Positions 1 to 64,000 of a DNA stretch of 64,000 nucleotides are shown here, piece after piece. A model generated the notes under the pieces. It ran no database searches, was not told where the DNA came from, and worked only from the letters and a program-made list of their open reading frames with translations. How positions within the stretch are numbered: position 1 is the first letter of the stretch; each line of letters opens with the position of its first letter. Source of the stretch: Candidatus Binatia bacterium. Lineage in GTDB: Bacteria; Desulfobacterota; Binatia; Bin18. Location of the stretch: the NCBI GenBank assembly GCA_963664395.2, contig OY761159.2, positions 4,032,001 to 4,096,000 on the forward strand. Reading direction: 5' to 3'. The translations under genes and the position numbers were made by a program.

Positions 1-232
1 CCTCTTTCACTTGCTCCAATTTCGCCCTTCCATTCTTCCAGCGTTGCAGATTGAGAGGACGAGGGTACAAGTCTTTTGTATCCTGAGCCTGAGGATGAGA
101 AAAGACATGGTGACTTCCTTTGATGTTCCGCTCTTTCCAGCCGAGTTGCTCTACCAGTTTGAGTAAATCATTGAAGTCAAAATTTGCGGGGCTATTTCTC
201 GCCTTTTCCAGCAGCTTTTTATCGACAGCCAT
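1..232 (-). CDS. hicA: HicA-family toxin (type II TA), 3' end runs off the window
   Basis: Not in the ORF track. Manual translation MAVDKKLLEKARNSPANFDFNDLLKLVEQLGWKERNIKGSHHVFSHP...LNLQRWKNGRAKLEQVKE has the HicA GSH motif. Confidence 0.8.
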   Translation of the reverse strand, partial: MAVDKKLLEKARNSPANFDFNDLLKLVEQLGWKERNIKGSHHVFSHPQAQDTKDLYPRPLNLQRWKNGRAKLEQVKE

Positions 233-268
233 CGGAGAGATTTCAGCACGTAAAATTCTGGCGTAGTT

Positions 269-1087
269 CTAACCCAACGACCCCAAGAAACTCTGCAAAG
301 CGCTCAGACACTCCTCGGGCCTGTCCACATAGATCTCGTGCCCAGGGCCTTCGACAATGGCAATCCGCGCGTTGGGAATCTCCGTGCGCATGGAGAGCTG
401 GTCGGTCAGGGGTGTGATCGGGCTATTGGCAGGGGCCAGCACCAGAGTCGGGACTGTAATCTGGGGCAGCAACGGTGCGGTATCTGCCCCGTCCAGGGTG
501 CGGGTAATGCCTTGCAGGACATGCGTCGGTGTCTTCGCCCATTCGTTGACCACCCACTCGATGTGGGCCGGGTTCTTCCCGCTGATAATTTTTTGCTCGA
601 TCAAGACCTGCACCCATCCCTTTGACCCCCCGGAGCTGAGTGCGTTCTTGACTCCGCCATGCTGACCGGACAGGGCTTGTGTCCCCGCCGGGCGAATCGT
701 GGTGGGCGAATTGCAAATCGTCAGACTCTTGAGTCGCTCCGGCCAGCGCGTCGCAAAGAGAACACCGAGAATGCCGCCAATGGACTCGCCCACATAATGC
801 ACTTGCTGTAGGCCGAGGGCGTCCATGAAGTCGTGCATATCCGTGACCAACTCGTCCAATGACCAGCGATGGTCCGGGCCGGGGTCAGCAGACCGGCCAT
901 GCCCACGCATATCGCGGCGGATAACCTGATAGTTGCGCGCCAGGGGAGGAACCCAATGGTACCAGAACCTGGTACTCCGACCGACTCCATGTTGGAGCCA
1001 GACCGTCTCCTTCTCAGTTATCCAAGGATCGGTGAAGTCATCAATCTCGTAGTACATCTCACAATTGTTGGCAGAGACGGTCGGCAT
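269..1087 (-). CDS. Alpha/beta fold hydrolase
   Basis: Likely start MPTVSANN at 1087 after GGAGG. Motifs WLQHG, RDMRGHGRS, GESIGG nucleophile elbow and GPGHEI. Confidence 0.85.
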   Translation of the reverse strand: MPTVSANNCEMYYEIDDFTDPWITEKETVWLQHGVGRSTRFWYHWVPPLARNYQVIRRDMRGHGRSADPGPDHRWSLDELVTDMHDFMDALGLQQVHYVGESIGGILGVLFATRWPERLKSLTICNSPTTIRPAGTQALSGQHGGVKNALSSGGSKGWVQVLIEQKIISGKNPAHIEWVVNEWAKTPTHVLQGITRTLDGADTAPLLPQITVPTLVLAPANSPITPLTDQLSMRTEIPNARIAIVEGPGHEIYVDRPEECLSALQSFLGSLG

Positions 1088-1119
1088 GTTGTCCGCACCT
1101 CCTTTGGACGACCAGCAGC

Positions 1120-1647
1120 CTAGTCGAGCTGACCACAATCGGCAATCACAATACGCTGCCTGGGTTGCCCACGCTGACTGCCCTGGGCCTCCATGGCGCG
1201 GACCACCTCCAGACCTTCGACCACACTGCCAAACACCACATGCTTGCCGTCCAGCCAGGGCGTCTGTGCGGTGATAATAAAGAATTGGGAGCCATTCGTC
1301 CCAGGACCGGCATTGGCCATGCTCAGCAAACCGGGCTCGGTATGCTTGAGTTGAAAATTCTCGTCGGCAAACTTGGCACCGTAAATGGACTCTCCCCCGG
1401 TGCCATTGCCATTGGTAAAGTCTCCGCCCTGACACATGAAGGCGGGAATGACGCGGTGAAACGTCGAACCCTTGTAGTGCAGCGGTTTGCCGGACTGGCC
1501 GGGCCCTTTCTCGCCGGTACACAGCGCCCGAAAGTTTTCTGCGGTTTCGGGAACCACGTCGGCTCTGAGTTCAAAAACGATCCGTCCGGCGGCATCATCT
1601 CCGATTGTGATATCAAAAAAGACCCTCGGGTTGGTATGTTCGCTCAT
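1120..1647 (-). CDS. Peptidyl-prolyl cis-trans isomerase, cyclophilin A type with divergent loop
   Basis: [71 protein letters not shown]. Confidence 0.97.
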
Positions 1648-1764
1648 CTTCTTCTCTCTTCCTCAGGGGTCTGGATTCTCGCCCCGGCGAGTTCTGTCCC
1701 GCGCAGCCTATAGAATTTATGGGGGAGAGACTAGGCGTCCGCGGCTGTCCTGGCAGCGTCTTGC

Positions 1765-2526
1765 TCAGCTAAATCCTACCGACACGGTTCCGACGCCGGA
1801 AAAATCCGCGCTGTAGCTCCCCGGTTGCGTGACGGCGTGATGACAAAATGAACCGGTAATAACGGGTTGGCCCGGCTCCAGGCCCAAACCGAATGTATGC
1901 AGGCGGCGGCACAAGCGCGCCAGCGAGAGATAGGGATCATCCATTGTTGTGCCTGGCGTCTTGGTCTCGACCACTTGGCCATTGCGCGAAAACGTCACTG
2001 TGGTATCGACCAGCCCGTCTTGGACCGGCGCTTCCGGTCCGACGACTATCCCCCATTGGGCCAAGCCGTCGGCCACCAATGGCGTCGGTCCCTGGTCTGA
2101 CTGGACGCGGACCTCGTTGATCTCAAATGCCGGGGCAACGGCCCGCACTGCGGCTTTGGCCTGCTCGCGATCGACTCCCTCGCCACGCAACGCTGAGCCG
2201 ACTATGAGGCAGAGTTCAGGCTCAATCTGACAATCCATAATCGAAGCAACGGGAAGGGTCGCGCCGGACTGAAAGACCCGACTCTGGAGCACATAGCCAA
2301 ACGGCCGCACGTCTTTTCCCATACGGTCGCGGGCTTTCCCCGAGGTCAGCCCGACCTTCCAGCCGCCGAGGCGTTCTCCGGTGGTCTCAAAACGTTGGAG
2401 AACGCGGAGTTGTACAGCCAGCGCTTCGTCCAAATCCGCAGGGGTGAGGTCCATGCGAGCCGGTCGGGTTCCGTTTCGGCGGGCGTGGTAGAGGGTGTCT
2501 ATGAGGGCCTCTTGTGTTGCTGCCAT
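1765..2526 (-). CDS. 2-keto-4-pentenoate hydratase / FAA-hydrolase family (MhpD-like)
   Basis: GWKVGLTS, IEPELCLIVG, PAFEINE, GQPVITGSF. Confidence 0.85.
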   Translation of the reverse strand: MAATQEALIDTLYHARRNGTRPARMDLTPADLDEALAVQLRVLQRFETTGERLGGWKVGLTSGKARDRMGKDVRPFGYVLQSRVFQSGATLPVASIMDCQIEPELCLIVGSALRGEGVDREQAKAAVRAVAPAFEINEVRVQSDQGPTPLVADGLAQWGIVVGPEAPVQDGLVDTTVTFSRNGQVVETKTPGTTMDDPYLSLARLCRRLHTFGLGLEPGQPVITGSFCHHAVTQPGSYSADFSGVGTVSVGFS

Positions 2527-2680
2527 ATATGCCTCCTATGCGAATCATGAGATGTCGGGCTCCGCTCACCTGCGCTAGACGTATCAGCTCTGCAAGCTTG
2601 TGTCCCTGCGAGGCGCGTGGCAAGATGCTGCTGCTTGGTGTAAGCCGAACTCCACCGGCAGCCTGAATAAGGAGGGAGCC

Positions 2681-4138
2681 ATGTCAGATCTTTCGAGTTC
2701 TGCCGATTTGGCCTACGCGACGACCGGAGAAGTCGCTGAGGCGATCCACAAGAAGGAGATTTCAAGTCGCGAGGCAGTGGACTATTTTCTCGCCCGAGTT
2801 GAAGCGCTGGATAAGACGATTAACAGCGTGGTGACGATTGATGCGGAACGGGCGCGAGCCGAGGCCGATGCCGCAGATACGGAGTTGGCCGGAGGAACAT
2901 CCCGAGGACCGCTGCACGGCGTGCCGATGACGATCAAGGATTCGTATCAAACCAAAGGTATGCGGACCACGTCAGGCGCGCCGGAACTCAAGGATTTCAT
3001 TCCAGAAGAAGATGCCTGGCCGGTTGCCCGGCTACGCGAAGCTGGAGCCATTATTTACGGCAAGACCAATCTGCCGATCTATGCGGGTGACTTGCAGAGC
3101 TATAACGAGATTTTTGGCACGACCAATAATCCGCATGACACAACGCGTACGCCTGGCGGCTCGTCCGGTGGCTCAGGGGCGGCCTTGGCGTGTGGCTTTA
3201 CGCCGCTCGAACTCGGCAGTGATATCGGCGGTTCGATTCGCCTGCCGGCCCATATGTCGGGCGTAACCGGCCACAAGCCGAGCTATGGCATTGTTCCCGC
3301 CCACGGGCAGATTCCGGGCCCGCCGGGAACCCTGACAATGGCCGACCTGGCGGTTGCCGGGCCCATGGCCCGGAGTGTCGAAGACCTGGAGCTTGGACTC
3401 GATATCATGGCCGGCCCCAATCGCTGGGAGCAACCGGCGTGGCGTTTGGAGCTGCCGGCTCCGCGGAAACAGGCGCTCAAGGACTACCGCATTGCGACTT
3501 GGCTGGACGATCCGCGCTGTCCGGTCGAGCCGGAAGTCCGGACATTACTGGAAAACGCCGCCAGTGCCTTAGCACACGCTGGAGCGACGGTGAGTGCCGA
3601 TGCGCGCCCCGAATTCAGTTTGGAAAAAGTCGCTGCGACTTTTATGGCCTTGTTACAGTCAGCCCTGGCCGGCGGGGTATCGCGAGAAAAAATCGAAGAG
3701 TATGCGCAGTCAAGCGGCAACACCTCGACGGACCACACCCGGCGTTTGTTTGCCATGCGGCACCGTGAATGGTTGAGCTATAACGAACGCCGGATGCAGA
3801 TGCGCAAACGCTGGGAAGAGTTTTTCCAGGACTGGGACGTGATGTTGCTGCCGGTCATGCCGTGTCCCGCTATCAAGCACGACCACTCCGAGCCCCAAGC
3901 CGGCCGGGTGGCACACGTTGGGGGGCAGCAACGGCCGTATTGGGACCTGGTGACGTGGATGGCGCCGGCCGGCGCCTGTTTGCTGCCTGCCACGGTGATT
4001 CCGGTGGGACAACTCGACACCGGACTGCCGATTGGTATCCAGATAGTGGGTCCCTATCTTGAAGACCGGACAACCCTGCACGTGGCGAAACATCTGTTTG
4101 AAATGATGGGCGGGTGTCCGCGTCCAACTGGCTTCTAA
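2681..4138 (+). CDS. Amidase (amidase signature family)
   Basis: GPLHGVPMTIKD, PGGSSGGS, GSDIGGSIRLPA. Start MSDLSS follows AAGGAGG. Confidence 0.95.
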   Translation: MSDLSSSADLAYATTGEVAEAIHKKEISSREAVDYFLARVEALDKTINSVVTIDAERARAEADAADTELAGGTSRGPLHGVPMTIKDSYQTKGMRTTSGAPELKDFIPEEDAWPVARLREAGAIIYGKTNLPIYAGDLQSYNEIFGTTNNPHDTTRTPGGSSGGSGAALACGFTPLELGSDIGGSIRLPAHMSGVTGHKPSYGIVPAHGQIPGPPGTLTMADLAVAGPMARSVEDLELGLDIMAGPNRWEQPAWRLELPAPRKQALKDYRIATWLDDPRCPVEPEVRTLLENAASALAHAGATVSADARPEFSLEKVAATFMALLQSALAGGVSREKIEEYAQSSGNTSTDHTRRLFAMRHREWLSYNERRMQMRKRWEEFFQDWDVMLLPVMPCPAIKHDHSEPQAGRVAHVGGQQRPYWDLVTWMAPAGACLLPATVIPVGQLDTGLPIGIQIVGPYLEDRTTLHVAKHLFEMMGGCPRPTGF

Positions 4139-4161
4139 AAAATACAGAGAAAGGAAAACGC

Positions 4162-4983
4162 ATGTCACAACTGGATGGAAAAGTAGCCCTGGTAACGGGC
4201 GGAGCACGGGGGATTGGGCGAGGCATCGCCCTGGCGCTGGCAAACGCCGGAGCTGATGTGGCCCTGGCAGATATTGAAACCATGGCGAGTACGGCCCAGC
4301 AGTACGGCGCGACCGCGGTCGGGGGGTTTACGCAAGCCCGGAAAACTGCGGAAGAGATCATTGCGCTCGGGCGGCGTTCGCTGGCGATTCAAGCCGATGT
4401 GACGCAGAAGGGCGATACCCTGCGTATGGTCGAGGAGACCGCCGGGGCGCTGGGCGGCCTGGATATCATGGTCTGTAACGCGGGCGTGGTGAATATGGCG
4501 AAAGTCGAGGACATGTCCGAAGAAGCCTGGGACCTGACCTTTGCGGTCAACACCAAAGGGGTGTTTCTCTCATGTCAGGCCGCGATCCCTGCCCTCAAAA
4601 ACCGGGGTGGGGGTCTGATTATTAATATTGCCTCGATCGCGGGCAAGAGCGGCTTTGGCGGTCTGGCGCACTACTGCGCCTCAAAGTTTGCGGTGGTGGG
4701 CTTTACCAATTCTCTGGCCAAGGAGTTGGCCCAGACCAATATCCGCGTCAACGCCATTTGTCCGGGCATTTTGCGTACCCAGATGTGGGAATACTTGGCC
4801 GAGTCGCTCAAACAACCGGACGAATCCAAAGAGGACTCCTGGCAACGCTGGGTCAAGAACGTGATCCCCCAAGGCCGGCCACAAACGCCGGACGATATCG
4901 GGCAACTGGCCGTCTACTTGGCCGTAGCCGAGAACGTGACCGGACAGGCCATCAATGTCGATGGTGGCATTGAGCTACACTAG
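4162..4983 (+). CDS. SDR family oxidoreductase
   Basis: TGGARGIG, CNAG, YCASK, NAICPG. Confidence 0.95.
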   Translation: MSQLDGKVALVTGGARGIGRGIALALANAGADVALADIETMASTAQQYGATAVGGFTQARKTAEEIIALGRRSLAIQADVTQKGDTLRMVEETAGALGGLDIMVCNAGVVNMAKVEDMSEEAWDLTFAVNTKGVFLSCQAAIPALKNRGGGLIINIASIAGKSGFGGLAHYCASKFAVVGFTNSLAKELAQTNIRVNAICPGILRTQMWEYLAESLKQPDESKEDSWQRWVKNVIPQGRPQTPDDIGQLAVYLAVAENVTGQAINVDGGIELH

Positions 4984-4997
4984 AGAGGAAGCATCAC

Positions 4998-5996
4998 ATG
5001 GAATATCGGCCTTTTGGACAAACAGGGATCGAAGTGTCCGCCATTGGCGTCGGCTGTTGGGAGATTGGTGGCGGCTATGGGTCAATTGAAGAACAAGAAT
5101 TCAGTGCCGCCGTGCACACCGCCTTGGACCTGGGCATTACGTGTTTTGATACCGCCGAAGCCTATGGGTTTGGGGCCTCGGAGCGTTCGCTGGCCAAGGC
5201 GCTCGGCGACCGTCGTAAAGACGCGGTTGTCGTGACCAAGTTTGGTATTGGCTACAAAGAAGCGCCGAATTATCGAGACAGCAGCCGCGAGCGGGTCATG
5301 GTCTCGATCGAGAAAAGCCTGAAGAACCTGAACACGGACTATGTGGACGTCTATATGGTCCACTGGCCGGACATAAACACCCCTTTTGAAGAAACCATGC
5401 GGGCCTTGGACGACATTGTTCAGCAGGGCAAGGCGCGGGCTATTGGCATCTCGAACTTCCGGCGCGAGCAGATTGAAACCAGCATGGCAACCCGCCGCGT
5501 GGACGTCGCCCAATACTGCTGGAATATGTTCGACCGCCGTATGGACCAGGAGATCCTGCCCTACTGTCGTGAGCATAATATGGGCGTCATGGCCTATGGC
5601 TCGCTCGCCTATGGGCTGCTGACCGGAACCTTTCGCGCGGATATGAGCTTTGATGAGGGAGACTGGCGGGCGCGTCAGGGACGCATGGGTGGCATCAACC
5701 TGTTCCAGACCATGTTCGGCCCGGAGCACTTTCCCAACAACATTAAAGCGGTGGAAGAGCTGAAAGGCATGGCCGCCGGCTATGACAAAAGCCTGCCACA
5801 GTTCGCTCTACGCTGGACGCTCTCGCATCCTGTGGTCAGCACGGCCTTGGTGGGCTGTCGCAAAGCTGCCGAGGTAGAAGAGAATGTCGGTGCCCTGGGA
5901 TGGGATATTCGGCAAGCCGACTTTGCCGCAATCGACGCGATCTTTGAACGCAATGGTGTGGTGACCTGCCCGGATATGTGGTTGGAACGGGAGTAG
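4998..5996 (+). CDS. Aldo/keto reductase
   Basis: FDTAEAYG, TKFG, LNTDYVDVYMVHWPD, IGISNF. Confidence 0.95.
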   Translation: MEYRPFGQTGIEVSAIGVGCWEIGGGYGSIEEQEFSAAVHTALDLGITCFDTAEAYGFGASERSLAKALGDRRKDAVVVTKFGIGYKEAPNYRDSSRERVMVSIEKSLKNLNTDYVDVYMVHWPDINTPFEETMRALDDIVQQGKARAIGISNFRREQIETSMATRRVDVAQYCWNMFDRRMDQEILPYCREHNMGVMAYGSLAYGLLTGTFRADMSFDEGDWRARQGRMGGINLFQTMFGPEHFPNNIKAVEELKGMAAGYDKSLPQFALRWTLSHPVVSTALVGCRKAAEVEENVGALGWDIRQADFAAIDAIFERNGVVTCPDMWLERE

Positions 5997-6013
5997 GGAG
6001 CGCTTTGTGTAAC

Positions 6014-6035
6014 AAGGCGGTGAGGAAAGCCGCCT
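6014..6035. terminator. Short hairpin between convergent genes
   Basis: AGGCGG-9 nt-CCGCCT; no U-tract. Confidence 0.3.
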
Positions 6036-6045
6036 GCCGACCGGG

Positions 6046-6963
6046 CTATCCTTGCCACCATGAAGATCGCGGGCTGTTGCCGGCTGTGCGTTGCCGCATA
6101 CCGAAAATGGCTGCTACCTCCTGCCACACCCGCGATTCTACCCGCTTGAAGAAGTCACTATTCTCGAAATCCTTTTCCAGCACGACTGCCGTGGCGTGAG
6201 CAAAGAGCTTTTGCACCCAGGCATCAAAGGGGACGGGTGGGAGAAACGAGAAGGCTCTGAGTTTATCCTCCACGTCCAGCATTCTGGTGCTCACCTTGTT
6301 GGCCAGAAAATAACTGTGCGACTTCCGCTGGAGACGTTTGCTGAGCGCTGAGATTTCTATGAGAGCATTGAGCGCGGTCCGCCAACTGATATCGTCCTCT
6401 TCCAACACAATGAGGTTCATGTCACTCAGGGTCGTGGCCGCCAAACTCAAACTCCCGAGCCCGGCTTGCGTGTCAAAAATGACATAATCGACATCTAACG
6501 ACGACGCGACAAACTCGTGCAGCTTGCCAAGTTTATCGACTGTTTCGTTGAGTTCCAAATGGTGCAACGGTATCCAGTCGGGTCGCTCGCTTTCGGTAGA
6601 AGAGGGGATGATAAAGAGCCCGTCCAGCCGTTCATAGGTCGAGGGGCCAGCCGTTACCTGCGCCATTGGCTCTGGGCTCTCCTCGGCATTGCCGTTGTTT
6701 TGGGCGAGTCCTTTTTGGAGTTCGTGCAGGAGTGCTGGCTGATCACTCTCTTCCGAATAAAAATAATCGGTTAAGGAAAACGGAAGCCGGTCGAGCTCAT
6801 ACTTGTTTTGAAAGGCCAGGAGGGTGAGGCCACGGACGGACAAGTCCAAATCGACGAGAAGCACATTACACTTTTCTTGATGCTGGATAATTCTTCCTAA
6901 GCTTGTTGCCAGTAAAGTCTTTCCAACACCCCCTTTTCCGCTACACAGGGTGATTGTTCGCAT
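6046..6963 (-). CDS. Orphan ParA/MinD-family ATPase
   Basis: Deviant Walker A SGKGGVGKT, LLVDLDL, Walker B-like DYVIFDTQAG. RBS GGAGG upstream. Confidence 0.8.
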   Translation of the reverse strand: MRTITLCSGKGGVGKTLLATSLGRIIQHQEKCNVLLVDLDLSVRGLTLLAFQNKYELDRLPFSLTDYFYSEESDQPALLHELQKGLAQNNGNAEESPEPMAQVTAGPSTYERLDGLFIIPSSTESERPDWIPLHHLELNETVDKLGKLHEFVASSLDVDYVIFDTQAGLGSLSLAATTLSDMNLIVLEEDDISWRTALNALIEISALSKRLQRKSHSYFLANKVSTRMLDVEDKLRAFSFLPPVPFDAWVQKLFAHATAVVLEKDFENSDFFKRVESRVWQEVAAIFGMRQRTAGNSPRSSWWQG

Positions 6964-7027
6964 GCTGGTATCCTCCGGTTACCGTGATCGTCGCGTAATG
7001 CCGCCGGGTGTTCAGGCGTTGCGGATA

Positions 7028-7068
7028 TGCAACACCGTGTTGTACTCCTCTCCACGGGCAGGTATCAA
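7028..7068 (-). promoter_or_regulatory. Putative sigma70 promoter of the ParA-like gene with an overlapping palindrome
   Basis: Minus strand TTGATA-18-TACAAC. Palindrome CAACAC-C-GTGTTG (7030-7042) overlaps the -10. Confidence 0.4.
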
Positions 7069-7073
7069 GTGCC

Positions 7074-7294
7074 GAAGCAGGACGAAGCAGGACAGGAAGC
7101 AGGACAAAGCAGGACGAAGCAGGACAAAGCAGGACAGGACGAAGCAGGACGAAGCAGGACAAAGCAGGACAAAGCAGGACAAAGCAGGACAAAGCAGGAC
7201 AAAGCAGGACAAAGCAGGACAAAGCAGGACAAAGCAGGACAAAGCAGGACGAAGCAGGACAAAGCAGGACGAAGCAGGACAAAGCAGGACGAAG
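7074..7294. repeat. Tandem 10-bp repeat (R)AAGCAGGAC, 21 full units
   Basis: Directly visible. Interruptions: AG at 7094-95 and AGGAC at 7136-40. Confidence 0.98.
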
Positions 7295-7388
7295 AATAAA
7301 ACCTGTGATCTTCCCTAAAGCCGAGCAAAGCGTCATAAAATTTTTCTGATCGAGCCATCTCTGTCACAGTTTACACACCGGAGGGATA

Positions 7389-8294
7389 ATGCATCTTGAG
7401 AATCTGTTGATCGGGCATAAGAGTCTGGCAGGAAATACGGGCATTTCCGTTCTCCTTTTTACGCAGCGGGTGGTGTGTGCGTATCATCTGTGTGGCTCGG
7501 CCCCAGGCACCCGTGATGTTGTCCCGCTCAATCTGGGAAACTCGGTTGAGGAGATTGATGCGCTGGTGTTTACTGGCGGGAGCGCCTATGGCCTCGGAGC
7601 GTCCACTGGCGTCATGGAATACCAGCAGGAACAGGGCCGGGGACTGGAGACGCCCGGTCGGATTGTGCCGATTGTTCCAACCGCGTGTATTTTTGATCTC
7701 GCCTATGGCACGCCGGCCTATCCGGCTGCGCAAGATGCCTACGACGCCTGCAAAGCCGCAACAAATAGTGAGTATGCACGTGGGCGGATCGGCGTTGGCA
7801 CTGGTGCGACTGTAGGTAAGGGGCTGGAGAATGGCCGACCCATGACTGGCGGGTTCGGCATTGGACATGTGCAGGTTGGTGAACTCAAGGTGGTGGCGTG
7901 TGCGGCTGTGAATGCCTTGGGCGATGTCCTGGAAAATGGCAAAATAATCGCCGGCGCAGTTGATACCAAAGGCCAGTTTCTGAACACCGAACAGCATCTT
8001 CTGCGCGGGAGCGCTGAAGCCAGGACGTCACTCCCCCAAAGCAACACGACCCTGGTCGCAGTCATAACCAATGCGGCGCTGAATCAGGAAGAACTCTTTA
8101 TTGTGGCAAAAATGGCCACCGCGGGGTTTGCCCGATCTCTATCCCCGGCCTTTAGTCCGTGGGACGGCGACCTTGTGTTCAGCGTGTCTGCCGGGCAAGT
8201 GCGGAGTGATATCATGATGATTGGGACGATAGCCGCAGAAGCCACTCGCCTGGCCATTCTCGATGCCGTGCGGGAATCGCGGATAATCGGCTGA
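7389..8294 (+). CDS. P1/S58 family peptidase (DmpA-like)
   Basis: GSAPGTRD, TGGSAYGL, VPIVPTA, GVGTGAT, VNALGDV, NTTLVAVITNA, DGDLVF. Confidence 0.92.
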   Translation: MHLENLLIGHKSLAGNTGISVLLFTQRVVCAYHLCGSAPGTRDVVPLNLGNSVEEIDALVFTGGSAYGLGASTGVMEYQQEQGRGLETPGRIVPIVPTACIFDLAYGTPAYPAAQDAYDACKAATNSEYARGRIGVGTGATVGKGLENGRPMTGGFGIGHVQVGELKVVACAAVNALGDVLENGKIIAGAVDTKGQFLNTEQHLLRGSAEARTSLPQSNTTLVAVITNAALNQEELFIVAKMATAGFARSLSPAFSPWDGDLVFSVSAGQVRSDIMMIGTIAAEATRLAILDAVRESRIIG

Positions 8295-8311
8295 GAGACG
8301 GAGGAGGGGAG

Positions 8312-8917
8312 ATGCTCAAACTGCACGATTATTTGTCTTCCGGAAACGGGTATAAAGTCCGCTTATTGCTCACTCAGCTTGGGATTCCCTTTGAACGCAT
8401 TGAGCACGATATCCTCCAGGGTGAGACCCGTACGCCGGACTTTCTGAAGCTCAACCCCAACGGTCGTATCCCCGTCCTGGAGTTGGAAGACGGCACCTGT
8501 CTGTCCGAGTCCAACGCGATTCTCTTCTATTTGTCTGAGGGAACCGCTTTCCTGCCTGACCACCGTCTGGCTCGGGCGCAGATTCTCCAGTGGATGTTTT
8601 TTGAGCAGTACAGCCATGAGCCCAACATCGCCACGTCGCGATTTTGGCTGATGCACGCTGAGCTGACAGACGAACGGCGCGCCGGGCTGGAGCAAAAACG
8701 TCCCCTTGGCTATGCCGCGCTTGAGGTTATGGAGCAGCACTTGGCCAAACGGACTTTCTTTGTGAGCGAGCGCTACACGATTGCGGATATTGCGTTATAC
8801 GCCTACACCCATGTCGCCCATGAGGGCGGCTTTGAGTTGGATCGTTTTGAAGCTATCAACATGTGGCTTGAGCGCATCCGGGTGCAACCCGGCCATATCT
8901 CCATTCTACAGACCTGA
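8312..8917 (+). CDS. Glutathione S-transferase family protein
   Basis: SGNGYKVRL, NPNGRIPVL, ESNAILFYL, YTIADIALY. Confidence 0.95.
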   Translation: MLKLHDYLSSGNGYKVRLLLTQLGIPFERIEHDILQGETRTPDFLKLNPNGRIPVLELEDGTCLSESNAILFYLSEGTAFLPDHRLARAQILQWMFFEQYSHEPNIATSRFWLMHAELTDERRAGLEQKRPLGYAALEVMEQHLAKRTFFVSERYTIADIALYAYTHVAHEGGFELDRFEAINMWLERIRVQPGHISILQT

Positions 8918-9583
8918 GACCCATGAACCCACGGTCTCACCCAACTCGTTTTGCACGTCCGCAGTCGTCCGTCCCGAGCGTTTGGGGACGTGCAAAGAAT
9001 GGTCGCCGCCCTCAACAATATGGAGGGTCGCGCGCTTGCCCAGGTGGCGACATAACGGCCTGATGAGATCGAGTGCGGCCAGCCTGTCCCGCGTCCCTTG
9101 TAAGAAGAGCATGGGGACGTTCACCTCGGCTAAATGCGCCCCTCGCTCGCTCGACGGTTTCCCGGCCGCGTGTAAGGGAAAGCCGAAAAAGATCAGTCCT
9201 TGGACGTCCGGCAGGCAACCTTCGGCTGCAACCAGCGAGGTCAGCCGGCCTCCCATGGATTTCCCGCCGGCCAGCAGGGGCAGCCCCCGGGCGACTTTTT
9301 TTGCGACGGCAACCGCTGAGACGATGGTTGCGCGCAATGTCGTTTGAGAGTCCGGACTTTTCTTGCCTTTTTCCATATACGGAAACTGATAGCGAAACGT
9401 CGTAATTTTTCGGGCGGCAAGCTGTTCTGCCACGGCCTGCATAAAGGGGTGGTGCATCCCGGCTCCGGCACCATGGCCCAGAACGAGCAGGGCACGGGCG
9501 GATGCGGGTCGGAGGAGCAGCGCAGAGACGGCCCCGGTCCGATCCGTTGGCATAAACTGAAGCGCTCGAAGCGAGGTTGCCAT
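8906..9583 (-). CDS. Alpha/beta hydrolase (KANL3/Tex30-like)
   Basis: HGAGAGM, GGKSMGGR, FPLH, QGTRD, GGDHS. Confidence 0.9.
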   Translation of the reverse strand: MATSLRALQFMPTDRTGAVSALLLRPASARALLVLGHGAGAGMHHPFMQAVAEQLAARKITTFRYQFPYMEKGKKSPDSQTTLRATIVSAVAVAKKVARGLPLLAGGKSMGGRLTSLVAAEGCLPDVQGLIFFGFPLHAAGKPSSERGAHLAEVNVPMLFLQGTRDRLAALDLIRPLCRHLGKRATLHIVEGGDHSLHVPKRSGRTTADVQNELGETVGSWVSGL

Positions 9584-9589
9584 GCGAGC

Positions 9590-11305
9590 CTAGGCATTTT
9601 TCTGCTGCTCCGCTTTTTGGATTTTGGCCCAGGTGTCACGCAGGGTCACGGTGCGGTTAAAGACCGGGCGGCCCGGAGACGAGTCAGCCGTATCCACACA
9701 GAAATAGCCCTGACGTTCAAACTGAAAGCGGCTGCCGGCTTCGGCCTGGGCCAGGCTCGGCTCGACTTTGCAGTCGGTCAGGACTTCGAACGAGTGTGGA
9801 TTCAGATAATCGGTGAACGCCGCTCCGTCTTCCACATTGTCCGGGTCGGGCTTGGTGAAAAAATGATCGTACAGTCGGACCTCGGCGTTGACGGCGTGCT
9901 CGGCTGATACCCAGTGAATCGTGGCTTTGACCTTGCGACCGGCAGCCGGCCCACCGCTGCGCGTCTCAGGATCATAGGTGCAGTGAATTTCTGTAATCTC
10001 GCCGTTGTCATCTTTGATGACGCCGACGCATTTGACGATATAGGCGTAGCGCAGGCGCACTTCCCGGCCGGGCGCGAGACGAAAAAATTTACGCGGCGGC
10101 TCTTCACGAAAGTCCTCACGCTCAATATAAATCACTCGCGAGAAGGGGACTTGCCGCGTGCCGGCACTCGCATCTTCAGGGTTATTGACGGCGTCGAGTT
10201 GTTCGACCGTCTCTTTTTGGTCTTCAGGATAATTGTCTATGACCACCCGCAGGGGGCGGAGTACGGCCATGACCCGCGGGGCGGTTTGATTCAGCTCTTC
10301 GCGGATGCAGTGTTCGAGCATGGCATAGTCAACCGTGCTGTTCCGTTTGGCGAGGCCGATGCGTTCGCAGAAGGTCCGGAGCGACTGCGGCGTGTAGCCC
10401 CGGCGGCGGAGTCCGGCCAGGGTCGGCATGCGCGGGTCGTCCCAGCCGCTCACGTATTGGTCTGTCACCAGGGTGAGCAGCTTGCGTTTGCTCATGACCG
10501 TATAGGTCAGGTTCAAGCGGGCGAATTCGATCTGTTGGGGATGACTCGGGACGGGTAATGCGTCTAACGCCCAGTCGTACAGGGGCCGGTGATCCTCGAA
10601 CTCCAGGGTGCACAGCGAATGGGTAATCCCTTCGAGCGCGTCACTCAGGCAGTGGGTGAAGTCATACATGGGGTAGATGCACCACGTGTCTCCGGTGCGG
10701 TGGTGCGGGGCCTTCAGAATCCGGTACAGCGTAGGATCACGCATATTGATGTTCGGTGAGGCCATATCTATCCTGGCCCGCAGGACATGCGCGCCTTCCG
10801 GAAACTCGCCGGCGCGCATGCGGGCAAATAAATCGAGATTTTCCTCGACCGAGCGCTGCCGATAGGGGCTCTCTTTCCCCGGCTCGGTGAGGGTGCCGCG
10901 ATAGGCACGTATATCGTCAGGACTCAGACTGCACACATAGGCTTTGCCGTCTGTGATGAGTCGGAGCGCATAGTCATACAATTGTTCAAAATAGTCAGAG
11001 GCGTAGTATTCCCGGTCGTCCCAGTCGAAGCCGAGCCACTTGACATCCCGCTTGATGGATTCGACGTAATCGGTGTTTTCTTTGGTCGGGTTGGTGTCGT
11101 CGAAGCGGAGATTGCACGTGCCGCCATTTTCCAGAGCGACCCCAAAATTCAAGCAGATGGATTTGGCATGCCCGATATGGAGATGGCCGTTCGGTTCGGG
11201 CGGAAAGCGGGTCGCGATTCTGCCGTTATGTTTATTGGTCTTCAGGTCGGCGGCGATAATCGTCCGAATAAAGTCTGTTGAGTGGGGTGTGTCGGTCGTT
11301 GCCAT
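9590..11305 (-). CDS. glnS: Glutamine--tRNA ligase
   Basis: [49 protein letters not shown]. Confidence 0.98.
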
Positions 11306-11347
11306 GGGTCAGTGTCCTTACCGTGCCGGTGATTGGTTCCTGTTTCA

Positions 11348-11698
11348 CTATTCCTGAAGCGCCAAAACCAAACGCAATCCGGCATTCATCTCTTGCAATT
11401 GTCTGTCTGTCAACTTGCCAATCTTTTCTGTAAGAAAGGCCTTATCCACGGTGATGAGTTGTGAAACGTTTACAACGGAGTCTCGTTTCAAACCGGTATG
11501 TTTTGCTGAGAGCGGCATATTACCTGGTGCGGAAGCTAATCGCAGGTTTGAGGTAATGACGGCTGCAAGAACAGTCCGAATACGACTCCGATTAAAGTCA
11601 TTTGACTGGATAATAACCAGTGGACGACGGTAGCCGGGTTCAGACCCACTTGGCTGAGACAATGAGGCCCGCCATATTTCTCCGCGACGGACTACCAT
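11348..11698 (-). CDS. mazF: PemK/MazF-family toxin
   Basis: RGEIW, GSEPGYRRP, IQSNDFNRS, SVVNVSQLITVDK. Confidence 0.93.
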   Translation of the reverse strand: MVVRRGEIWRASLSQPSGSEPGYRRPLVIIQSNDFNRSRIRTVLAAVITSNLRLASAPGNMPLSAKHTGLKRDSVVNVSQLITVDKAFLTEKIGKLTDRQLQEMNAGLRLVLALQE

Positions 11699-11940
11699 TC
11701 TTCTTGAGGGAGAGATCGTAGCTGCAAGGCGTGAATCACCGGATCAATCGGCGCGGATGTTGAAGACTCCTGCATTGCATAGACCTCGTCGAGGCGTTGC
11801 GTCACACCGTCTCCTTGATGCACTTTCAGATAGGTGGCAATCGCTCTCGTATATAATTCACTCCGAGACACTCCGTTTCGTTGCGCGAGTTGCTCGGCGG
11901 CATGGAAGATGGGAGCCGGAATCGAAATCGCTGTTTTCAT
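11692..11940 (-). CDS. Ribbon-helix-helix antitoxin (ChpI-like)
   Basis: MKTAISIP...AQRNGVSRSELY. Overlaps the toxin start. Confidence 0.88.
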   Translation of the reverse strand: MKTAISIPAPIFHAAEQLAQRNGVSRSELYTRAIATYLKVHQGDGVTQRLDEVYAMQESSTSAPIDPVIHALQLRSLPQEEW

Positions 11941-11948
11941 AAGGTTCA

Positions 11949-11976
11949 AGTATAACTGTGGTTATACCTGAGTCAA
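11949..11976 (-). promoter_or_regulatory. TA promoter/operator
   Basis: TTGACT-16-TATACT, 8 nt before the ATG. Perfect inverted repeat GTATAAC-4-GTTATAC at 11950-11967. Confidence 0.7.
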
Positions 11977-11987
11977 GAATGACAGCG

Positions 11988-12482
11988 CTATCTTGCCGTC
12001 AGCGACTCGGGCAGGCGGAAAAGACGCAGGGCGGTGTCGCGCAAGAACTTCTGCTTTGATTCCGGCCTGAGTTCCAGCGCATTGATCTCCTTGATTGCGC
12101 GTTCGGGGTCAATCACCGGCCAGTCCGTTCCGAACAGGACTTTGTCTTTGCCCCAGGTATTGATGAAATGGACAAAGGGCTCCGGCCAGTGGCGGTAGTG
12201 TTGGCAGATTTCCGCTACACGCTCATACGGAATCTCGAATGAGCCTTTAATGCGCATGTCTCCTGCACGAACCGCAATGAGAAGCGAACGCTGAATCCCG
12301 GCGTGGTCCATTTTCTCCAGATACGTTTCCAGCGGTACACCGGACCGTAATTCGGGTGGAAACCGGACTTGGTCGAGAAAATACTCATCCACCCCGGTCT
12401 GGCCCTGCCGGACTTCTTGTGGGGTGAAGAGGTTACAGACGACATCAATAGCACCATCAGCACCATCCATAGAATCATCCAT
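11988..12482 (-). pseudogene. Amidohydrolase_2 family gene with a large in-frame internal deletion
   Basis: N-terminal AIDVVCN...ERVAEICQHY joins directly to C-terminal RHWPEPFVHFINTWGKDKVLFGTDWP. Only 164 aa; the central barrel is missing. Confidence 0.75.
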
Positions 12483-12576
12483 GCGCTTGCCTCTCTGTGT
12501 CTCTGCCCGCACGATGACGTGCCGTGTTCTTTGCGTCAATGGTAGGGATATGATGTGTTCTACAAGAAAACCGACT

Positions 12577-13182
12577 ATGCTGCATCTATTCTTCTTTTGG
12601 ATAGGGACCCTCGTGCTGACCGTGGGGGCCAGCCAGGCGACCGAACTTCCCGGCGACTATTTTCCCCTCTCTGTCGCAAACCGTTGGCTGTATGAGTCGA
12701 GTGAAGGCACGCCAACGACCCCCGTGACCGAGACCTGGGAAGTGGTGAGCCGAAAAGGGCCGGGCTATATGATGCGTATTCGGCAGAGTCTCTTGGCCAA
12801 GGATTCTCCTCCAGAGTTTGTCTCCGTGTCGTCTGACGGAGTCGTTATGCAGCCGAGCGAAACAGCAGACGGGACTCCGCAGTTTATCTTCAAACCTCCG
12901 GTCACAGTTGGGACAACCTGGAAAACACCGGCTGGCCGCTACGAAATTACTGCACTGAATACGCTTGTCGCGGTTCCGGCGGGCGTATTTGAAGACTGTA
13001 TTGAAGTCACCTTTTGGAGCCGTCAGGCCAAGGCAGTGACGGTGTACGCCCCTGGCGTCGGTATGGTCCAGCGGGATGAATCATTTGCCATTCTTGGCGG
13101 GTTGGGTGGTGAGAAGGGCCAGAGCACGGTCAGTTTATGGCTGACCGAATGGCGGGTGGGGCCAGCCACAACGGGCGAGTAA
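12577..13182 (+). CDS. Hypothetical secreted protein
   Basis: Hydrophobic N-terminus. DYFPL...W.Y, VPAGVFEDCIEV and YAPGVGMV pattern of beta-rich exported proteins. Start uncertain. Confidence 0.65.
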   Translation: MLHLFFFWIGTLVLTVGASQATELPGDYFPLSVANRWLYESSEGTPTTPVTETWEVVSRKGPGYMMRIRQSLLAKDSPPEFVSVSSDGVVMQPSETADGTPQFIFKPPVTVGTTWKTPAGRYEITALNTLVAVPAGVFEDCIEVTFWSRQAKAVTVYAPGVGMVQRDESFAILGGLGGEKGQSTVSLWLTEWRVGPATTGE

Positions 13183-13249
13183 TTCCGGTTTCCCTTCTGT
13201 GAGGAAATCCCGCAGAGCGGCTGCGCGAAGCCCGTATGGTTGGGGCTGC

Positions 13250-15466
13250 CTAGCGCCGGCGTCTACGTCGATAGATGGACACCAGAGTGCCAAGCAGAAG
13301 AATAACACCCGGCTCGGCAACAATGGTGATGAGGAACAGCTGTCGCGTCTGTTCCGCGGTGAGCACCAAGGTTGAAATTTTCCGCTGGATAGATGCATCC
13401 CGGGGGCGCTCGGTAATAAACTTCTCGTCTTGCACCAGCCACTGCACCGTGTTGAGAAAGAGGTCTCTATTGCCTAATAAGGACAGCCTGGAATTGCTGG
13501 CAAAATCGCTGTCCCCATACACGACCAGGCGGGCAACCTGTTCCGGTGTTGTGTCCTCGCTGGCGGCTGGAGTGCCCCCGTTGGTTGGCTGGTCCGACTG
13601 CTCCATGTTGCCCTGCCGGCCCAGACGAATCGTCGCCGCCACTGCAAGCGAAATTGGACCTGGCCGGGCTTTCGTTCCTTCAAAGTCTACGGTCCCATCC
13701 GGAGATTCAGTCCCGGCGCGAAAACGTGCCCATGAGCCCGGTCCGGTCCGGCAGAATGGTTGCGCCGAGAGCACCCCGCTGGGCAACGGGTTGGCGGGCT
13801 CAACTGAACGGGAGAGCGGAAAAATTGTACCGACCTTGAAGTTCTGTACAATTTTGACGTCGGTATTATACAGCGACACCAGCGGGCTCAGCGCGTCGCC
13901 GCCAAAGAGTCTGTTTTGTGGATCATACACAATATCCTGCTCGAGCCGTACACCGTACTGGGAGAGGAAGGCGGTCAGGTTCGGGGCCGGCATGGGATCA
14001 AGCATGAAGAGGAGACTGCCGCCGGCTGAGAGATAGACGGACAGGCGCTCAAGCTCGGCCGGTAACAAGTCGGTCTGAGGACCGCTGACAACGACTAAGG
14101 CGGCGTCTTCAGGGACGCGCTCAGTTCGAGCCAGGAAGAAGGGCCGGACAACAAAGTTTTCGTTGTGTAAGGCTGAAGTGGCCTCACTATACCCCAGCTG
14201 CGGTTCACCACTGCGCGGATCTTTTTCGCCGTGGCCGCCAACAAAGTAAATCGTCTTTTCCTCTTCTCGGAGAAACTGGAACAGCGCCTCGGTGATGACC
14301 TTTTCGCCCGCGCCCGGCAATAATTTCCGCTGTCCGTCATATTCGAGTACCGCGGTTCCATAATGGGTCGCCCCATATTGGCGGGCCAGCCCCACGTTCC
14401 GGTCACGGTGCAGGATACGATACTGGAAGTATGCGTTTTCCGCAGTAAAACGTTTCAGTACATCTTCATAGCGTTGATACGAATCCGGGGAGCCACCAAA
14501 AAATAAGGTCAGCAGGGCCTCTGTCTTGAGATCAGCCAGCAGGCCTTTTGCCTGCTTTGAGAGTGATAAGGTCTGCGTAGGGGTGAAGTCCCAACGGACA
14601 TTGTTGCGAATAGAGAGGGTTTGTACACCGACCAGGCCGAGCAAAATGAGAACGTCCAGAACGGCAACCGTAATCCACTGCTTGCGACTTGGTGTTGAGA
14701 GAAACGTCGTAAACGAGGAGAATTCACCCCGGCCACGCCAACGCCGAGAGCGCAACGCCTGCCAGGTCAATAATAAAAAGAATGAGAAAAAGAAGAGAAA
14801 AAAGGTGATTTCCTGGGTATCAATCGCCCCTCGGGCGAAATTGTAAAAGCGATCAAAGAGCGAAATTTGCAGTAGGGCCTGGAGCCAGGTTTCGCTCACC
14901 GCCTGCTCGTTCCACGTCAGTGACCAGAACAGGACGAGTACGCCGAGGGTCGCCATGGCTGCAATCGCCTGGCTGTCGGTGAGCGCTGATAAGAGCAGGC
15001 CCACACTGATAAACACCAAGCCGATAAGAAAGAGACCGGTATAGCCAGGCAGCAAAGCCAGCCAAGACACGTCAGGATGCCACCACGAGAGGAGGAGAGG
15101 ATACAGCAGGGTCAGCCCCAGGACGACAAGCAGCAACGTGGCCGCGGCAAGGAATTTGCCCAGCAGAACGCTGCTTTCCGGGATCGGATAGGTCCATAAC
15201 AGATCGAGGGTGCCGAGTTTTTTTTCTTCCGCAAACGAGCGGGCGGTGATGGCTGGTACGAGCAGGAGGAGGACATAGCGGAGGTCGTGGAAAAAGAATT
15301 CCCACAGCCCCCGTTCGAGGCTTTGGCCACCCCACATCATAAAGAAGCTGATGTCGGTGTAAAAGAAGAAGCCGCACAAGGCGAGGGTAACCGCAACAAT
15401 GGCATAGGCCAGAAACAAGCCCAAATAGGACTGAAGTTCTTTAACGAAAACTGCTCGGAGAACCAT
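13250..15466 (-). CDS. ABC-2 permease fused to a GldG-like auxiliary domain (GldF+GldG)
   Basis: TM block with EEKKLGTLDLLW, then RWDFTP...LS, GHGE, GDSDFASN, NRDLFLN and a C-terminal TM. Confidence 0.85.
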   Translation of the reverse strand: MVLRAVFVKELQSYLGLFLAYAIVAVTLALCGFFFYTDISFFMMWGGQSLERGLWEFFFHDLRYVLLLLVPAITARSFAEEKKLGTLDLLWTYPIPESSVLLGKFLAAATLLLVVLGLTLLYPLLLSWWHPDVSWLALLPGYTGLFLIGLVFISVGLLLSALTDSQAIAAMATLGVLVLFWSLTWNEQAVSETWLQALLQISLFDRFYNFARGAIDTQEITFFLFFFSFFLLLTWQALRSRRWRGRGEFSSFTTFLSTPSRKQWITVAVLDVLILLGLVGVQTLSIRNNVRWDFTPTQTLSLSKQAKGLLADLKTEALLTLFFGGSPDSYQRYEDVLKRFTAENAYFQYRILHRDRNVGLARQYGATHYGTAVLEYDGQRKLLPGAGEKVITEALFQFLREEEKTIYFVGGHGEKDPRSGEPQLGYSEATSALHNENFVVRPFFLARTERVPEDAALVVVSGPQTDLLPAELERLSVYLSAGGSLLFMLDPMPAPNLTAFLSQYGVRLEQDIVYDPQNRLFGGDALSPLVSLYNTDVKIVQNFKVGTIFPLSRSVEPANPLPSGVLSAQPFCRTGPGSWARFRAGTESPDGTVDFEGTKARPGPISLAVAATIRLGRQGNMEQSDQPTNGGTPAASEDTTPEQVARLVVYGDSDFASNSRLSLLGNRDLFLNTVQWLVQDEKFITERPRDASIQRKISTLVLTAEQTRQLFLITIVAEPGVILLLGTLVSIYRRRRRR

Positions 15467-15499
15467 AGGCTGATCTGCTCTACTGTTGGCTGCTGGTGT

Positions 15500-16456
15500 T
15501 TATGGTTGCGGGTGCGGTTGATCAACCACCCGGTGAAAAATTTCTTCGAGGTCCATCTCCCGCGAGCGGAGTTCAAATAAACGCCATCCACGCCCGGACA
15601 CCGCTTCCACAATGACCGGCCGCACGTCTCGGTGCCGGTCCGAGCGCACCGTATAGGAGACCGGGCCGCTGTTCTCGCCGTTCTCTTGGGAGTCAACCTG
15701 GACGTCGTGTACGCCGGGCAGGCTGTGCAGGAGCGTTTCCACTTCGGCTTGAGGACCGTCAATGTGCGCCACAACCTCACTCGCATCGCGCAGGCGGAGA
15801 GTCAGGTTGCCTGGGGTATCTAGAGCCAGCAAGCGGCCTCTGGCCAGGATCATCACCCGATCACACGTCAGGCGCACTTCAGGCAAAATATGGGTGGAGA
15901 GGATGACCGTCCGATTCCCGTGCATACCGCGTATGAGTTGCCGAAACTCAGCCGCCTGCTCAGGATCAAGGCCGATGGTAGGCTCATCGAGAATGAGCAC
16001 ACTGGGATCGTGCAGCATGGCCTGGGCCAAGCCGACACGCTGTCGATAGCCTTTTGAAAGGGTACCGATGTACACGCGGGTGACAGAGCCGAGGGCCAAC
16101 TCTTCAATGACCTGAGACACGCGGACGCGCCGCGCCGCGCCGCCTAAGCCTTTCAGTTTGCCCACAAAATTGAGATAGGTTGCCACCTCCATCTCCGGGT
16201 AGAGTGAGATATTCTCCGGCATATAACCGAGCTGCCGCCTGACTGCGAGAGATTCGTTCAGCACACTATGCCCGGCAACGCTGGCGGTGCCCGCGGTCGG
16301 AGACAGAATGCAGGCCAGAATGCGCATGGTCGTAGATTTGCCGGCTCCGTTCGGACCGAGGAGACCGACGATCTCTCCGTGATCGACGGAAAAACTCACA
16401 TCGGAGATAGCGCGAAACGTTCCGTAGAGTTTTGTCAGACCAGAGGCTTCGATCAT
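15500..16456 (-). CDS. ABC transporter ATP-binding protein (GldA-like)
   Basis: GPNGAGKST, LSKGYRQRVGLA, LILDEPT, STH. Confidence 0.95.
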   Translation of the reverse strand: MIEASGLTKLYGTFRAISDVSFSVDHGEIVGLLGPNGAGKSTTMRILACILSPTAGTASVAGHSVLNESLAVRRQLGYMPENISLYPEMEVATYLNFVGKLKGLGGAARRVRVSQVIEELALGSVTRVYIGTLSKGYRQRVGLAQAMLHDPSVLILDEPTIGLDPEQAAEFRQLIRGMHGNRTVILSTHILPEVRLTCDRVMILARGRLLALDTPGNLTLRLRDASEVVAHIDGPQAEVETLLHSLPGVHDVQVDSQENGENSGPVSYTVRSDRHRDVRPVIVEAVSGRGWRLFELRSREMDLEEIFHRVVDQPHPQP

Positions 16457-16533
16457 GCTGATTCTCTCATTTCAAGCAGACGCAGACAGTATCGTGCTCG
16501 ACGCTACGGAATCAACTCCCTCGTCCGGCCGGC

Positions 16534-17295
16534 CTAGTGCGCACTATGGCCGCCATCAACCGGAATGACTGCGCCAGTCATGAAGCTGGCCTCATCTGAG
16601 GCAAGATACAGGGCGAGCGAGACTACTTCGTGCGAGTTCCCAAACCGCTTGAGCAGATGCGTGTCCGCAATCTGTTGCCATACGGCCTCTTTATTCTCCA
16701 TGTCCTTGATATAATCGTGCGGCATGGGGGTATCAATCGCACCGGGACAAATGGCATTGACCCGAATATTATACGGAGCCAGGTCCACGGCCATACAACG
16801 GGTCAGATTCACCAGCCCGCCTTTGGCCGCACCATAGGCTGACATCTGCGGATAGCCAAGAATGCCCCCTGCGGATGAAATATTGATAATTGAGCCACGC
16901 TGTTGTTTCTCCATATGAGCGACAACTGCCTGGCTCATCAAGAATGGCCCGGTCAGATCAATCCGAATAATACGTTCCCATTCTTCCAGGGTGGTCTCCT
17001 GAAACGGTTTGCCTAAAATGACGCCGGCGTTGTTATACAAAATATCGATTTGCCCAAAGGTTGAGATGGCTTTCTCGACAACCGAATTGATCCCGTCCGT
17101 ATCCGCCGTGTCAGCCTGGACCCATTCAACCTGGGCTCCTGCTGAAGGAATATGCGTGGCGGTGTGTTCGATCTCTGGCAGGATATCACTGATCATCAAT
17201 GAAGCGCCTTCTTGAGCAAAGGTCTGTGCGGCAACCGCGCCTTGGCCGCGCGCGGCTCCGGTAATTATGGCGACTTTTCCATCCAAACGGCCCAT
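16534..17295 (-). CDS. SDR family oxidoreductase
   Basis: TGAARGQG, NNAG, YGAAK, NAICPG. Start MGRLDGK follows AAGGAG. Confidence 0.95.
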   Translation of the reverse strand: MGRLDGKVAIITGAARGQGAVAAQTFAQEGASLMISDILPEIEHTATHIPSAGAQVEWVQADTADTDGINSVVEKAISTFGQIDILYNNAGVILGKPFQETTLEEWERIIRIDLTGPFLMSQAVVAHMEKQQRGSIINISSAGGILGYPQMSAYGAAKGGLVNLTRCMAVDLAPYNIRVNAICPGAIDTPMPHDYIKDMENKEAVWQQIADTHLLKRFGNSHEVVSLALYLASDEASFMTGAVIPVDGGHSAH

Positions 17296-17454
17296 GTGGT
17301 GTACTCCTTTCGGTTTTCCTTCTGAGGAGATAGCAGAAACTCGCCTTGGGTCCAAATACGGCTTGCTGAGGAGGGGCCGGCTGGCTATGTTGCTCACGAC
17401 GCGTTATGGACCGCTCTTATCGGTAAAAGAACACGCGCGAGATGAGAGGATAGT

Positions 17455-19188
17455 ATGGCCACTCTGGAAAAGATCGATCCCATTACCTTGGCTGTTGTCC
17501 AAGGCATGCTTGAATCAACCCAGCGTGAGATGACGCTCACCATTGAGAAAACGTCGCGCTCGTCCGTGTTCAATATTGCGCGCGATTACTCCAACGCTCT
17601 GTTTCTCGGCACCGGCGAGATGATCCTGCAAGGCCAGGATATTCCCATTCATCTCGGCTCACTGATGCCTGCCCTGCGGACCGTGGCCGCCTATTTTGGT
17701 GACGATATTCATCCTGGCGATGTGTTCTATCATAACGATCCAGCCTGGGGCGGCTCTCATATTATTGACTGCTGCATGTATAAGCCGGTCTTCTACCAGG
17801 ACGAATTGGTGTTTTGGACGGTCAGTAAAGGCCATGTCACAGACATTGGCGGCCCTGTTCCTGCCGGCTACAACCCTGAAGCCAAAGAAATTTATGCCGA
17901 GGGCCTGCGTATCCCACCGCTGAAAATCTGGGACCGCGGGATAGAGCGGCGTGATGTGGTGAATTTTATTTTAACCAATGTCCGCTCTCGCCGACTCCAA
18001 GCCGGCGACATGCGCGCCCAGCTTGCCGCCGTCACTATTGGTGAGCGCAACCTGATCGGTCTGCTTGAGAAATATAGCAAAGACGTGGCCATGGACTGTA
18101 TGGCGGAATTGCTCGACCTGGCTGAACACCAGATGCGGGCGTTTCTCAGCGCTATTCCTGACGGAACCTACCACGGCAAATCTGTTCTTGAAGACGCCGG
18201 ACATGGGTATGGCGATATTGAGATTGCCGCAAAAGTGGAGATCGCCGGAGACACTATGGCGGTTACGCTGTCGAGCCCGCCCCAGATTCCGTATTTCATC
18301 AATTCCTATGCGGCCAACTCGCTGTCCGGGGTCTACCTCGGGGTCATGATGTTCGCCCAACTGCCCCCGCCGTATAACGAAGGTCTGTATCGGCCCATTG
18401 CCGTTGATGTCGGTCTCGAAGGCAGCCTCACCAACGCCAAGGAACCGGCGCCGCACGCGAACTGCACAACCACGCCGTCAGAGTCGATTACGGATGCCGT
18501 GCGCATGGCGCTTGAACAAGCCCTGCCCGAAAAGGCGGTGGCCTCCTGGGGGCATTCGAACGGACTGAATATTGCCGGGCAGGATTACCGCTCTGGTGAA
18601 GAATACGTTTCCATGATCCTGGCCACCATCATTAGTGGTGGTGGAGCATCGCACAAGACGGACGGCTGGCCTGCCGTGGGTCCACAGTGCTGTTTTGGCG
18701 CATTAACAAGTGGTGATATTGAAATTCTTGAATACCAATATCCGATTGTCATTCACCGCTACGGCCTGATGACGGACTCAGGCGGTGCCGGGAAACTGCG
18801 CGGCGGCTCGGGCACGCACTGGGAAGTCGAACCACTCCACGATCCCATGACGGTTGTCATGTTTGGCGAAGGACGGCGCTACCCGGCCCAGGGCGCGCTG
18901 GGTGCAGCCTCGAAGCTGTGCGAGCCCAAGGTTGGCCGGGCGTTGTATCACAAGAAAGATGGCACTGTTGAAGAGATCAAGACCAACCGGATTGTTGAGA
19001 TTGAGCCGGGTGAGCGCTTTGCCAACCAGAACCCCGGCGGCGGTGGCGTGGGCGACCCGCGCGAACGCGACCGGGACAAGGTGCTCGAAGACGTACAGAA
19101 CGGCTTCGTGTCCGTCCAGGCGGCTTGGGAAGAGTACGGCGTCCGGGTTGAGGACGACCCGCCCCTCAAGCTCGCGGTTGGGAAGTAG
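17455..19188 (+). CDS. Hydantoinase B/oxoprolinase family subunit
   Basis: DPITLAV, HNDPAWGGSH, HVTDIGG, EGLRIPP, DSGGAGKLRGG, GGGGVGDP. Confidence 0.93.
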   Translation: MATLEKIDPITLAVVQGMLESTQREMTLTIEKTSRSSVFNIARDYSNALFLGTGEMILQGQDIPIHLGSLMPALRTVAAYFGDDIHPGDVFYHNDPAWGGSHIIDCCMYKPVFYQDELVFWTVSKGHVTDIGGPVPAGYNPEAKEIYAEGLRIPPLKIWDRGIERRDVVNFILTNVRSRRLQAGDMRAQLAAVTIGERNLIGLLEKYSKDVAMDCMAELLDLAEHQMRAFLSAIPDGTYHGKSVLEDAGHGYGDIEIAAKVEIAGDTMAVTLSSPPQIPYFINSYAANSLSGVYLGVMMFAQLPPPYNEGLYRPIAVDVGLEGSLTNAKEPAPHANCTTTPSESITDAVRMALEQALPEKAVASWGHSNGLNIAGQDYRSGEEYVSMILATIISGGGASHKTDGWPAVGPQCCFGALTSGDIEILEYQYPIVIHRYGLMTDSGGAGKLRGGSGTHWEVEPLHDPMTVVMFGEGRRYPAQGALGAASKLCEPKVGRALYHKKDGTVEEIKTNRIVEIEPGERFANQNPGGGGVGDPRERDRDKVLEDVQNGFVSVQAAWEEYGVRVEDDPPLKLAVGK

Positions 19189-19198
19189 GGTTGATGGA

Positions 19199-20074
19199 AT
19201 GAATAACAACTATCTGAGATCGGAACCCATTAATCTCAAAAGCCATCCGACCTTTAACGAAAGATGGCTCCAGGATCTCATAGAGAACGATCCTTCGATC
19301 CTTGGACTAGGTGATCTGTTCCTGCGGGACAAGGAACGGAGACAGCCTCGCGCAGGGAGGCTCGATTTGCTGCTCGAAGACGCCGAGACACAGCGGCGAT
19401 ACGAGGTTGAAATTCAACTCGGGGCAACGGATGAGTCACACATAATCCGGACAATCGAGTACTGGGACATCGAGAAAAAGCGCTACCCACAGTATGACCA
19501 CTGCGCGGTGATCGTTGCGGAAGATATTACGAGCCGCTTTCTCAACGTGATTTCTCTCTTCAATGGCACGCTCCCGCTGATCGCCCTCCAGATGCAGGCG
19601 CTCAAGGTCGGTGAAAATATGACCGTCGTGTTCACTAAGGTGATGGACGAACTGGAACGCGGGCTTGCTGACGACGACGAGGCTGCCGAGGCGGCACCGA
19701 CCGACCGGTCGTATTGGGAGAAGCGCGCGACACCAGAGACCGTCGCTTTGGCCGATCAAATGCTAAACGTTCTGCGTGAGCTCGACCCAAGCCTGAACCT
19801 AAAATACAACAAATTCTACATCGGCCTTGAGAAGGATGGCCAACCATTCAATTTTGTGACTTTCAGTCCGAAGAAGAAATACCTCGTCTTCCGTCTCAAA
19901 TTGCCACGTACCGACGAACTTGATGAGAAAATAGACGAAGCTGGTTTCGTTACGCTTCCGTACAATATCCACCACGATCTTTACCGTCTCCGAGTGACGA
20001 AGGGCGACATCCAGTCCAAATCCGAAATTCTCGAAGAATTATCGCGCCTTGCCTACGAACACAGGGCAAAGTAA
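19199..20074 (+). CDS. NucS-like PD-(D/E)XK domain protein with a DUF5655-like C-terminus
   Basis: ERWLQD, GRLDLL, YEVEIQLG, then LKYNKFYIGL. Start at 19199; the longer ORF overlaps hyuB. Confidence 0.65.
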   Translation: MNNNYLRSEPINLKSHPTFNERWLQDLIENDPSILGLGDLFLRDKERRQPRAGRLDLLLEDAETQRRYEVEIQLGATDESHIIRTIEYWDIEKKRYPQYDHCAVIVAEDITSRFLNVISLFNGTLPLIALQMQALKVGENMTVVFTKVMDELERGLADDDEAAEAAPTDRSYWEKRATPETVALADQMLNVLRELDPSLNLKYNKFYIGLEKDGQPFNFVTFSPKKKYLVFRLKLPRTDELDEKIDEAGFVTLPYNIHHDLYRLRVTKGDIQSKSEILEELSRLAYEHRAK

Positions 20075-20081
20075 AGGACCT

Positions 20082-22166
20082 ATGTCACAGCACGCCTACC
20101 GTCTCGGCATCGATACCGGCGGAACGTTTACCGACTTTATTCTGGCCTCGGCCGGCGAGGGTATCCGGCTGTATAAGACGCCGTCCGCCCCGCACGACCC
20201 GCCCATCGCCGTGCGTGAAGGGCTTCAGCAAATTGTGGCCGACCTCGGCTGTAGCGTGGCGGACTTTCTGCGGGACTGCGACCTCGTCATTCTCGGCACG
20301 ACCGTCGGGGTCAACGCCCTGATCGAACACAAGGGGGCCAAGACCGGCCTGTTTTGCACTGCCGGCCACGAAGACTCGCTCGAAATCCGTCTCGGCCATA
20401 AGGAAGACGGGCATCGCTATGACGCGGATTTCCCCCAGGCGACCATGCTGGTCTCGCGCGCGCTGCGCTTTCCGGTCGAAGAACGTGTGCTGAGTACGGG
20501 AGAGGTGCGTGTCCCGCTCAACGAAGCCGATGTCCGGCGCGGCATACGCCGTTTTCGGGAGGAGGGCGTCGAGGCGGTGGCCGTGTCTCTGGTCTGGTCG
20601 TTCCTGCACCCCGAACACGAGCGGCGTATCGCCGAACTGGTTCGGGCAGAAATGCCCGGGACCTATGTGACCCTGTCGGTCGATCTGCTGCCCCAGATCC
20701 GTGAGTACACCCGGACCAGCACGACCGTGATGAACGCCTATATCGGCCCCATCATACGGCGCTACGTCGAGCGCATGGAGGCGTTGCTGCACGACCTGGG
20801 CTACGCCAATCCGGTGCGTTATATGCAGAGCAACGGCGGCCTCACATCCGGACGATTCCTGGCCGACAAGGGTATCTACGCCCTGAACTCGGGGCCGGCC
20901 GCGGGGCCGAACGCCGGTCTGTTTTTTCACACTGGAGACCGGTCGCGCGACATCATTACGGTGGATATGGGCGGCACCAGCTTCGACATCAGCCTGAGCA
21001 AGGACGGCAAGACGAATATCGTAAAAGACTTTGATTTCCTGCGCTACCGGATCGGCATCCCCATGCTCCAGGTCGAGACCCTCGGGGCCGGTGGCGGCAG
21101 CATCGCCTTTGTGAACGGCATGGGGCTGTTGCAGGTTGGGCCGGAGAGCGCCGGCGCTCAGCCGGGACCGGCTGCCTACGGCCAGGGCGGACAACGCCCG
21201 ACCGTGACCGACGCCCTGGTCGTGCTGGGCTATCTGAACCAGGAGGCGTTGCTCGGTGGCCGGCTGCGGATCGACGCCGAGGCGGCCCGGCGCGTGATTG
21301 CGGCTGGCGTTGCCGGTCCGCTCAAGCTGGATGTCGAACGCGCCGCCCAGGGGATTTTCACCCTGGTGAACTCCAACATGGTCAGCGGCATTCGGCGTGT
21401 GTCCATCGAACGCGGCTATGACCCACGCGACTTCATGATGGTCGTTGGCGGTGGGGCCGGCCCGGCCCATGCCGGTCGGCTGGCCAGCGAGCTCGGCATT
21501 CCGACCATCCTCATTCCCAAGGTGTCATCCGCCTTCTGTGCGTTCGGTGAAATCCTGGCCGACATGAAGCACAGCTATCTGTCGTCCAGCGCAGTCCGCC
21601 TGGACGCTATGGACTACGCCCACCTCAACGACACCTTTGCGTCCATGGAAATGCAGGGGAGGCACGATCTGGGCAGCGCCGGAGTCGCCGCGGACGCGAT
21701 AACAATCTCCCGCTCGCTGGACATGCGTTACGTCGATCAGGTCCATGAGTGCCAAGTCGATATCCCGCTGGAAGACCTCTCGGCCAGCAATATCGACGCG
21801 ATTGCCGAGGCGTTTCATACCCGCCACGAAGAACTGTTCACCTATTGTGAGCGGGACAATACGGTCGAGATCATGAACCTGGAGTCCACGGTCGTAGGCA
21901 AGGTTGCCCGGCCTCAATTGCCGCCACTCGCCAGTGGAACCCCTGATCCTGCCCACGCCCAGAGCGGTGAACGTTCGGCCTTCTTTGAAGAAAACAATGC
22001 CTTTGTGATGACACCGGTCTACGACGGAGCCAGATTGCTCGTGGGCAACGTGGTCGTCGGGCCGGCCATTATTGAGGAAATTACGACCTCAATCGTGGTC
22101 TTTCCCGGCTGGCAGGTGCGGTTGGATGATCCTGGGGTGTATGTGATGACGGTGCTGGAGGGGTGA
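20082..22166 (+). CDS. Hydantoinase A/oxoprolinase family subunit
   Basis: GIDTGGTFTD, GTTVGVNA, SGPAAG, DMGGTSFD, GAGGGS, GPESAGA. Confidence 0.95.
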   Translation: MSQHAYRLGIDTGGTFTDFILASAGEGIRLYKTPSAPHDPPIAVREGLQQIVADLGCSVADFLRDCDLVILGTTVGVNALIEHKGAKTGLFCTAGHEDSLEIRLGHKEDGHRYDADFPQATMLVSRALRFPVEERVLSTGEVRVPLNEADVRRGIRRFREEGVEAVAVSLVWSFLHPEHERRIAELVRAEMPGTYVTLSVDLLPQIREYTRTSTTVMNAYIGPIIRRYVERMEALLHDLGYANPVRYMQSNGGLTSGRFLADKGIYALNSGPAAGPNAGLFFHTGDRSRDIITVDMGGTSFDISLSKDGKTNIVKDFDFLRYRIGIPMLQVETLGAGGGSIAFVNGMGLLQVGPESAGAQPGPAAYGQGGQRPTVTDALVVLGYLNQEALLGGRLRIDAEAARRVIAAGVAGPLKLDVERAAQGIFTLVNSNMVSGIRRVSIERGYDPRDFMMVVGGGAGPAHAGRLASELGIPTILIPKVSSAFCAFGEILADMKHSYLSSSAVRLDAMDYAHLNDTFASMEMQGRHDLGSAGVAADAITISRSLDMRYVDQVHECQVDIPLEDLSASNIDAIAEAFHTRHEELFTYCERDNTVEIMNLESTVVGKVARPQLPPLASGTPDPAHAQSGERSAFFEENNAFVMTPVYDGARLLVGNVVVGPAIIEEITTSIVVFPGWQVRLDDPGVYVMTVLEG

Positions 22167-22228
22167 GGTTGGCCAAGGCAAGCCCATGAAGCGGCGCGAT
22201 TGCTTGCACTCAGCGGAGGCGAAGCTAT

Positions 22229-22495
22229 ATGAAAACCACTATTGATCTCCCTGAATTGACATTCCGGCAGGCCAAGACGCTTGCTGCTGACCGGGGTGTA
22301 ACTCTGAAGCAATTCTTCACCGAAGCGCTTGAAGAAAAAGTCCGTCGCTGTGCTCAGGTAGCCTCTGAGCGCGAAAAGAGGGCTCCCTGGATGGCAGGGT
22401 TCGGCGAACTGTCCGATCTTTCAAGCGAGAACCGGCACATCCTGGCTGCGATTGAAGAGGAGTTTGAGACGCTGTCTCCTGAAGACCTGACATGA
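22229..22495 (+). CDS. VapB-like antitoxin
   Basis: MKTTIDLPE...AKTLAA (RHH type). ATGA overlap with the PIN gene. Confidence 0.8.
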   Translation: MKTTIDLPELTFRQAKTLAADRGVTLKQFFTEALEEKVRRCAQVASEREKRAPWMAGFGELSDLSSENRHILAAIEEEFETLSPEDLT

Positions 22496-22869
22496 TTCTC
22501 GACACGAACGCTTTGTCGGCATGGGCGGAAGGGCTCCCTGCGATTGAGCCTCACCTTCTGTCCGCCGACCGGCTGGTTGTTCCCAGTATCGTTCTTGGTG
22601 AATATCATTTTGGCATTCGCCAATCCCGCCACCGCCGTCGCTATGAAGTCTGGCTCTATCGCCGTCTTCCGCTGACCGAAATCGCCACCGTCACCCAAGC
22701 GACGGCCGAGGTCTATGCCGAGATCCGCCTGGAATTGAAACGATCAGGTAACCCCATCCCGTCTAATGACACTTGGGTGGCCACCCTCGCACGTCAGCAT
22801 ATTCTCCCGGTATTGAGTAACGATACCCATTTCGATGTTGTCGAAGGTATCAACCGGATTGCTTTCTGA
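22492..22869 (+). CDS. vapC: VapC PIN-domain toxin
   Basis: MILDTNALS, VLGEY, PIPSNDTWVA, SNDTHFD. Confidence 0.93.
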   Translation: MILDTNALSAWAEGLPAIEPHLLSADRLVVPSIVLGEYHFGIRQSRHRRRYEVWLYRRLPLTEIATVTQATAEVYAEIRLELKRSGNPIPSNDTWVATLARQHILPVLSNDTHFDVVEGINRIAF

Positions 22870-22900
22870 AATACGGCCGCCTCGCTCCACTAAGGATGGG

Positions 22901-23914
22901 CTACTGCCCCAACATTCCGGCCCGGTCGAAAATCCCTAACTCCAATCGGACCTGCTCAATGCGCGCCTGGCGCTCGCGGCGTGCCTGTAATGCCTCGTTA
23001 ATGGTGACCTCGTGGAAGCGGATGTGACAGCCGGGAGAAGCCTGCGCAATCAGATCGAGGTCGGCCGTGATGACCGTGCCAATGGTGGTATAGCCCCCGC
23101 CCGTCACCGCGTCGTTCAACAGGACGATGGCCTCCAGTCCGCCCGGAATCTGGATCGAACCGACCGGGTAGCCCAGATCGACGACGTTCGACGGGTCAGC
23201 ACCGGCACCAAAGGGTTGCTCGCCGGCGTTGAACTCGAACGTCGGGCCTTTGAGACGATAGCCGATTCGGTCGGCTTCGGTCGATACCTCCCATTCCGCG
23301 GTCAGGAACTCGGCCAGGCTGTCTGGGGTCACGCGATGGCTGCACATGCCCATGACGACCCGTACGTCAAGCTCTTTTTGTGGGACCGGGATAAGCGCTG
23401 GATCGAACGTCCGGCCCGGCATTGTTTCGGGCGAGACACAAGGCTGCCCCAACGGGAGTTGATCGCCGCCCGCCAGTTTCCTGCCGTCCAGACCACCGAA
23501 GCGGCCCAGCGTATAGGTGGACCGGCTGCCGAGCCGCTCGGGCACGGAGATCCCGCCGGCCACGCACACATAGGCCCGCGCGCCGTGCCGGACTCCGCCC
23601 AGGCTGATGCTATCCCCAGGCTTGACTGCCAGCGCCTGCCACTGGCCGGCCGGCCGGTCGTTTATGCGAAAGTCAATGTCCGCGCCGGTGACGGCAAGCA
23701 GGGTGTCCGCGGTCGCCTCCAACCGAGGTCCGGCATAGGTGACTTCGAGCCCGGCCGCGGCCTCGTCGTTGCCGACTAGCAGGTTGCCGACCCGGAACGC
23801 GAAATTGTCCAGCGCGCCTGAAGGCGGCATGCCGATGTGGTACCAGTGCAAGCGGCCGAGATCCTGGATTGTGGTCAAGAGGCCGGGATCGATGATGCTA
23901 AGCATGCTAAGCAT
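22901..23914 (-). CDS. pxpC: 5-oxoprolinase subunit C / carboxyltransferase A+B domain (KipA-like)
   Basis: TTIQDLGR, PPSGALD, GSRSTY, ADRIGYRL, GSIQIPG, TGGGY. Confidence 0.88.
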   Translation of the reverse strand: MLSMLSIIDPGLLTTIQDLGRLHWYHIGMPPSGALDNFAFRVGNLLVGNDEAAAGLEVTYAGPRLEATADTLLAVTGADIDFRINDRPAGQWQALAVKPGDSISLGGVRHGARAYVCVAGGISVPERLGSRSTYTLGRFGGLDGRKLAGGDQLPLGQPCVSPETMPGRTFDPALIPVPQKELDVRVVMGMCSHRVTPDSLAEFLTAEWEVSTEADRIGYRLKGPTFEFNAGEQPFGAGADPSNVVDLGYPVGSIQIPGGLEAIVLLNDAVTGGGYTTIGTVITADLDLIAQASPGCHIRFHEVTINEALQARRERQARIEQVRLELGIFDRAGMLGQ

Positions 23915-24782
23915 GGGCCGCTTCTTCCCGAAGACGTTTCAAGTAGCTCTCGGGAGCGCGAATATATTCGCCTGGACGAAAATCCTGTTCAATAATGCGG
24001 TAGCGATAGGTGCCGGCTTCGACCTGTGCGCGGATGTCGTTGTACTCATCCATATCAATCGGCCGGAATTGCCAGCGGTCCCCGGCATTGGCCAGAATAT
24101 AGCGCCCTTGGAGGTCTGGCAGCCGCTCCTCCGGGTCATACACGGGCACCGCAGACATGCCGATCATCTGATACCCGCCCGGCCCCTGCACGGGGTAAAT
24201 GCACAGAAACACGCCGGCATGGGCGACGGCGCGCTCAGGGGTGTCCGTGCGTGGGCGGATGTATTTGGGAGCCTGAATGGCTTGTTCAGGCGGGCACATG
24301 CGATAGCACCAGGCAGTGCCGGGCACGAAGCCGACCATGGAGATCCAGTACGGCCGGTCGCAGTAGGCGGTAATGAATTCCTCTTTTGAGGAATAGCCGT
24401 TCACCCGCATCAGGTATTCGAGGTTGGACACCGACGGGTCCTGATGCCGGTCGGCAAAGCGTTTGGCGCACTCCTGCGTCCAGGGATCGTCGAACAGTAC
24501 CGGGATATCGACCAGCCGGGAGGTGAGCGTCTCCGCGGACTGAATCTCGCGTTCGAGGTCCTTGAGGGTTCGGATCAGGGCGTCGGGATGGGTCTCTTCG
24601 GGACGGAAATGGACCAGATAGGAGGCGTTGGCCGGGCAGACCTCAATGACGCCGGGGAGGTGCCGGCGCTCAATCTCGCGACAGATTGACTGTAGTTTGA
24701 AGTTAATGGCGAGGTCCATTGCCTCGCTGAAGACCACCAGCAGGTATTCATCGCCACCATAGTCATACCGCGTCTCTGACAT
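23907..24782 (-). CDS. pxpB: 5-oxoprolinase subunit B / allophanate hydrolase subunit 1 (long form)
   Basis: GGDEYL, IPVLFDDPW, GFVPG, PKYIRPRTDTP, GPGGYQMIG. Confidence 0.85.
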   Translation of the reverse strand: MSETRYDYGGDEYLLVVFSEAMDLAINFKLQSICREIERRHLPGVIEVCPANASYLVHFRPEETHPDALIRTLKDLEREIQSAETLTSRLVDIPVLFDDPWTQECAKRFADRHQDPSVSNLEYLMRVNGYSSKEEFITAYCDRPYWISMVGFVPGTAWCYRMCPPEQAIQAPKYIRPRTDTPERAVAHAGVFLCIYPVQGPGGYQMIGMSAVPVYDPEERLPDLQGRYILANAGDRWQFRPIDMDEYNDIRAQVEAGTYRYRIIEQDFRPGEYIRAPESYLKRLREEAAHA

Positions 24783-24845
24783 CGCTCCACCTCGTTCTAC
24801 GCAACCGCTACTCCCTACCAGAATCGCTGAGGAGCCCTACGAACG

Positions 24846-25658
24846 TTACGCTCTCACTCGCTGTCGCAAAGGAAGAATGTCCGCATTCTCCGTATGAATT
24901 GCGCTCCGAATTTCTATCCCTTCCCGTTGTAAGGCGACATGCAGCCCGTCAAGTACTTCAGGCGCGTTGACAACATCCCCGTGGACGCACACGCTTTCTC
25001 CCTCAACGTCTATGAGGCTCCCGTCGGTGGCGGTGGTTTTTCCGTCTATGGCAAATCGCAGAACGAGCTCGACGATTTCTTCCACATCTTCGGTGCCATA
25101 CGAGCGCTTGACGGTAATGGCCCCAGTCCCATCGTAGTTCAGGCCCGGGTAGAACTCCTTCACAACCCGAAAACCCATTTTTTCCGCGGTAGAGACAAGG
25201 GGGAAATGGGGCAGGGCGGGCAGGTAGACTGTGAGGCCCGGATTGACGGCCTGAAAGCCGTCCAGGATGGCGCGGGCATTCTCCTCCGACTGTATTCCCC
25301 ACGAAAAGAATGCGCCATGTGGTTTGGCGGCCTGAAGGGTGAGGCCGTGCATTTCGCAGAATGCCTTCAGTGCTCCGGCTTGATACACCACATAATCTGT
25401 TGCCTCTTGATGGGTGATATTCATGAGCCGTCGGCCAAAGCCCATCAAATCAGGAAATCCAGGGTGGGCGCCAACGGTCACGCCGTACGTTTTGGCCCAT
25501 TCCACCGTGCGACTCATCCAGCTCGGGTCGCCGGCATGAAAGCCGCAGGCAATGTTGGCGTGGGAGATGCGCTTCATGACCTCTTCCGGTCGGCCCAGCA
25601 CGAAGTTGCCAAACGACTCGCCCATATCACTATTGAGATCGATCCAATTTCTGCCCAT
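24846..25658 (-). CDS. pxpA: 5-oxoprolinase subunit A (LamB/YcsF)
   Basis: IDLNSDMGESFG, ANIACGFHAGDP, GAHPGFPDLMGFGRR, KPHGA, CVHGD. Confidence 0.95.
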   Translation of the reverse strand: MGRNWIDLNSDMGESFGNFVLGRPEEVMKRISHANIACGFHAGDPSWMSRTVEWAKTYGVTVGAHPGFPDLMGFGRRLMNITHQEATDYVVYQAGALKAFCEMHGLTLQAAKPHGAFFSWGIQSEENARAILDGFQAVNPGLTVYLPALPHFPLVSTAEKMGFRVVKEFYPGLNYDGTGAITVKRSYGTEDVEEIVELVLRFAIDGKTTATDGSLIDVEGESVCVHGDVVNAPEVLDGLHVALQREGIEIRSAIHTENADILPLRQRVRA

Positions 25659-25673
25659 TGTGTCCTCCGTTCT

Positions 25674-26705
25674 TCAGTCTTGAAAATGGGGCATCACTGC
25701 TGTGGCAAATAAGCGCATGGCCCGGACGGTCTTGGCGTGCTCCGCCCCCGGATAGTGCATCCAGCAAATGAGATAGTCCATGCCCAGCTCACGCTGATAT
25801 TTTTCGATTTCCCGAATGCAATGATCCGGATCGCCGATAATAAACCGCTCGCGATGGGTTTCAAACGTGACCGTGTCGGGATTTTCCACAATCCGGCCGG
25901 CGTCGTCTCTGAGCGGGCGCACATTGGCCCATTTCCCGTACATGCCGCCATGGATGTACATAATGCCGGCCCGCGCTTCTTCTTCTGCCTGAGCGGTGGT
26001 TTCCGCCACATAGACTTCACGAATAACCGGCGTTGCGCTGGCCGTTTTGTGAAAACGGTCAAGTTGCTGATGGTAGAGCCGGTAGTGCTCTTTTAATTCG
26101 TTGATATGATGACGCGGAGACGCGACAAGAGCCGAGCCCCACTGAGCTGCGCGGCGTACACCGCCGGGAGTTGATGCCCCGATCCATATGGGAGGATGGG
26201 GTTTTTGGTGGGGCTTCGGCGTCACACTCAGATCTTTCACTGTGTAATATTGACCCGAGAACGAGAAGCTTTCGGTTGTCCAGCTCTTGATGAGAATTTC
26301 GAGTTCCTCTTCCATGCGTTTTTCGCGTCCGCGACGCTGCTCTTCGTAGCCGGCATATTCCTCAGGACGGTAGCCGGTGGCCACACCGAAGATCAAACGA
26401 CCCTCTGCAATCGCGTCGAGCACGGCAACATCTTCTGCGGTCTGAACAGGTCTATGCAGAGGCAAGAGGTACATGCTCGTCCCGATGGTGAGCGTAGATG
26501 TCCGGGCCGCCATTGCCGCTGCCGTGACAAGGAGGGAAGGGCACATGCCGTCTTCCATAAAATGGTGCTCGACCAGCCAGGCTGAGTCAAAACCGATGTC
26601 CTCGGCAATGACAACCTGCTCAAGCATTTCCCGGTAGAGCTCGGTATGGGTCTTGTCGGAGCCTGGCGGGGACTGCATCGAGAATGGGCCAAGACCAAAT
26701 CGCAT
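25674..26705 (-). CDS. LLM-class flavin-dependent oxidoreductase
   Basis: AEDIGFDSAWLVEHHF, AEDVAVLD, PKPHQKPHPPIWIG. ATG 8 nt after GGAGGAG. Confidence 0.92.
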   Translation of the reverse strand: MRFGLGPFSMQSPPGSDKTHTELYREMLEQVVIAEDIGFDSAWLVEHHFMEDGMCPSLLVTAAAMAARTSTLTIGTSMYLLPLHRPVQTAEDVAVLDAIAEGRLIFGVATGYRPEEYAGYEEQRRGREKRMEEELEILIKSWTTESFSFSGQYYTVKDLSVTPKPHQKPHPPIWIGASTPGGVRRAAQWGSALVASPRHHINELKEHYRLYHQQLDRFHKTASATPVIREVYVAETTAQAEEEARAGIMYIHGGMYGKWANVRPLRDDAGRIVENPDTVTFETHRERFIIGDPDHCIREIEKYQRELGMDYLICWMHYPGAEHAKTVRAMRLFATAVMPHFQD

Positions 26706-26743
26706 GGTGTACACTCCTCCTGGAGAGGCTGAAAACGTGAGGA

Positions 26744-26772
26744 ATTATCGCTCTCCGAAGATAGCCTGTCAA
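26744..26772 (-). promoter_or_regulatory. Sigma70 promoter of the LLM-pxpABC operon
   Basis: TTGACA-17-GATAAT on the minus strand. Confidence 0.75.
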
Positions 26773-26830
26773 TGTTAGATAGGCTGTCAACGTGAGATAG
26801 GCTGTCAATGTGAGATAGCCTGTCAACGTG
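26759..26830. repeat. 4 x 18-bp tandem repeat AGATAGSCTGTCAAYGTK
   Basis: Units at 26759, 26777, 26795 and 26813. Each contains TTGACA on the minus strand. Confidence 0.95.
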
Positions 26831-26929
26831 AGCTGGCCGTTTGTCTGAGGCCATATCCCGAGTCCTGACCTGCTGGGTGGAACGTCTCGAACAAGGCTGA
26901 ACAGGACAATGCCACCACTCAAGCAATAG

Positions 26930-27400
26930 CGCTACCCGCGCATAGACTTCCTGAACAACGGTTTTCTCCTGCTCGCTTTGCAAGGCTGCCGAGATGGTCT
27001 TCAACTCCCGGAAAAGGGTTGGCAGGTGGGTCGCGATTTCTTGCAGGATGACCTCTGTATGCCACACAAAAATACCCGCGTTCCAATAGTAGTCTCCGCT
27101 GTCTACATATTTTTGGGCGGTCGGATGATCCGGCTTTTCGACAAAGCGTGCGGTTGCTCGATCCAGTGGTCTGCCGGGAGCACGACCATGACTGCATCAG
27201 GGTCGCAGTGTTGAATATGGCACGCCGCCAAGCCAATAGCCGCCGCAGTATTCCTGCCTTGCGGTTCGGTAAGAATATGACTTGTGTGGCCAATCTCGTT
27301 GAGCTGAGACTGGACGGAAAAAGAGTGCTCTTGGCCGGTGACGACCCACAAGCGCTCTGGTCCCGCCTCCACCGGCAAAAATAACGGTATGCACACTCAT
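26930..27400 (-). pseudogene. Mannose-1-phosphate guanylyltransferase (ManC-like) remnant
   Basis: Three fragments in different frames: VIFAGGGGTR; RLWVVT...EPQGRNTAAAI...VLPADHWI; RFVEKPD...YYWNAGIFVW. Confidence 0.88.
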
Positions 27401-27497
27401 AACGGGGACGTTCTTTCTTCGCCCTTCAACGTTCTCTGAATGCTAGCGTTCTCTCTCCCGAAAGCAAAGCCGGAGTTTCGAGCAGGGGAGGGCTTGC

Positions 27498-28616
27498 CTA
27501 GTTTTGATGAAACGCTGCAATAGCCCGCACCACCTCTTCTTGCATAGCCGGTGTGAGCTCCGGATAGATGGGCAGGGCCAGACTGTGAGCCGCCGCGTAC
27601 TCGCTGTGCGGGAATGCGCCACGCCGATAGTGCAAAGATGTAAAACAGGGCTGGAGATGCATGGGAGTTGGATAGTAAATTGCCGCGCCGATACCGTGGT
27701 GTTGGAGCGTTGCCAACAGGGCATCCCGGCGTGTGCTTTGGAGAACAAACTGATGATAGATATGCCGCCGGTGCGAAGCCTCGACCGGCAGGGTAATCTC
27801 CCCGAGCCCGTGGGAGGCAAAAAGCCGGCGATACGTGTCGGCATTGCACTGCCGGGCCTCGGTCCAGGCATCCAGATACTGTAGTTTGACGCGCAGCACC
27901 ACGGCTTGGAGGGCGTCCAGGCGAAAATTCCCGCCCACAATGGCATGCTCATATTTGGCCTGGGCCTGGGCACCATGACTCCGCAGCTGTCTGACTCGTT
28001 GCGCGAGGTCTGCGTCATTGGTGGTCACCATCCCGCCATCACCATATCCGCCTAAATTTTTAGAAGGAAAAAAACTCAAACAGCCACAATGTCCCAGCGC
28101 GCCGGCGCGCTGGCCTTTGTATTCTGCGCCCACTGCCTGAGCGGCGTCTTCGATGAGAAAAAGATTCCGGCGCGCGGCAATCTCAAGAATCGGGTCCATG
28201 TCCGCCATCTGGCCGAACAGATGAACCGGGATAATGGCGCGGGTCCGCGGGGTGATGACGGCTTCGATCCGGGCCGGGTCCAGAGTATAGGTCAGCGGGT
28301 CGATATCAACAAAGACCGGCCGTGCTCCGAGGCGGGCAATACTCCCGACTGAGGCAAAAAAGGTATACGGCGAGGTGATGACCTCATCGTCCGGCTGAAT
28401 ATCGATAGCCATAAGGGCGGCCAGCAGGGCATCCGTACCGGACGATACCCCGATAGCATACCGACACTGAGAGTAGGCCGCGATCTCGTGTTCCAAGGCC
28501 TCAACTTCCGGTCCCAAAATGAATTGCTGAGAATCCAGGACGCGCTCAAGAGCAGCCCGGATTTCCTGCCGGATTGTGGCGTATTGGGCTTTGAGATCGA
28601 GCAGGGGGACAGCCAT
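27498..28616 (-). CDS. DegT/DnrJ/EryC1/StrS family aminotransferase
   Basis: SSGTDAL, IIPVHLFGQ, IEDAAQA, SFFPSKNLGGYGDGG, NFRLDALQA. Confidence 0.95.
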   Translation of the reverse strand: MAVPLLDLKAQYATIRQEIRAALERVLDSQQFILGPEVEALEHEIAAYSQCRYAIGVSSGTDALLAALMAIDIQPDDEVITSPYTFFASVGSIARLGARPVFVDIDPLTYTLDPARIEAVITPRTRAIIPVHLFGQMADMDPILEIAARRNLFLIEDAAQAVGAEYKGQRAGALGHCGCLSFFPSKNLGGYGDGGMVTTNDADLAQRVRQLRSHGAQAQAKYEHAIVGGNFRLDALQAVVLRVKLQYLDAWTEARQCNADTYRRLFASHGLGEITLPVEASHRRHIYHQFVLQSTRRDALLATLQHHGIGAAIYYPTPMHLQPCFTSLHYRRGAFPHSEYAAAHSLALPIYPELTPAMQEEVVRAIAAFHQN

Positions 28617-28766
28617 ACAACAGTCTTCTCTCCGCTCAGTATTGGTTCCCTTGGGAACGGTCAAGAGAGGAAGGCGTGAGCCGTAAATCTGAAACCTGTT
28701 TTGCGTGCGGTGAAGAGGAATGATAATCTGAATTATCAGAGACGTTTGAGTGTAAGGAATTATCGT

Positions 28767-29141
28767 ATGCCGTGTTTTTGGAAGCGCTCTCGAATCATAA
28801 CTGTTGCTGTCGCCGGACTGCTTGGGCTGGGAGGAGGATTCTCCGGGTGTACGCAGGAATCACAGAACCGGCTGAGTCGTTCCATTCAAAACTGGACGGG
28901 AACCAACGGCGTCCTGGACATCTATGCCGGAGAAAAGCTGGTGCTGCGTTTTATTGAGATCGATAAGCTCAGCACCGCGTCAGCAACCGGGGACGGAAGT
29001 GCAGCCAGACCCTACCGCTTTGGATATGGCTACGTGGACAGGAACCTGAATTTCCGGGTCGATGAAGGCGAGAAGAAAGTCTATTTCGAGTTTAGTGATT
29101 ACTCAACCAGCTATATTTTTTACGAGAACTACACCGAGTAG
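28767..29141 (+). CDS. Hypothetical lipoprotein
   Basis: Basic then hydrophobic N-terminus with lipobox-like FSGC. Start uncertain. Confidence 0.6.
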   Translation: MPCFWKRSRIITVAVAGLLGLGGGFSGCTQESQNRLSRSIQNWTGTNGVLDIYAGEKLVLRFIEIDKLSTASATGDGSAARPYRFGYGYVDRNLNFRVDEGEKKVYFEFSDYSTSYIFYENYTE

Positions 29142-29155
29142 CAAAGGGCGTAGGA

Positions 29156-30409
29156 GTGCCGGAACTTTTTGATTTCATCCCGCCCGAGTGGCGCCTGGGT
29201 TGGGAATTTCGCTGGCGAGATGTGATTGACATCGCCTGTATGACGTTCTTCGTGTACCAGGCATATATCCGCTTTCGTGGGACGCAGGCCGCACGGATAG
29301 GGGCAGGCTTGGCCGTGCTGGGCACATTCTACTTCCTGGCAAGCCAAGCCGGGCTCTTTTTAACCACCTGGGTGCTGGGCGGTATTTGGGCCGCGGTCTT
29401 TGTTCTGGTCGTCGTCGTGTTCCAGGCTGAAATTCGTCAGATTCTTGAGCGGGTCACCCCTGTCCTCTTAACCTCAAATGTTTTTCGTCGGATCTCTGCT
29501 GAGACCCGGGTTGCTGATTTCCTGGTCACCATAGCGGACACGTGTTTTACCCTGGCGAAAAAGCGCTGTGGCGCAATTCTCGTTCTTGAGCGGAACGACT
29601 CGGTAGAACCCTTATTGCGTAGCCAGGGAGTCCTGATTGATGCCAAAGTCAGCGCTTTACTCCTTGACAATCTGTTTACGCCCTCCAGCCCGCTGCACGA
29701 CGGTGCGGTCTATCTTCGGGCCGGGCGGGTCTGTCGGGCTGGCTGCATTTTGCCACTCTCAGAATCACGCTCGCTGCCCTATACGTATGGAACTCGTCAT
29801 CGGGCCGCCCTAGGAATTACTGAGCGTTCTGACGCGCTGGCCATGGTTGTTTCGGAAGAGCAAGGCGCCGTCTCCGTTGTCGATCATGGCGGTATGGTGA
29901 CGCTGCCAGGATCGTCCGAGCTGCTGGAATGGCTGAATTCGCGTCTTTCCGGGGCCGCAGGAAAAAGGCGCGCCCAAGGGGGGTGGCGCGACATCCTGGT
30001 GGCCAATATGCGTGCCAAGATTGGTGCGCTGGCAACAGTCTGCATCCTGTGGCTGATTCTGGTCGGCCCGCAAAACACCGAAGTCGGATTCGCCGTTCCC
30101 GTGGTCTATTACAATATCCCAGGGGATTTGGACATGATTGGCAAGAATACCCAGGAAGTCTACCTGCGGGTGCGCGGCTCGCGAGAACTGCTGACCTTGC
30201 TTGACCCGCGAGGTCTTCGGGCACAAGTCGATCTTTCAAATGCAAGCGCCGGGCGGAGTCGCCTCCCCCTGACTGAGCACGATGTGAACGTCCCGCTCGG
30301 CCTCCAAGTCGCCGGTATGGACCCATCGAGCGTGAGCGTTCGTCTCAAGGAACGTCCGTCTCCACCGAAAGAATCAGAGCAAAACGGCACCGCGCGACAG
30401 ACGTCGTAA
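29156..30409 (+). CDS. cdaA: Diadenylate cyclase CdaA fused to a YbbR/CdaR domain
   Basis: 3 N-terminal TMs, FQAEIR, PLHDGAV, GTRHRAALG, VSEE. Then a TM and YbbR-like VRGS...DLS. Confidence 0.88.
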   Translation: MPELFDFIPPEWRLGWEFRWRDVIDIACMTFFVYQAYIRFRGTQAARIGAGLAVLGTFYFLASQAGLFLTTWVLGGIWAAVFVLVVVVFQAEIRQILERVTPVLLTSNVFRRISAETRVADFLVTIADTCFTLAKKRCGAILVLERNDSVEPLLRSQGVLIDAKVSALLLDNLFTPSSPLHDGAVYLRAGRVCRAGCILPLSESRSLPYTYGTRHRAALGITERSDALAMVVSEEQGAVSVVDHGGMVTLPGSSELLEWLNSRLSGAAGKRRAQGGWRDILVANMRAKIGALATVCILWLILVGPQNTEVGFAVPVVYYNIPGDLDMIGKNTQEVYLRVRGSRELLTLLDPRGLRAQVDLSNASAGRSRLPLTEHDVNVPLGLQVAGMDPSSVSVRLKERPSPPKESEQNGTARQTS

Positions 30410-30418
30410 GGCCCTCTC

Positions 30419-31849
30419 TTACGTCGCCTGCTCCACCGCCGCCTGTAACAACTCCCACACCCGCGCCACGTGTTCATGCGTGGTGGCCTGGTTGCCGATG
30501 GCAACGCGGATGGCGTACCGGTCGTTCAGCTTGGTGTGCGACAGGTACGCCTGCCCGCTGGCGTTCACCGCGTCGATGAGGCTGGCATTATGCTCATCCG
30601 GGTTGCGGTCGCCGGCCGGCAGGTGACGGAAACAGACGGTGGAGAACGGGACCGGCGCCAGCCGCTCCCAGTCCGGGGCTGCGTCGATTTGCTCGGCCAG
30701 CCAGCGGGCTTCCCGCATATGGCCGCCGATGATCGCGGCCAGCCCCGCACGCCCGTACGCGCGGATGACCATCCACAGTTTGAGCGCACGAAAGCGCCGA
30801 CCCAGAGACAGGCCGTAGTCCATCAGATTGACCACATCCTGCTCGTCGGTCCTGAGATACTCGGCCACCAGCGAAAAGGCGCGTTTGAGATCGTCGGGCC
30901 GGCGTGTATAGAGCAGACTGCAATCTATCGGGGTCAGCAGCCACTTATGCGGGTTGGTGACAAACGAGTCGGCGCGCTCACAGCCGGCCAGTACGCTTCG
31001 ATGGGAGGGGACCAGGGCCGCGGCTCCACCATAGGCGGCATCAACGTGCAGCCATACATTGTACCGCTCGCAAATATCCGCAAGGGCAGGAACCGGATCA
31101 ATGCTTGTTGACGAGGTCGTGCCGACCGTTGCCACAACGGCGAGGGGTTTGACCCCAGCCGCCAGGTCGCTCTTGATGGCCTGCTCCAGGAGGTCCGGTC
31201 GCATCCGAAACTCGGCGTCCGTCTCAACATGCCTGGTCCAACGTCGCCCGATTCCGAGGGCAATAGCCGCTTTATCAATCGAACTGTGGGCCTGGGTTGA
31301 GGTGTAAATCGCCAGCGGTGGCAAGTCGTCTCGACCCGCCATGCCGTGCTCGCGAATATCCAGGCCGGCCGCTTCCCGCGCCGCGGCCAGCGCATATAAA
31401 GAGGAGGCCGAGGCCGTATCTGTAATTTCTCCGAACCAGTCGGTGGGCAGGCCGAGCATCTCGGCGACCCAGCGCAGCGTGCGCTGCTCCAGTTCGGTTG
31501 CCGCGGGCGAGGTGCGCCACAACATGGCATTGACGTTGAGCGCGGCCGAAATCAGTTCGCCTATAATGCCGGGTCCCGACCCACTGATCCCGAAATAGGC
31601 AAAGAAGGCCGGATGATTCCAGTGTGTAATGCCAGGAAGAATGAGACGGTCAACGTCTTTGAGAATCACCTCCAGCGACTCGCCGTGTTCGGGCGGGCTC
31701 TCGGGCAGACTTGCTGCGATATCGCCCGGTGAGACAGTCGCCAGGACTGGCCGGTCGCCAACATGTTGCAAATAGGACGCGACCCATGCCGCCGCTTCAG
31801 AGAGCGCGTGTTGGAGCTCTTGCGGACTTGGGCCTATCTGTCGAGTCAT
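30419..31849 (-). CDS. Group II PLP decarboxylase, aromatic-L-amino-acid decarboxylase-like
   Basis: PGITHWNHP, SPAATELE, AHSSIDKA, LHVDAAYGG, NPHKWL, LGRRFRALKLW. Confidence 0.92.
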   Translation of the reverse strand: MTRQIGPSPQELQHALSEAAAWVASYLQHVGDRPVLATVSPGDIAASLPESPPEHGESLEVILKDVDRLILPGITHWNHPAFFAYFGISGSGPGIIGELISAALNVNAMLWRTSPAATELEQRTLRWVAEMLGLPTDWFGEITDTASASSLYALAAAREAAGLDIREHGMAGRDDLPPLAIYTSTQAHSSIDKAAIALGIGRRWTRHVETDAEFRMRPDLLEQAIKSDLAAGVKPLAVVATVGTTSSTSIDPVPALADICERYNVWLHVDAAYGGAAALVPSHRSVLAGCERADSFVTNPHKWLLTPIDCSLLYTRRPDDLKRAFSLVAEYLRTDEQDVVNLMDYGLSLGRRFRALKLWMVIRAYGRAGLAAIIGGHMREARWLAEQIDAAPDWERLAPVPFSTVCFRHLPAGDRNPDEHNASLIDAVNASGQAYLSHTKLNDRYAIRVAIGNQATTHEHVARVWELLQAAVEQAT

Positions 31850-32042
31850 GCTGAAGACCGTAGCACAAAAGAAAAATAGACTGGAACGGTGTGACGCCGC
31901 TCCACCCTGGGCGTGCGGGTATTTTGTCCGCATTTTGTCCGCCTCCTGCCCGCCTCAGTTGGGGCGGACGGCGGGAGAATGCCGGTGGCTGGCATAGATT
32001 TTTCAATGACGCTAGAGTGAGGTGGAGAGAGCGAGGCGTCCT

Positions 32043-33716
32043 ATGAGTACGGCCCTGAGCACCGGACGGATCGAGTTTGCGACCCAGCCTGAGCACTATC
32101 GGCACTGGACCGTGTCGATTGACGGGCGGGTCGCCACCCTGGCGATGGATGTGCAGGAAGATGCGCCCCTGGTTCCGGGCTATGAGCTCAAACTCAATTC
32201 GTATGACCTGGGCGTGGACATTGAACTCTACGATGCAGTTCAGCGCTTGCGCTTTGAGCATCCCGAAGTCGCCGCGGTGGTGCTCCGTTCGGCCAAGCCC
32301 CAGGTCTTTTGTGCCGGGGCAAACATTCGCATGCTGGCCCAGTCTTCACACGCGCATAAGGTCAACTTTTGCAAATTCACGAACGAGACCCGCAACAGCA
32401 TTGAAGACGCCAGCGCCTACTCCGGGCAGACATATATATGCGCCATTAATGGAGCTGCCTCAGGTGGTGGCTATGAACTGGCCCTGGCTTGTGAGCATAT
32501 TATTCTCATTGACGATGGCGCAAGCGCGGTGGCCCTGCCCGAGTTGCCGTTGTTAGCGGTTTTGCCCGGAACCGGCGGCCTGACGCGTCTTGTTGACAAA
32601 CGGCACGTGCGGCGTGATCACGCTGATTTCTTTTGTACAACGTCTGAGGGCTTGCGTGGAAAACGGGCCCGCGAGTGGAATCTGGTTGACGAACTCGCTC
32701 CGCGCTCGAGTTTTGATGAAACGGTGCAAACGCGGGCTTTGACTTTTGCCGCCCAATCGGACCGTCCTGCTGACGCGGTCGGAATCTCCCTGACTCCCCT
32801 GGCCCGCTCTATTGAAGACACGACCATTGCCTACGAGCATGTGACGATCGAGCTGGACCGAGCGCTGCGGACCGCCTCGTTCACGATCCACGCGCCGAGC
32901 GGCGACCTGCCGCTCACACTGGAAGCCGTCCATACTGCCGGGGCGCGCTTCTGGCCCCTGGCGCTCGCGCGTGAGTTTGACGACGCCATGCTGCACTTAC
33001 GGCTGAATGAAGAAGAGATCGGGACGTGGGTTTTTCGCACAAGCGGAGAGGCCGCTTTGGTCGAAGCCGCTGACCGCCTCCTGTCCGAGCACGCGGATGA
33101 CTGGCTGATACGCGAGATTACCTTATATCTCAAACGGACCTTCCAACGTCTGGATGTAAGCGCGCGGAGCCTGATTGCTCTGATTGAGCCGGGCAGTTGT
33201 TTCGTCGGAACTCTGCTCGAACTGGCGTTGGCCGCTGACCGGTCGTATATGCTGGACGGTACGTCTGAGGGAAGTGGGCTGCCTCCGGCGGCTCTCCGTT
33301 TGACGCCCATGAACTTTGGGCCGCTACCCATGAATAACGCGCTCACCCGCCTGACCGGCCGCTTCCCGGCTCAGCCGGATCATATTGCAGAGTTGGCGGC
33401 GTATTGTGAGCGGGATATCGACGCCGAGACGGCTGACGCACTTGGGCTCGTCACTTTTACCCCGGATGATATCGACTGGGAGGACGAAGTCAGACTGGCC
33501 CTGGAAGAACGCGCCAGTTTCTCGCCCGACGCCCTCACCGGGATGGAGGCCAGCCTGCGCTTTGCCGGCCAGGAAACCCTCCAAACCAAGATATTCGGGC
33601 GTCTGAGCGCCTGGCAAAACTGGATATTTCAGCGCCCGAATGCCGTCGGCGAAGACGGGGCCTTGACGCTGTATGGCACGGGCAAACAGAGCCGTTTTCG
33701 GAAACAGAGGGTGTAG
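32043..33716 (+). CDS. boxC: 2,3-epoxybenzoyl-CoA dihydrolase
   Basis: YELKLNSYDLGVDIEL, FCAGANI, KVNFCKFTNETR, RLSAWQNWIFQRPNA. Confidence 0.95.
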   Translation: MSTALSTGRIEFATQPEHYRHWTVSIDGRVATLAMDVQEDAPLVPGYELKLNSYDLGVDIELYDAVQRLRFEHPEVAAVVLRSAKPQVFCAGANIRMLAQSSHAHKVNFCKFTNETRNSIEDASAYSGQTYICAINGAASGGGYELALACEHIILIDDGASAVALPELPLLAVLPGTGGLTRLVDKRHVRRDHADFFCTTSEGLRGKRAREWNLVDELAPRSSFDETVQTRALTFAAQSDRPADAVGISLTPLARSIEDTTIAYEHVTIELDRALRTASFTIHAPSGDLPLTLEAVHTAGARFWPLALAREFDDAMLHLRLNEEEIGTWVFRTSGEAALVEAADRLLSEHADDWLIREITLYLKRTFQRLDVSARSLIALIEPGSCFVGTLLELALAADRSYMLDGTSEGSGLPPAALRLTPMNFGPLPMNNALTRLTGRFPAQPDHIAELAAYCERDIDAETADALGLVTFTPDDIDWEDEVRLALEERASFSPDALTGMEASLRFAGQETLQTKIFGRLSAWQNWIFQRPNAVGEDGALTLYGTGKQSRFRKQRV

Positions 33717-33718
33717 CC

Positions 33719-35152
33719 ATGGCGATTGATTATACTGAGCGCATTCCGAACAATGTTGCCCTAGCCGACAACCGCCGACTCCAACGCGCTCTGGAGTCGT
33801 GGCAACCGAATTATTTACGCTGGTGGGATGAGTGTGGTCCTGAAGGCACGCAGGCGTTTGACGTCTACCTGCGAACGGCTGTCAGTGTCGAGTCCGACGG
33901 CTGGGCACATTTTGACTATGTGAAAATGTCGGACTACCGCTGGGGTATTTTCTTGGCCAATCCGCACGCAGAGCGGCGTATTGCCTTTGGTGACCATATG
34001 GGAGAGCCGGCCTGGCAGGAAGTACCAGGCGAATATCGCAGCTTATTACGCCGCCTGATCGTCACCCAAGGTGATACCGAACCTGCCTCCGTCGAACAAC
34101 AGCGCCATCTGGGCCACACCTGCCCATCACTGTATGACCTGCGCAACCTGTTTCAGATCAATGTTGAAGAGGGCCGCCATCTGTGGGCCATGGTGTACGT
34201 GCTGCACGCCTATTTTGGCCGCGATGGCCGTGAAGAAGCCGAGCTGATGCTGGAGCGCCATTCCGGTGATGTGGATAAACCGCGTATCCTGGGTGCATTC
34301 AATGAAGAGACGCCGCACTGGCTGTCCTATTTTATGTTTACCTTTTTCACCGACCGCGACGGGAAATATCAGCTCGCCTCGCTGGCCGAATCCAGCTTCG
34401 ATCCTTTAGCCCGCACCTGCCAGTTCATGCTCACGGAAGAAGCGCATCACATGTTTGTAGGTGAAACCGGTGTGATGCGGATTATCCAACGCACCTGCGC
34501 AGTCATGAACGAACTCCGGACCGATGACCCTGCGCGTATCCGGGCGGCAGGGGCCATAGACCTGCCGACCTTGCAGCGCTTCATCAATTTTCATTACAGC
34601 GTCTCGCTCGACCTGTTTGGCCAAGAACGTTCGACCAACGCCGCGGACTACTTTACGACCGGTCTCAAAGGCCGCTATCGCGAAACCCGTATCAATGACG
34701 ACCATCGTCTCACGGATCTGACCTGGCCGGTCTGTCGCCCCCAAGATGGTATTATTGGGTATGAAGAAGCTCCGGCTTTACTCGCCATTAACGAACGCTT
34801 ACGAGACGATTATATTGCCGATACGCAGCGTGGTCTGGACCGCTGGAACAAGGTGATTGAACAGCGGGGTATTGAGAGCCCGCTCCGCCTGCCACATCGT
34901 GGCTTCCACCGGCAGATTGGCGCTTTTTCTGATGTCCATATCTCTCCTCAAGGAGATATGGTTACGGCTGAAGAGTGGCAGCGTCAGCTTTCCTCCTGGC
35001 TGCCGACCGAGGAGGATCATGCCTTTGTGGTCTCGCTCATGCAGCCGGTCACCGAACCGGGTGCAATGGCGAGCTGGATCGCCCCGCCGGCCCGTGGGAT
35101 AAACAGTCAGCCCCTCGACTTTCCGTATGTGCACCATGCGGAAAACGCATAG
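33719..35152 (+). CDS. boxB: Benzoyl-CoA 2,3-epoxidase subunit B
   Basis: IPNNV, QGDTEPASVEQQ, diiron motifs NVEEGRH and MLTEEAHH. Confidence 0.97.
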   Translation: MAIDYTERIPNNVALADNRRLQRALESWQPNYLRWWDECGPEGTQAFDVYLRTAVSVESDGWAHFDYVKMSDYRWGIFLANPHAERRIAFGDHMGEPAWQEVPGEYRSLLRRLIVTQGDTEPASVEQQRHLGHTCPSLYDLRNLFQINVEEGRHLWAMVYVLHAYFGRDGREEAELMLERHSGDVDKPRILGAFNEETPHWLSYFMFTFFTDRDGKYQLASLAESSFDPLARTCQFMLTEEAHHMFVGETGVMRIIQRTCAVMNELRTDDPARIRAAGAIDLPTLQRFINFHYSVSLDLFGQERSTNAADYFTTGLKGRYRETRINDDHRLTDLTWPVCRPQDGIIGYEEAPALLAINERLRDDYIADTQRGLDRWNKVIEQRGIESPLRLPHRGFHRQIGAFSDVHISPQGDMVTAEEWQRQLSSWLPTEEDHAFVVSLMQPVTEPGAMASWIAPPARGINSQPLDFPYVHHAENA

Positions 35153-35212
35153 GTCAAGACAGCACTCAACAAGACGGCGTTCAACGAGACATGGTTCAAG
35201 AGGGGAGCAGGC

Positions 35213-36913
35213 ATGCAGGCCAATACAGTGACCATTGATACTGTTGACTCTATTGATTCTGCGGGTTCATCAGCGTCCATTCGGTTTGCTCCACGTTTCA
35301 ATGTTGCCGTGGCGTTTATCGACCGGCATCTGGAAGAAGGACGGGCGCATAAGGCCGCCATCCGCACGGTCCACGGCGATGTAACCTATGGGCAGCTTGC
35401 TGAGAACGTCAATCGGTGTGGCAATGCTCTACGCTCGATGGGAGTCGAGAGCGGCAACCGGCTGTTCATGATCGTCAAAGATTGCCCTGAGTTTTTCTTT
35501 CTCTTTTGGGGCGCTATTAAGGCCGGGATTGTGCCCGTACCGGTCAACACGCTGCTCCGGGCGGCCGATTATCAATACATGATAGACGACTCCGATTGTG
35601 CGCTTGTGGTCTATTCTTCGGAGTATGCGCAGAGCGTAGAATCCGCCCTTGCCGAGGCCGAACGCAAACCTCAGTCCTTATGCGTCGCCGGGGAAGGGCG
35701 CATGGCAGGGGGAGGCTCCAGCCTGGCAGCTCGTATGCAGGCCGTGTCTGCTGAGTTGGAACCCGCACCGGCTACGGCCGAAGACGACTGCTTTTGGCTG
35801 TATTCCTCAGGCTCGACCGGCCGGCCCAAAGGTGCGGTCCACCGCCAGCGAGACATGGTGGTCACCTGTGTCCGGTACGCCCGGAGTGTCCTGGGTATGA
35901 CCGAAGATGATGTGTGTTTCTCCGCGGCCAAGCTGTTCTTTGCCTATGGTCTTGGGAACGCCATGACGTTTCCGCTCTGGTGCGGAGCCAGCGCAGTATT
36001 AAGCGATCAGCGTCCCTCGCCGGATATGACGTTTGCACTGATTGAACGTTTTCAGCCCACGCTCTATTTCGGGGTGCCGACTTTGTACGCGGCTCAATTG
36101 CTCGCCCTGGAGCAAAAAGAAGAACAAAAACAAAAACCGCGCGAGTTCCCGTCCTTACGCGCCTGTGTCTCGGCCGGCGAGGCTCTTCCGGCTGAGGTGT
36201 TCCGTCGCTGGAAAGAGTACACCGGCCTGACGATTCTGGATGGAATCGGCTCGACCGAACTGCTGCATATTTTCATTTCCAACCGCCCGGATGATTACAA
36301 GCCGGGCACCAGTGGCCGCCCGGTTCCCGGCTACGAGGCCAAGATTGTGGATGAAAGCGGGAAGCCTGTCGCTGTCGGCGATATGGGCCGCCTCCTGATT
36401 CGGGGCCAATCCGGGGCCGCCTATTACTGGAACAACCCCGAGAAGACCGCACAAACCATGCTGGGAGACTGGAACAACCCCGAGAAGACCGCACAAACCA
36501 TGCTGGGAGACTGGATCAACACCGGAGATACCTATGTCCAAGACGAAGATGGGTATTTTGCCTACTGCGGACGGGCGGATGACATGCTCAAGGTCTCGGG
36601 CCAGTGGGTCTCGCCGGCCGAAGTCGAGAGCATCCTGTTTCAACACCCGGCCGTGCTGGAGGCCGCTATTGTCGGCTGGGAAGACGACAATAGCCTGACC
36701 AAACCCAAAGCCTTTGTGGTGCTCAAAGAAGGCCGACCCGCCTCAGAAGACTTGGCCCAAGAACTGAGCGCTTTTGTTAAAGACCGCACTCTGCCGCATA
36801 AATACCCACGCTGGGTCGAATTCGTATCCGAGCTGCCTAAGACTGCGACCGGAAAAATTCAGCGCTATAAGCTGCGCACGCCTTCCTTTGGATTCCCGTT
36901 TTCACGGGAATGA
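35213..36913 (+). CDS. Benzoate-CoA ligase family protein
   Basis: YSSGSTGRPKG, AKLFFAYGLGN, DGIGSTELLHIF, GRADDMLKVSG, LPKTATGKIQR. Confidence 0.93.
   Translation: MQANTVTIDTVDSIDSAGSSASIRFAPRFNVAVAFIDRHLEEGRAHKAAIRTVHGDVTYGQLAENVNRCGNALRSMGVESGNRLFMIVKDCPEFFFLFWGAIKAGIVPVPVNTLLRAADYQYMIDDSDCALVVYSSEYAQSVESALAEAERKPQSLCVAGEGRMAGGGSSLAARMQAVSAELEPAPATAEDDCFWLYSSGSTGRPKGAVHRQRDMVVTCVRYARSVLGMTEDDVCFSAAKLFFAYGLGNAMTFPLWCGASAVLSDQRPSPDMTFALIERFQPTLYFGVPTLYAAQLLALEQKEEQKQKPREFPSLRACVSAGEALPAEVFRRWKEYTGLTILDGIGSTELLHIFISNRPDDYKPGTSGRPVPGYEAKIVDESGKPVAVGDMGRLLIRGQSGAAYYWNNPEKTAQTMLGDWNNPEKTAQTMLGDWINTGDTYVQDEDGYFAYCGRADDMLKVSGQWVSPAEVESILFQHPAVLEAAIVGWEDDNSLTKPKAFVVLKEGRPASEDLAQELSAFVKDRTLPHKYPRWVEFVSELPKTATGKIQRYKLRTPSFGFPFSRE
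36426..36515. repeat. Exact 42-bp in-frame tandem duplication within the CoA ligase
   Basis: ACTGGAACAACCCCGAGAAGACCGCACAAACCATGCTGGGAG x2, followed by ACTGGA. Confidence 0.97.
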
Positions 36914-36914
36914 C
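36890..36914. repeat. Palindromic REP/dRS3-like element
   Basis: GGATTCCC-GTTTTCAC-GGGAATGAC matches ATTCCC-N8-GGGAAT. Confidence 0.7.
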
Positions 36915-37029
36915 AGACCGTATTGCGTCATATCTGCTAGGTATCCAGCCCCAAAAGGGGCTGGTCTTAGCCCGCTGCTTCGGTAAATTAAACGCCACGT
37001 GGATGTATAATCTGCGAGATGAAAAGCCT

Positions 37030-40000
37030 ATGCGATGTCTCCACTGTGACACTGACAATCCGGACGGCGCAAAGTTTTGTATTGAATGCGGAACTGCGCT
37101 CCGGAACCGCTGTCCTTCCTGCGGCTTTGATAATGTCGCCAGAGCCAAATTCTGCATGGAGTGCGGTACGTCGCTGACTCCTCCCCAACCCCTAATCCCC
37201 AACCCTCAACCCCCAGCCCCCAACACCTATACGCCGCCACATCTGGCCGAGCGTATCCGCGCCGAGCAGGCCGCGCTCGAAGCACGTGGAGCGGTGGATG
37301 GCGAGCGCAAAACCATTACCGCGCTGTTTGCCGATATCAAAGGCTCGATGGACCTCATTGAGGACCTCGACCCCGAAGAAGCCCGCGCCATCGTTGACCC
37401 GGCCCTGCACCTCATGATGGCTGCGGTGCATCGCTACGAAGGCTATGTGGCCCAGTCCATGGGCGATGGCATTTTTGCACTCTTTGGTGCGCCTATCGCC
37501 CATGAAGACCATGCGCAGCGTGCCTTGTTTGCCGCGTTACGCATGCAGGAAGAGGGGAAAGCCTATGCCGAACGCCTCCGTCATGACAAAGGGATCAATC
37601 TTCAGATGCGGGTGGGCGTCAACACGGGCGAGGTCGTCGTGCGCTCGATTCGCAAAGACGACCTGCACACTGACTATGTTCCGGTTGGTCATTCGACCAG
37701 TTTAGCCGCCCGCATGGAAGGGCTGGCAACGCCGGGCTCTACCGTCGCCAGTGCGTATACCCACCAGCTTACTGAGGGCTATTTCGAGTTCAAGGATTTG
37801 GGTGCGGCGAAGATCAAAGGCGTGACTGAACCCTTGCAGATTTACGAAGTCCTCGGGGTTGGCGCGCTGCGCACCCGTCTCCAGGTGTCAGCCGCGCGTG
37901 GCCTGTCTCGCTTTGTTGGTCGGAAGAAAGAACTTGACCATCTCAAACAGGTCCGCGCACAAGCGATAAACGGACAGGGCCAGATGGTCGGGGTGATGGG
38001 CGAGCCGGGAGTTGGCAAGTCCCGGCTGTTTCACGAATTCAAAGTGCTGTCTGAGAAGCACTGTCTTGTCCTCGAAACATTTTGTGCCGCCCATGGCAGC
38101 GGCTATGCGTATCTGCCCTTGATTGAGTTGCTGAGGAATTATTTCCATATTCGCCCCCAGGATGATGAACGCACGCTGCATGAAAAAGTCGCCGGACGCG
38201 TGGTTGCGCTTGAGCGTGCACTCGAAGACGGATTGCCCTATCTGCTCACCCTCTTAGGCCATTCGGAATTCACCGCGGCGCTACAGCAGATGGACCCCCA
38301 CATCCGCCAACAACGCTCCTTTGACACCATCAAACAGCTCCTGGTGCGTGAAAGCCTCAGCCAGCCGGTCGTGCTGATTTTTGAGGACCTGCAATGGCTG
38401 GACGAGGGCACGCAGGCCTTTCTGGATGACCTGAGTGAGAGCCTGGCCACCGCGCAAATGGTCCTGTTGACGAACTATCGCCCGGAGTATCGGCATGCGT
38501 GGGGCAGCAAGACCTATTACAGCCAGCTCCGACTCGATGCGCTGGGTATGGAAGAGGCCAAAGAACTCTTGGCCGTGCTCCTGGACGAAGCAAACTGGAC
38601 TGTCACCGCCGCTTCGCTGGAGCCACTCAAACAGCTCATATTGGAGAAAACAGAGGGGACGCCATTTTTTATGGAAGAAATGGTTCGGGCGCTGTTTGAC
38701 CAAGGTGTCCTGGTCCAAGGGATGGGCGGTATTGCCCTCACCAAGTCGCTTGATGAGATCCATATCCCGGCGACCGTCCAGGGAGTTCTGGCCGGTCGCA
38801 TCGACCAATTAGGCGCAGCAGAAAAAGAGCTGCTCCAGACCGCGGCAGTGATTGGCCGGGAGTTCTCGCTCAGCCTGCTGACCCAGGTCGCCCACGCGGC
38901 TGAGGAGATACTCGTGCCCCTGCTCTCCCGTTTGCAAACGGCCGAGTTTATCTATGAGCAACCCGCCTTTCCCGAAGTCGAGTATACCTTTAAGCACGCG
39001 CTCACCCAGGATGTTGCCTATGGCTCGCTGGTATCCGAACGCCGCCGGGAAGTGCACGCCCGGACGGCCCAGGCCATTGAATCCCTGTTTCACGAGCAAC
39101 TGACTGACCGCCGCCTCAGAGAACTCGCCTATCATTCGGTCCACAGCGGTAATGCGGAAAAAGCCGTCGAGTACTATCAACGCGCCGGAGAGATGGCGCT
39201 GAAGCACTCGGCGTATACGGAGGCGATTCGTGATCTCAACCATGCGCTGGACTTGCTCCCGACGCTGTCCCACACCCCGGACCGTCCGCAGCAAGAGCTG
39301 ACCCTGCTCATCTCACTCGGCTCGTGCCTGATGGCAACCAAGGGCTATGCCGCGCCCGAAGTGGAGATCGTGTACACCCGCGCCCGCGAATTGTCGCGCA
39401 CGATTGGGGACCTGCCGCAGAAGTTTCCCGTGCTTTTTGGTTTATGGCGTTTTTATCTTGTGCGTGGGGAGTATGCCGCCGCCGGGGAAGTGATTGAAAA
39501 GCTCCAACGCCTGTCCGAGTGTATGCCCGGCTCCCAGCAATTTCTGCCGGCCCAGCAGGCGCTGGGATTGACGGCCTTCCGGTTAGGCGAGTTTGCTGAC
39601 GCCAGGGTGCATCTGGAACGTGCCGTGGCCATGTATGATCCGGGTGTCCATGGCCCTGAGAATGCGCAGGGAGTGATAGGCCAAGACCCTGGTGTGGCCA
39701 GTCTGGCCTTTCTGGCCTGGATGCTGTGGCACCTCGGCTATCCCGCTCAGGCCCTCCAACGCAGCCAGGAAGCCATCGCGCTCGCACGCGAGATTTCCCA
39801 TCCGTATAGTTTGGTCTTTGCCTTGCATTTTGGAACGGCGGTCCATCGCTTTCGAGGTGAAGGGGCGATAGCCCAAACCCAGGCAGAAGGCGTTGTCGCG
39901 TTGGCGAGTGAGCAGGGATTTCCGTACTTCCAGGCCGCCGGGACCTATTTGCGCGGTTGGGCAATCGCAGAACAGGGGCAGGTAGAAGCGGGCATTGCCG

Positions 40001-40467
40001 ACATGCTGAAGGGCCGGCGCATATGGCAGGAGTCCGGTATTCGGCAGCTTGGCCAAGTGTCGCTGCTTTTGGCCGAAGCCTATCGCAAAGTCGATCGAGT
40101 CAAGGACGGCCTCGCCGTGTTGGCCGAAGCCGAAGCCGAGATGGACAAAAGTCACGAAAAATGGTGGCAGGCTGAATTGCTGCGCACGCGCGGGGAATTA
40201 TTACTCGCTTCCCAAGACGGCGAAAACAGCCCGGAAGTCACAGCCTGTTTTCAGCGCGCTATCCGGACCGCCCACAGTCAGCAGGCCAAGTCCCTGGAAC
40301 TCCGTACCTCGATTCGCCTGGCCACATTGTGGCAAGAGCACGGCAAGCCGGACGACGCATACCAACTCCTCTCGAATATCTATGGTTGGTTTACCGAGGG
40401 ATTCGATACGCCGGACCTGTGGGCCGCGAAGGAATTGCTGGATGAGCTGGCGCCCGTTCCTGCGTAG
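37030..40467 (+). CDS. Class III adenylate/guanylate cyclase with double zinc ribbon, AAA ATPase and TPR-like region
   Basis: Four CxxC pairs, LFADIKGS, GDG, RVGVNTGEV, GEPGVGKSRL, FEDLQW, C-terminal YGWFTEGFDT. Confidence 0.93.
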   Translation: MRCLHCDTDNPDGAKFCIECGTALRNRCPSCGFDNVARAKFCMECGTSLTPPQPLIPNPQPPAPNTYTPPHLAERIRAEQAALEARGAVDGERKTITALFADIKGSMDLIEDLDPEEARAIVDPALHLMMAAVHRYEGYVAQSMGDGIFALFGAPIAHEDHAQRALFAALRMQEEGKAYAERLRHDKGINLQMRVGVNTGEVVVRSIRKDDLHTDYVPVGHSTSLAARMEGLATPGSTVASAYTHQLTEGYFEFKDLGAAKIKGVTEPLQIYEVLGVGALRTRLQVSAARGLSRFVGRKKELDHLKQVRAQAINGQGQMVGVMGEPGVGKSRLFHEFKVLSEKHCLVLETFCAAHGSGYAYLPLIELLRNYFHIRPQDDERTLHEKVAGRVVALERALEDGLPYLLTLLGHSEFTAALQQMDPHIRQQRSFDTIKQLLVRESLSQPVVLIFEDLQWLDEGTQAFLDDLSESLATAQMVLLTNYRPEYRHAWGSKTYYSQLRLDALGMEEAKELLAVLLDEANWTVTAASLEPLKQLILEKTEGTPFFMEEMVRALFDQGVLVQGMGGIALTKSLDEIHIPATVQGVLAGRIDQLGAAEKELLQTAAVIGREFSLSLLTQVAHAAEEILVPLLSRLQTAEFIYEQPAFPEVEYTFKHALTQDVAYGSLVSERRREVHARTAQAIESLFHEQLTDRRLRELAYHSVHSGNAEKAVEYYQRAGEMALKHSAYTEAIRDLNHALDLLPTLSHTPDRPQQELTLLISLGSCLMATKGYAAPEVEIVYTRARELSRTIGDLPQKFPVLFGLWRFYLVRGEYAAAGEVIEKLQRLSECMPGSQQFLPAQQALGLTAFRLGEFADARVHLERAVAMYDPGVHGPENAQGVIGQDPGVASLAFLAWMLWHLGYPAQALQRSQEAIALAREISHPYSLVFALHFGTAVHRFRGEGAIAQTQAEGVVALASEQGFPYFQAAGTYLRGWAIAEQGQVEAGIADMLKGRRIWQESGIRQLGQVSLLLAEAYRKVDRVKDGLAVLAEAEAEMDKSHEKWWQAELLRTRGELLLASQDGENSPEVTACFQRAIRTAHSQQAKSLELRTSIRLATLWQEHGKPDDAYQLLSNIYGWFTEGFDTPDLWAAKELLDELAPVPA
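37183..37224. repeat. 6 x 7-bp STRR-like heptamers (CCCCAAC consensus) inside the cyclase gene
   Basis: CCCCAAC CCCTAAT CCCCAAC CCTCAAC CCCCAGC CCCCAAC. Confidence 0.85.
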
Positions 40468-40606
40468 GGCAGGGGTTAGGGGGCAGGGGTTAGGACACTT
40501 TGTCACAAGCATTGTAAACGTCTGTCTGACTTCCTATACTCGGCCTACTTTTCCTAAAAAGGAATCAACCGTCGGAGGGACGGTATCTCTCTCGGGGAGG
40601 TTTTTT

Positions 40607-42121
40607 ATGAGCAGTAATGGCGATACGAACGGGGCGAGCATACGCGCCCGGTTGCATCATCCGGTGATAGATGCAGACGGACATTGGCTGGAGTTTGGGC
40701 CAACGGTGCGTGAACAGTTGCAAAAAATCGGCGGCGCCAAGGCAGTCGAAGGTTTCTCCGTGTTCACCAAACTTGTCCAAGAGCACTTAAGCATGTCAGT
40801 GGCTGAACGGCGTCACCAGCGTGCTGCGCAGCAGGCCTTTTGGGGGATTCCAACCAGGAATACGCGTGACCGGGCAACGGCCATGATGCCGCAGTTGCTG
40901 TATGAACGCCTGGATGAGTTCGGCATAGACTTTACTGTTCTCTATCCTACGGCTGGGCTGGGATTGACCCGCGGTAGTGATACCGAACTCCGCAAGGCGT
41001 CCTGCCGGGCGTTTAATATTTTTAGCGCAGACTATTTTCGGGCTTATGCCGATCGCATGACCCCTACGGCAGTTATTCCGATGCATACGCCCGACGAGGC
41101 CCTGGAAGAAATCGACTATGTGACCTCGCAGCTCGGCATGAAGGTTGTCATGCTGGGCAGCATGATCAAACGGCCCATCCCTGCTGCGGTTGAACAGTAT
41201 CCGGGGGCGGAAGAGCTGCTGACGTGGCGTGACGTGCTTGGCCTGGACAGCGAATACGACTACGACCCGGTCTGGGAGACCTGTGTTGAACGTGGCCTGT
41301 CGCCGACGTTTCATACCGGCTCGCGTGGCTATGCGCTACGGATTTCGCCCTCTAATTTTGTGTACAACCACATTGGCCATTTTGCCGCGGCGAACGAAGC
41401 CGTGTGTAAAGCGCTCTTTCTCGGTGGCGTCACCCGGCGTTTCCCCACGCTCAAATTCGCCTTTTTGGAGGGTGGAGTCGGCTGGGCGTGTCAGTTGTAC
41501 GCCGACCTGATTGAACATTGGGAGAAGCGGAATATCGAGGCGCTGGCAGAGGTTGATCCAGCTCATCTCGACCAGCAACTGCTGGGCGAATTGGTGCGGC
41601 AATACGGCAACGCAGACATGGCCGAGGCGTTCAAGCAGCGCGAAGCGGCCTTGGACACCGTCCTGAGTTCACAAGGCGCGACTGCCATTGGCGGTATTGA
41701 TAATCTGGACGATTTTTCGGCCTGCGAGATCACGCAGGCGTCGGACATTCATGACTTGTTTGTCAAAAATTTCTATTTTGGCTGTGAGTCGGATGACAAG
41801 ATGAACGCCTGGGCCTTCAATCGACAGTGCAATCCGTTTGGGGCGCAGCTCAATGCGCTCTTCGGTTCGGACATTGGCCATTTTGACGTTGCGAATATGA
41901 ACCAGGTGGTGCCTGAAGCGTATGAGCTGGTTGAAAAAGGTCTGGTCAGTGACGCTGGTTTTCGTGACTTTATGTGCACCAATCCAGTCCGTTTTTGGGG
42001 TGAGGCCAACCCGGACTTTTTCAAAGGAACGGCGGTCGAAGAGACCGCTAGCGCGATTCTGTCGGAGGGGACAGTCGAAACGAGGCCGAACGGTCACGCG
42101 ACGAGTCAGTTGTCGAAGTAG
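40607..42121 (+). CDS. Amidohydrolase family protein
   Basis: PVIDADGH, VLYPT, FLEGGVGW, FGSDIGHFD. Confidence 0.9.
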   Translation: MSSNGDTNGASIRARLHHPVIDADGHWLEFGPTVREQLQKIGGAKAVEGFSVFTKLVQEHLSMSVAERRHQRAAQQAFWGIPTRNTRDRATAMMPQLLYERLDEFGIDFTVLYPTAGLGLTRGSDTELRKASCRAFNIFSADYFRAYADRMTPTAVIPMHTPDEALEEIDYVTSQLGMKVVMLGSMIKRPIPAAVEQYPGAEELLTWRDVLGLDSEYDYDPVWETCVERGLSPTFHTGSRGYALRISPSNFVYNHIGHFAAANEAVCKALFLGGVTRRFPTLKFAFLEGGVGWACQLYADLIEHWEKRNIEALAEVDPAHLDQQLLGELVRQYGNADMAEAFKQREAALDTVLSSQGATAIGGIDNLDDFSACEITQASDIHDLFVKNFYFGCESDDKMNAWAFNRQCNPFGAQLNALFGSDIGHFDVANMNQVVPEAYELVEKGLVSDAGFRDFMCTNPVRFWGEANPDFFKGTAVEETASAILSEGTVETRPNGHATSQLSK

Positions 42122-42141
42122 GGGCGGTGCGCACACTGCCC

Positions 42142-42837
42142 CTAGGCCATTAAGCGGGCGATATCTTCATCCAAACCGTTGCGTATCTGCTCTGCGAGCG
42201 CGTCCCGGGCGCGTCCCTTGGTGCGGCCGTAGGACGGCAGGTCGAGTGCCGCGAGGTGACGGGCTTCGCTGAGCGCTTCGTCCAAAAGGGTTTTGGCGGC
42301 GCACACCCGGTCCAAGAAGCCGACATCGACTGCCTCGGTTGGACTGTATAAGCGGGCTTGGATAACCGCATTGGTAAAGTGACGTTTGGACAACCGTTCA
42401 CGCGCGAACATCAGACCAAACTCAGGTAGCGTCATACCAATAGCGACTTCATTGAGTCCGATCTTGAAGTCGCCCTGGGTGCCCAAACGGGTATCGCAGG
42501 CGAGAAGCATAAAGCCGCCGGCGGCAATTGCGTGGCCGGTGCTGGCGGCCACAACCGGTTGAGGATGGGTGAAAATCTTGAGCAGCATTCTGGCACCGGC
42601 AGTCACGAGTGTGTATCCGGCCTGCGGACCGGACTGAAGAACCGACAGGTCAAACCCCGCGGAAAAACGACCGGGCCGTCCGGTCAGGACCACCGCCTTG
42701 GCTTCCTGCGCAGCTTGATCCAAAGCGTTATTCACGCCGTCAATCAGTGCATGGTTGACCGCGTTGGCCTTGCCGTCGTCAAGACGAAGAATGGCGATAA
42801 CATCGTTCAGTTCATAGTGCACAGGATTGTCTGACAT
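42142..42837 (-). CDS. Crotonase/enoyl-CoA hydratase family protein
   Basis: DDGKANA, FSAGFDL, GHAIAAG, IGLNEVAIG. Confidence 0.92.
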   Translation of the reverse strand: MSDNPVHYELNDVIAILRLDDGKANAVNHALIDGVNNALDQAAQEAKAVVLTGRPGRFSAGFDLSVLQSGPQAGYTLVTAGARMLLKIFTHPQPVVAASTGHAIAAGGFMLLACDTRLGTQGDFKIGLNEVAIGMTLPEFGLMFARERLSKRHFTNAVIQARLYSPTEAVDVGFLDRVCAAKTLLDEALSEARHLAALDLPSYGRTKGRARDALAEQIRNGLDEDIARLMA

Positions 42838-42857
42838 GGATTTTCTCCTTCGCAAAT

Positions 42858-43601
42858 TTAGTGTCCCTTATCCTGTAGCGTCTCTGCTGTATAGGTAAAC
42901 CGGACGCGGGTCTCTTGGGCCGTCCGGACTGAGATCGGCCGTGTCTGTTCTCCAAGCCGCTCGTGCCAGAGGCGCAAGCGATACGCTCCCGGAGGGATGT
43001 GGCTGATGCCGAACCGACCGGCGGCATTCGTTACTGCGGTATAGGGATGGTCGGTGACAATGATATGCGCGCGCATCCAGGTATGCAGTACATCACAATC
43101 GATGAGAACATGACCCGGTTGCGTAAAACGATAGGCTTTCTCCGACCAGTATGGCAGGCCCAGATTAAACACGGTCTCGTAGCCATTTTGACGGGCATGG
43201 ACATTATGCAGGATGAAGTCGCTGTTCCGAAGTTCGAGCATTTGCCCGACGGTTATGGTTTGTACGCGCGGGACAAAGGCACAGCTTTTGTTATCCAGCA
43301 GTGCGGGAAGGGCGGGGCTGCCTTTGACGGCGTGGACGCCTTCAAGAACGACAACGACATTCTTGAGTCCGCGCTGAGCATCGATCAGCAGACTCTCGTC
43401 AGGTATGCTTTCTCCGCAGACTTCCTTGTTTTTGTGAACGGGCAGGGTGACCGGTGGTGGCGCTTGACCGTCGAATACGACCTGTCCGCTTATGCTGCTG
43501 CCATGCTCTACTGTGATTTCCCGGTAGGCATGGGTAGGTGGGACGAGGGTAAATAATATGAGTTGGCTGGCGTACCAGCATACTGATTTGTAAGGCGTCA
43601 C
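42858..43601 (-). CDS. Exported protein with cupredoxin-like and carboxypeptidase-regulatory-like domains
   Basis: Signal-like N-terminus, CAFVPRV, LHNVH, CDVLHTWM, PPGAY..WHE. Confidence 0.75.
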   Translation of the reverse strand: MTPYKSVCWYASQLILFTLVPPTHAYREITVEHGSSISGQVVFDGQAPPPVTLPVHKNKEVCGESIPDESLLIDAQRGLKNVVVVLEGVHAVKGSPALPALLDNKSCAFVPRVQTITVGQMLELRNSDFILHNVHARQNGYETVFNLGLPYWSEKAYRFTQPGHVLIDCDVLHTWMRAHIIVTDHPYTAVTNAAGRFGISHIPPGAYRLRLWHERLGEQTRPISVRTAQETRVRFTYTAETLQDKGH

Positions 43602-43641
43602 GCTTTATACATGACGGCTTTCGTGAAGGCGGGTCAAGTCA

Positions 43642-45036
43642 TCACTCCACCGACAAGCCCTCAACCCAGTTGGCGTGAAAGCCGTACGGCACCCGGTGGG
43701 GGAGGTGAACGGTGGCCAGTGGCTCGTGCGCGATATTTTCGGCGTCGAGAATGACCAGATCGCTCCGATTTTCCTCTTTGCGGTACACTCCCACGAGCAG
43801 AAAGCCTTCGCCTTCGGCTGACTGCGTGGAGCGTGGAACAAAAATCGGCTCCGAGGAATAGCTGTTCGGACCGAACGCATGAGTATGGGAGCGACCGTTT
43901 GCATGGTCATACCCAATGACCGTGTTAAAAAGACCTTCCGAGGGAGGAACGGCACCCTCTTGGCCCGCCGCATACCCCTTCCGATAGGGCAGGCCGGCAT
44001 AGCGTTCGTCCAGGCGGGGAAACTCGCTGAGGCGGTCGTCCCGTTGCGCCTGGGTGATCGAGCGGTCCGTCAGGTCAAGCGACCAGCGAGTGAAGACCGG
44101 GATATTGGTCTCCAGGTCTCCTTCGGCAACCTGAAACAGTGGCAGCAGGCGAAACTGACACACGTCGGCAATGACCGTATTGCCCTGGGTGTAGGCATTC
44201 ATGGCATGAAACACAAAGCAGGGGTCGGTTTCAAACCAGACGATATCAGCGCTGCCTCCGTTACGTGGCATGACCCCGATGCGGGTTCCCAGTTCCGGTT
44301 CCCAGCGTACAGGAGAACCGGAGATCAGATTTTCCGGGCGGAGCGTGGCCGGAAAGACCATGAAGATGACGTGCTCTCGGGTGACAATGAAATCGTGCAT
44401 CATGGTCGGCACCGGAAGGTGAATCTCTTCGCTCCGGGTCAGAGCGCCGTCCGCACAGGCGACCGCGTAGCGCACATACGGCGGGAACGGCCCGTAGCCA
44501 AAAAAGAGGAGTTCGCCCGTTTCCGGATCGACCTTGGGATGAGCGGTCATCGCCCCCTGGAGCTTGCCGTGAAAATCGTACACGCCAATGGTTTCGAGCG
44601 TTGATGGGTCAAGTTCATAGGGCGGGCCGCCTTCCCATAAGGCGAGCAGTCTGCCGGCATGGAAGACGATATTGGTATTAGCCGCATTCGGAAAAACGCC
44701 CTGGGCTCGTTCGTCCGTATTGCTCAGGTCGCTGAGGCCGGCAAAGAGCGCTTCCCCGTGTTGGCGTTCGAGTGTGAACCGTTCCGTGCGGACCCAACGA
44801 TTCCGATAATGCGCTCTGCCTGCACTTAGAGTAAACGCATGGATCATGCCGTCACCGTCAAACCAGTGATACTGTCCGCGCGGCGCAAACTGCGGGTTTG
44901 AGCCGTTCCGGTACAGGGTGCCGTTTAACTCGGCTGGGATTTCGCCCGTGACGACCAGGTCGTGAATCTCGCCTTCCATGGGCCAGGGGGCATAATTCCC
45001 CTGGAGAAATGGATCGTCAGGAAAAGGCCGGCTCAT
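43642..45036 (-). CDS. Carotenoid/lignostilbene cleavage oxygenase (cytoplasmic)
   Basis: HWFDGDGMIH, TAHPK, MMHDF, FHAMNAY, EFPR, PYGFHANW (four-His iron site). Confidence 0.93.
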   Translation of the reverse strand: MSRPFPDDPFLQGNYAPWPMEGEIHDLVVTGEIPAELNGTLYRNGSNPQFAPRGQYHWFDGDGMIHAFTLSAGRAHYRNRWVRTERFTLERQHGEALFAGLSDLSNTDERAQGVFPNAANTNIVFHAGRLLALWEGGPPYELDPSTLETIGVYDFHGKLQGAMTAHPKVDPETGELLFFGYGPFPPYVRYAVACADGALTRSEEIHLPVPTMMHDFIVTREHVIFMVFPATLRPENLISGSPVRWEPELGTRIGVMPRNGGSADIVWFETDPCFVFHAMNAYTQGNTVIADVCQFRLLPLFQVAEGDLETNIPVFTRWSLDLTDRSITQAQRDDRLSEFPRLDERYAGLPYRKGYAAGQEGAVPPSEGLFNTVIGYDHANGRSHTHAFGPNSYSSEPIFVPRSTQSAEGEGFLLVGVYRKEENRSDLVILDAENIAHEPLATVHLPHRVPYGFHANWVEGLSVE

Positions 45037-45734
45037 TTCGTCCTCCTGCTGGCTCTTGGTCGAGAGGTTTTCGTGGTGGTACGCGAGGCTGTTCCGGTCG
45101 GACCACGCTTGGGCTGGGAGCGCTCCTGAAGGGGCTGCATTTGGGTACTGAGTAGTCCCATCATCCAGTGGTTTGCGGAAAGATCAAACAACGCAAACAC
45201 CTCGTCGGTCTGAGCGGAGGGTAATCGTCCGGCGAGGGCCAGGGAGGTGAGACCGTGGACCATTATCCACAAGACATTGGCTTCCTTATCAATATCAATA
45301 CCTTGAAATCCACGCTCCTCAACCCAGGTCTTCAACGTCGCCCGCATCACGGCCCAACTCTGCCGCATGCGCTCACGCTGATGCGGCATACCCATCGTTT
45401 CCAGGCTCATGTCCTGGAATATGAGCTGATAAAAGGTAGGATTTTGCAGCCCAAAACGAATATAGCGCCGGCCCATCTGGAAGAGCTGTTCCTCTAATGT
45501 AGGCTCTGCGCGGGCAAGCTCCATCTCGGCGGTGAGTAAGTCACCCGCCTGTAATTTGAGCGTCAGGAGCAGTTCTTCCTTGCCGGTAAAATGCTGATAG
45601 ATGGCCGTAGCGCTATAGCCCAACAGGCCGGCCACCGCGCGCATGGTGAGGCCAGTAGCGCCTTTTTCTTCAACAATCCGTAAGGCCGCCTGAAGGATAT
45701 CTTCTCTGAGGGTTGGATTCGCAGCGCGTGGCAT
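45033..45734 (-). CDS. TetR/AcrR family regulator (WHG-like C-terminal domain)
   Basis: HTH LTMRAVA...AIYQHFTGKEEL; WIMVHGL. Confidence 0.9.
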   Translation of the reverse strand: MPRAANPTLREDILQAALRIVEEKGATGLTMRAVAGLLGYSATAIYQHFTGKEELLLTLKLQAGDLLTAEMELARAEPTLEEQLFQMGRRYIRFGLQNPTFYQLIFQDMSLETMGMPHQRERMRQSWAVMRATLKTWVEERGFQGIDIDKEANVLWIMVHGLTSLALAGRLPSAQTDEVFALFDLSANHWMMGLLSTQMQPLQERSQPKRGPTGTASRTTTKTSRPRASRRTK

Positions 45735-45791
45735 GGTGACTTCCGTTGTGAGACTATTAGCTACCAAGGTAAGGAGGAGAGGTCATCCTCC

Positions 45792-47327
45792 TTATAATGC
45801 CGCAAAATTCCCATGGAACCCGAGTGGTAGCCAATAGGGGAGACTGGCAATCGCCAGCGGACCGTCGGCTATATGGTTGGCATCAAACACCGCTACTTGG
45901 GTGCGCTTGCGTTTGCTGTCCAAGCCCGTCCCCACCAGCCAGCCGTCTGTTTCCGCAGTACCGCCGGGACGCGGAATGAAAATATGTTCTTCCACGCACA
46001 CCTCGGCTGGATACCGAAATATCTCACGCAGGCCACTTTCCAGGTCGTAGCGGCCCGCCGCATTGAATAAGGGGTGTGATACTGAGTTGTCGGGCTGGCG
46101 TAAAACGGAATATACAAATCGATTGCGGCGACCACTCCGGCGCGGATTAACCCGAGGGAACTCGGTTTCTCCACCGAGTGTCTCCTCCCGAGTCGTCCCC
46201 TTGTGTATATCCAGGCTTATCAGCGTACAGACCGGAGGAGCGCCCTGATGAAAATCACCGCCGTGCATGACGTTCCGCAAGCCGCCAAAGAGAGCCGAGG
46301 CGTCTTGCCGGCGACAGGCATCAAAGCGAATAACGCCATTTCCATCTTCCCAGGCATTGCCGTAGTGGAATGTAAAGCTGGGTGGCAGCTCCAGCGTATG
46401 ATACGTGCTGAGATCAGATTTCTTAAAAACTAAGACCTGGGTTCCCTGCTCCGGGTGCCAGACATGACTATCCAGGAAGGAGTGACCAGAAGCTATCCTT
46501 TCCCGGTCGAACAGCAAGGGAGGAATAACGAGAATCAGATGGCGCTGCGTGGCCAGAAAGTCGTGAACCATGCCGGCCTTTTTCAGTGGTACGGCTTCGA
46601 GCTGTTTTAAGTGACCTTGTGGAGAGATGTGGTATAGCAAGAGCATATTCCGAAACGGAGCCAGCCCAAAATTCCACAAGGTCCCGTCCGGTTCAATACG
46701 GGGATGGGCCGAGAAGGGCAGGCCGGCGGTTTCTTCAGACCAATAATGCGGTCCCCGCGTCTCCAAGGTGTCCGGGTCAAGAGCGTAGGCATCGCCAGCC
46801 TCCCAGAGGGCGAGTAACCGGCCGGCATGGGGGAGGGCGTTGATGTTTGCCGCGTTGACTTCCGCCGGACTGCGGGGCGGTTGTGCGCCTGGCGGGATCG
46901 TCCCAAAGCCCCATACCAATGGTTTTCCAGCCTGGGCTTCTCGCCGATATTTCTCCGTCTCAACAAAACGCCCGATATGCGACACGCCAGCGTCGGAGAA
47001 ACGAAACGCCTGAACCATGCCATCGCCATCAAACCAATGCTGATAACGCACAGTACCAACGACGTGTTTGGCCGGACCGTTCCGGTAAAACGTGCCTCGA
47101 AGCTGAGGCGGGATTGTGCCCTCGATAGTGAGCCGCGGGGTGTCAAAGCTCTGAGCTGCCGCGGTCTCAAAGCCGAGGAGCCAGGGATGTTCAGCCAGGG
47201 CGGTGTGAAAGGCGTCCGTCTGACCAATCTGCTCAGTCTGATTGGCGACTGCTGGAAGACGACCCGGATTGATGAGACCGGCTGCGCCGAGGGCCAATGC
47301 GGATTGTAAAAAATCACGCCGTCGCAT
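45792..47327 (-). CDS. Carotenoid cleavage oxygenase with a Tat signal peptide
   Basis: MRRRDFLQSALALGAAG, HWFDGDG, SAHP, MVHDF, FHYGNAW, LPLGFHG. Confidence 0.92.
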   Translation of the reverse strand: MRRRDFLQSALALGAAGLINPGRLPAVANQTEQIGQTDAFHTALAEHPWLLGFETAAAQSFDTPRLTIEGTIPPQLRGTFYRNGPAKHVVGTVRYQHWFDGDGMVQAFRFSDAGVSHIGRFVETEKYRREAQAGKPLVWGFGTIPPGAQPPRSPAEVNAANINALPHAGRLLALWEAGDAYALDPDTLETRGPHYWSEETAGLPFSAHPRIEPDGTLWNFGLAPFRNMLLLYHISPQGHLKQLEAVPLKKAGMVHDFLATQRHLILVIPPLLFDRERIASGHSFLDSHVWHPEQGTQVLVFKKSDLSTYHTLELPPSFTFHYGNAWEDGNGVIRFDACRRQDASALFGGLRNVMHGGDFHQGAPPVCTLISLDIHKGTTREETLGGETEFPRVNPRRSGRRNRFVYSVLRQPDNSVSHPLFNAAGRYDLESGLREIFRYPAEVCVEEHIFIPRPGGTAETDGWLVGTGLDSKRKRTQVAVFDANHIADGPLAIASLPYWLPLGFHGNFAAL

Positions 47328-47405
47328 GGGAGCCTCCTTTGAAATAGCGCAGCTCCACCCGGATATGGAGGTGAGTGTCACGACTGGGAGTCAACATCCC
47401 GGATC

Positions 47406-47834
47406 CTACTTCAACTCAATATTCAGTGTGAGCGGAGTGCTCTCGACCATAAACGAAATCGCCTCAAACCCTGGAGGACCGAATGTCCCGCGTGCGTTAG
47501 TGCTAAACCCATACGCCTCAGTCGGAATACCGAGCATGTTGGCGTCAAGTTTTTCATTCTCATTCTTGTCGTGAAAGGCGGCGATAGCGTATTGACCGGG
47601 AGGAATATCGGCAAAGATAACGCGGAGCAGATTGGCATGCGTCCGTATTCGCACCCCGCCAAACATTTTCTCGGACTGATACCCGGCCTCGTTATTGTAC
47701 AGCGCCGCTTGGAGTCCGCCGGTTGGAGTAAACCCATGCAACATGACTTCAATATCGGCGGCCAGCCCAAGACGCGGCAACAATACGCAAGCAAGGATTC
47801 CAATCCCGGCAACATATTCTGAGATGGTAGGCAC
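47406..47834 (-). CDS. DUF2141-like exported protein
   Basis: Signal peptide, PGQYAIAAFHDKNENEKLD, GIPTEAYGFS, FGPPGF. Confidence 0.88.
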   Translation of the reverse strand: MPTISEYVAGIGILACVLLPRLGLAADIEVMLHGFTPTGGLQAALYNNEAGYQSEKMFGGVRIRTHANLLRVIFADIPPGQYAIAAFHDKNENEKLDANMLGIPTEAYGFSTNARGTFGPPGFEAISFMVESTPLTLNIELK

Positions 47835-47864
47835 CTTTTCTCTTCCCTTGTAGTTTTTTATATT

Positions 47865-47897
47865 ACGATGTTAAGTAACATTGTTAAGTAACGTCGT
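47865..47897. promoter_or_regulatory. Long palindrome, probable TetR operator
   Basis: ACGATGTTA-AG-TAACA-T-TGTTA-AG-TAACGTCGT, next to a minus-strand TTGACG. Confidence 0.7.
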
Positions 47898-48000
47898 CAA
47901 GTTATTTTCGGAATACACTTAAGCGCCGTTGTCCTTTGACTGCGCTGACGCTAGGCTGCTCGGACAAACAGGAGGGACGGGCTCGTCCAAGGGGGAGAGT

Positions 48001-49419
48001 ATGTCTGCTGCCGAACTTTGTTTTCTCAGCGCAACCGAACTGGCCAAACGCATCCGCACCCGCGAGGTGTCATGTCGGGAAGTCATGGAGGCCCACCTGG
48101 CGCGGATCGATCACATCAATCCGCAGGTGAATGCGATTGTGACCCTTTTGGCGGAGAGTGGCCTGGAGCGGGCGACCGAAGCCGATGAGGCGCTCACGAG
48201 AGGGAAGGAGGTCGGCCCGCTGCACGGCCTGCCCATTGCCCACAAAGATTTGGTCTTGACCAAAGGCATACGCACTACGCTCGGCTCGCCGATCTTTGCC
48301 GATTTTGTGCCCGACCAGGACGAGATTATCGTCGAACGCCTGCGCGCCGCCGGCGCGATTGCCATCGGCAAGACGAATACGCCCGAGTTCGGGGCCGGCT
48401 CGCAAACGTATAACGAAGTGTTTGGGGAGACGCTCAACCCATATGATCTCTCCACAACCTGTGGTGGCAGTAGCGGTGGTGCCGCGGTTGCGCTGGCGAC
48501 TGGGATGCTGCCGATTGCGGATGGTAGCGACCTGGGCGGCTCGCTGCGTAACCCGGCCAGTTTTTGTAATGTGGTGGGGTTTCGACCCTCGCCCGGCCGG
48601 GTGCCCACCTGGCCGCACCGCGTCGGCTGGTTTCCGCTTGTAGTCGAAGGGCCTATGGCCCGCACCGTGCAGGATGTGGCCTTATTGCTCAGCGTCATGG
48701 CCGGACCTGACCCGCGCGTGCCGATTGCCAATACTGAGTCGGGCGAGCAGTTTGTGCAGCCGCTTGAGCGCTCCTTTGCGGATACCCGTATTGCCTGGAG
48801 TCCGACGCTGGGCGGCCTGCCGGTTGATGCCCGAGTGACCGCGGTGCTCGAAAGTCAGCGTAGCGTGTTCGCCGACTTGGGCTGTGTCATTGAGGAAGCG
48901 ACACCCGATTTCCAAGATGCCGATGAAGTCTTTCGCGTCTGGCGGGCGTGGTATTTTGATCTGTCCTTGGGCGAGCTGCTACCCGAACACCGGGACAAAA
49001 TGAAGGACACGGTCATCTGGAATATCGAAGAAGGGACAAAACTCACTGGCCCACAAATTGGTCAGGCCGAAAAAAAACGCACACTGCTGTATCACCGGGT
49101 GCGCGAGTTCATGGAACAGTACGAATTCCTGATTCTTCCCGTCTCGCAAGTGCCACCGTTTGATGTCAAACAGCGCTACGTGCGTGAGATTAACGGCGTC
49201 CAGATGGAGACGTATTTGGACTGGATGCGCTCGTGTTACTACATCAGCGTAACCGGCTTGCCGGCTATCTCAGTGCCGTGCGGTTTCACACCAGAGGGCC
49301 TGCCCGTTGGCGTACAGATCGTTGGCCGGCATCAAAACGAATTGGGTGTGCTTCAGTTGGCATATGCGTTTGAGCAGGCGACGCGGGTAGGGGAAAGAAG
49401 GCCGGAGATTGGGGATTAG
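48001..49419 (+). CDS. Amidase (amidase signature family)
   Basis: GPLHGLPIAHKD, GKTNTPEFG, GGSSGG, GSDLGGSLRNPA. Confidence 0.95.
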   Translation: MSAAELCFLSATELAKRIRTREVSCREVMEAHLARIDHINPQVNAIVTLLAESGLERATEADEALTRGKEVGPLHGLPIAHKDLVLTKGIRTTLGSPIFADFVPDQDEIIVERLRAAGAIAIGKTNTPEFGAGSQTYNEVFGETLNPYDLSTTCGGSSGGAAVALATGMLPIADGSDLGGSLRNPASFCNVVGFRPSPGRVPTWPHRVGWFPLVVEGPMARTVQDVALLLSVMAGPDPRVPIANTESGEQFVQPLERSFADTRIAWSPTLGGLPVDARVTAVLESQRSVFADLGCVIEEATPDFQDADEVFRVWRAWYFDLSLGELLPEHRDKMKDTVIWNIEEGTKLTGPQIGQAEKKRTLLYHRVREFMEQYEFLILPVSQVPPFDVKQRYVREINGVQMETYLDWMRSCYYISVTGLPAISVPCGFTPEGLPVGVQIVGRHQNELGVLQLAYAFEQATRVGERRPEIGD

Positions 49420-49580
49420 GGATTGGGGGTTGGTATTTTGCTCCTTCCCTCCTTGGGGGAGAGCCTGTCCTGAGCGTACTTCGACTTCGCCTCTCTGGGG
49501 CTACGCTCAGCACGAACGGAGTCGAAGGGCCGGTCCTGAGCAGAGTGGAATGAAGTCGAATGGGGCTAGGGTGAGGGGGG
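49409..49580. repeat. Composite of heptamer repeats and nested palindromic REP-like elements
   Basis: GGGGATT-type heptamers. A CCCTCC..GGGGGAGA/GGGGCTAGGGTGAGGG element is interrupted by GTCCTGAGC...GTCGAA units. Confidence 0.6.
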
Positions 49581-49657
49581 AGTTTAGGGATGAGCGGAGT
49601 GGAGCCCGACAGCGTTCTGAGTATGTCAATTCGTAAATTATAGAGGAGGACTATCCC

Positions 49658-50674
49658 ATGCAATTTGGTTTTATGGAGGATTTTCGGAACCCCGAGCCCT
49701 GGGCGCGGCCATTTCCCGAGCTATATAACGCGCTGTTAGATCAAACCATTCGGGCCGAGGAACTCGGCTATGAGCACGTCTGGCTGACCGAGCACCATTT
49801 TACCGCGGACGGCTATAATCCGTCGCTGTTGCCGACTGCCGCCGCGATTGCCACCCGAACGAGCACTATTCGGATTGGGACGTTTATTCTGCTGCTGCCG
49901 TTTCAGCATCCGATTCGGGTGGCGGAAGATGCGACCTGTGTCGATATCTGGTCAAACGGCCGGTTCGACCTGGGTGTCGGGCAGGGCTATTCGTATATGG
50001 AATTTGACGCTTTGTGTATGCCGCGCAAGGAACGTTCGGCGCGTTTGCGCGAAGGTGTCGAGCTGATTCAAAAAGTCTGGACTGAAGACGCGGTCACGTT
50101 TGACGGGCGTTTTACTCAGGTGAAAGACCTGACCCTGAGCCCTAAGCCGGTGCAGCAGCCTATGCCTATGTGGATAGGCGCACGCGCGGAAAAAGCGACT
50201 CGCAACGCGGCCCGGCTGGGCTGTCATCTCATGGCAACCCTGGGTCCCGACCCGGCGCCATGGTATATTGACGAGCTCAAAAAATGCGGGCGCAATCCGG
50301 ACGATTTCAACATCGCTCAATTGCGACTGGTGTATCTGGCCGACACCGAAGACCAGGCCTGGGCGGACTGCCAGGACCATCTGTTCAGTATGATGGAGTT
50401 CTACGGCCATATTCTGGCTGAGGCGAATGATGCGCCTGGGGACAAAGATGTGTGGCAGTTCACCAAGCCGAGCGAACTCCGCCACTCGGCCTTTGGTGAA
50501 GCGGTGATGATCGGCACGCCGGACCAGGTTGCCCGAAAAATGGAACGCTTCAAAGACGAATTTCAATGCACGCACCTCATCATGAGCACGCAACTGGCCG
50601 GCATGGACCCCAAGAAATCGACCCGCTCGCTGGAGCTGTTCGCCAAGGAGATCATGCCGAGCTTTCGGGGGTGA
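49658..50674 (+). CDS. LLM-class flavin-dependent oxidoreductase
   Basis: AEELGYEHVWLTEHHF, HPIRVAEDA, SNGRFDLGVG, PKPVQQP. Confidence 0.93.
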   Translation: MQFGFMEDFRNPEPWARPFPELYNALLDQTIRAEELGYEHVWLTEHHFTADGYNPSLLPTAAAIATRTSTIRIGTFILLLPFQHPIRVAEDATCVDIWSNGRFDLGVGQGYSYMEFDALCMPRKERSARLREGVELIQKVWTEDAVTFDGRFTQVKDLTLSPKPVQQPMPMWIGARAEKATRNAARLGCHLMATLGPDPAPWYIDELKKCGRNPDDFNIAQLRLVYLADTEDQAWADCQDHLFSMMEFYGHILAEANDAPGDKDVWQFTKPSELRHSAFGEAVMIGTPDQVARKMERFKDEFQCTHLIMSTQLAGMDPKKSTRSLELFAKEIMPSFRG

Positions 50675-50754
50675 GCTGCGGTGAGATGGGAAGTAAGACA
50701 ACTGTAATGTGAAAAGACAATTCAACAAGGACGGAAAGGATAGCGGATAAAATC

Positions 50755-51891
50755 ATGCCCTATGAAGAGGTCTCTGAACCTATTTCTGGTAAAGAGGCGT
50801 TTAGACAATTTGATGGCGCTGCGGTGCAATCGCAAGCAGCTTTCTTATTATTACTTGGTATACAAGCGGGGTCTGATTCCGAAGAAGCACAGGAAAAGAA
50901 ACTTTCAGATATTATTTCCGAAGAGGATAGGGGAAAATTTTCCTTCCCCCCGCTCTTGCCTTCTCCTCGGGAACTTTTTGCCGGTGAAGATATACGAACC
51001 AGTCTTACCCGTGGTTACTTATCCGGCGATGAGAGTTGGGAAAAGATTTCCAGTGAACAGAAACAAAAAATCATACCTGACCTGATTGACGACTTTTACA
51101 GGAAACAAACCCGACAGGCCGCAGCAGAACTCATGAAAGCTTGTCTGTTCCATCGAGACCCGCTTGTACGGGTTGCGGCGGCAGCTTCTCATGTCGAACT
51201 CAGTTCAGAATGGGGGCGTCCAATCAGCATTCTGGAACAAGGCACGCACGAGCAGGATAGTCTCGTGCGTGACGTGGCAGCCACTGCGCTAGCCCGTATC
51301 ATTCCCGATCATCCCCGTCTCGCGGAACTCGCCACACCTATTCCTATTAACAGGGACGGCGAGCCGTCTCACACGAGTCTTCTTGTCCACGGAACCTGGG
51401 TGCGGAATTTCTCATGGTGGCAGCCTGGAGGGGATTTTCACAGCTATTTGCTGAACAATGTGCGCGACGACCTTTACGGTGACAATGACGTCTTTTCGTG
51501 GTCTGGATTATATAACGACTCAGCGCGTCAGCTTGGAGCCCAGGACCTCATTGACTGGGTCGAGAGGCACGATATGAACGGCTTGGAGCACCTTTTTGCA
51601 CACAGTCATGGCGGCAGTGTTGCCACGTTGGCAAGCCAGGCAGGTCTGGATATTGGGAAACTGGTTCTGCTGAGCTGTCCGGTTCATGACAATTATTTAC
51701 CCGATTTCGACAACGTGGATGAAGTCGTCTCAATACATGTCCGCCTGGACCTTGTAGTCCTCGTCGACCGAGGAAGGCAGAAATACAAGCATCCTAAAAT
51801 CCGAGAGCATGTTCTCCCTGTCTGGTTCAATCATTCGGCAACTCACGATCCAAATGTTTGGCAGAGGCACAATATACCGGCTTTGCTCTGA
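50755..51891 (+). CDS. HEAT-repeat plus alpha/beta-hydrolase (lipase-like) protein
   Basis: HEAT-like DPLVRVAAA and DSLVRDVAATAL, then LLVHGTW, FSWSG, AHSHGG, LVLLSCP and a C-terminal HSATH. Confidence 0.7.
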   Translation: MPYEEVSEPISGKEAFRQFDGAAVQSQAAFLLLLGIQAGSDSEEAQEKKLSDIISEEDRGKFSFPPLLPSPRELFAGEDIRTSLTRGYLSGDESWEKISSEQKQKIIPDLIDDFYRKQTRQAAAELMKACLFHRDPLVRVAAAASHVELSSEWGRPISILEQGTHEQDSLVRDVAATALARIIPDHPRLAELATPIPINRDGEPSHTSLLVHGTWVRNFSWWQPGGDFHSYLLNNVRDDLYGDNDVFSWSGLYNDSARQLGAQDLIDWVERHDMNGLEHLFAHSHGGSVATLASQAGLDIGKLVLLSCPVHDNYLPDFDNVDEVVSIHVRLDLVVLVDRGRQKYKHPKIREHVLPVWFNHSATHDPNVWQRHNIPALL

Positions 51892-51971
51892 GTGGGGGAG
51901 AAGTCTTCATGCCTTTCGGCTGTTAGGATATAAAGAAACATCCAGGCTAAGCGTGAAAGAAGAGGCTGGTT

Positions 51972-52343
51972 ATGAACCTCGCAAAAGTGGCACAACTGTT
52001 TGTTTCTAAAACGGTCTGGAACGTCACGGGTTTTGATGCGGCTGGCCGCGCGCTAATCCACGCTCTCAACTCTGATGACGAGAACATTCGTACCATAGCT
52101 GGAATGTTCCTCGTCCAAACCGGACAGCGGGCCGAGCCGCTCCTTGAGGAGGCACTGCACAAAGGCCAGTATCTTCCGATGGTCATCAATGTTCTCGGGA
52201 GCATTGGGGACCCAGGAATTGTGTCCGAGTTGCGTCCATTCACCAAAGACCGCGACCCTGAAATCGCCCAAGCCGCCCAAGATGCAATTCGGGCCATTCA
52301 TTTCGCGAGTCGATCAGACCCCTCAGCGAGTAGGTCGGATTAG
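51972..52343 (+). CDS. Small HEAT-repeat protein
   Basis: LIHALNSDDENIRTIAG, LGSIGDP, DRDPEIAQAAQDA. Confidence 0.75.
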   Translation: MNLAKVAQLFVSKTVWNVTGFDAAGRALIHALNSDDENIRTIAGMFLVQTGQRAEPLLEEALHKGQYLPMVINVLGSIGDPGIVSELRPFTKDRDPEIAQAAQDAIRAIHFASRSDPSASRSD

Positions 52344-52402
52344 CGGAGCGTAATCCGACAAGGACGGGATGTCGGGTTACGCCTGTGGCTAACCCGACCT
52401 AC
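52330..52402. repeat. Inverted pair of GTAG-family REP elements
   Basis: GTAGGTCGGATTAGCGGAGCGTAATCCGAC, an 11-nt linker, then GTCGGGTTACGCCTGTGGCTAACCCGACCTAC. Confidence 0.85.
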
Positions 52403-52447
52403 ACGGCTACACATAACATTGCTCTAGGGATGCACCCCCCTCCAACA

Positions 52448-52486
52448 TCAGTGCTGGCGAAACTGCCGGGTGGTCCGGGACCTCAC
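52448..52486 (-). pseudogene. Possible 12-codon remnant of a RelE/ParE-like toxin
   Basis: GTGA-coupled to the upstream small gene; MRSRTTRQFRQH then stop. Confidence 0.45.
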
Positions 52487-52701
52487 AGGGCGTCCGGGTC
52501 GAGTGCTTCGGTCAGTCCTTTGCGATCTTCTTGCTCGGCCTCTGCCGCGAGTTGTTCGAGCGCGTCAGACGAGCGTGCAAATGCCGCGTGCCAATGCTGC
52601 TCATCTTCTATTTCTTCCAGGATAAGTGCGGCGATAGCGTTTTGTTGATCTATGGGAAGTCGTTTGGCCTGTTCTACTGCCCTGTCAAGCAATTCACTCA
52701 T
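52483..52701 (-). CDS. Putative antitoxin (72 aa)
   Basis: MSELLDRAV...LPIDQQNAIAALILEEIEDE..W...F. RBS GAGGGAG. Confidence 0.7.
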   Translation of the reverse strand: MSELLDRAVEQAKRLPIDQQNAIAALILEEIEDEQHWHAAFARSSDALEQLAAEAEQEDRKGLTEALDPDAL

Positions 52702-52832
52702 GGTCGGGGTTCTCCCTCATCGGGTTATGTCGGGCTAGGCGTCCCGGTGGCGAACGTCCATAAAAGATGAACCCGGTAGGCTAAAAAAGCAAGCTCATTT
52801 AGGATATAGGGAAACGCCAACAGGAGGCGATC

Positions 52833-53594
52833 ATGCGATTTGAAAACACAGGTGTCCTGATCACAGGCGCGGGCAGCGGGATTGGCCGGGCAGCAAGCCT
52901 GGCCTTTGCCGAAGAAGGTGCGGCTATTGCCGCAGCAGACCTCCGGCTTGAAGCGGCCCAGGCAACCGCCAGCGCGATTGAGGAAGTAGGACGGACGGCC
53001 GTGGCCCTCCAGGTCGATGTCACGCAACCGGATTCGGTACGGGCCATGGTCGAGCAGGCTGTGGCCGGACTCGGCTCACTGGATGTGCTGGTAAACAGCG
53101 CGGGGGTGCGTGAGATTGTGCCGTTCTTGGAATTGCCTGCCGAAGAATGGCTGAAGGTCATCGGCACGAACCTGACCGGGACGTTTTTGTGCAGTCAAGC
53201 CGTTGCCCAGCATCTGATTGCCCAGAATAAAGGCGGAAAGATTATTAACCTGTCGTCGGTCGCCGGTCTCATGGGCGTGCCGAACCGGCCGGCCTATGTG
53301 GCCTCCAAACATGGGGTGGTCGGCCTGACCAAGGAAATGAGTATGGAACTGGCTGATAAGAACATTCAGGTCAATGCCATCGCCCCAGGCGTTGTCGAGA
53401 CAGCTATGACCGCTGGCTATTTTGATAATCCGGATATCGTGGCCTCGCTCAAAAAAGCGCATCCGGCCGGACGCTGGGCACAGCCTGAAGAAATCGCCCG
53501 GCTGATGCTGTTCCTGGCGTCTGAGGACGCAGACTTCATGACTGGCGCGACGATTCCCATTGACGGTGGGTTTGTGGCTGGAAAGTCCATATAA
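52833..53594 (+). CDS. SDR family oxidoreductase
   Basis: TGAGSGIG, NSAG, YVASK, NAIAPG. Confidence 0.95.
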   Translation: MRFENTGVLITGAGSGIGRAASLAFAEEGAAIAAADLRLEAAQATASAIEEVGRTAVALQVDVTQPDSVRAMVEQAVAGLGSLDVLVNSAGVREIVPFLELPAEEWLKVIGTNLTGTFLCSQAVAQHLIAQNKGGKIINLSSVAGLMGVPNRPAYVASKHGVVGLTKEMSMELADKNIQVNAIAPGVVETAMTAGYFDNPDIVASLKKAHPAGRWAQPEEIARLMLFLASEDADFMTGATIPIDGGFVAGKSI

Positions 53595-53605
53595 GGGAGC
53601 GCGAA

Positions 53606-54844
53606 ATGACCGAACACACACAGATTCTTGAAGGGGTGCGTATTCTTGACCTGACCCAATGGCTGGCCGGACCGCAGGCCACGCGGCTGATGGTTGACCT
53701 TGGGGCGGAAGTCATCAAGGTTGAACTCCCACCCAAAGGTGAACACAGCCGGCACATCCGCATCGTGCCCAAGGACGGCAAGGATGGCGCTACGCCGAGC
53801 TATTTCATCATGCACAACCGGGGCAAGAAGAGCCTGTGCGTGGATATCAAAACCCCGGCCGGCCAAGCTGTCATCAAGGATTTGGTCCAGCACTGCGACG
53901 TGCTGTTCGAGAACTTCACGCCCGGCATCATGGAGCGCTACGGTCTGACCTACGACAGCCTGTCCGCCATCAACCCGAGCCTCGTTATGTGCTCGGTCTC
54001 GACCTACGGGCAGACCGGGCCGTACTCCCGCCGCATCGGCAACGATCTGGTTGCTCTGGCGGCTGGCGGATTGCTGCATCTGGTTGGCGAGCCGGACGGC
54101 TATCCGGCCTATCCGGCCTCGGCCATTGGCGATCACATGACCGCGCTCAACGCCTTCGGCGCGATCATGGCGGCCCTGTTTCATCGTCAGCGCACGGGCG
54201 AGGGCCAGTATATCGACCTGGCCCTGGTGGACTGCACCTACAACTCGCACGACTGGGCGCTGGCGGCCTACAGCGTGACCGACGGCGCGGTCGACCCGCA
54301 GCGCGGTGGCTCGCAGCGGGCCGGGGCGTTTCCGTACGGCGCGTTCAAATCAAAGGACGGCTATATCGCCATCGGACTGATTACCGAAGCTCATTGGGTG
54401 ACGTTGGTGAAACACATGGGGCACGAAGAGTTACTGACCTCGCCCGAATTCAAGACCAACCGCTGGCGCATTCAGAACGCGGACGCCCTGCGCGTCATTA
54501 TCGAAGAGTGGCTGCAATCGCTGCCGAGTGATGAAGAGGCGATTCGGATTATGGCCGATGAACTCCGCCTGCCGGTTGCCCCGATTCTGTCCGTCGGCCA
54601 ATTCGCGGAAGACCCGCATTTAAGCAAACGCATGATAGAAACCATGCCCAACCCCGACTACGGCGAGCTGAAGCTACTCAAATCTCCCCACAAATTTTCC
54701 AAAACCCCGCCGCGCATCCCCGGCCCGGCGTCACGCCTTGGTCAACATACGGACGAGTTGCTGGGCGGCTTATGCGGATATACGGCCGAACGGATACGGG
54801 AATTAAAGGACCAGGGCATCCTTGTTGAGAATGCGGAAGGGTAG
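53606..54844 (+). CDS. CaiB/BaiF family III CoA-transferase
   Basis: LEGVRILDLT, AGP, LGAEVIKVE, NRGKKS, ENFTPG, YGQTGPY. Confidence 0.95.
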   Translation: MTEHTQILEGVRILDLTQWLAGPQATRLMVDLGAEVIKVELPPKGEHSRHIRIVPKDGKDGATPSYFIMHNRGKKSLCVDIKTPAGQAVIKDLVQHCDVLFENFTPGIMERYGLTYDSLSAINPSLVMCSVSTYGQTGPYSRRIGNDLVALAAGGLLHLVGEPDGYPAYPASAIGDHMTALNAFGAIMAALFHRQRTGEGQYIDLALVDCTYNSHDWALAAYSVTDGAVDPQRGGSQRAGAFPYGAFKSKDGYIAIGLITEAHWVTLVKHMGHEELLTSPEFKTNRWRIQNADALRVIIEEWLQSLPSDEEAIRIMADELRLPVAPILSVGQFAEDPHLSKRMIETMPNPDYGELKLLKSPHKFSKTPPRIPGPASRLGQHTDELLGGLCGYTAERIRELKDQGILVENAEG

Positions 54845-54863
54845 CCAATGACAAGGAGAGCGT

Positions 54864-55613
54864 ATGCAGAAGCGGAAGAAAATGACGGGCAGTTGGAGGA
54901 CGAGCAGGGTGCTGACAATCGGGCTCGTCTGCGCTGTGGGTCTGCTGCCGCTGACCGCTCAAGCTCAAAACGCAGCCTATAACCAGACCACTCTGGTCGC
55001 ACTGTGTAAGATATCCGCCGCCGGTGCCTCGGGTCGGTTCGACACCGCCGAGCAACTCTTCAGCGGGGGCAAAGACGCCGGACTCAGCGAACTCCAGATG
55101 TACGAGGCGGTCTTGAACCTGCTGCCCTATATCGGCTATCCGCGGACTCTGAGCACGCTGGGACGCTTTCAGCAGGTATATCCCGACTACATCAGCCAAC
55201 GTTCCCAGGGGCAGAGTCCCCAGCCGACCGAACCCTGGCCGGAGTATGCCCCGACCATCTGGGGAGAACGCGGGATGCGGGTTCAAGAGCAGCTAACCGG
55301 CGGCAGCGAGGAGAACAAAAGGCTCATCCAGCGGCTCAGTCAGATCAGTCCCGAACTGGCCGAATGGGTGCGCTATGACGACTTCGGTCGGGTCTTTGGT
55401 CGAGCCGGGCTACTTCTGATTGAACGCGAAGCTATCGTGCTTGGCGCGCTGATTGCCCAGGGAGCGCCCCAGATCGCTTTTCACTACAAAGCCCTGCTCC
55501 GCGTCGGGGGCGATGACAGCCTGGTCGATGCCCTGCTTGAGGCGGTAACGGACATCGTGGATAAAAGGGCGCTGGCCTCCGCGCGGCACCATATTGCCGA
55601 GGCACGCAAGTAG
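54864..55613 (+). CDS. Carboxymuconolactone decarboxylase/AhpD-like protein with a signal-like N-terminus
   Basis: YIGYPR, FGRVFGRAGL...ERE...GALIAQG, FH..ALLRVG. Start uncertain. Confidence 0.7.
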   Translation: MQKRKKMTGSWRTSRVLTIGLVCAVGLLPLTAQAQNAAYNQTTLVALCKISAAGASGRFDTAEQLFSGGKDAGLSELQMYEAVLNLLPYIGYPRTLSTLGRFQQVYPDYISQRSQGQSPQPTEPWPEYAPTIWGERGMRVQEQLTGGSEENKRLIQRLSQISPELAEWVRYDDFGRVFGRAGLLLIEREAIVLGALIAQGAPQIAFHYKALLRVGGDDSLVDALLEAVTDIVDKRALASARHHIAEARK

Positions 55614-55634
55614 GAAACCACTGTAGATGAGGCC

Positions 55635-58472
55635 ATGACGCCAAGCCAATTCATCACCAAGTGGCACCCCTCCCAACTCAAAGAGCGCTCGGCGTCGCAA
55701 GAACACTTCATCGACCTGTGTCGGCTGCTGGATGAACCCACGCCCGCCGAAGCCGACCCTATCGGCGACCACTACTGCTTCGAGCGCGGTGCGCGTAAAG
55801 ACACCGGCGGCAAAGGTTGGGCCGACGTGTGGAAGCGTCACCACTTCGCCTGGGAGTACAAAGGCAAACACAAGAATCTGGACGCCGCCTTTAATCAGTT
55901 GCGGCAATCCGCCCTGGCCCTGGAGAATCCGCCCCTGTTGATCGTCTCGGACATGGCGCGGTTCCGTGTCCGCACCAATTGGACCAACAGCGTCAGCGAG
56001 ACCCACGAGTTTACGCTGGACGATCTCGCGGACGCAGCCACGCGCAATATCTTAAAATGGGCGATGTCCGAGCCCGAACGGCTCCGGCCCGGCGAAACTC
56101 GCCAAACCGTCACCGAACGCGCGGCCACCACTTTTGCCGCCCTGGCGCAGGCGTTACGGGAGCTCGGCCACGAGAGTCACGTCGTTGCGCATTTCGTGAA
56201 CCGTCTCGTCTTCTGCATGTTCGCCGAAGACGTGGGCCTGCTGCCGAACAACATGTTCACGCGGATGTTGGAACGCAGCCGGCTCAAGCCGGAGCAGTTT
56301 GTCGAGTATGCATCGCGTCTGTTTGGCGCGATGTCCACGGGTGGCGATGTCGGTTTCGAGGAAGTGGCGTGGTTCAACGGCGGGCTGTTCGACGATGACA
56401 CGGCCCTGCCGCTGGAGAAAGCCGACATTGACACCGTACTCGTGGCGGCGGCACTCGACTGGTCGGAGATTGATCCTTCGATACTGGGTACGCTGTTCTA
56501 GCGCGGGCTTGACCCGGACAAACGCTCGCAACTAGGCGCGCATTACACCGACCGGGACAAGATCATGCTGATCGTCGAGCCGGTGATAATCCGCCCCTGG
56601 CTGGCCGAGTGGGAGACGGCCAAGGCCGAGATTGTGTCGAGTCTGGAAAAGGAAACTGCCGCCAAATCAGCCTCTACACAGACCCGGCGACGTAGAGAGG
56701 CCGAGCGCCTGTTAGGTCAGTTCCTGGAGCGGCTGCGGAGTTTCACCGTGCTTGATCCTGCCTGTGGCTCTGGCAACTTCCTGTATCTGGCGCTTCATGC
56801 CCTCAAGGACTTGGAGCATCGCGTACAGTTGGAGGCCGAAGCGCTGGGCTTAGAGAGAGAATTCCCCGCCCTCGGTCCGGCCAACGTCAAGGGTATTGAG
56901 ATCAACCCCTACGCTGCCGAACTGGCCCGTGTGTCGGTCTGGATTGGCGAAATCCAATGGATGCGGCGCAACGGTTTCAACGAATCCCGCGCCCCGATCC
57001 TCAAACCGCTCGACACCATCGAATGCCGGGACGCCCTCCTGACGCCGGAGGGGAGGGAATCCGAGTGGCCCGAGGCCGATGTCGTGATCGGGAATCCACC
57101 GTTTTTGGGTAGCAAGCGAATGCGGGAGGTATTGAGCGACGAGTACACGGAAAGCTTGCGACAGTCCTATGCTGGTGCGGTCCCGGCATTCGCGGACCTT
57201 GTGTGCTACTGGTTCCATAGAGCGAGTGAGCTGGTAGCCGAGGAGAAGATTTCTCGTGGTGGCTTGGTCGCTACCAATTCGGTCCGGGACGGGAGGAGCC
57301 GAGTTGTGATCGACCGGATTGCTGAAAGCGGTATCATTTTCGAGGCATGGTCTGACGAGCCCTGGATAGTTGAAGGGGCTGCTGTGCGGGTCTCCATAGT
57401 CTGCTTCGCTGGCCAGGAAGCTGGACTTACTCCTCATCTGAATGGTGTGCCGGTGGGTTCCATCCATACTGACCTTACAGCAGACGGTGTTGATCTGACG
57501 CAAGCGGTTCAACAGGCCGAGAACAAAGGCGTAGCATTTGCGGGCAACAAGAAGTACGGCACGTTCGATATTCCCGGCGATCTTGCGCGAACTTGGTTAT
57601 GCCTGCCTGCCAATCCGAACGGCAAGCCGAACTCCGATGTCCTCAGGCCATGGATCAACGGGATGGATGTGGTCCGCCGCCCTGCTGGTAAGTGGATTAT
57701 CGACTTCGGTTCTTCCATGAGCGAATCTGATAGCGCCCTCTACGAAGTGCCGTTTGCCCATGTGGCGGAACACGTCAAGCCGACGCGCATTAAAGACCGC
57801 GCAAGACAGACCAGAGAACTCTGGTGGAGGCATGAACGTCCTCGCCCGGAAATGTGGAGGGTGCTGCAAAGTTTATCACGCTACATCGCAACTCCAGCGG
57901 TTGCAAAGTATCGCCCGTTCGTCTGGTGTGACGCTCGGATTTGTCCGGATCAGCAACTGATCGTCATCGCGCGCGACGACGACACAACGTTCGGTATCTT
58001 GCACAGCCGCTTTCACGAGGTCTGGTCGCTCCGGCTGGGAACCAGTCTGGAAGACCGTCCGCGCTACACGCCCACCACGACGTTCGAGACGTTCCCGTTT
58101 CCAGAAGGACTATCGCCTGACATCCCCGCCGCCGACTATGCCGACAATCCACACGCCGTTGCCATTGCCGAGGCCGCCCGGCGGCTGGTCGAGTTGCGCG
58201 ACCGCTGGCTCAACCCGCCCGAATGGGTGGAGTGGGTAGACGAACCGGTGCCCGGCTATCCCAAGCGCCCGGTTCCCCGCAACGAGGATGCCGCGAAAGA
58301 ACTCAAGAAACGCACCCTGACCAACCTGTATAACACTCGCCCACAATGGCTGGCCGACGCGCACACCGCCCTTGATGAAGCCGTGGCAGCGGCTTACGGC
58401 TGGGACGCTGATATTTCTGACGATGAGGCGTTGCGCGAACTGCTGGAGTTGAATCTGGCGCGAAGCGAGTGA
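55635..58472 (+). pseudogene. MmeI-like (type IIL/YeeA) restriction-modification enzyme interrupted by an in-frame TAG
   Basis: ERSASQEHF, ADVW..EYK, FNGGLF, GTLF*RGLDP..RSQLGAHYT, LDPACGSGNFL, GNPPF, RYTPTTTFETFPFP. TAG at 56499-56501; both ORFs are in the same frame. Confidence 0.9.
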
Positions 58473-58538
58473 AAAGTACCCGGCGGGAGGAGATGTTGGG
58501 TTACGTTTCGCTAAGGGTCCTCGTCGAGTGGGTGCGGT

Positions 58539-58567
58539 TTGACCAGGTCGCTTCTAGTTGCTACTTT
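58539..58567 (+). promoter_or_regulatory. Probable leaderless promoter of the TA pair
   Basis: TTGACC-17-TACTTT, then 7 nt to ATG 58575; no SD sequence. Confidence 0.55.
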
Positions 58568-58574
58568 TCCGTAC

Positions 58575-58868
58575 ATGAGAGCGGTTGGAATAAAAGTATT
58601 GAACAGCCGGTTAAGCGAGTATGTGCGGCTCGCTGCATCGGGCGAGACCATTCTGGTCACGGACCGCGACCGTGTTGTCGCGGAAATCGGTCCTCCGAGA
58701 GAAACCAGAAGCCCAATGCTTGCCGATGCACTGCTGGCCGAGGCCGTGCGCAAGGGGTGGCTGACGCCGCCAACGCTGCCCGCCACGGGGGAGCCTCCGA
58801 CTCCGGAACGAGTTGCGCCGCTCTCTACTCTTCTTGGCGAATTGGATGCCGATAGAAGCGAACGGTGA
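58575..58868 (+). CDS. Phd/YefM-family antitoxin
   Basis: MRAVGIKVLNSRLSEYVR..ASGETILVTDRDRVVA. Confidence 0.9.
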   Translation: MRAVGIKVLNSRLSEYVRLAASGETILVTDRDRVVAEIGPPRETRSPMLADALLAEAVRKGWLTPPTLPATGEPPTPERVAPLSTLLGELDADRSER

Positions 58869-59260
58869 TCTACCTCGATACCTCTGTTGTGCTCGCCCAA
58901 CTCCTGGCGGAAGACCGCCGCCCACCCATCTCGCTTTGGGACGGGGCCCTGGTGGCCAGCCGGTTGATGGAATACGAGGTCTGGACCCGACTACATGCGC
59001 GCGGACTTGCGGAGTCGCACGGCGAGGCCGCAAGCGGGCTCATCGGACGGGTCGCGTTGCTGGAGCTATCCCCACCAGTGCTCGCGCGCGCCCTGGATGC
59101 TTTTCCCGTGCCTGTTCGCACGCTCGACGCCCTGCATCTGGCGTCATGCGACTACCTGCGCAACCAAGGGCAGGCGGTCTCGCTTGCCAGCTACGATCGC
59201 CGGATGACCGCCGCTGCCCGCGCCCTGGCTATGCCGGTCTACGACCTGGAACCCTCCTGA
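58865..59260 (+). CDS. vapC: VapC PIN-domain toxin
   Basis: MIYLDTSV, RTLDALHLAS, SYDRRM. Confidence 0.9.
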   Translation: MIYLDTSVVLAQLLAEDRRPPISLWDGALVASRLMEYEVWTRLHARGLAESHGEAASGLIGRVALLELSPPVLARALDAFPVPVRTLDALHLASCDYLRNQGQAVSLASYDRRMTAAARALAMPVYDLEPS

Positions 59261-59261
59261 A

Positions 59262-59395
59262 CCGTGCGACGGATTACGGTCGGAACGAGGCGAGCGACGG
59301 AAAGGCGTTGCGCGAACTGCTGGAATTGAATCTGACGCGGGGTGAGTGAAAAGTGATTGGTAGCGGTGAAGAGATGTCAGGTTACGCTTCGCTAA
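59262..59395 (+). repeat. Diverged second copy of the MTase 3' end plus a truncated REP
   Basis: Matches 58381-58514. Core 59303-59354 vs 58426-58477 is 47/52 identical (ALRELLELNLTRGE* vs ALRELLELNLARSE*). Confidence 0.9.
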
Positions 59396-59478
59396 CTTGA
59401 GGCGGTAGCGGACATCGTGGACGAAAAGGCGCTGGCCTCCGCGCGGCAGCATGTTGCCGAGGCGCGCAAGTAGGAAAC
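59396..59478 (+). repeat. Diverged second copy of the CMD gene 3' end
   Basis: Encodes LEAVADIVDEKALASARQHVAEARK* vs LEAVTDIVDKRALASARHHIAEARK*. Confidence 0.95.
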
Positions 59479-59503
59479 AAATTTTCAGAGGGAGCGCAAA
59501 GAT

Positions 59504-59533
59504 GTCAGGCTGCGCTTCGCTAACCTGACCTAC
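59504..59533 (-). repeat. Complete GTAG-family REP
   Basis: GTCAGGCTGCGCTTCGCTAACCTGACCTAC; same family as 52371-52402. Confidence 0.8.
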
Positions 59534-59556
59534 AGCTCTAAGGATGGGGAGGGACG

Positions 59557-60512
59557 GTGACAAACGAAACCAGCGGATTTCGCTTATACCTGCAAGTGCG
59601 GATTGGAAATAACCTGAATACCGATGAGGAACTCCTCACAACCTACCTTGATGGGCGAGAGGTGACGATCAGACCCAGCTATGGGCCTCCGTCGATTTCA
59701 AAAGCGGAGTGGCTCGTCTTCGAGGCGCGTGGGTTCCCCACCGAACCGGAAGCGCGTACTTTCGGCGAGCGGCTCAGAGCAAACGTACAGCTTGCGGCGC
59801 TTTGTTCCAGCCCTGGTACGTTGATACGGGCCTAGACGAGGTCTTAGGTTCGATCAACGAAGAATACTATCGGTCAAAGGGCTGGCTGAAACCCCACCAG
59901 CGGCACGGCGATGATGTACATGGTCTCTTAATTCTCCCCGATGATGACAATACGGTGTTTAGCCGCGGCCGGGCGAAGGGAACGACCAAATCGGATCCTA
60001 AGCTCTTCCTTGAGGCAATGCGCGAACTAGCCGATCAACCGTCAGTCACAGAACCTACAATCGCTCTTTCAGTGCGGCTCCTGAATCTTGCTCACATCAA
60101 TTCTCAGCCACCCGCCAGAATCGTCCTCGCTGTTTCAGCCGTCGAGACGGTCGCTCAGGACGAGAATTGGACTGATGAGCAACGTGCTTTGATAAAGAAT
60201 CTCGCTGTGGAGATTGAAGATCCAGAAGTCAAAGAAGCCGTCAAACGTATGCATATGCATAAGATCAGCATACTACAGGGGATAAAACGGGTGCTGGATA
60301 ACAATAGCCTCGGCCATCTGTGGGGAGAGTGGAAAGACCTTTATGAGCGCCGCAGTCGTTTCTTTCATGGAGGCAGAGAGTTCACAAGGCAGGAGATCCA
60401 GAAACTTGCTTCCGACGCCCTGAAGCTCTGCGGCAAGATTATTCTTGGGATCATCAAGCGAACGGGCCTCAAGCTGCCATCTGTTGCCAGCGTGAATTTC
60501 AGAGGTATCTAA
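59557..60512 (+). pseudogene. Frameshifted HEPN-domain (Apea-like) protein
   Basis: ORF1 (...LAALCSS) continues in the -1 frame near 59810 (VDTG...). C-terminus has AVSAVE and LYERRSRFFHG (RxxxxH). Confidence 0.7.
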
Positions 60513-60631
60513 CACGCAGCAAGCCTTAATGACTGCTACGCCTTGTTCTCAACGAGCCCCGGCGATAGACAAGCGCGGGAGTTTTTGTTTTTCTAGGCAG
60601 CCTCTACCATGAACCCATAAGGAGAACGCGT

Positions 60632-61645
60632 ATGCTGCCAGTTGGTTATCTCCCCTGTACTCAAGACCCCCCGTCCGGGACGAATATGGGGCGGGTGATT
60701 GATGAAGTGATTGCCGAAGCCCAGGCCGCCGAGGCCAGTGGCTGGGACGGCTGTTTTCTGACCGAACACCACCAACAGGAAGATGGCTATCTGCCCAACC
60801 CGTTGCTGCTGGCCGGATTGGTTGGGATGAAGACTGAGCGCCTGAAGGTTGGGACGTGCGTGCTGTTGATGCCGCTCCACCATCCCGTTCATGTTGCGGA
60901 AGACTGTGCCGTGATTGACCAGGCGACCAAGGGGCGTCTCGTCCTGAGCATCGGTGTGGGCTATCAGCCGCACGATTTCGAGGCGTTCGAGATTCCGATC
61001 ACCGAGCGAGCCACCCGGACCGAAGAAGCCGTCGATATTATCCGCAAGAGCTGGACGGGTGAGCGCTTCTCTTTTGAGGGCAAACATTTTCACTATCAGG
61101 ACACTTTGATTACGCCCGGTCCGAGTCAGCAGCCGGGCCCGCCGATCTGGATGGCGTCGTGGACGCCGGTCGGGCTGCGCCGTGCGGGCCGGCTGGCGGA
61201 TGGCTGGATCGCCGATCCGGTGCAGAGTCTCAGCGTCATTAAAGACTATGCCGCCCGCTATCGCGCCGCGGCGGAAAAGGCTGGCCGCAAGCCGTATATC
61301 TGCCTGATGCGGGATGCCGTGCTGGCCGACAGCATGGCCGACGCCGAAGCCGCCAGCGAGCCGACCATGTATACCCACCGTTTCTACTTTCAGTACGACG
61401 CCTATGTCCCGGATGAACATATCAAAGATGTCAAGACGCCCGAAGAGCTGACCTTTGCCACGGCCTCCACAGAACGGCTGATCGTCGGTTCGCCCGAAGA
61501 CTGCCTGGAGCAACTCCAGATGTGGAAAGAGGCCATTCAGCCGGACTACTTGATTATGCGCTTTCGACAGCCGGGCGGCCCGTCGCATGAGCATACGTTG
61601 CAGGCGATACGAACCTTTGGTGAAAAGGTGATTCCGAATTTGTAA
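60632..61645 (+). CDS. LLM-class flavin-dependent oxidoreductase
   Basis: FLTEHH, HPVHVAEDCA, KGRLVLSIGVGY, PPIWMA, RAGRLADGW. Confidence 0.92.
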   Translation: MLPVGYLPCTQDPPSGTNMGRVIDEVIAEAQAAEASGWDGCFLTEHHQQEDGYLPNPLLLAGLVGMKTERLKVGTCVLLMPLHHPVHVAEDCAVIDQATKGRLVLSIGVGYQPHDFEAFEIPITERATRTEEAVDIIRKSWTGERFSFEGKHFHYQDTLITPGPSQQPGPPIWMASWTPVGLRRAGRLADGWIADPVQSLSVIKDYAARYRAAAEKAGRKPYICLMRDAVLADSMADAEAASEPTMYTHRFYFQYDAYVPDEHIKDVKTPEELTFATASTERLIVGSPEDCLEQLQMWKEAIQPDYLIMRFRQPGGPSHEHTLQAIRTFGEKVIPNL

Positions 61646-61658
61646 GGAGTTTTCAGTG

Positions 61659-61696
61659 ACCCTCACCCCGACCCTCTCCCAGGGGGAGAGGGAGAG
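61659..61696. repeat. Palindromic REP-like element (CCCTCTCCC..GGGAGAGGG type)
   Basis: ACCCTCACCCCGACCCTCTCCCAGGGGGAGAGGGAGA. Confidence 0.7.
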
Positions 61697-61702
61697 GACA
61701 AG

Positions 61703-63079
61703 ATGATGGAAATTCCGCTGACTCAACATCTGGCCGCATTCTGTACCCGGCTCGATTACGACAGCCTGCCGGCCGAGGTGGTTGATCGGGCCAAGTATTT
61801 CTTTCTCGACTATCTGGGCGTTGCGGTGCGTGGCTCGCTGTCCGATTCCAGTCAGCCGCTCTACCGTATGGCGAACAGCCTTGCTTCGGCTGGGCGGGGA
61901 ACGGTCTTAGGCCGTCTGGAGAAAGTGGACTTCCCGTATGCGGCCCTGGCCAACGGCACGTCCGCGCATAGTCTGGAACTGGACGACACCCATCAGGCCG
62001 GGTCGATTCATCTCGGTGTGTCGGTCTTTTCTGCGACGTTAGCCGTTGCGGAGCAGGTTGGGGCGAGTGGCAAGGATTTTCTCACAGCTAGTGTTGTCGG
62101 CTTTGAGGTTGCCGCCCGGCTGGCCATGGCGCTGAAACCGGCAGAGCACTATGGGCGCGGATTTCATCCGACGGCGACCTGCGGTACCTTTGGCGCCGCG
62201 GCCAGTGCGGCCAAGCTGCTGGGGTTGAGTGAGGCGCAACTGCTGTCCGCCCTCGGCATCGCCGGCAGTCAGTCTGCCGGGTCTATGGAGTTCCTGGCCG
62301 AGGGTGCCTGGACGAAACGTCTCCATCCGGGCTGGGCCGCATTCAGCGGTATCCACGCCGCTCTGTTGGCAAAAGAAGGCTTCATTGGTCCGCGCACGAT
62401 CCTCGAAGGACGGGACGGCTTTCTCAAGGCGTATGGGGTGCGGCCCGAGCCGAGCAAAATCAGCGAGGGTCTGGGCGAGGATTTCCAGATTCTCCATACC
62501 GCAGTCAAACCGCACGCCTGCTGCCGCTACACTCAGGCTCCGATTGATGCCGTGCTCAACATCGTACAGGAACACGATGTGAAACCGGAGCAAGTCGAGC
62601 GGGTCACCATCGGCATGCTCGAAACAGGTATTCCGGTGATCTGTGAGCCGGGCGAGCGCAAGTCTCGGCCCACGAATGTAGTTGAGGCTCAGTTCAGCCT
62701 GCCCTTTGGCGTTGCGGTGGCGGTGGTCAAACGCCGGGCCGGGCTGGATGAATTTTCTGAAGTCATGTTGGAGGACGCCGCAATCGTAGCGCTCATGTCC
62801 AAGGTCGGGTACGAACGTGACCCGGAGCTGGAAAAAAACTATCCCAAGGAATGGCCGGCCTGGGCGCGTGTCTCTCTGACCAATGGACAGGAAGTCTCTG
62901 CTCAGGTCCGTTTTCCAAAAGGCGATCCGGAGAACCCGTTATCGTGGGATGAACTGCGGGTGAAATACGCCGATCTCGTGAGCGCGGTGTGGGCGGACTC
63001 CCGCGCTGCCTGGGCATGCGAGGCTGTCCGGACGCTTGAAGACGAATCCGATCTCCGCAATGTGACCCAAGGGCTGTAA
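61703..63079 (+). CDS. MmgE/PrpD family protein
   Basis: NGTSAHSLELDDTH, GFHPTATCG, KPHACCRY, AQFSLPF, PKGDPENP. Confidence 0.95.
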   Translation: MMEIPLTQHLAAFCTRLDYDSLPAEVVDRAKYFFLDYLGVAVRGSLSDSSQPLYRMANSLASAGRGTVLGRLEKVDFPYAALANGTSAHSLELDDTHQAGSIHLGVSVFSATLAVAEQVGASGKDFLTASVVGFEVAARLAMALKPAEHYGRGFHPTATCGTFGAAASAAKLLGLSEAQLLSALGIAGSQSAGSMEFLAEGAWTKRLHPGWAAFSGIHAALLAKEGFIGPRTILEGRDGFLKAYGVRPEPSKISEGLGEDFQILHTAVKPHACCRYTQAPIDAVLNIVQEHDVKPEQVERVTIGMLETGIPVICEPGERKSRPTNVVEAQFSLPFGVAVAVVKRRAGLDEFSEVMLEDAAIVALMSKVGYERDPELEKNYPKEWPAWARVSLTNGQEVSAQVRFPKGDPENPLSWDELRVKYADLVSAVWADSRAAWACEAVRTLEDESDLRNVTQGL

Positions 63080-63124
63080 TCGCAAGCGAGTGTCGTGCTG
63101 GACGCTCAGTAGGGGGAATAAAGA

Positions 63125-64000
63125 ATGGACTATGGTTATGTGTTTCCTGGTAGAGTGCGTGTCTACAAAGATGTCATGTTGGCGGAAAAGCGCGGCTATA
63201 CGCACGCCTGGCTGTATGACTCCCAAATGTTGTTCAGTGATGTCTATGCGTCCCTGGCCCTGTGCGCGGTGAATACCAAAAAAATCAAGCTAGGGCCTGG
63301 GGTGACCAATCCGGCCTCACGTATTGCGCCGGTCACCGCGTGTTCCATAGCCTCGATTAACGAACTTGCTCCGGGCCGGACTATCCTCGGAATCGGCACC
63401 GGCAATACCGCCCGGCGGACCTTAGGCATGCCGGCGGCCCGGCTGGCTGATCTGCGTGAACACGTTGAAACCTGCCGCGAGCTGTTAGCCGGCAAGACCA
63501 CAGCCTACCAGGAAGGCCAGCGTCGGCGGATGGTGCAGTTTCTGAATCCCAAAGGCGGCTGGATCAATATCAAGAAAAAAGTACCCATTTATGTCGCGGC
63601 GAGTGGTCCGAAGACCTTAGAGCTTGCGGGTGAAATTGCGGACGGCATTATCCTGTTTGGGGCGGTCAGCCCCAGTTTGATTGAATTCGCAATGAACCAT
63701 ATCCGGACCGGGGCCGAGCGAGCCGGGCGAGATCCCAAGCGGATCTATACCTTGTGTATGACCGCGTTCCATCTCACCAGTAAGGGCGAGCAACTGGAAA
63801 CCTCGAAAGTCCGCAAAGCGGTTGGACCGTTTGTCTCGTCCTCCAGTAATATTTTTGCCTTTTCCTGCCCCGACCCGAACGATCTGCCGGCTGACCTGCG
63901 GGATGATTTAATGGCCTTCAAAAATGCGTATCGTGCGCCGGAAGGGTCTATCGAAACCCGCCACCTCAAACTTTACGCAGACTATCTGCAAGGCTTTCAG
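63125..64000 (+). CDS. LLM-class oxidoreductase (Mer-like), runs off the window
   Basis: Not in the ORF track. Manual translation MDYGYVF...AEKRGYTHAWLYDSQ...LGPGVTNP...APGRTILGIGTG...AASGPKTLELAGEIADG. Confidence 0.9.
   Translation, partial: MDYGYVFPGRVRVYKDVMLAEKRGYTHAWLYDSQMLFSDVYASLALCAVNTKKIKLGPGVTNPASRIAPVTACSIASINELAPGRTILGIGTGNTARRTLGMPAARLADLREHVETCRELLAGKTTAYQEGQRRRMVQFLNPKGGWINIKKKVPIYVAASGPKTLELAGEIADGIILFGAVSPSLIEFAMNHIRTGAERAGRDPKRIYTLCMTAFHLTSKGEQLETSKVRKAVGPFVSSSSNIFAFSCPDPNDLPADLRDDLMAFKNAYRAPEGSIETRHLKLYADYLQGFQ

Follow-up and report, generated by a model that had tools for sequence, protein, structure and literature searches.

Nested displaced gene ends at a defence hotspot of a sponge-associated Binatia genome point to probable serial DNA import without a recombinase

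Behind a gene of the CMD family (carboxymuconolactone decarboxylase-like) in the genome of a sponge-associated Binatia (G000), a nest is made up of two pairs of displaced 3′ gene ends together with two half REPs, as had been predicted, and similar displaced ends recur elsewhere in the genome. We consider that serial, homology-anchored, recombinase-free integration of DNA from congeners (related Binatia) probably built this stack. All coordinates given without a contig name refer to the forward strand of the 64,000-nucleotide stretch of DNA that was analysed (the window), and every feature so placed lies on that strand.

The islet is flanked upstream by a conserved CoA-transferase family III gene (53606..54844; PF02515, 363 bits in Pfam) and downstream by a conserved luciferase-like monooxygenase (LLM) gene (60632..61645; PF00296), which is syntenic in 13 of the 14 fetched congener loci. 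The CMD gene (54864..55613; PF02627) is intact, with orthologues of 87-94% amino acid identity in 15 congeners, and its last 75 nt, its stop codon and the following 5 nt form the first copy of a repeat (CMD end A, 55536..55618). It is succeeded by an MmeI-like type IIL restriction-modification gene (55635..58472) carrying five Pfam domains (MmeI_N, MmeI_hel, MmeI_Mtase, MmeI_TRD and MmeI_C). This gene is broken by one in-frame TAG (56499-56501), past which the same frame runs on both sides; position 56499 is G in contigs of runs X15, X19 and X1 and T in X16, and the gene is intact in the congeners G012 (953 aa) and G026 (951 aa). A repeat search places the first DNA-level copy of its 3′ end at 58419..58477 (MmeI end A), and half REP A (58491..58514) follows, consisting of the left arm and loop, ending in GCTAA and lacking the right arm. 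Next comes a phd-vapC cassette, comprising a Phd/YefM-like antitoxin gene (58539..58868; PF02604, 23.6 bits, under the Pfam cut-off) and a VapC-type PIN toxin gene (58865..59260; PF01850) that is intact in G000 and has an internal deletion in G012 and G026. The left boundary of the cassette lies at about 58521 in three differing left-hand contexts (G000, G001 and G012 compared). Beyond it are a displaced MmeI-gene 3′ end with its stop (end B, 59262..59354, delimited by the repeat family and our own reading of the frame), half REP B (59372..59395, ending in GCTAA(C)) and, joined directly to the latter, a displaced CMD 3′ end with its stop (end B, 59396..59478, from the repeat family). Both ends B are orphans. 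A full REP (59500..59533) then occupies its native place behind the CMD end, matching the arrangement at the empty site of G025, and is followed by a frameshifted HEPN-like gene (59557..60512; two overlapping ORFs, 59557-59835 and 59709-60512). The latter has no Pfam, NCBIfam or PADLOC match. A 315-aa homologue is intact in G012, the R-x4-H motif (R263, H268) is invariant in 27 of 27 aligned homologues, and the five best structural matches to a predicted model of its C-terminal domain are HEPN proteins, with a middling score (Z 7.4-7.6).

The two CMD ends are 83 nt long, identical at 76 of 83 positions (92%) and 3860 nt apart, with a longest identical block of 21 nt. For the MmeI ends the proposed repeat was confirmed, but its extent is 59 nt at 86% identity (58419-58477 against 59296-59354) rather than the earlier 47/52; in our own reading of the translation the similarity can be traced back to about 59262, directly behind the vapC stop.

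Comparison of 14 congener loci found the CMD site both empty and alternatively filled. G025 is empty, with CMD followed by a REP pair and LLM, whilst G026, G004, G001 and G002 are donor-like, having cargo directly behind CMD without a CMD end B. G012 is composite: it has the same nest as G000, shares the junction between half REP and CMD end B, and additionally contains a third MmeI fragment and a Schlafen-like gene. Its intact MmeI gene (the first MmeI end) is followed by the end-B spacer and then a full REP, and therefore shows the parent arrangement that the import model requires. Copies of the CoA-transferase 3′ end add one further nesting level, being located behind CMD in G018, G021 and G023 (BLAST matches of 48-65 nt) and behind the whole islet in G002 (327 nt). 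The iterative, nested acquisition that the original prediction proposed is upheld. So is its defence hotspot, since cargo across the genus includes an MmeI-type restriction-modification enzyme, VapBC, a Schlafen/AlbA_2 protein, HEPN_LA2681, a TIR-like protein, PDC-S11 and Uma2, and is wholly different between congeners at the same site. The view that the copies are not target-site duplications also holds. The copies may be alleles from different strains, as originally suggested; the divergence between the CMD copies (7/83) equals the spread among orthologues (5-13/83), and could equally postdate an old event common to G000 and G012. Moreover, within G000 and within G012 the two CMD copies share lineage-specific bases, which suggests later conversion between them that would blur their history.

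The pattern extends beyond the islet. Local self-BLAST of G000, the one genome scanned, returned 572 direct-repeat pairs, which an ORF filter reduced to 44 candidates; manual curation, based on these ORFs and not on a gene caller, identified 16 further displaced 3′ ends and 4 displaced 5′ ends. With the islet pair, 3′ and 5′ ends stand at 18:4 over 22 loci. For this surplus of 3′ ends the only explanation on offer is an assumed selection on promoters. The displaced ends are 44-243 nt long and 75-99% identical, all 22 repeats being no longer than 250 nt, and they enclose 0.7-11 kb of cargo whose GC content (0.55-0.65) is like that of the flanks. From one locus to another the repeats show no relation in length or starting point, and no motif is shared by the target sites in genes across the displaced-end loci. 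Stacking is seen again at C1:495107-503066 and at a ureD/ureEF split (a 62-nt orphan and a 610-nt repeat). Graded lengths at a UvrD-like locus show that end B decays: it measures 139 nt in G000, G006 and G025, about 26 nt in G002 and about 13 nt in G001 and G008, is gone in G026, and five congeners are empty. Toxin-antitoxin, restriction-modification and CRISPR-Cas genes are among those flanked by displaced ends. Ordinary metabolic genes are as well; a dedicated device for capturing defence genes is therefore unsupported.

The absence of an integrase, also predicted, was confirmed for all 22 cargoes and for the hotspot of five congeners. G000 has five PF00589 matches and one PF00239 match, all far from the window and outside every cargo interval, and no match to the IS110 or rve families. 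Among 144 ORFs of 20 loci there was no Pfam match to an integrase, resolvase or transposase at E≤1e-4. The five congeners have 3-5 PF00589 matches each, including three conserved tyrosine recombinases, with none at the hotspot. ComEC is present in G000, and no Ku was found.

Under serial import, each fragment would comprise the distal portion of a resident gene together with the sequence that followed this gene in the donor. One side would integrate by homology with the resident gene, an anchor already suggested in the original prediction and which we regard as likely, and the other would be closed by an illegitimate joint of the microhomology type. With the gene kept intact by the incoming copy (end A), the resident tail (end B) would be left as an orphan behind the new cargo, to decay. 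Repeated imports from the same side would push older cargo outward and yield a nested order with the oldest layers furthest from the anchor, here CMD(A), MmeI(A) and half REP; phd-vapC; MmeI end B and half REP; and CMD end B, REP and HEPN-like gene. REP hairpins may act as preferred break or joint points when present, without being needed, and toxin-antitoxin cassettes would probably stay at layer boundaries, as addiction modules, because their loss would be lethal. No donor recombination tract is shown upstream of end A; the nearest relatives are about 90% identical, and we therefore infer the direction of transfer. As to the route, homology-facilitated illegitimate recombination (HFIR) of a linear fragment seems slightly likelier than circularisation followed by a single crossover. 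The latter needs circularisation, although the genome yielded no Ku, and crossing over in segments of 44-155 nt that are now 75-93% identical. Neither route predicts repeats of at most 250 nt without invoking the loss of longer, unstable ones.

Rearrangements are known to target REPs and to use them as join points, and the REPs of the islet belong to a true repeat family. In the genome, nhmmer returned 100 matches at E≤10, 64 of them full length (consensus TGTCGGATTACGCTCCGCTAATCCGACCTAC, with GTAG on the opposite strand), and in their GTAG head, hairpin, copy number and position behind stop codons they resemble REP elements in general. The full REP at 59500-59533 folds at -7.0 kcal/mol (z -2.6); the half REPs fold no better than shuffles, and no hairpin is predicted for them. 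That the non-homologous joints of the islet lie in or beside REPs proved correct. Five hotspot junctions fall inside a REP or no more than 5 nt from one: GCTAA/GGGTCC and GCTAA(C)/TTGAGG in the islet, GCTAACCT/AGG in G004, REP+GGCTG/CoA-transferase end in G002, and the left edge of a REP in the G018 group. The half REP A junction is also present in G002 and G005, and the counterpart of half REP B is full length in G001, G002 and G026. A break point shared by both halves was only partly borne out: both end after GCTAA, but the break at 59395/59396 lies inside imperfect microhomology, where the next bases (C.TGA) fit the REP arm too.

These junctions bear on the strongest alternative, a dedicated capture system in which gene-plus-REP cassettes are mobilised by an HUH tyrosine nuclease (RAYT) that nicks the REP hairpin and joins it to a target in the 3′ part of the upstream gene. 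We consider this unlikely. Further truncated REPs do break in the same 8-nt zone, at C1:2243484 (ending in GCTAACCT) and as right halves at C1:370444, 370982 and 2065740, two of them flanking a BrnA-like toxin-antitoxin remnant; yet nhmmer recognises half REPs only if they are cut near that zone, so this clustering is partly detection bias. Breaks moreover occur at several points, namely after GCTAA, after GCTAACCT, before GCTAA and outside the hairpin. Joints with reconstructable parents look like microhomology joints rather than site-specific cuts: the REP arm CCTGA meets CMD CTTGA with 1+3 nt of microhomology, and the REP/CoA-transferase joint of G002 has 4 nt (GCTG). A search for RAYT found a single RAYT-like ORF, which scores 59.5 bits against NCBIfam REP_Tyr_transpos, below the 80-bit cut-off, is interrupted by an internal insertion and has no REPs of this family at its flanks; in this lack of a link, and in the absence of REPs from most junctions, the islet differs from REP/RAYT systems. 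Nor do the targeted genes share a motif. The genome-wide association with REPs that had been anticipated is not borne out, since at 19 of the 20 other loci every junction is more than 400 nt away from any REP and only one has a REP within 10 nt, leaving a REP- or RAYT-specific mechanism unsupported. REPs are not required, because only 3 of 22 loci have one at the junction. They are still preferred break points, as the five hotspot junctions show. Against the three loci with a REP at the junction, about 0.4 would be expected if some 1.7% of genes have a REP just downstream (our own estimate from the REP search). REP enrichment at joints is unexplained by a purely generic process without an assumption of hairpin fragility.

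A little less probable again is rearrangement in situ, in which unequal crossing-over or replication template switching between sister chromosomes duplicated the gene ends and cargo arrived later by double homologous recombination. REPs were reportedly join points of tandem duplications in Salmonella (Shyamala et al., 1990), and the shared bases described above suggest conversion between copies A and B within the genome. Transformation can also generate merodiploids, according to PMC3784515. However, a tandem duplication would repeat the cargo too, not just a gene end of 44-243 nt. CMD end B is instead followed by a spacer and REP of the empty-site type with no second MmeI gene, and the cargo varies wholly between congeners.

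Restoration of a target's 3′ end by direct repeats is classic for integrative elements such as tRNA- and gene-3′-end-targeting islands. Each layer could accordingly be a decayed island that targeted the CMD or MmeI 3′ end, with the repeats as attL and attR (the 21-nt identical block would fit), carrying a replacement gene end and using its own integrase or one supplied in trans. We rate this marginally lower still. Besides the lack of integrases in the cargoes and hotspots, and the mere 3-5 tyrosine recombinases per genome in the genus, three of them conserved, cargo as small as 0.7-0.9 kb is too short for an integrase, 22 different target genes would demand many specificities, 5′ ends are displaced too, and the repeats of different loci have neither length nor starting point in common.

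Lastly, collapse of two strains into one chimeric contig is a negligible prospect: G000 is a metagenome-type assembly with 5.4% estimated contamination, but contigs from four runs of four studies (X16, X15, X19 and X1, one of which may be the source sample) span all four junctions (55618/9, 58514/5, 59395/6 and 59478/9) with 0-4 differences, and the separate assembly G012 has the same nest, with parts of it in G002, G005, G001 and G026, which contradicts the chimera that the original prediction had itself raised.

Serial import has several known counterparts. HFIR is said to have been described in Acinetobacter, S. pneumoniae and P. stutzeri in the original papers, and C-terminal displacement at rhs loci reportedly by Jackson in 2009. 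As HFIR is set out in PMC2884548 and PMC3240628, where it is proposed as a source of variable genome segments, it shares with the islet one homologous anchor and one illegitimate joint at few-base microhomology. In both, foreign DNA comes to lie beside a conserved gene without a site-specific recombinase. Laboratory HFIR differs in that it typically deletes recipient DNA past the anchor, whereas a joint inside the homologous gene end here leaves a duplicate, and the process at the islet is read from footprints alone. In the E. coli conjugation assay of PMC3240628, a fragment with one-ended homology at the lacZ 3′ end integrated in such a way that 56 of 60 clones had duplicated sequence on either side of the insert, HFIR itself being very rare (3e-10 per recipient). 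This majority outcome, single-crossover integration of a circularised fragment, has the geometry A - cargo - B seen here; the homology in the assay was 1 kb long and perfect and the ends were engineered, unlike the short (44-243 nt) and diverged (now 75-99% identical) repeats of G000.

Integrons likewise add small, often co-oriented cassettes serially at one site, pushing older ones outward, and are rich in toxin-antitoxin and defence genes. The islet has no intI, attI or attC and no conserved joints, and at other displaced-end loci the cargo lies in mixed orientations. Unlike integron cassettes, moreover, every layer leaves part of the adjacent gene behind.

At T6SS and rhs loci, too, 3′ ends are displaced serially, a process for which Kirchberger 2017 (PMC5361080) proposes HFIR and draws an integron analogy; there, incoming modules (effector-immunity modules in the T6SS case) that anchor in conserved upstream sequence push the previous 3′ end, along with its partner gene, further downstream into ordered arrays of orphan 3′ fragments. 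At those loci the polymorphic toxins and their variable tips are the selected cargo, whereas in G000 the genes are ordinary metabolic or housekeeping ones with ends that hardly change in the process, the cargo is unrelated to them, and 5′ ends are displaced as well. By this analogy, the process appears to work like C-terminal displacement, here at ordinary genes, and it is probable that repeated integrase-free import of DNA has left its footprint some twenty times in this genome.

Both sequence reading and a repeat finder bore out the nested gene ends and cut REPs that the original prediction had described in the window. The outer pair consists of the last 75 nt of a carboxymuconolactone decarboxylase-like (CMD-family) gene with its stop codon and 5 nt beyond (end A, 55536-55618) and a displaced orphan copy (end B, 59396-59478), which are identical at 76/83 positions and spaced 3860 nt apart. 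Within this interval lies a second pair, the end of an MmeI-type gene (58419-58477) and its copy (59296-59354), matching at 86% over 59 nt. When the frame is read by eye, protein-level homology of MmeI end B extends back to ~59262, directly behind the vapC stop, with one codon-sized indel and a 1-nt deletion relative to end A. Each MmeI end is succeeded after ~20 nt by a half REP (58491-58514 and 59372-59395) that comprises the left arm and loop and stops after GCTAA, and a complete REP (59500-59533) is found behind CMD end B. End A is in frame, and the C-termini of CMD and MmeI both stay complete.

This nest is not an assembly artefact. Runs from 11 studies contain the stretch, several of them labelled sponge metagenome, and the junctions were checked in 4 of the 20 listed runs, one study each, of which one may be the source sample; the organism is known from metagenome assemblies only. 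Contigs of these four runs (X16 records 17, 23 and 24; X15 records 14 and 16; X19 record 32; X1 record 7) together bridge 55618/9, 58514/5, 59395/6 and 59478/9 with 0-4 differences, contrary to the chimera of two strains that the original prediction had named among its refuting outcomes. A BLAST search against plasmids returned no shared islet, only distant MmeI-type genes of 65-69% identity.

The genes were named by Pfam as CoA-transferase III, CMD, MmeI-like type IIL, Phd/YefM-like, PIN toxin and luciferase-like monooxygenase (LLM). Five domains of the MmeI-like gene (N-terminal, helicase-spacer, methyltransferase, TRD and C-terminal) span 55635-58472, with the frame split by one in-frame TAG (56499-56501). 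Since this codon interrupts the frame, the enzyme is probably inactive in this strain. Position 56499 is G (GAG-like) in every covering contig of runs X15, X19 and X1 and T in X16, and thus the nonsense allele seems to be strain-specific. The VapBC pair consists of a PIN toxin (33.8 bits) and an upstream 109-aa ORF, in 4-nt overlap with the toxin gene, whose Phd/YefM match (23.6 bits) stays under the Pfam cut-off of 29.8. Within the window the MmeI gene (nonsense) and the last gene of the islet (59557-60512, frameshift) are broken, and the toxin-antitoxin (TA) pair is intact.

That last gene had been called HEPN. An R-x4-H motif and a middling structural likeness speak for the name, and no profile does: the gene is without a Pfam, NCBIfam or PADLOC match, and a protein atlas lookup returned unnamed clusters only. 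The homologue in the congener G012 is intact (315 aa; L026:5500-6447, minus strand) and belongs to an unnamed family of 61 homologues, again with no Pfam match. R263 and H268 are invariant in 27/27 aligned homologues, a spacing within the HEPN R-x4-6-H motif. For residues 163-304 of the structure model (pLDDT 85.5), the top 5 of 48,161 chains in VIA-align are HEPN proteins (103-117 residues aligned, rmsd 3.0-3.8), at a Z of 7.4-7.6 that is middling and common for helical bundles; Foldseek of the model against the PDB gave nothing at E<=0.001. With the invariant motif, the middling Z of this C-terminal bundle and the empty Foldseek search, support for a HEPN-like gene is moderate. Its N-terminal domain (residues 8-127) is beta-rich in the model and has no structural match.

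Full-length orthologues of the CMD protein, at 87-94% identity, were found in 15 congeners among 61 genomes searched. We fetched ~14 kb around 14 of them, leaving out G008, whose contig is too short. The site is empty in G025, where CMD is followed by a 25-nt spacer, an inverted REP pair and LLM. An intact MmeI gene is found in G012 and G026 and a decayed one in G004. In G002 and G005 the last ~220 nt of the MmeI gene are fused to the CMD stop region, followed by half REP A and then phd; in G002 vapC is present as well. G001, G002 and G026 carry vapC and MmeI end B followed by a full REP, with no CMD end B. The junction of the window, in which half REP B adjoins CMD end B ahead of a REP and the HEPN-like gene, recurs in G012. 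The intact MmeI gene of G012 ends in the end-B spacer and a full REP, and its islet additionally holds a Schlafen/AlbA_2 gene, with a third MmeI fragment ahead of phd. In G018, G021 and G023, CMD is directly followed by a short duplicate of the 3′ end of the CoA-transferase gene, and in G002 a 327-nt copy of that end lies behind the whole islet; with this CoA-transferase end, the nesting goes one level further out than had been predicted. Downstream of CMD, G037 differs and lacks LLM synteny over the ~12 kb fetched. Other cargo includes HEPN_LA2681 (G021), TIR-like (G018, G023), PDC-S11 (G016) and Uma2 (G011) genes. Empty, donor-like and composite haplotypes were all found, as expected of empty and alternatively filled CMD sites. 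Therefore, from the architectures in congeners and their cargo, the site is a defence-rich variable hotspot. Independent events in it start at different points (CMD -83, CoA-transferase ~-80, CoA-transferase -327, MmeI ~-135), and the left edge of the phd cassette, at ~58521, is found in three different left contexts.

The pattern is not unique in the genome of the window (G000; 5.04 Mb, 14 contigs). Comparing each 24-kb chunk with itself gave 572 same-strand local repeat pairs, 406 of them 40-400 nt long, and a filter for pairs in which one copy ends a long ORF and the other is orphaned left 44 candidates. After inspection of sequences and ORF maps, we retained 16 additional displaced 3′ ends, along with 4 displaced 5′ ends, a manual, ORF-based and non-exhaustive tally in G000 alone, the filter having missed the MmeI pair itself. 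Two other ORF-context classifiers for counting 3′ versus 5′ ends were rejected, one as too strict (3 and 1 matches) and the other (90 and 76 matches, many spurious) as too noisy in a GC-rich genome. The 20 further loci have repeats of 44-243 nt at 75-99% identity and cargo of 0.7-11 kb. With the two pairs of the window, displaced 3′ and 5′ ends stand at 18:4 and all 22 repeats are <=250 nt; the most recent pairs are near-identical (99.3% over 141 nt, 98.6% over 71 nt). Among the displaced genes are CMD, the MmeI-type enzyme, CoA-transferase, a UvrD-like helicase, luciferase-like monooxygenases and others. Stacking is also seen at two other places, one of them a pair of adjacent 5′-type events (C1:495107-503066; C1 is the contig of the window) and the other the ureD/ureEF island described below.

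A TA or defence-type family is present in ~13/20 cargoes. Pfam searches of the 144 ORFs in these loci identified TA genes (Phd+PIN twice, RelB-YafQ, HicA, HicB-like, DUF4258+DUF2283 and DUF433), restriction-modification (RM) genes (type I, Eco57I/MmeI-like, and N6_N4 methylases accompanied by HATPase or ResIII), a complete CRISPR-Cas I-F set, Fic, T5orf172 and a reverse transcriptase. The cargo further includes a cupin gene paired with a glyoxalase gene, an SDR, an FAD oxidase, a PaiB-like FMN-binding protein and three giant secreted proteins. Cargo GC equals flank GC, which fits donors of similar composition or long residence. At one locus an 11-kb island (L084, C1:2163500-2176800) with a 62-nt orphan ureE start interrupts the ureD/ureEF operon of urease accessory genes. 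This island carries type I RM, a reverse transcriptase, an SDH-type protease and a HicB-like gene, together with an internal 610-nt repeat of 94% identity (2169879-2170488 and 2174895-2175504), forming a mirror-image nest. The CRISPR-Cas I-F set (Cas1, Cas2-3, Csy1-4; L078, C1:3495000-3508800) is flanked, together with a repeat-rich stretch, by the lptE stop and by a 44-nt orphan of the lptE end, with no integrase. A 1205-nt direct repeat of 100% identity was also observed in G000, its copies lying 13.8 kb apart (C1:3880778-3881982 and 3894614-3895818). A cassette is bounded on one side by the copy of a gene end, and its other boundary is unrelated sequence. No shared motif was seen at the left edges of orphan copies across loci and no similarity was visible in the 60 nt left of copy B at the remaining loci; only REP fragments recur, and at the window locus alone.

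This geometry would arise by serial integration of fragments that bear the tail of a resident gene joined to foreign DNA, one end of the insert being anchored by homology and the other sealed by an illegitimate joint. Such a product is known from two routes, homology-facilitated illegitimate recombination (HFIR) and circularisation of the fragment with a subsequent single crossover. HFIR is favoured by the long upstream anchor and by the donor-like haplotypes, a single crossover by the duplication inherent in it and by how nearly identical the most recent pairs are. An E. coli assay that offered homology to the lacZ 3′ end yielded flanking lacZ duplications by circularisation and single crossover in 56/60 clones, with true HFIR at only 3e-10 per recipient (PMC3240628). 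HFIR has been proposed for the same serial 3′-end displacement at T6SS and rhs loci (PMC5361080) and for variable segments in general (PMC2884548). Two features of an HFIR-type process, recombinase independence (by Pfam search) and a few bases of microhomology at the non-homologous joint (n=2), are both found here. The donor SNP tract and left crossover are not locatable among relatives that are only ~90% identical, and for the DNA uptake of such a process ComEC alone was seen. Under serial integration, the limit of <=250 nt may reflect loss of long, unstable repeats, and the excess of 3′ over 5′ ends may reflect selection against cutting a gene off from its promoter. If an import that removes a TA cassette is lethal, such cassettes would be expected to sit at the boundaries of layers. 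In the open-access literature searched, such an architecture is described for polymorphic toxin loci only. The present locus works like C-terminal displacement at rhs and T6SS loci but is not a member of that class, as its displaced genes are not polymorphic toxin genes with a conserved core, a variable C-terminal tip and a cognate immunity gene.

The original prediction had further proposed that incoming DNA is resolved at or near a REP, possibly through RAYT nicking. This REP belongs to a genuine family of repeated extragenic palindromes; the consensus is TGTCGGATTACGCTCCGCTAATCCGACCTAC, whose other strand reads as a GTAG head plus hairpin. A loop-core search of G000 found 65 sites, and an nhmmer profile gave 100 matches at E<=10, 64 of them full length. 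The predicted fold of the full REP of the window has -7.0 kcal/mol (z -2.6); half REP A is without a fold, and half REP B, taken with the CMD bases next to it, is no more stable than its shuffles. A REP lies <=10 nt from a junction in 3/22 loci (CMD, MmeI and C1:3040021/3040717) against ~0.4 expected, a rough estimate from ~1.7% of genes having a REP just downstream, and by this estimate REPs are over-represented at junctions. The other 19/22 loci have no REP within 400 nt of their junctions (outside the window, 1/20 has one), and therefore REPs are not required for displaced ends to form.

Five distinct joints in or beside a REP were found at the hotspot: GCTAA/GGGTCC, common to G000, G002 and G005; GCTAA(C)/TTGAGG in G000 and G012; GCTAACCT/AGG in G004; REP+GGCTG/CoA-transferase end in G002; and one at the left edge of the REP in the G018 group. 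Further cut REPs elsewhere in G000 break in the same zone as the window halves. However, this common break point carries little weight, since nhmmer recognises half REPs only if they are cut roughly in that zone, the breaks fall at four different bonds, and the two joints with reconstructable parents show microhomology. At the half REP B joint, the REP arm CCTGA faces CMD CTTGA (1 + 3 nt), and at the REP/CoA-transferase joint of G002, GCTG is common to both parents. Hairpin fragility may explain why REPs are favoured as joints; gyrase cleavage is associated with REPs, and REPs act as join points of duplications. Two side observations concern individual REPs. In G012 the half REP before CMD end B has a loop with a 10-nt internal duplication (ttacgcttc ttacgtttc), which is missing from the window copy. 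At C1:370444-370998 a BrnA-like antitoxin gene and its degenerate partner lie between two REPs, both cut on the inner side at or near GCTAA, making a second TA cassette bounded by cut REPs.

The sole RAYT-like ORF of G000 (223 aa; C1:3119285-3119956, equal to L035:1393-2064, minus strand) scores 59.5 bits against a cut-off of 80, and no GTAGGTCGG-type REP was found in its flanks. It has a Pro/Gly-rich insertion between two conserved halves, and the adjacent DNA has a 361-nt, 84% copy at C1:3111955-3112315. The locus thus has the REPs of a REP/RAYT system, but neither a cognate RAYT with inverted REPs of the same family nor REPs at junctions genome-wide, and such a system is not demonstrated. 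We consider it very unlikely that REP hairpins, possibly cut by a RAYT-like HUH enzyme, are the functional boundaries of gene-plus-REP cassettes in an integrase-free, homology-anchored capture that forms defence islands behind core genes. If true, REPs would take the part of attC in a cassette system of a new kind, in symbiont genomes poor in integrases.

The locus is not an integron and is very unlikely to be an integrase-borne island. By Pfam searches, on which the absence of recombinases rests, G000 has five tyrosine recombinases (PF00589; C1:1588926, 2793875, 2916752, 3321250 and 3371477), none of them in the window or the cargo intervals, one partial resolvase match (PF00239), six short DDE_Tnp_1 matches elsewhere, one ComEC and no rve. 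Five congeners have 3-5 PF00589 matches each, three of them conserved and none at the hotspot coordinates. No integrase, resolvase or transposase domain was found in the 144 ORFs at E<=1e-4, the nearest being the reverse transcriptase and a sub-threshold TnsA-like endonuclease domain in a ResIII protein. The lack of a recombinase gene that had been noted at the islet is thereby confirmed, and the genus is very poor in classical mobile-element enzymes. An integron would have intI beside the array and attC sites bounding the cassettes, and both are missing here. Nor is there an integrase within or beside the islet, in the cargoes or at the congener hotspots that could use the repeats as attL/attR; the longest identical block between the CMD copies is 21 nt, and independent events use different points. 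Sealing by NHEJ was dropped because Ku was not found in G000, and IS110-type REP-targeting insertion was dropped with no IS110 family match in that genome.

Under serial, homology-anchored integration, the orphan ends would also hold a record of their age. We traced a second locus through the genus, the end of a UvrD-like gene with a Phd+PIN cassette. Its orphan measures 139 nt in G000, G006 and G025, ~26 nt in G002 and ~13 nt in G008 and at two places in G001; G026 has lost the orphan and retains the antitoxin only, and the site is empty in G012, G016, G018, G005 and G023. By this comparison, orphan gene ends appear to decay. The UvrD-like/TA locus of G001 occurs twice with near-equal query identity (C1:5132539-5136295 and 78573-82332), near both ends of a single contig; either the contig is an unclosed circle with redundant termini, or two strains may have been merged in it (estimated contamination 8%). 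CMD ends A and B differ at 7/83 positions, within the 5-13 seen among orthologues in 15 genomes, too few sites to assign a foreign copy. Derived bases common to the end B copies of G000 and G012 point to an old event shared by both genomes. In each of the two, copies A and B also agree in lineage-specific bases at repeat positions 13 and 17, suggesting that the intact end and its orphan underwent gene conversion once the species had separated.

In summary, the locus is a well-documented natural case of gene-end displacement in a symbiont genus poor in integrases. It offers a readable stratigraphy and, at its REP joints, a lead, and it is not a new system. The lead is that REP hairpins may be fragile or preferred sites for joints. 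For annotation, short in-frame fragments of gene tails behind islets should be taken as remnants and not as genes. As a stratigraphy, orphan gene ends give the order of acquisition, the exact joints and dating by decay, and therefore the relative weight of this route in island building is measurable across genomes. If this reading holds, the genus accumulates accessory and defence genes almost without mobile-element machinery, by a homology-anchored illegitimate integration that has so far been shown mainly in the laboratory and inferred at polymorphic toxin loci.
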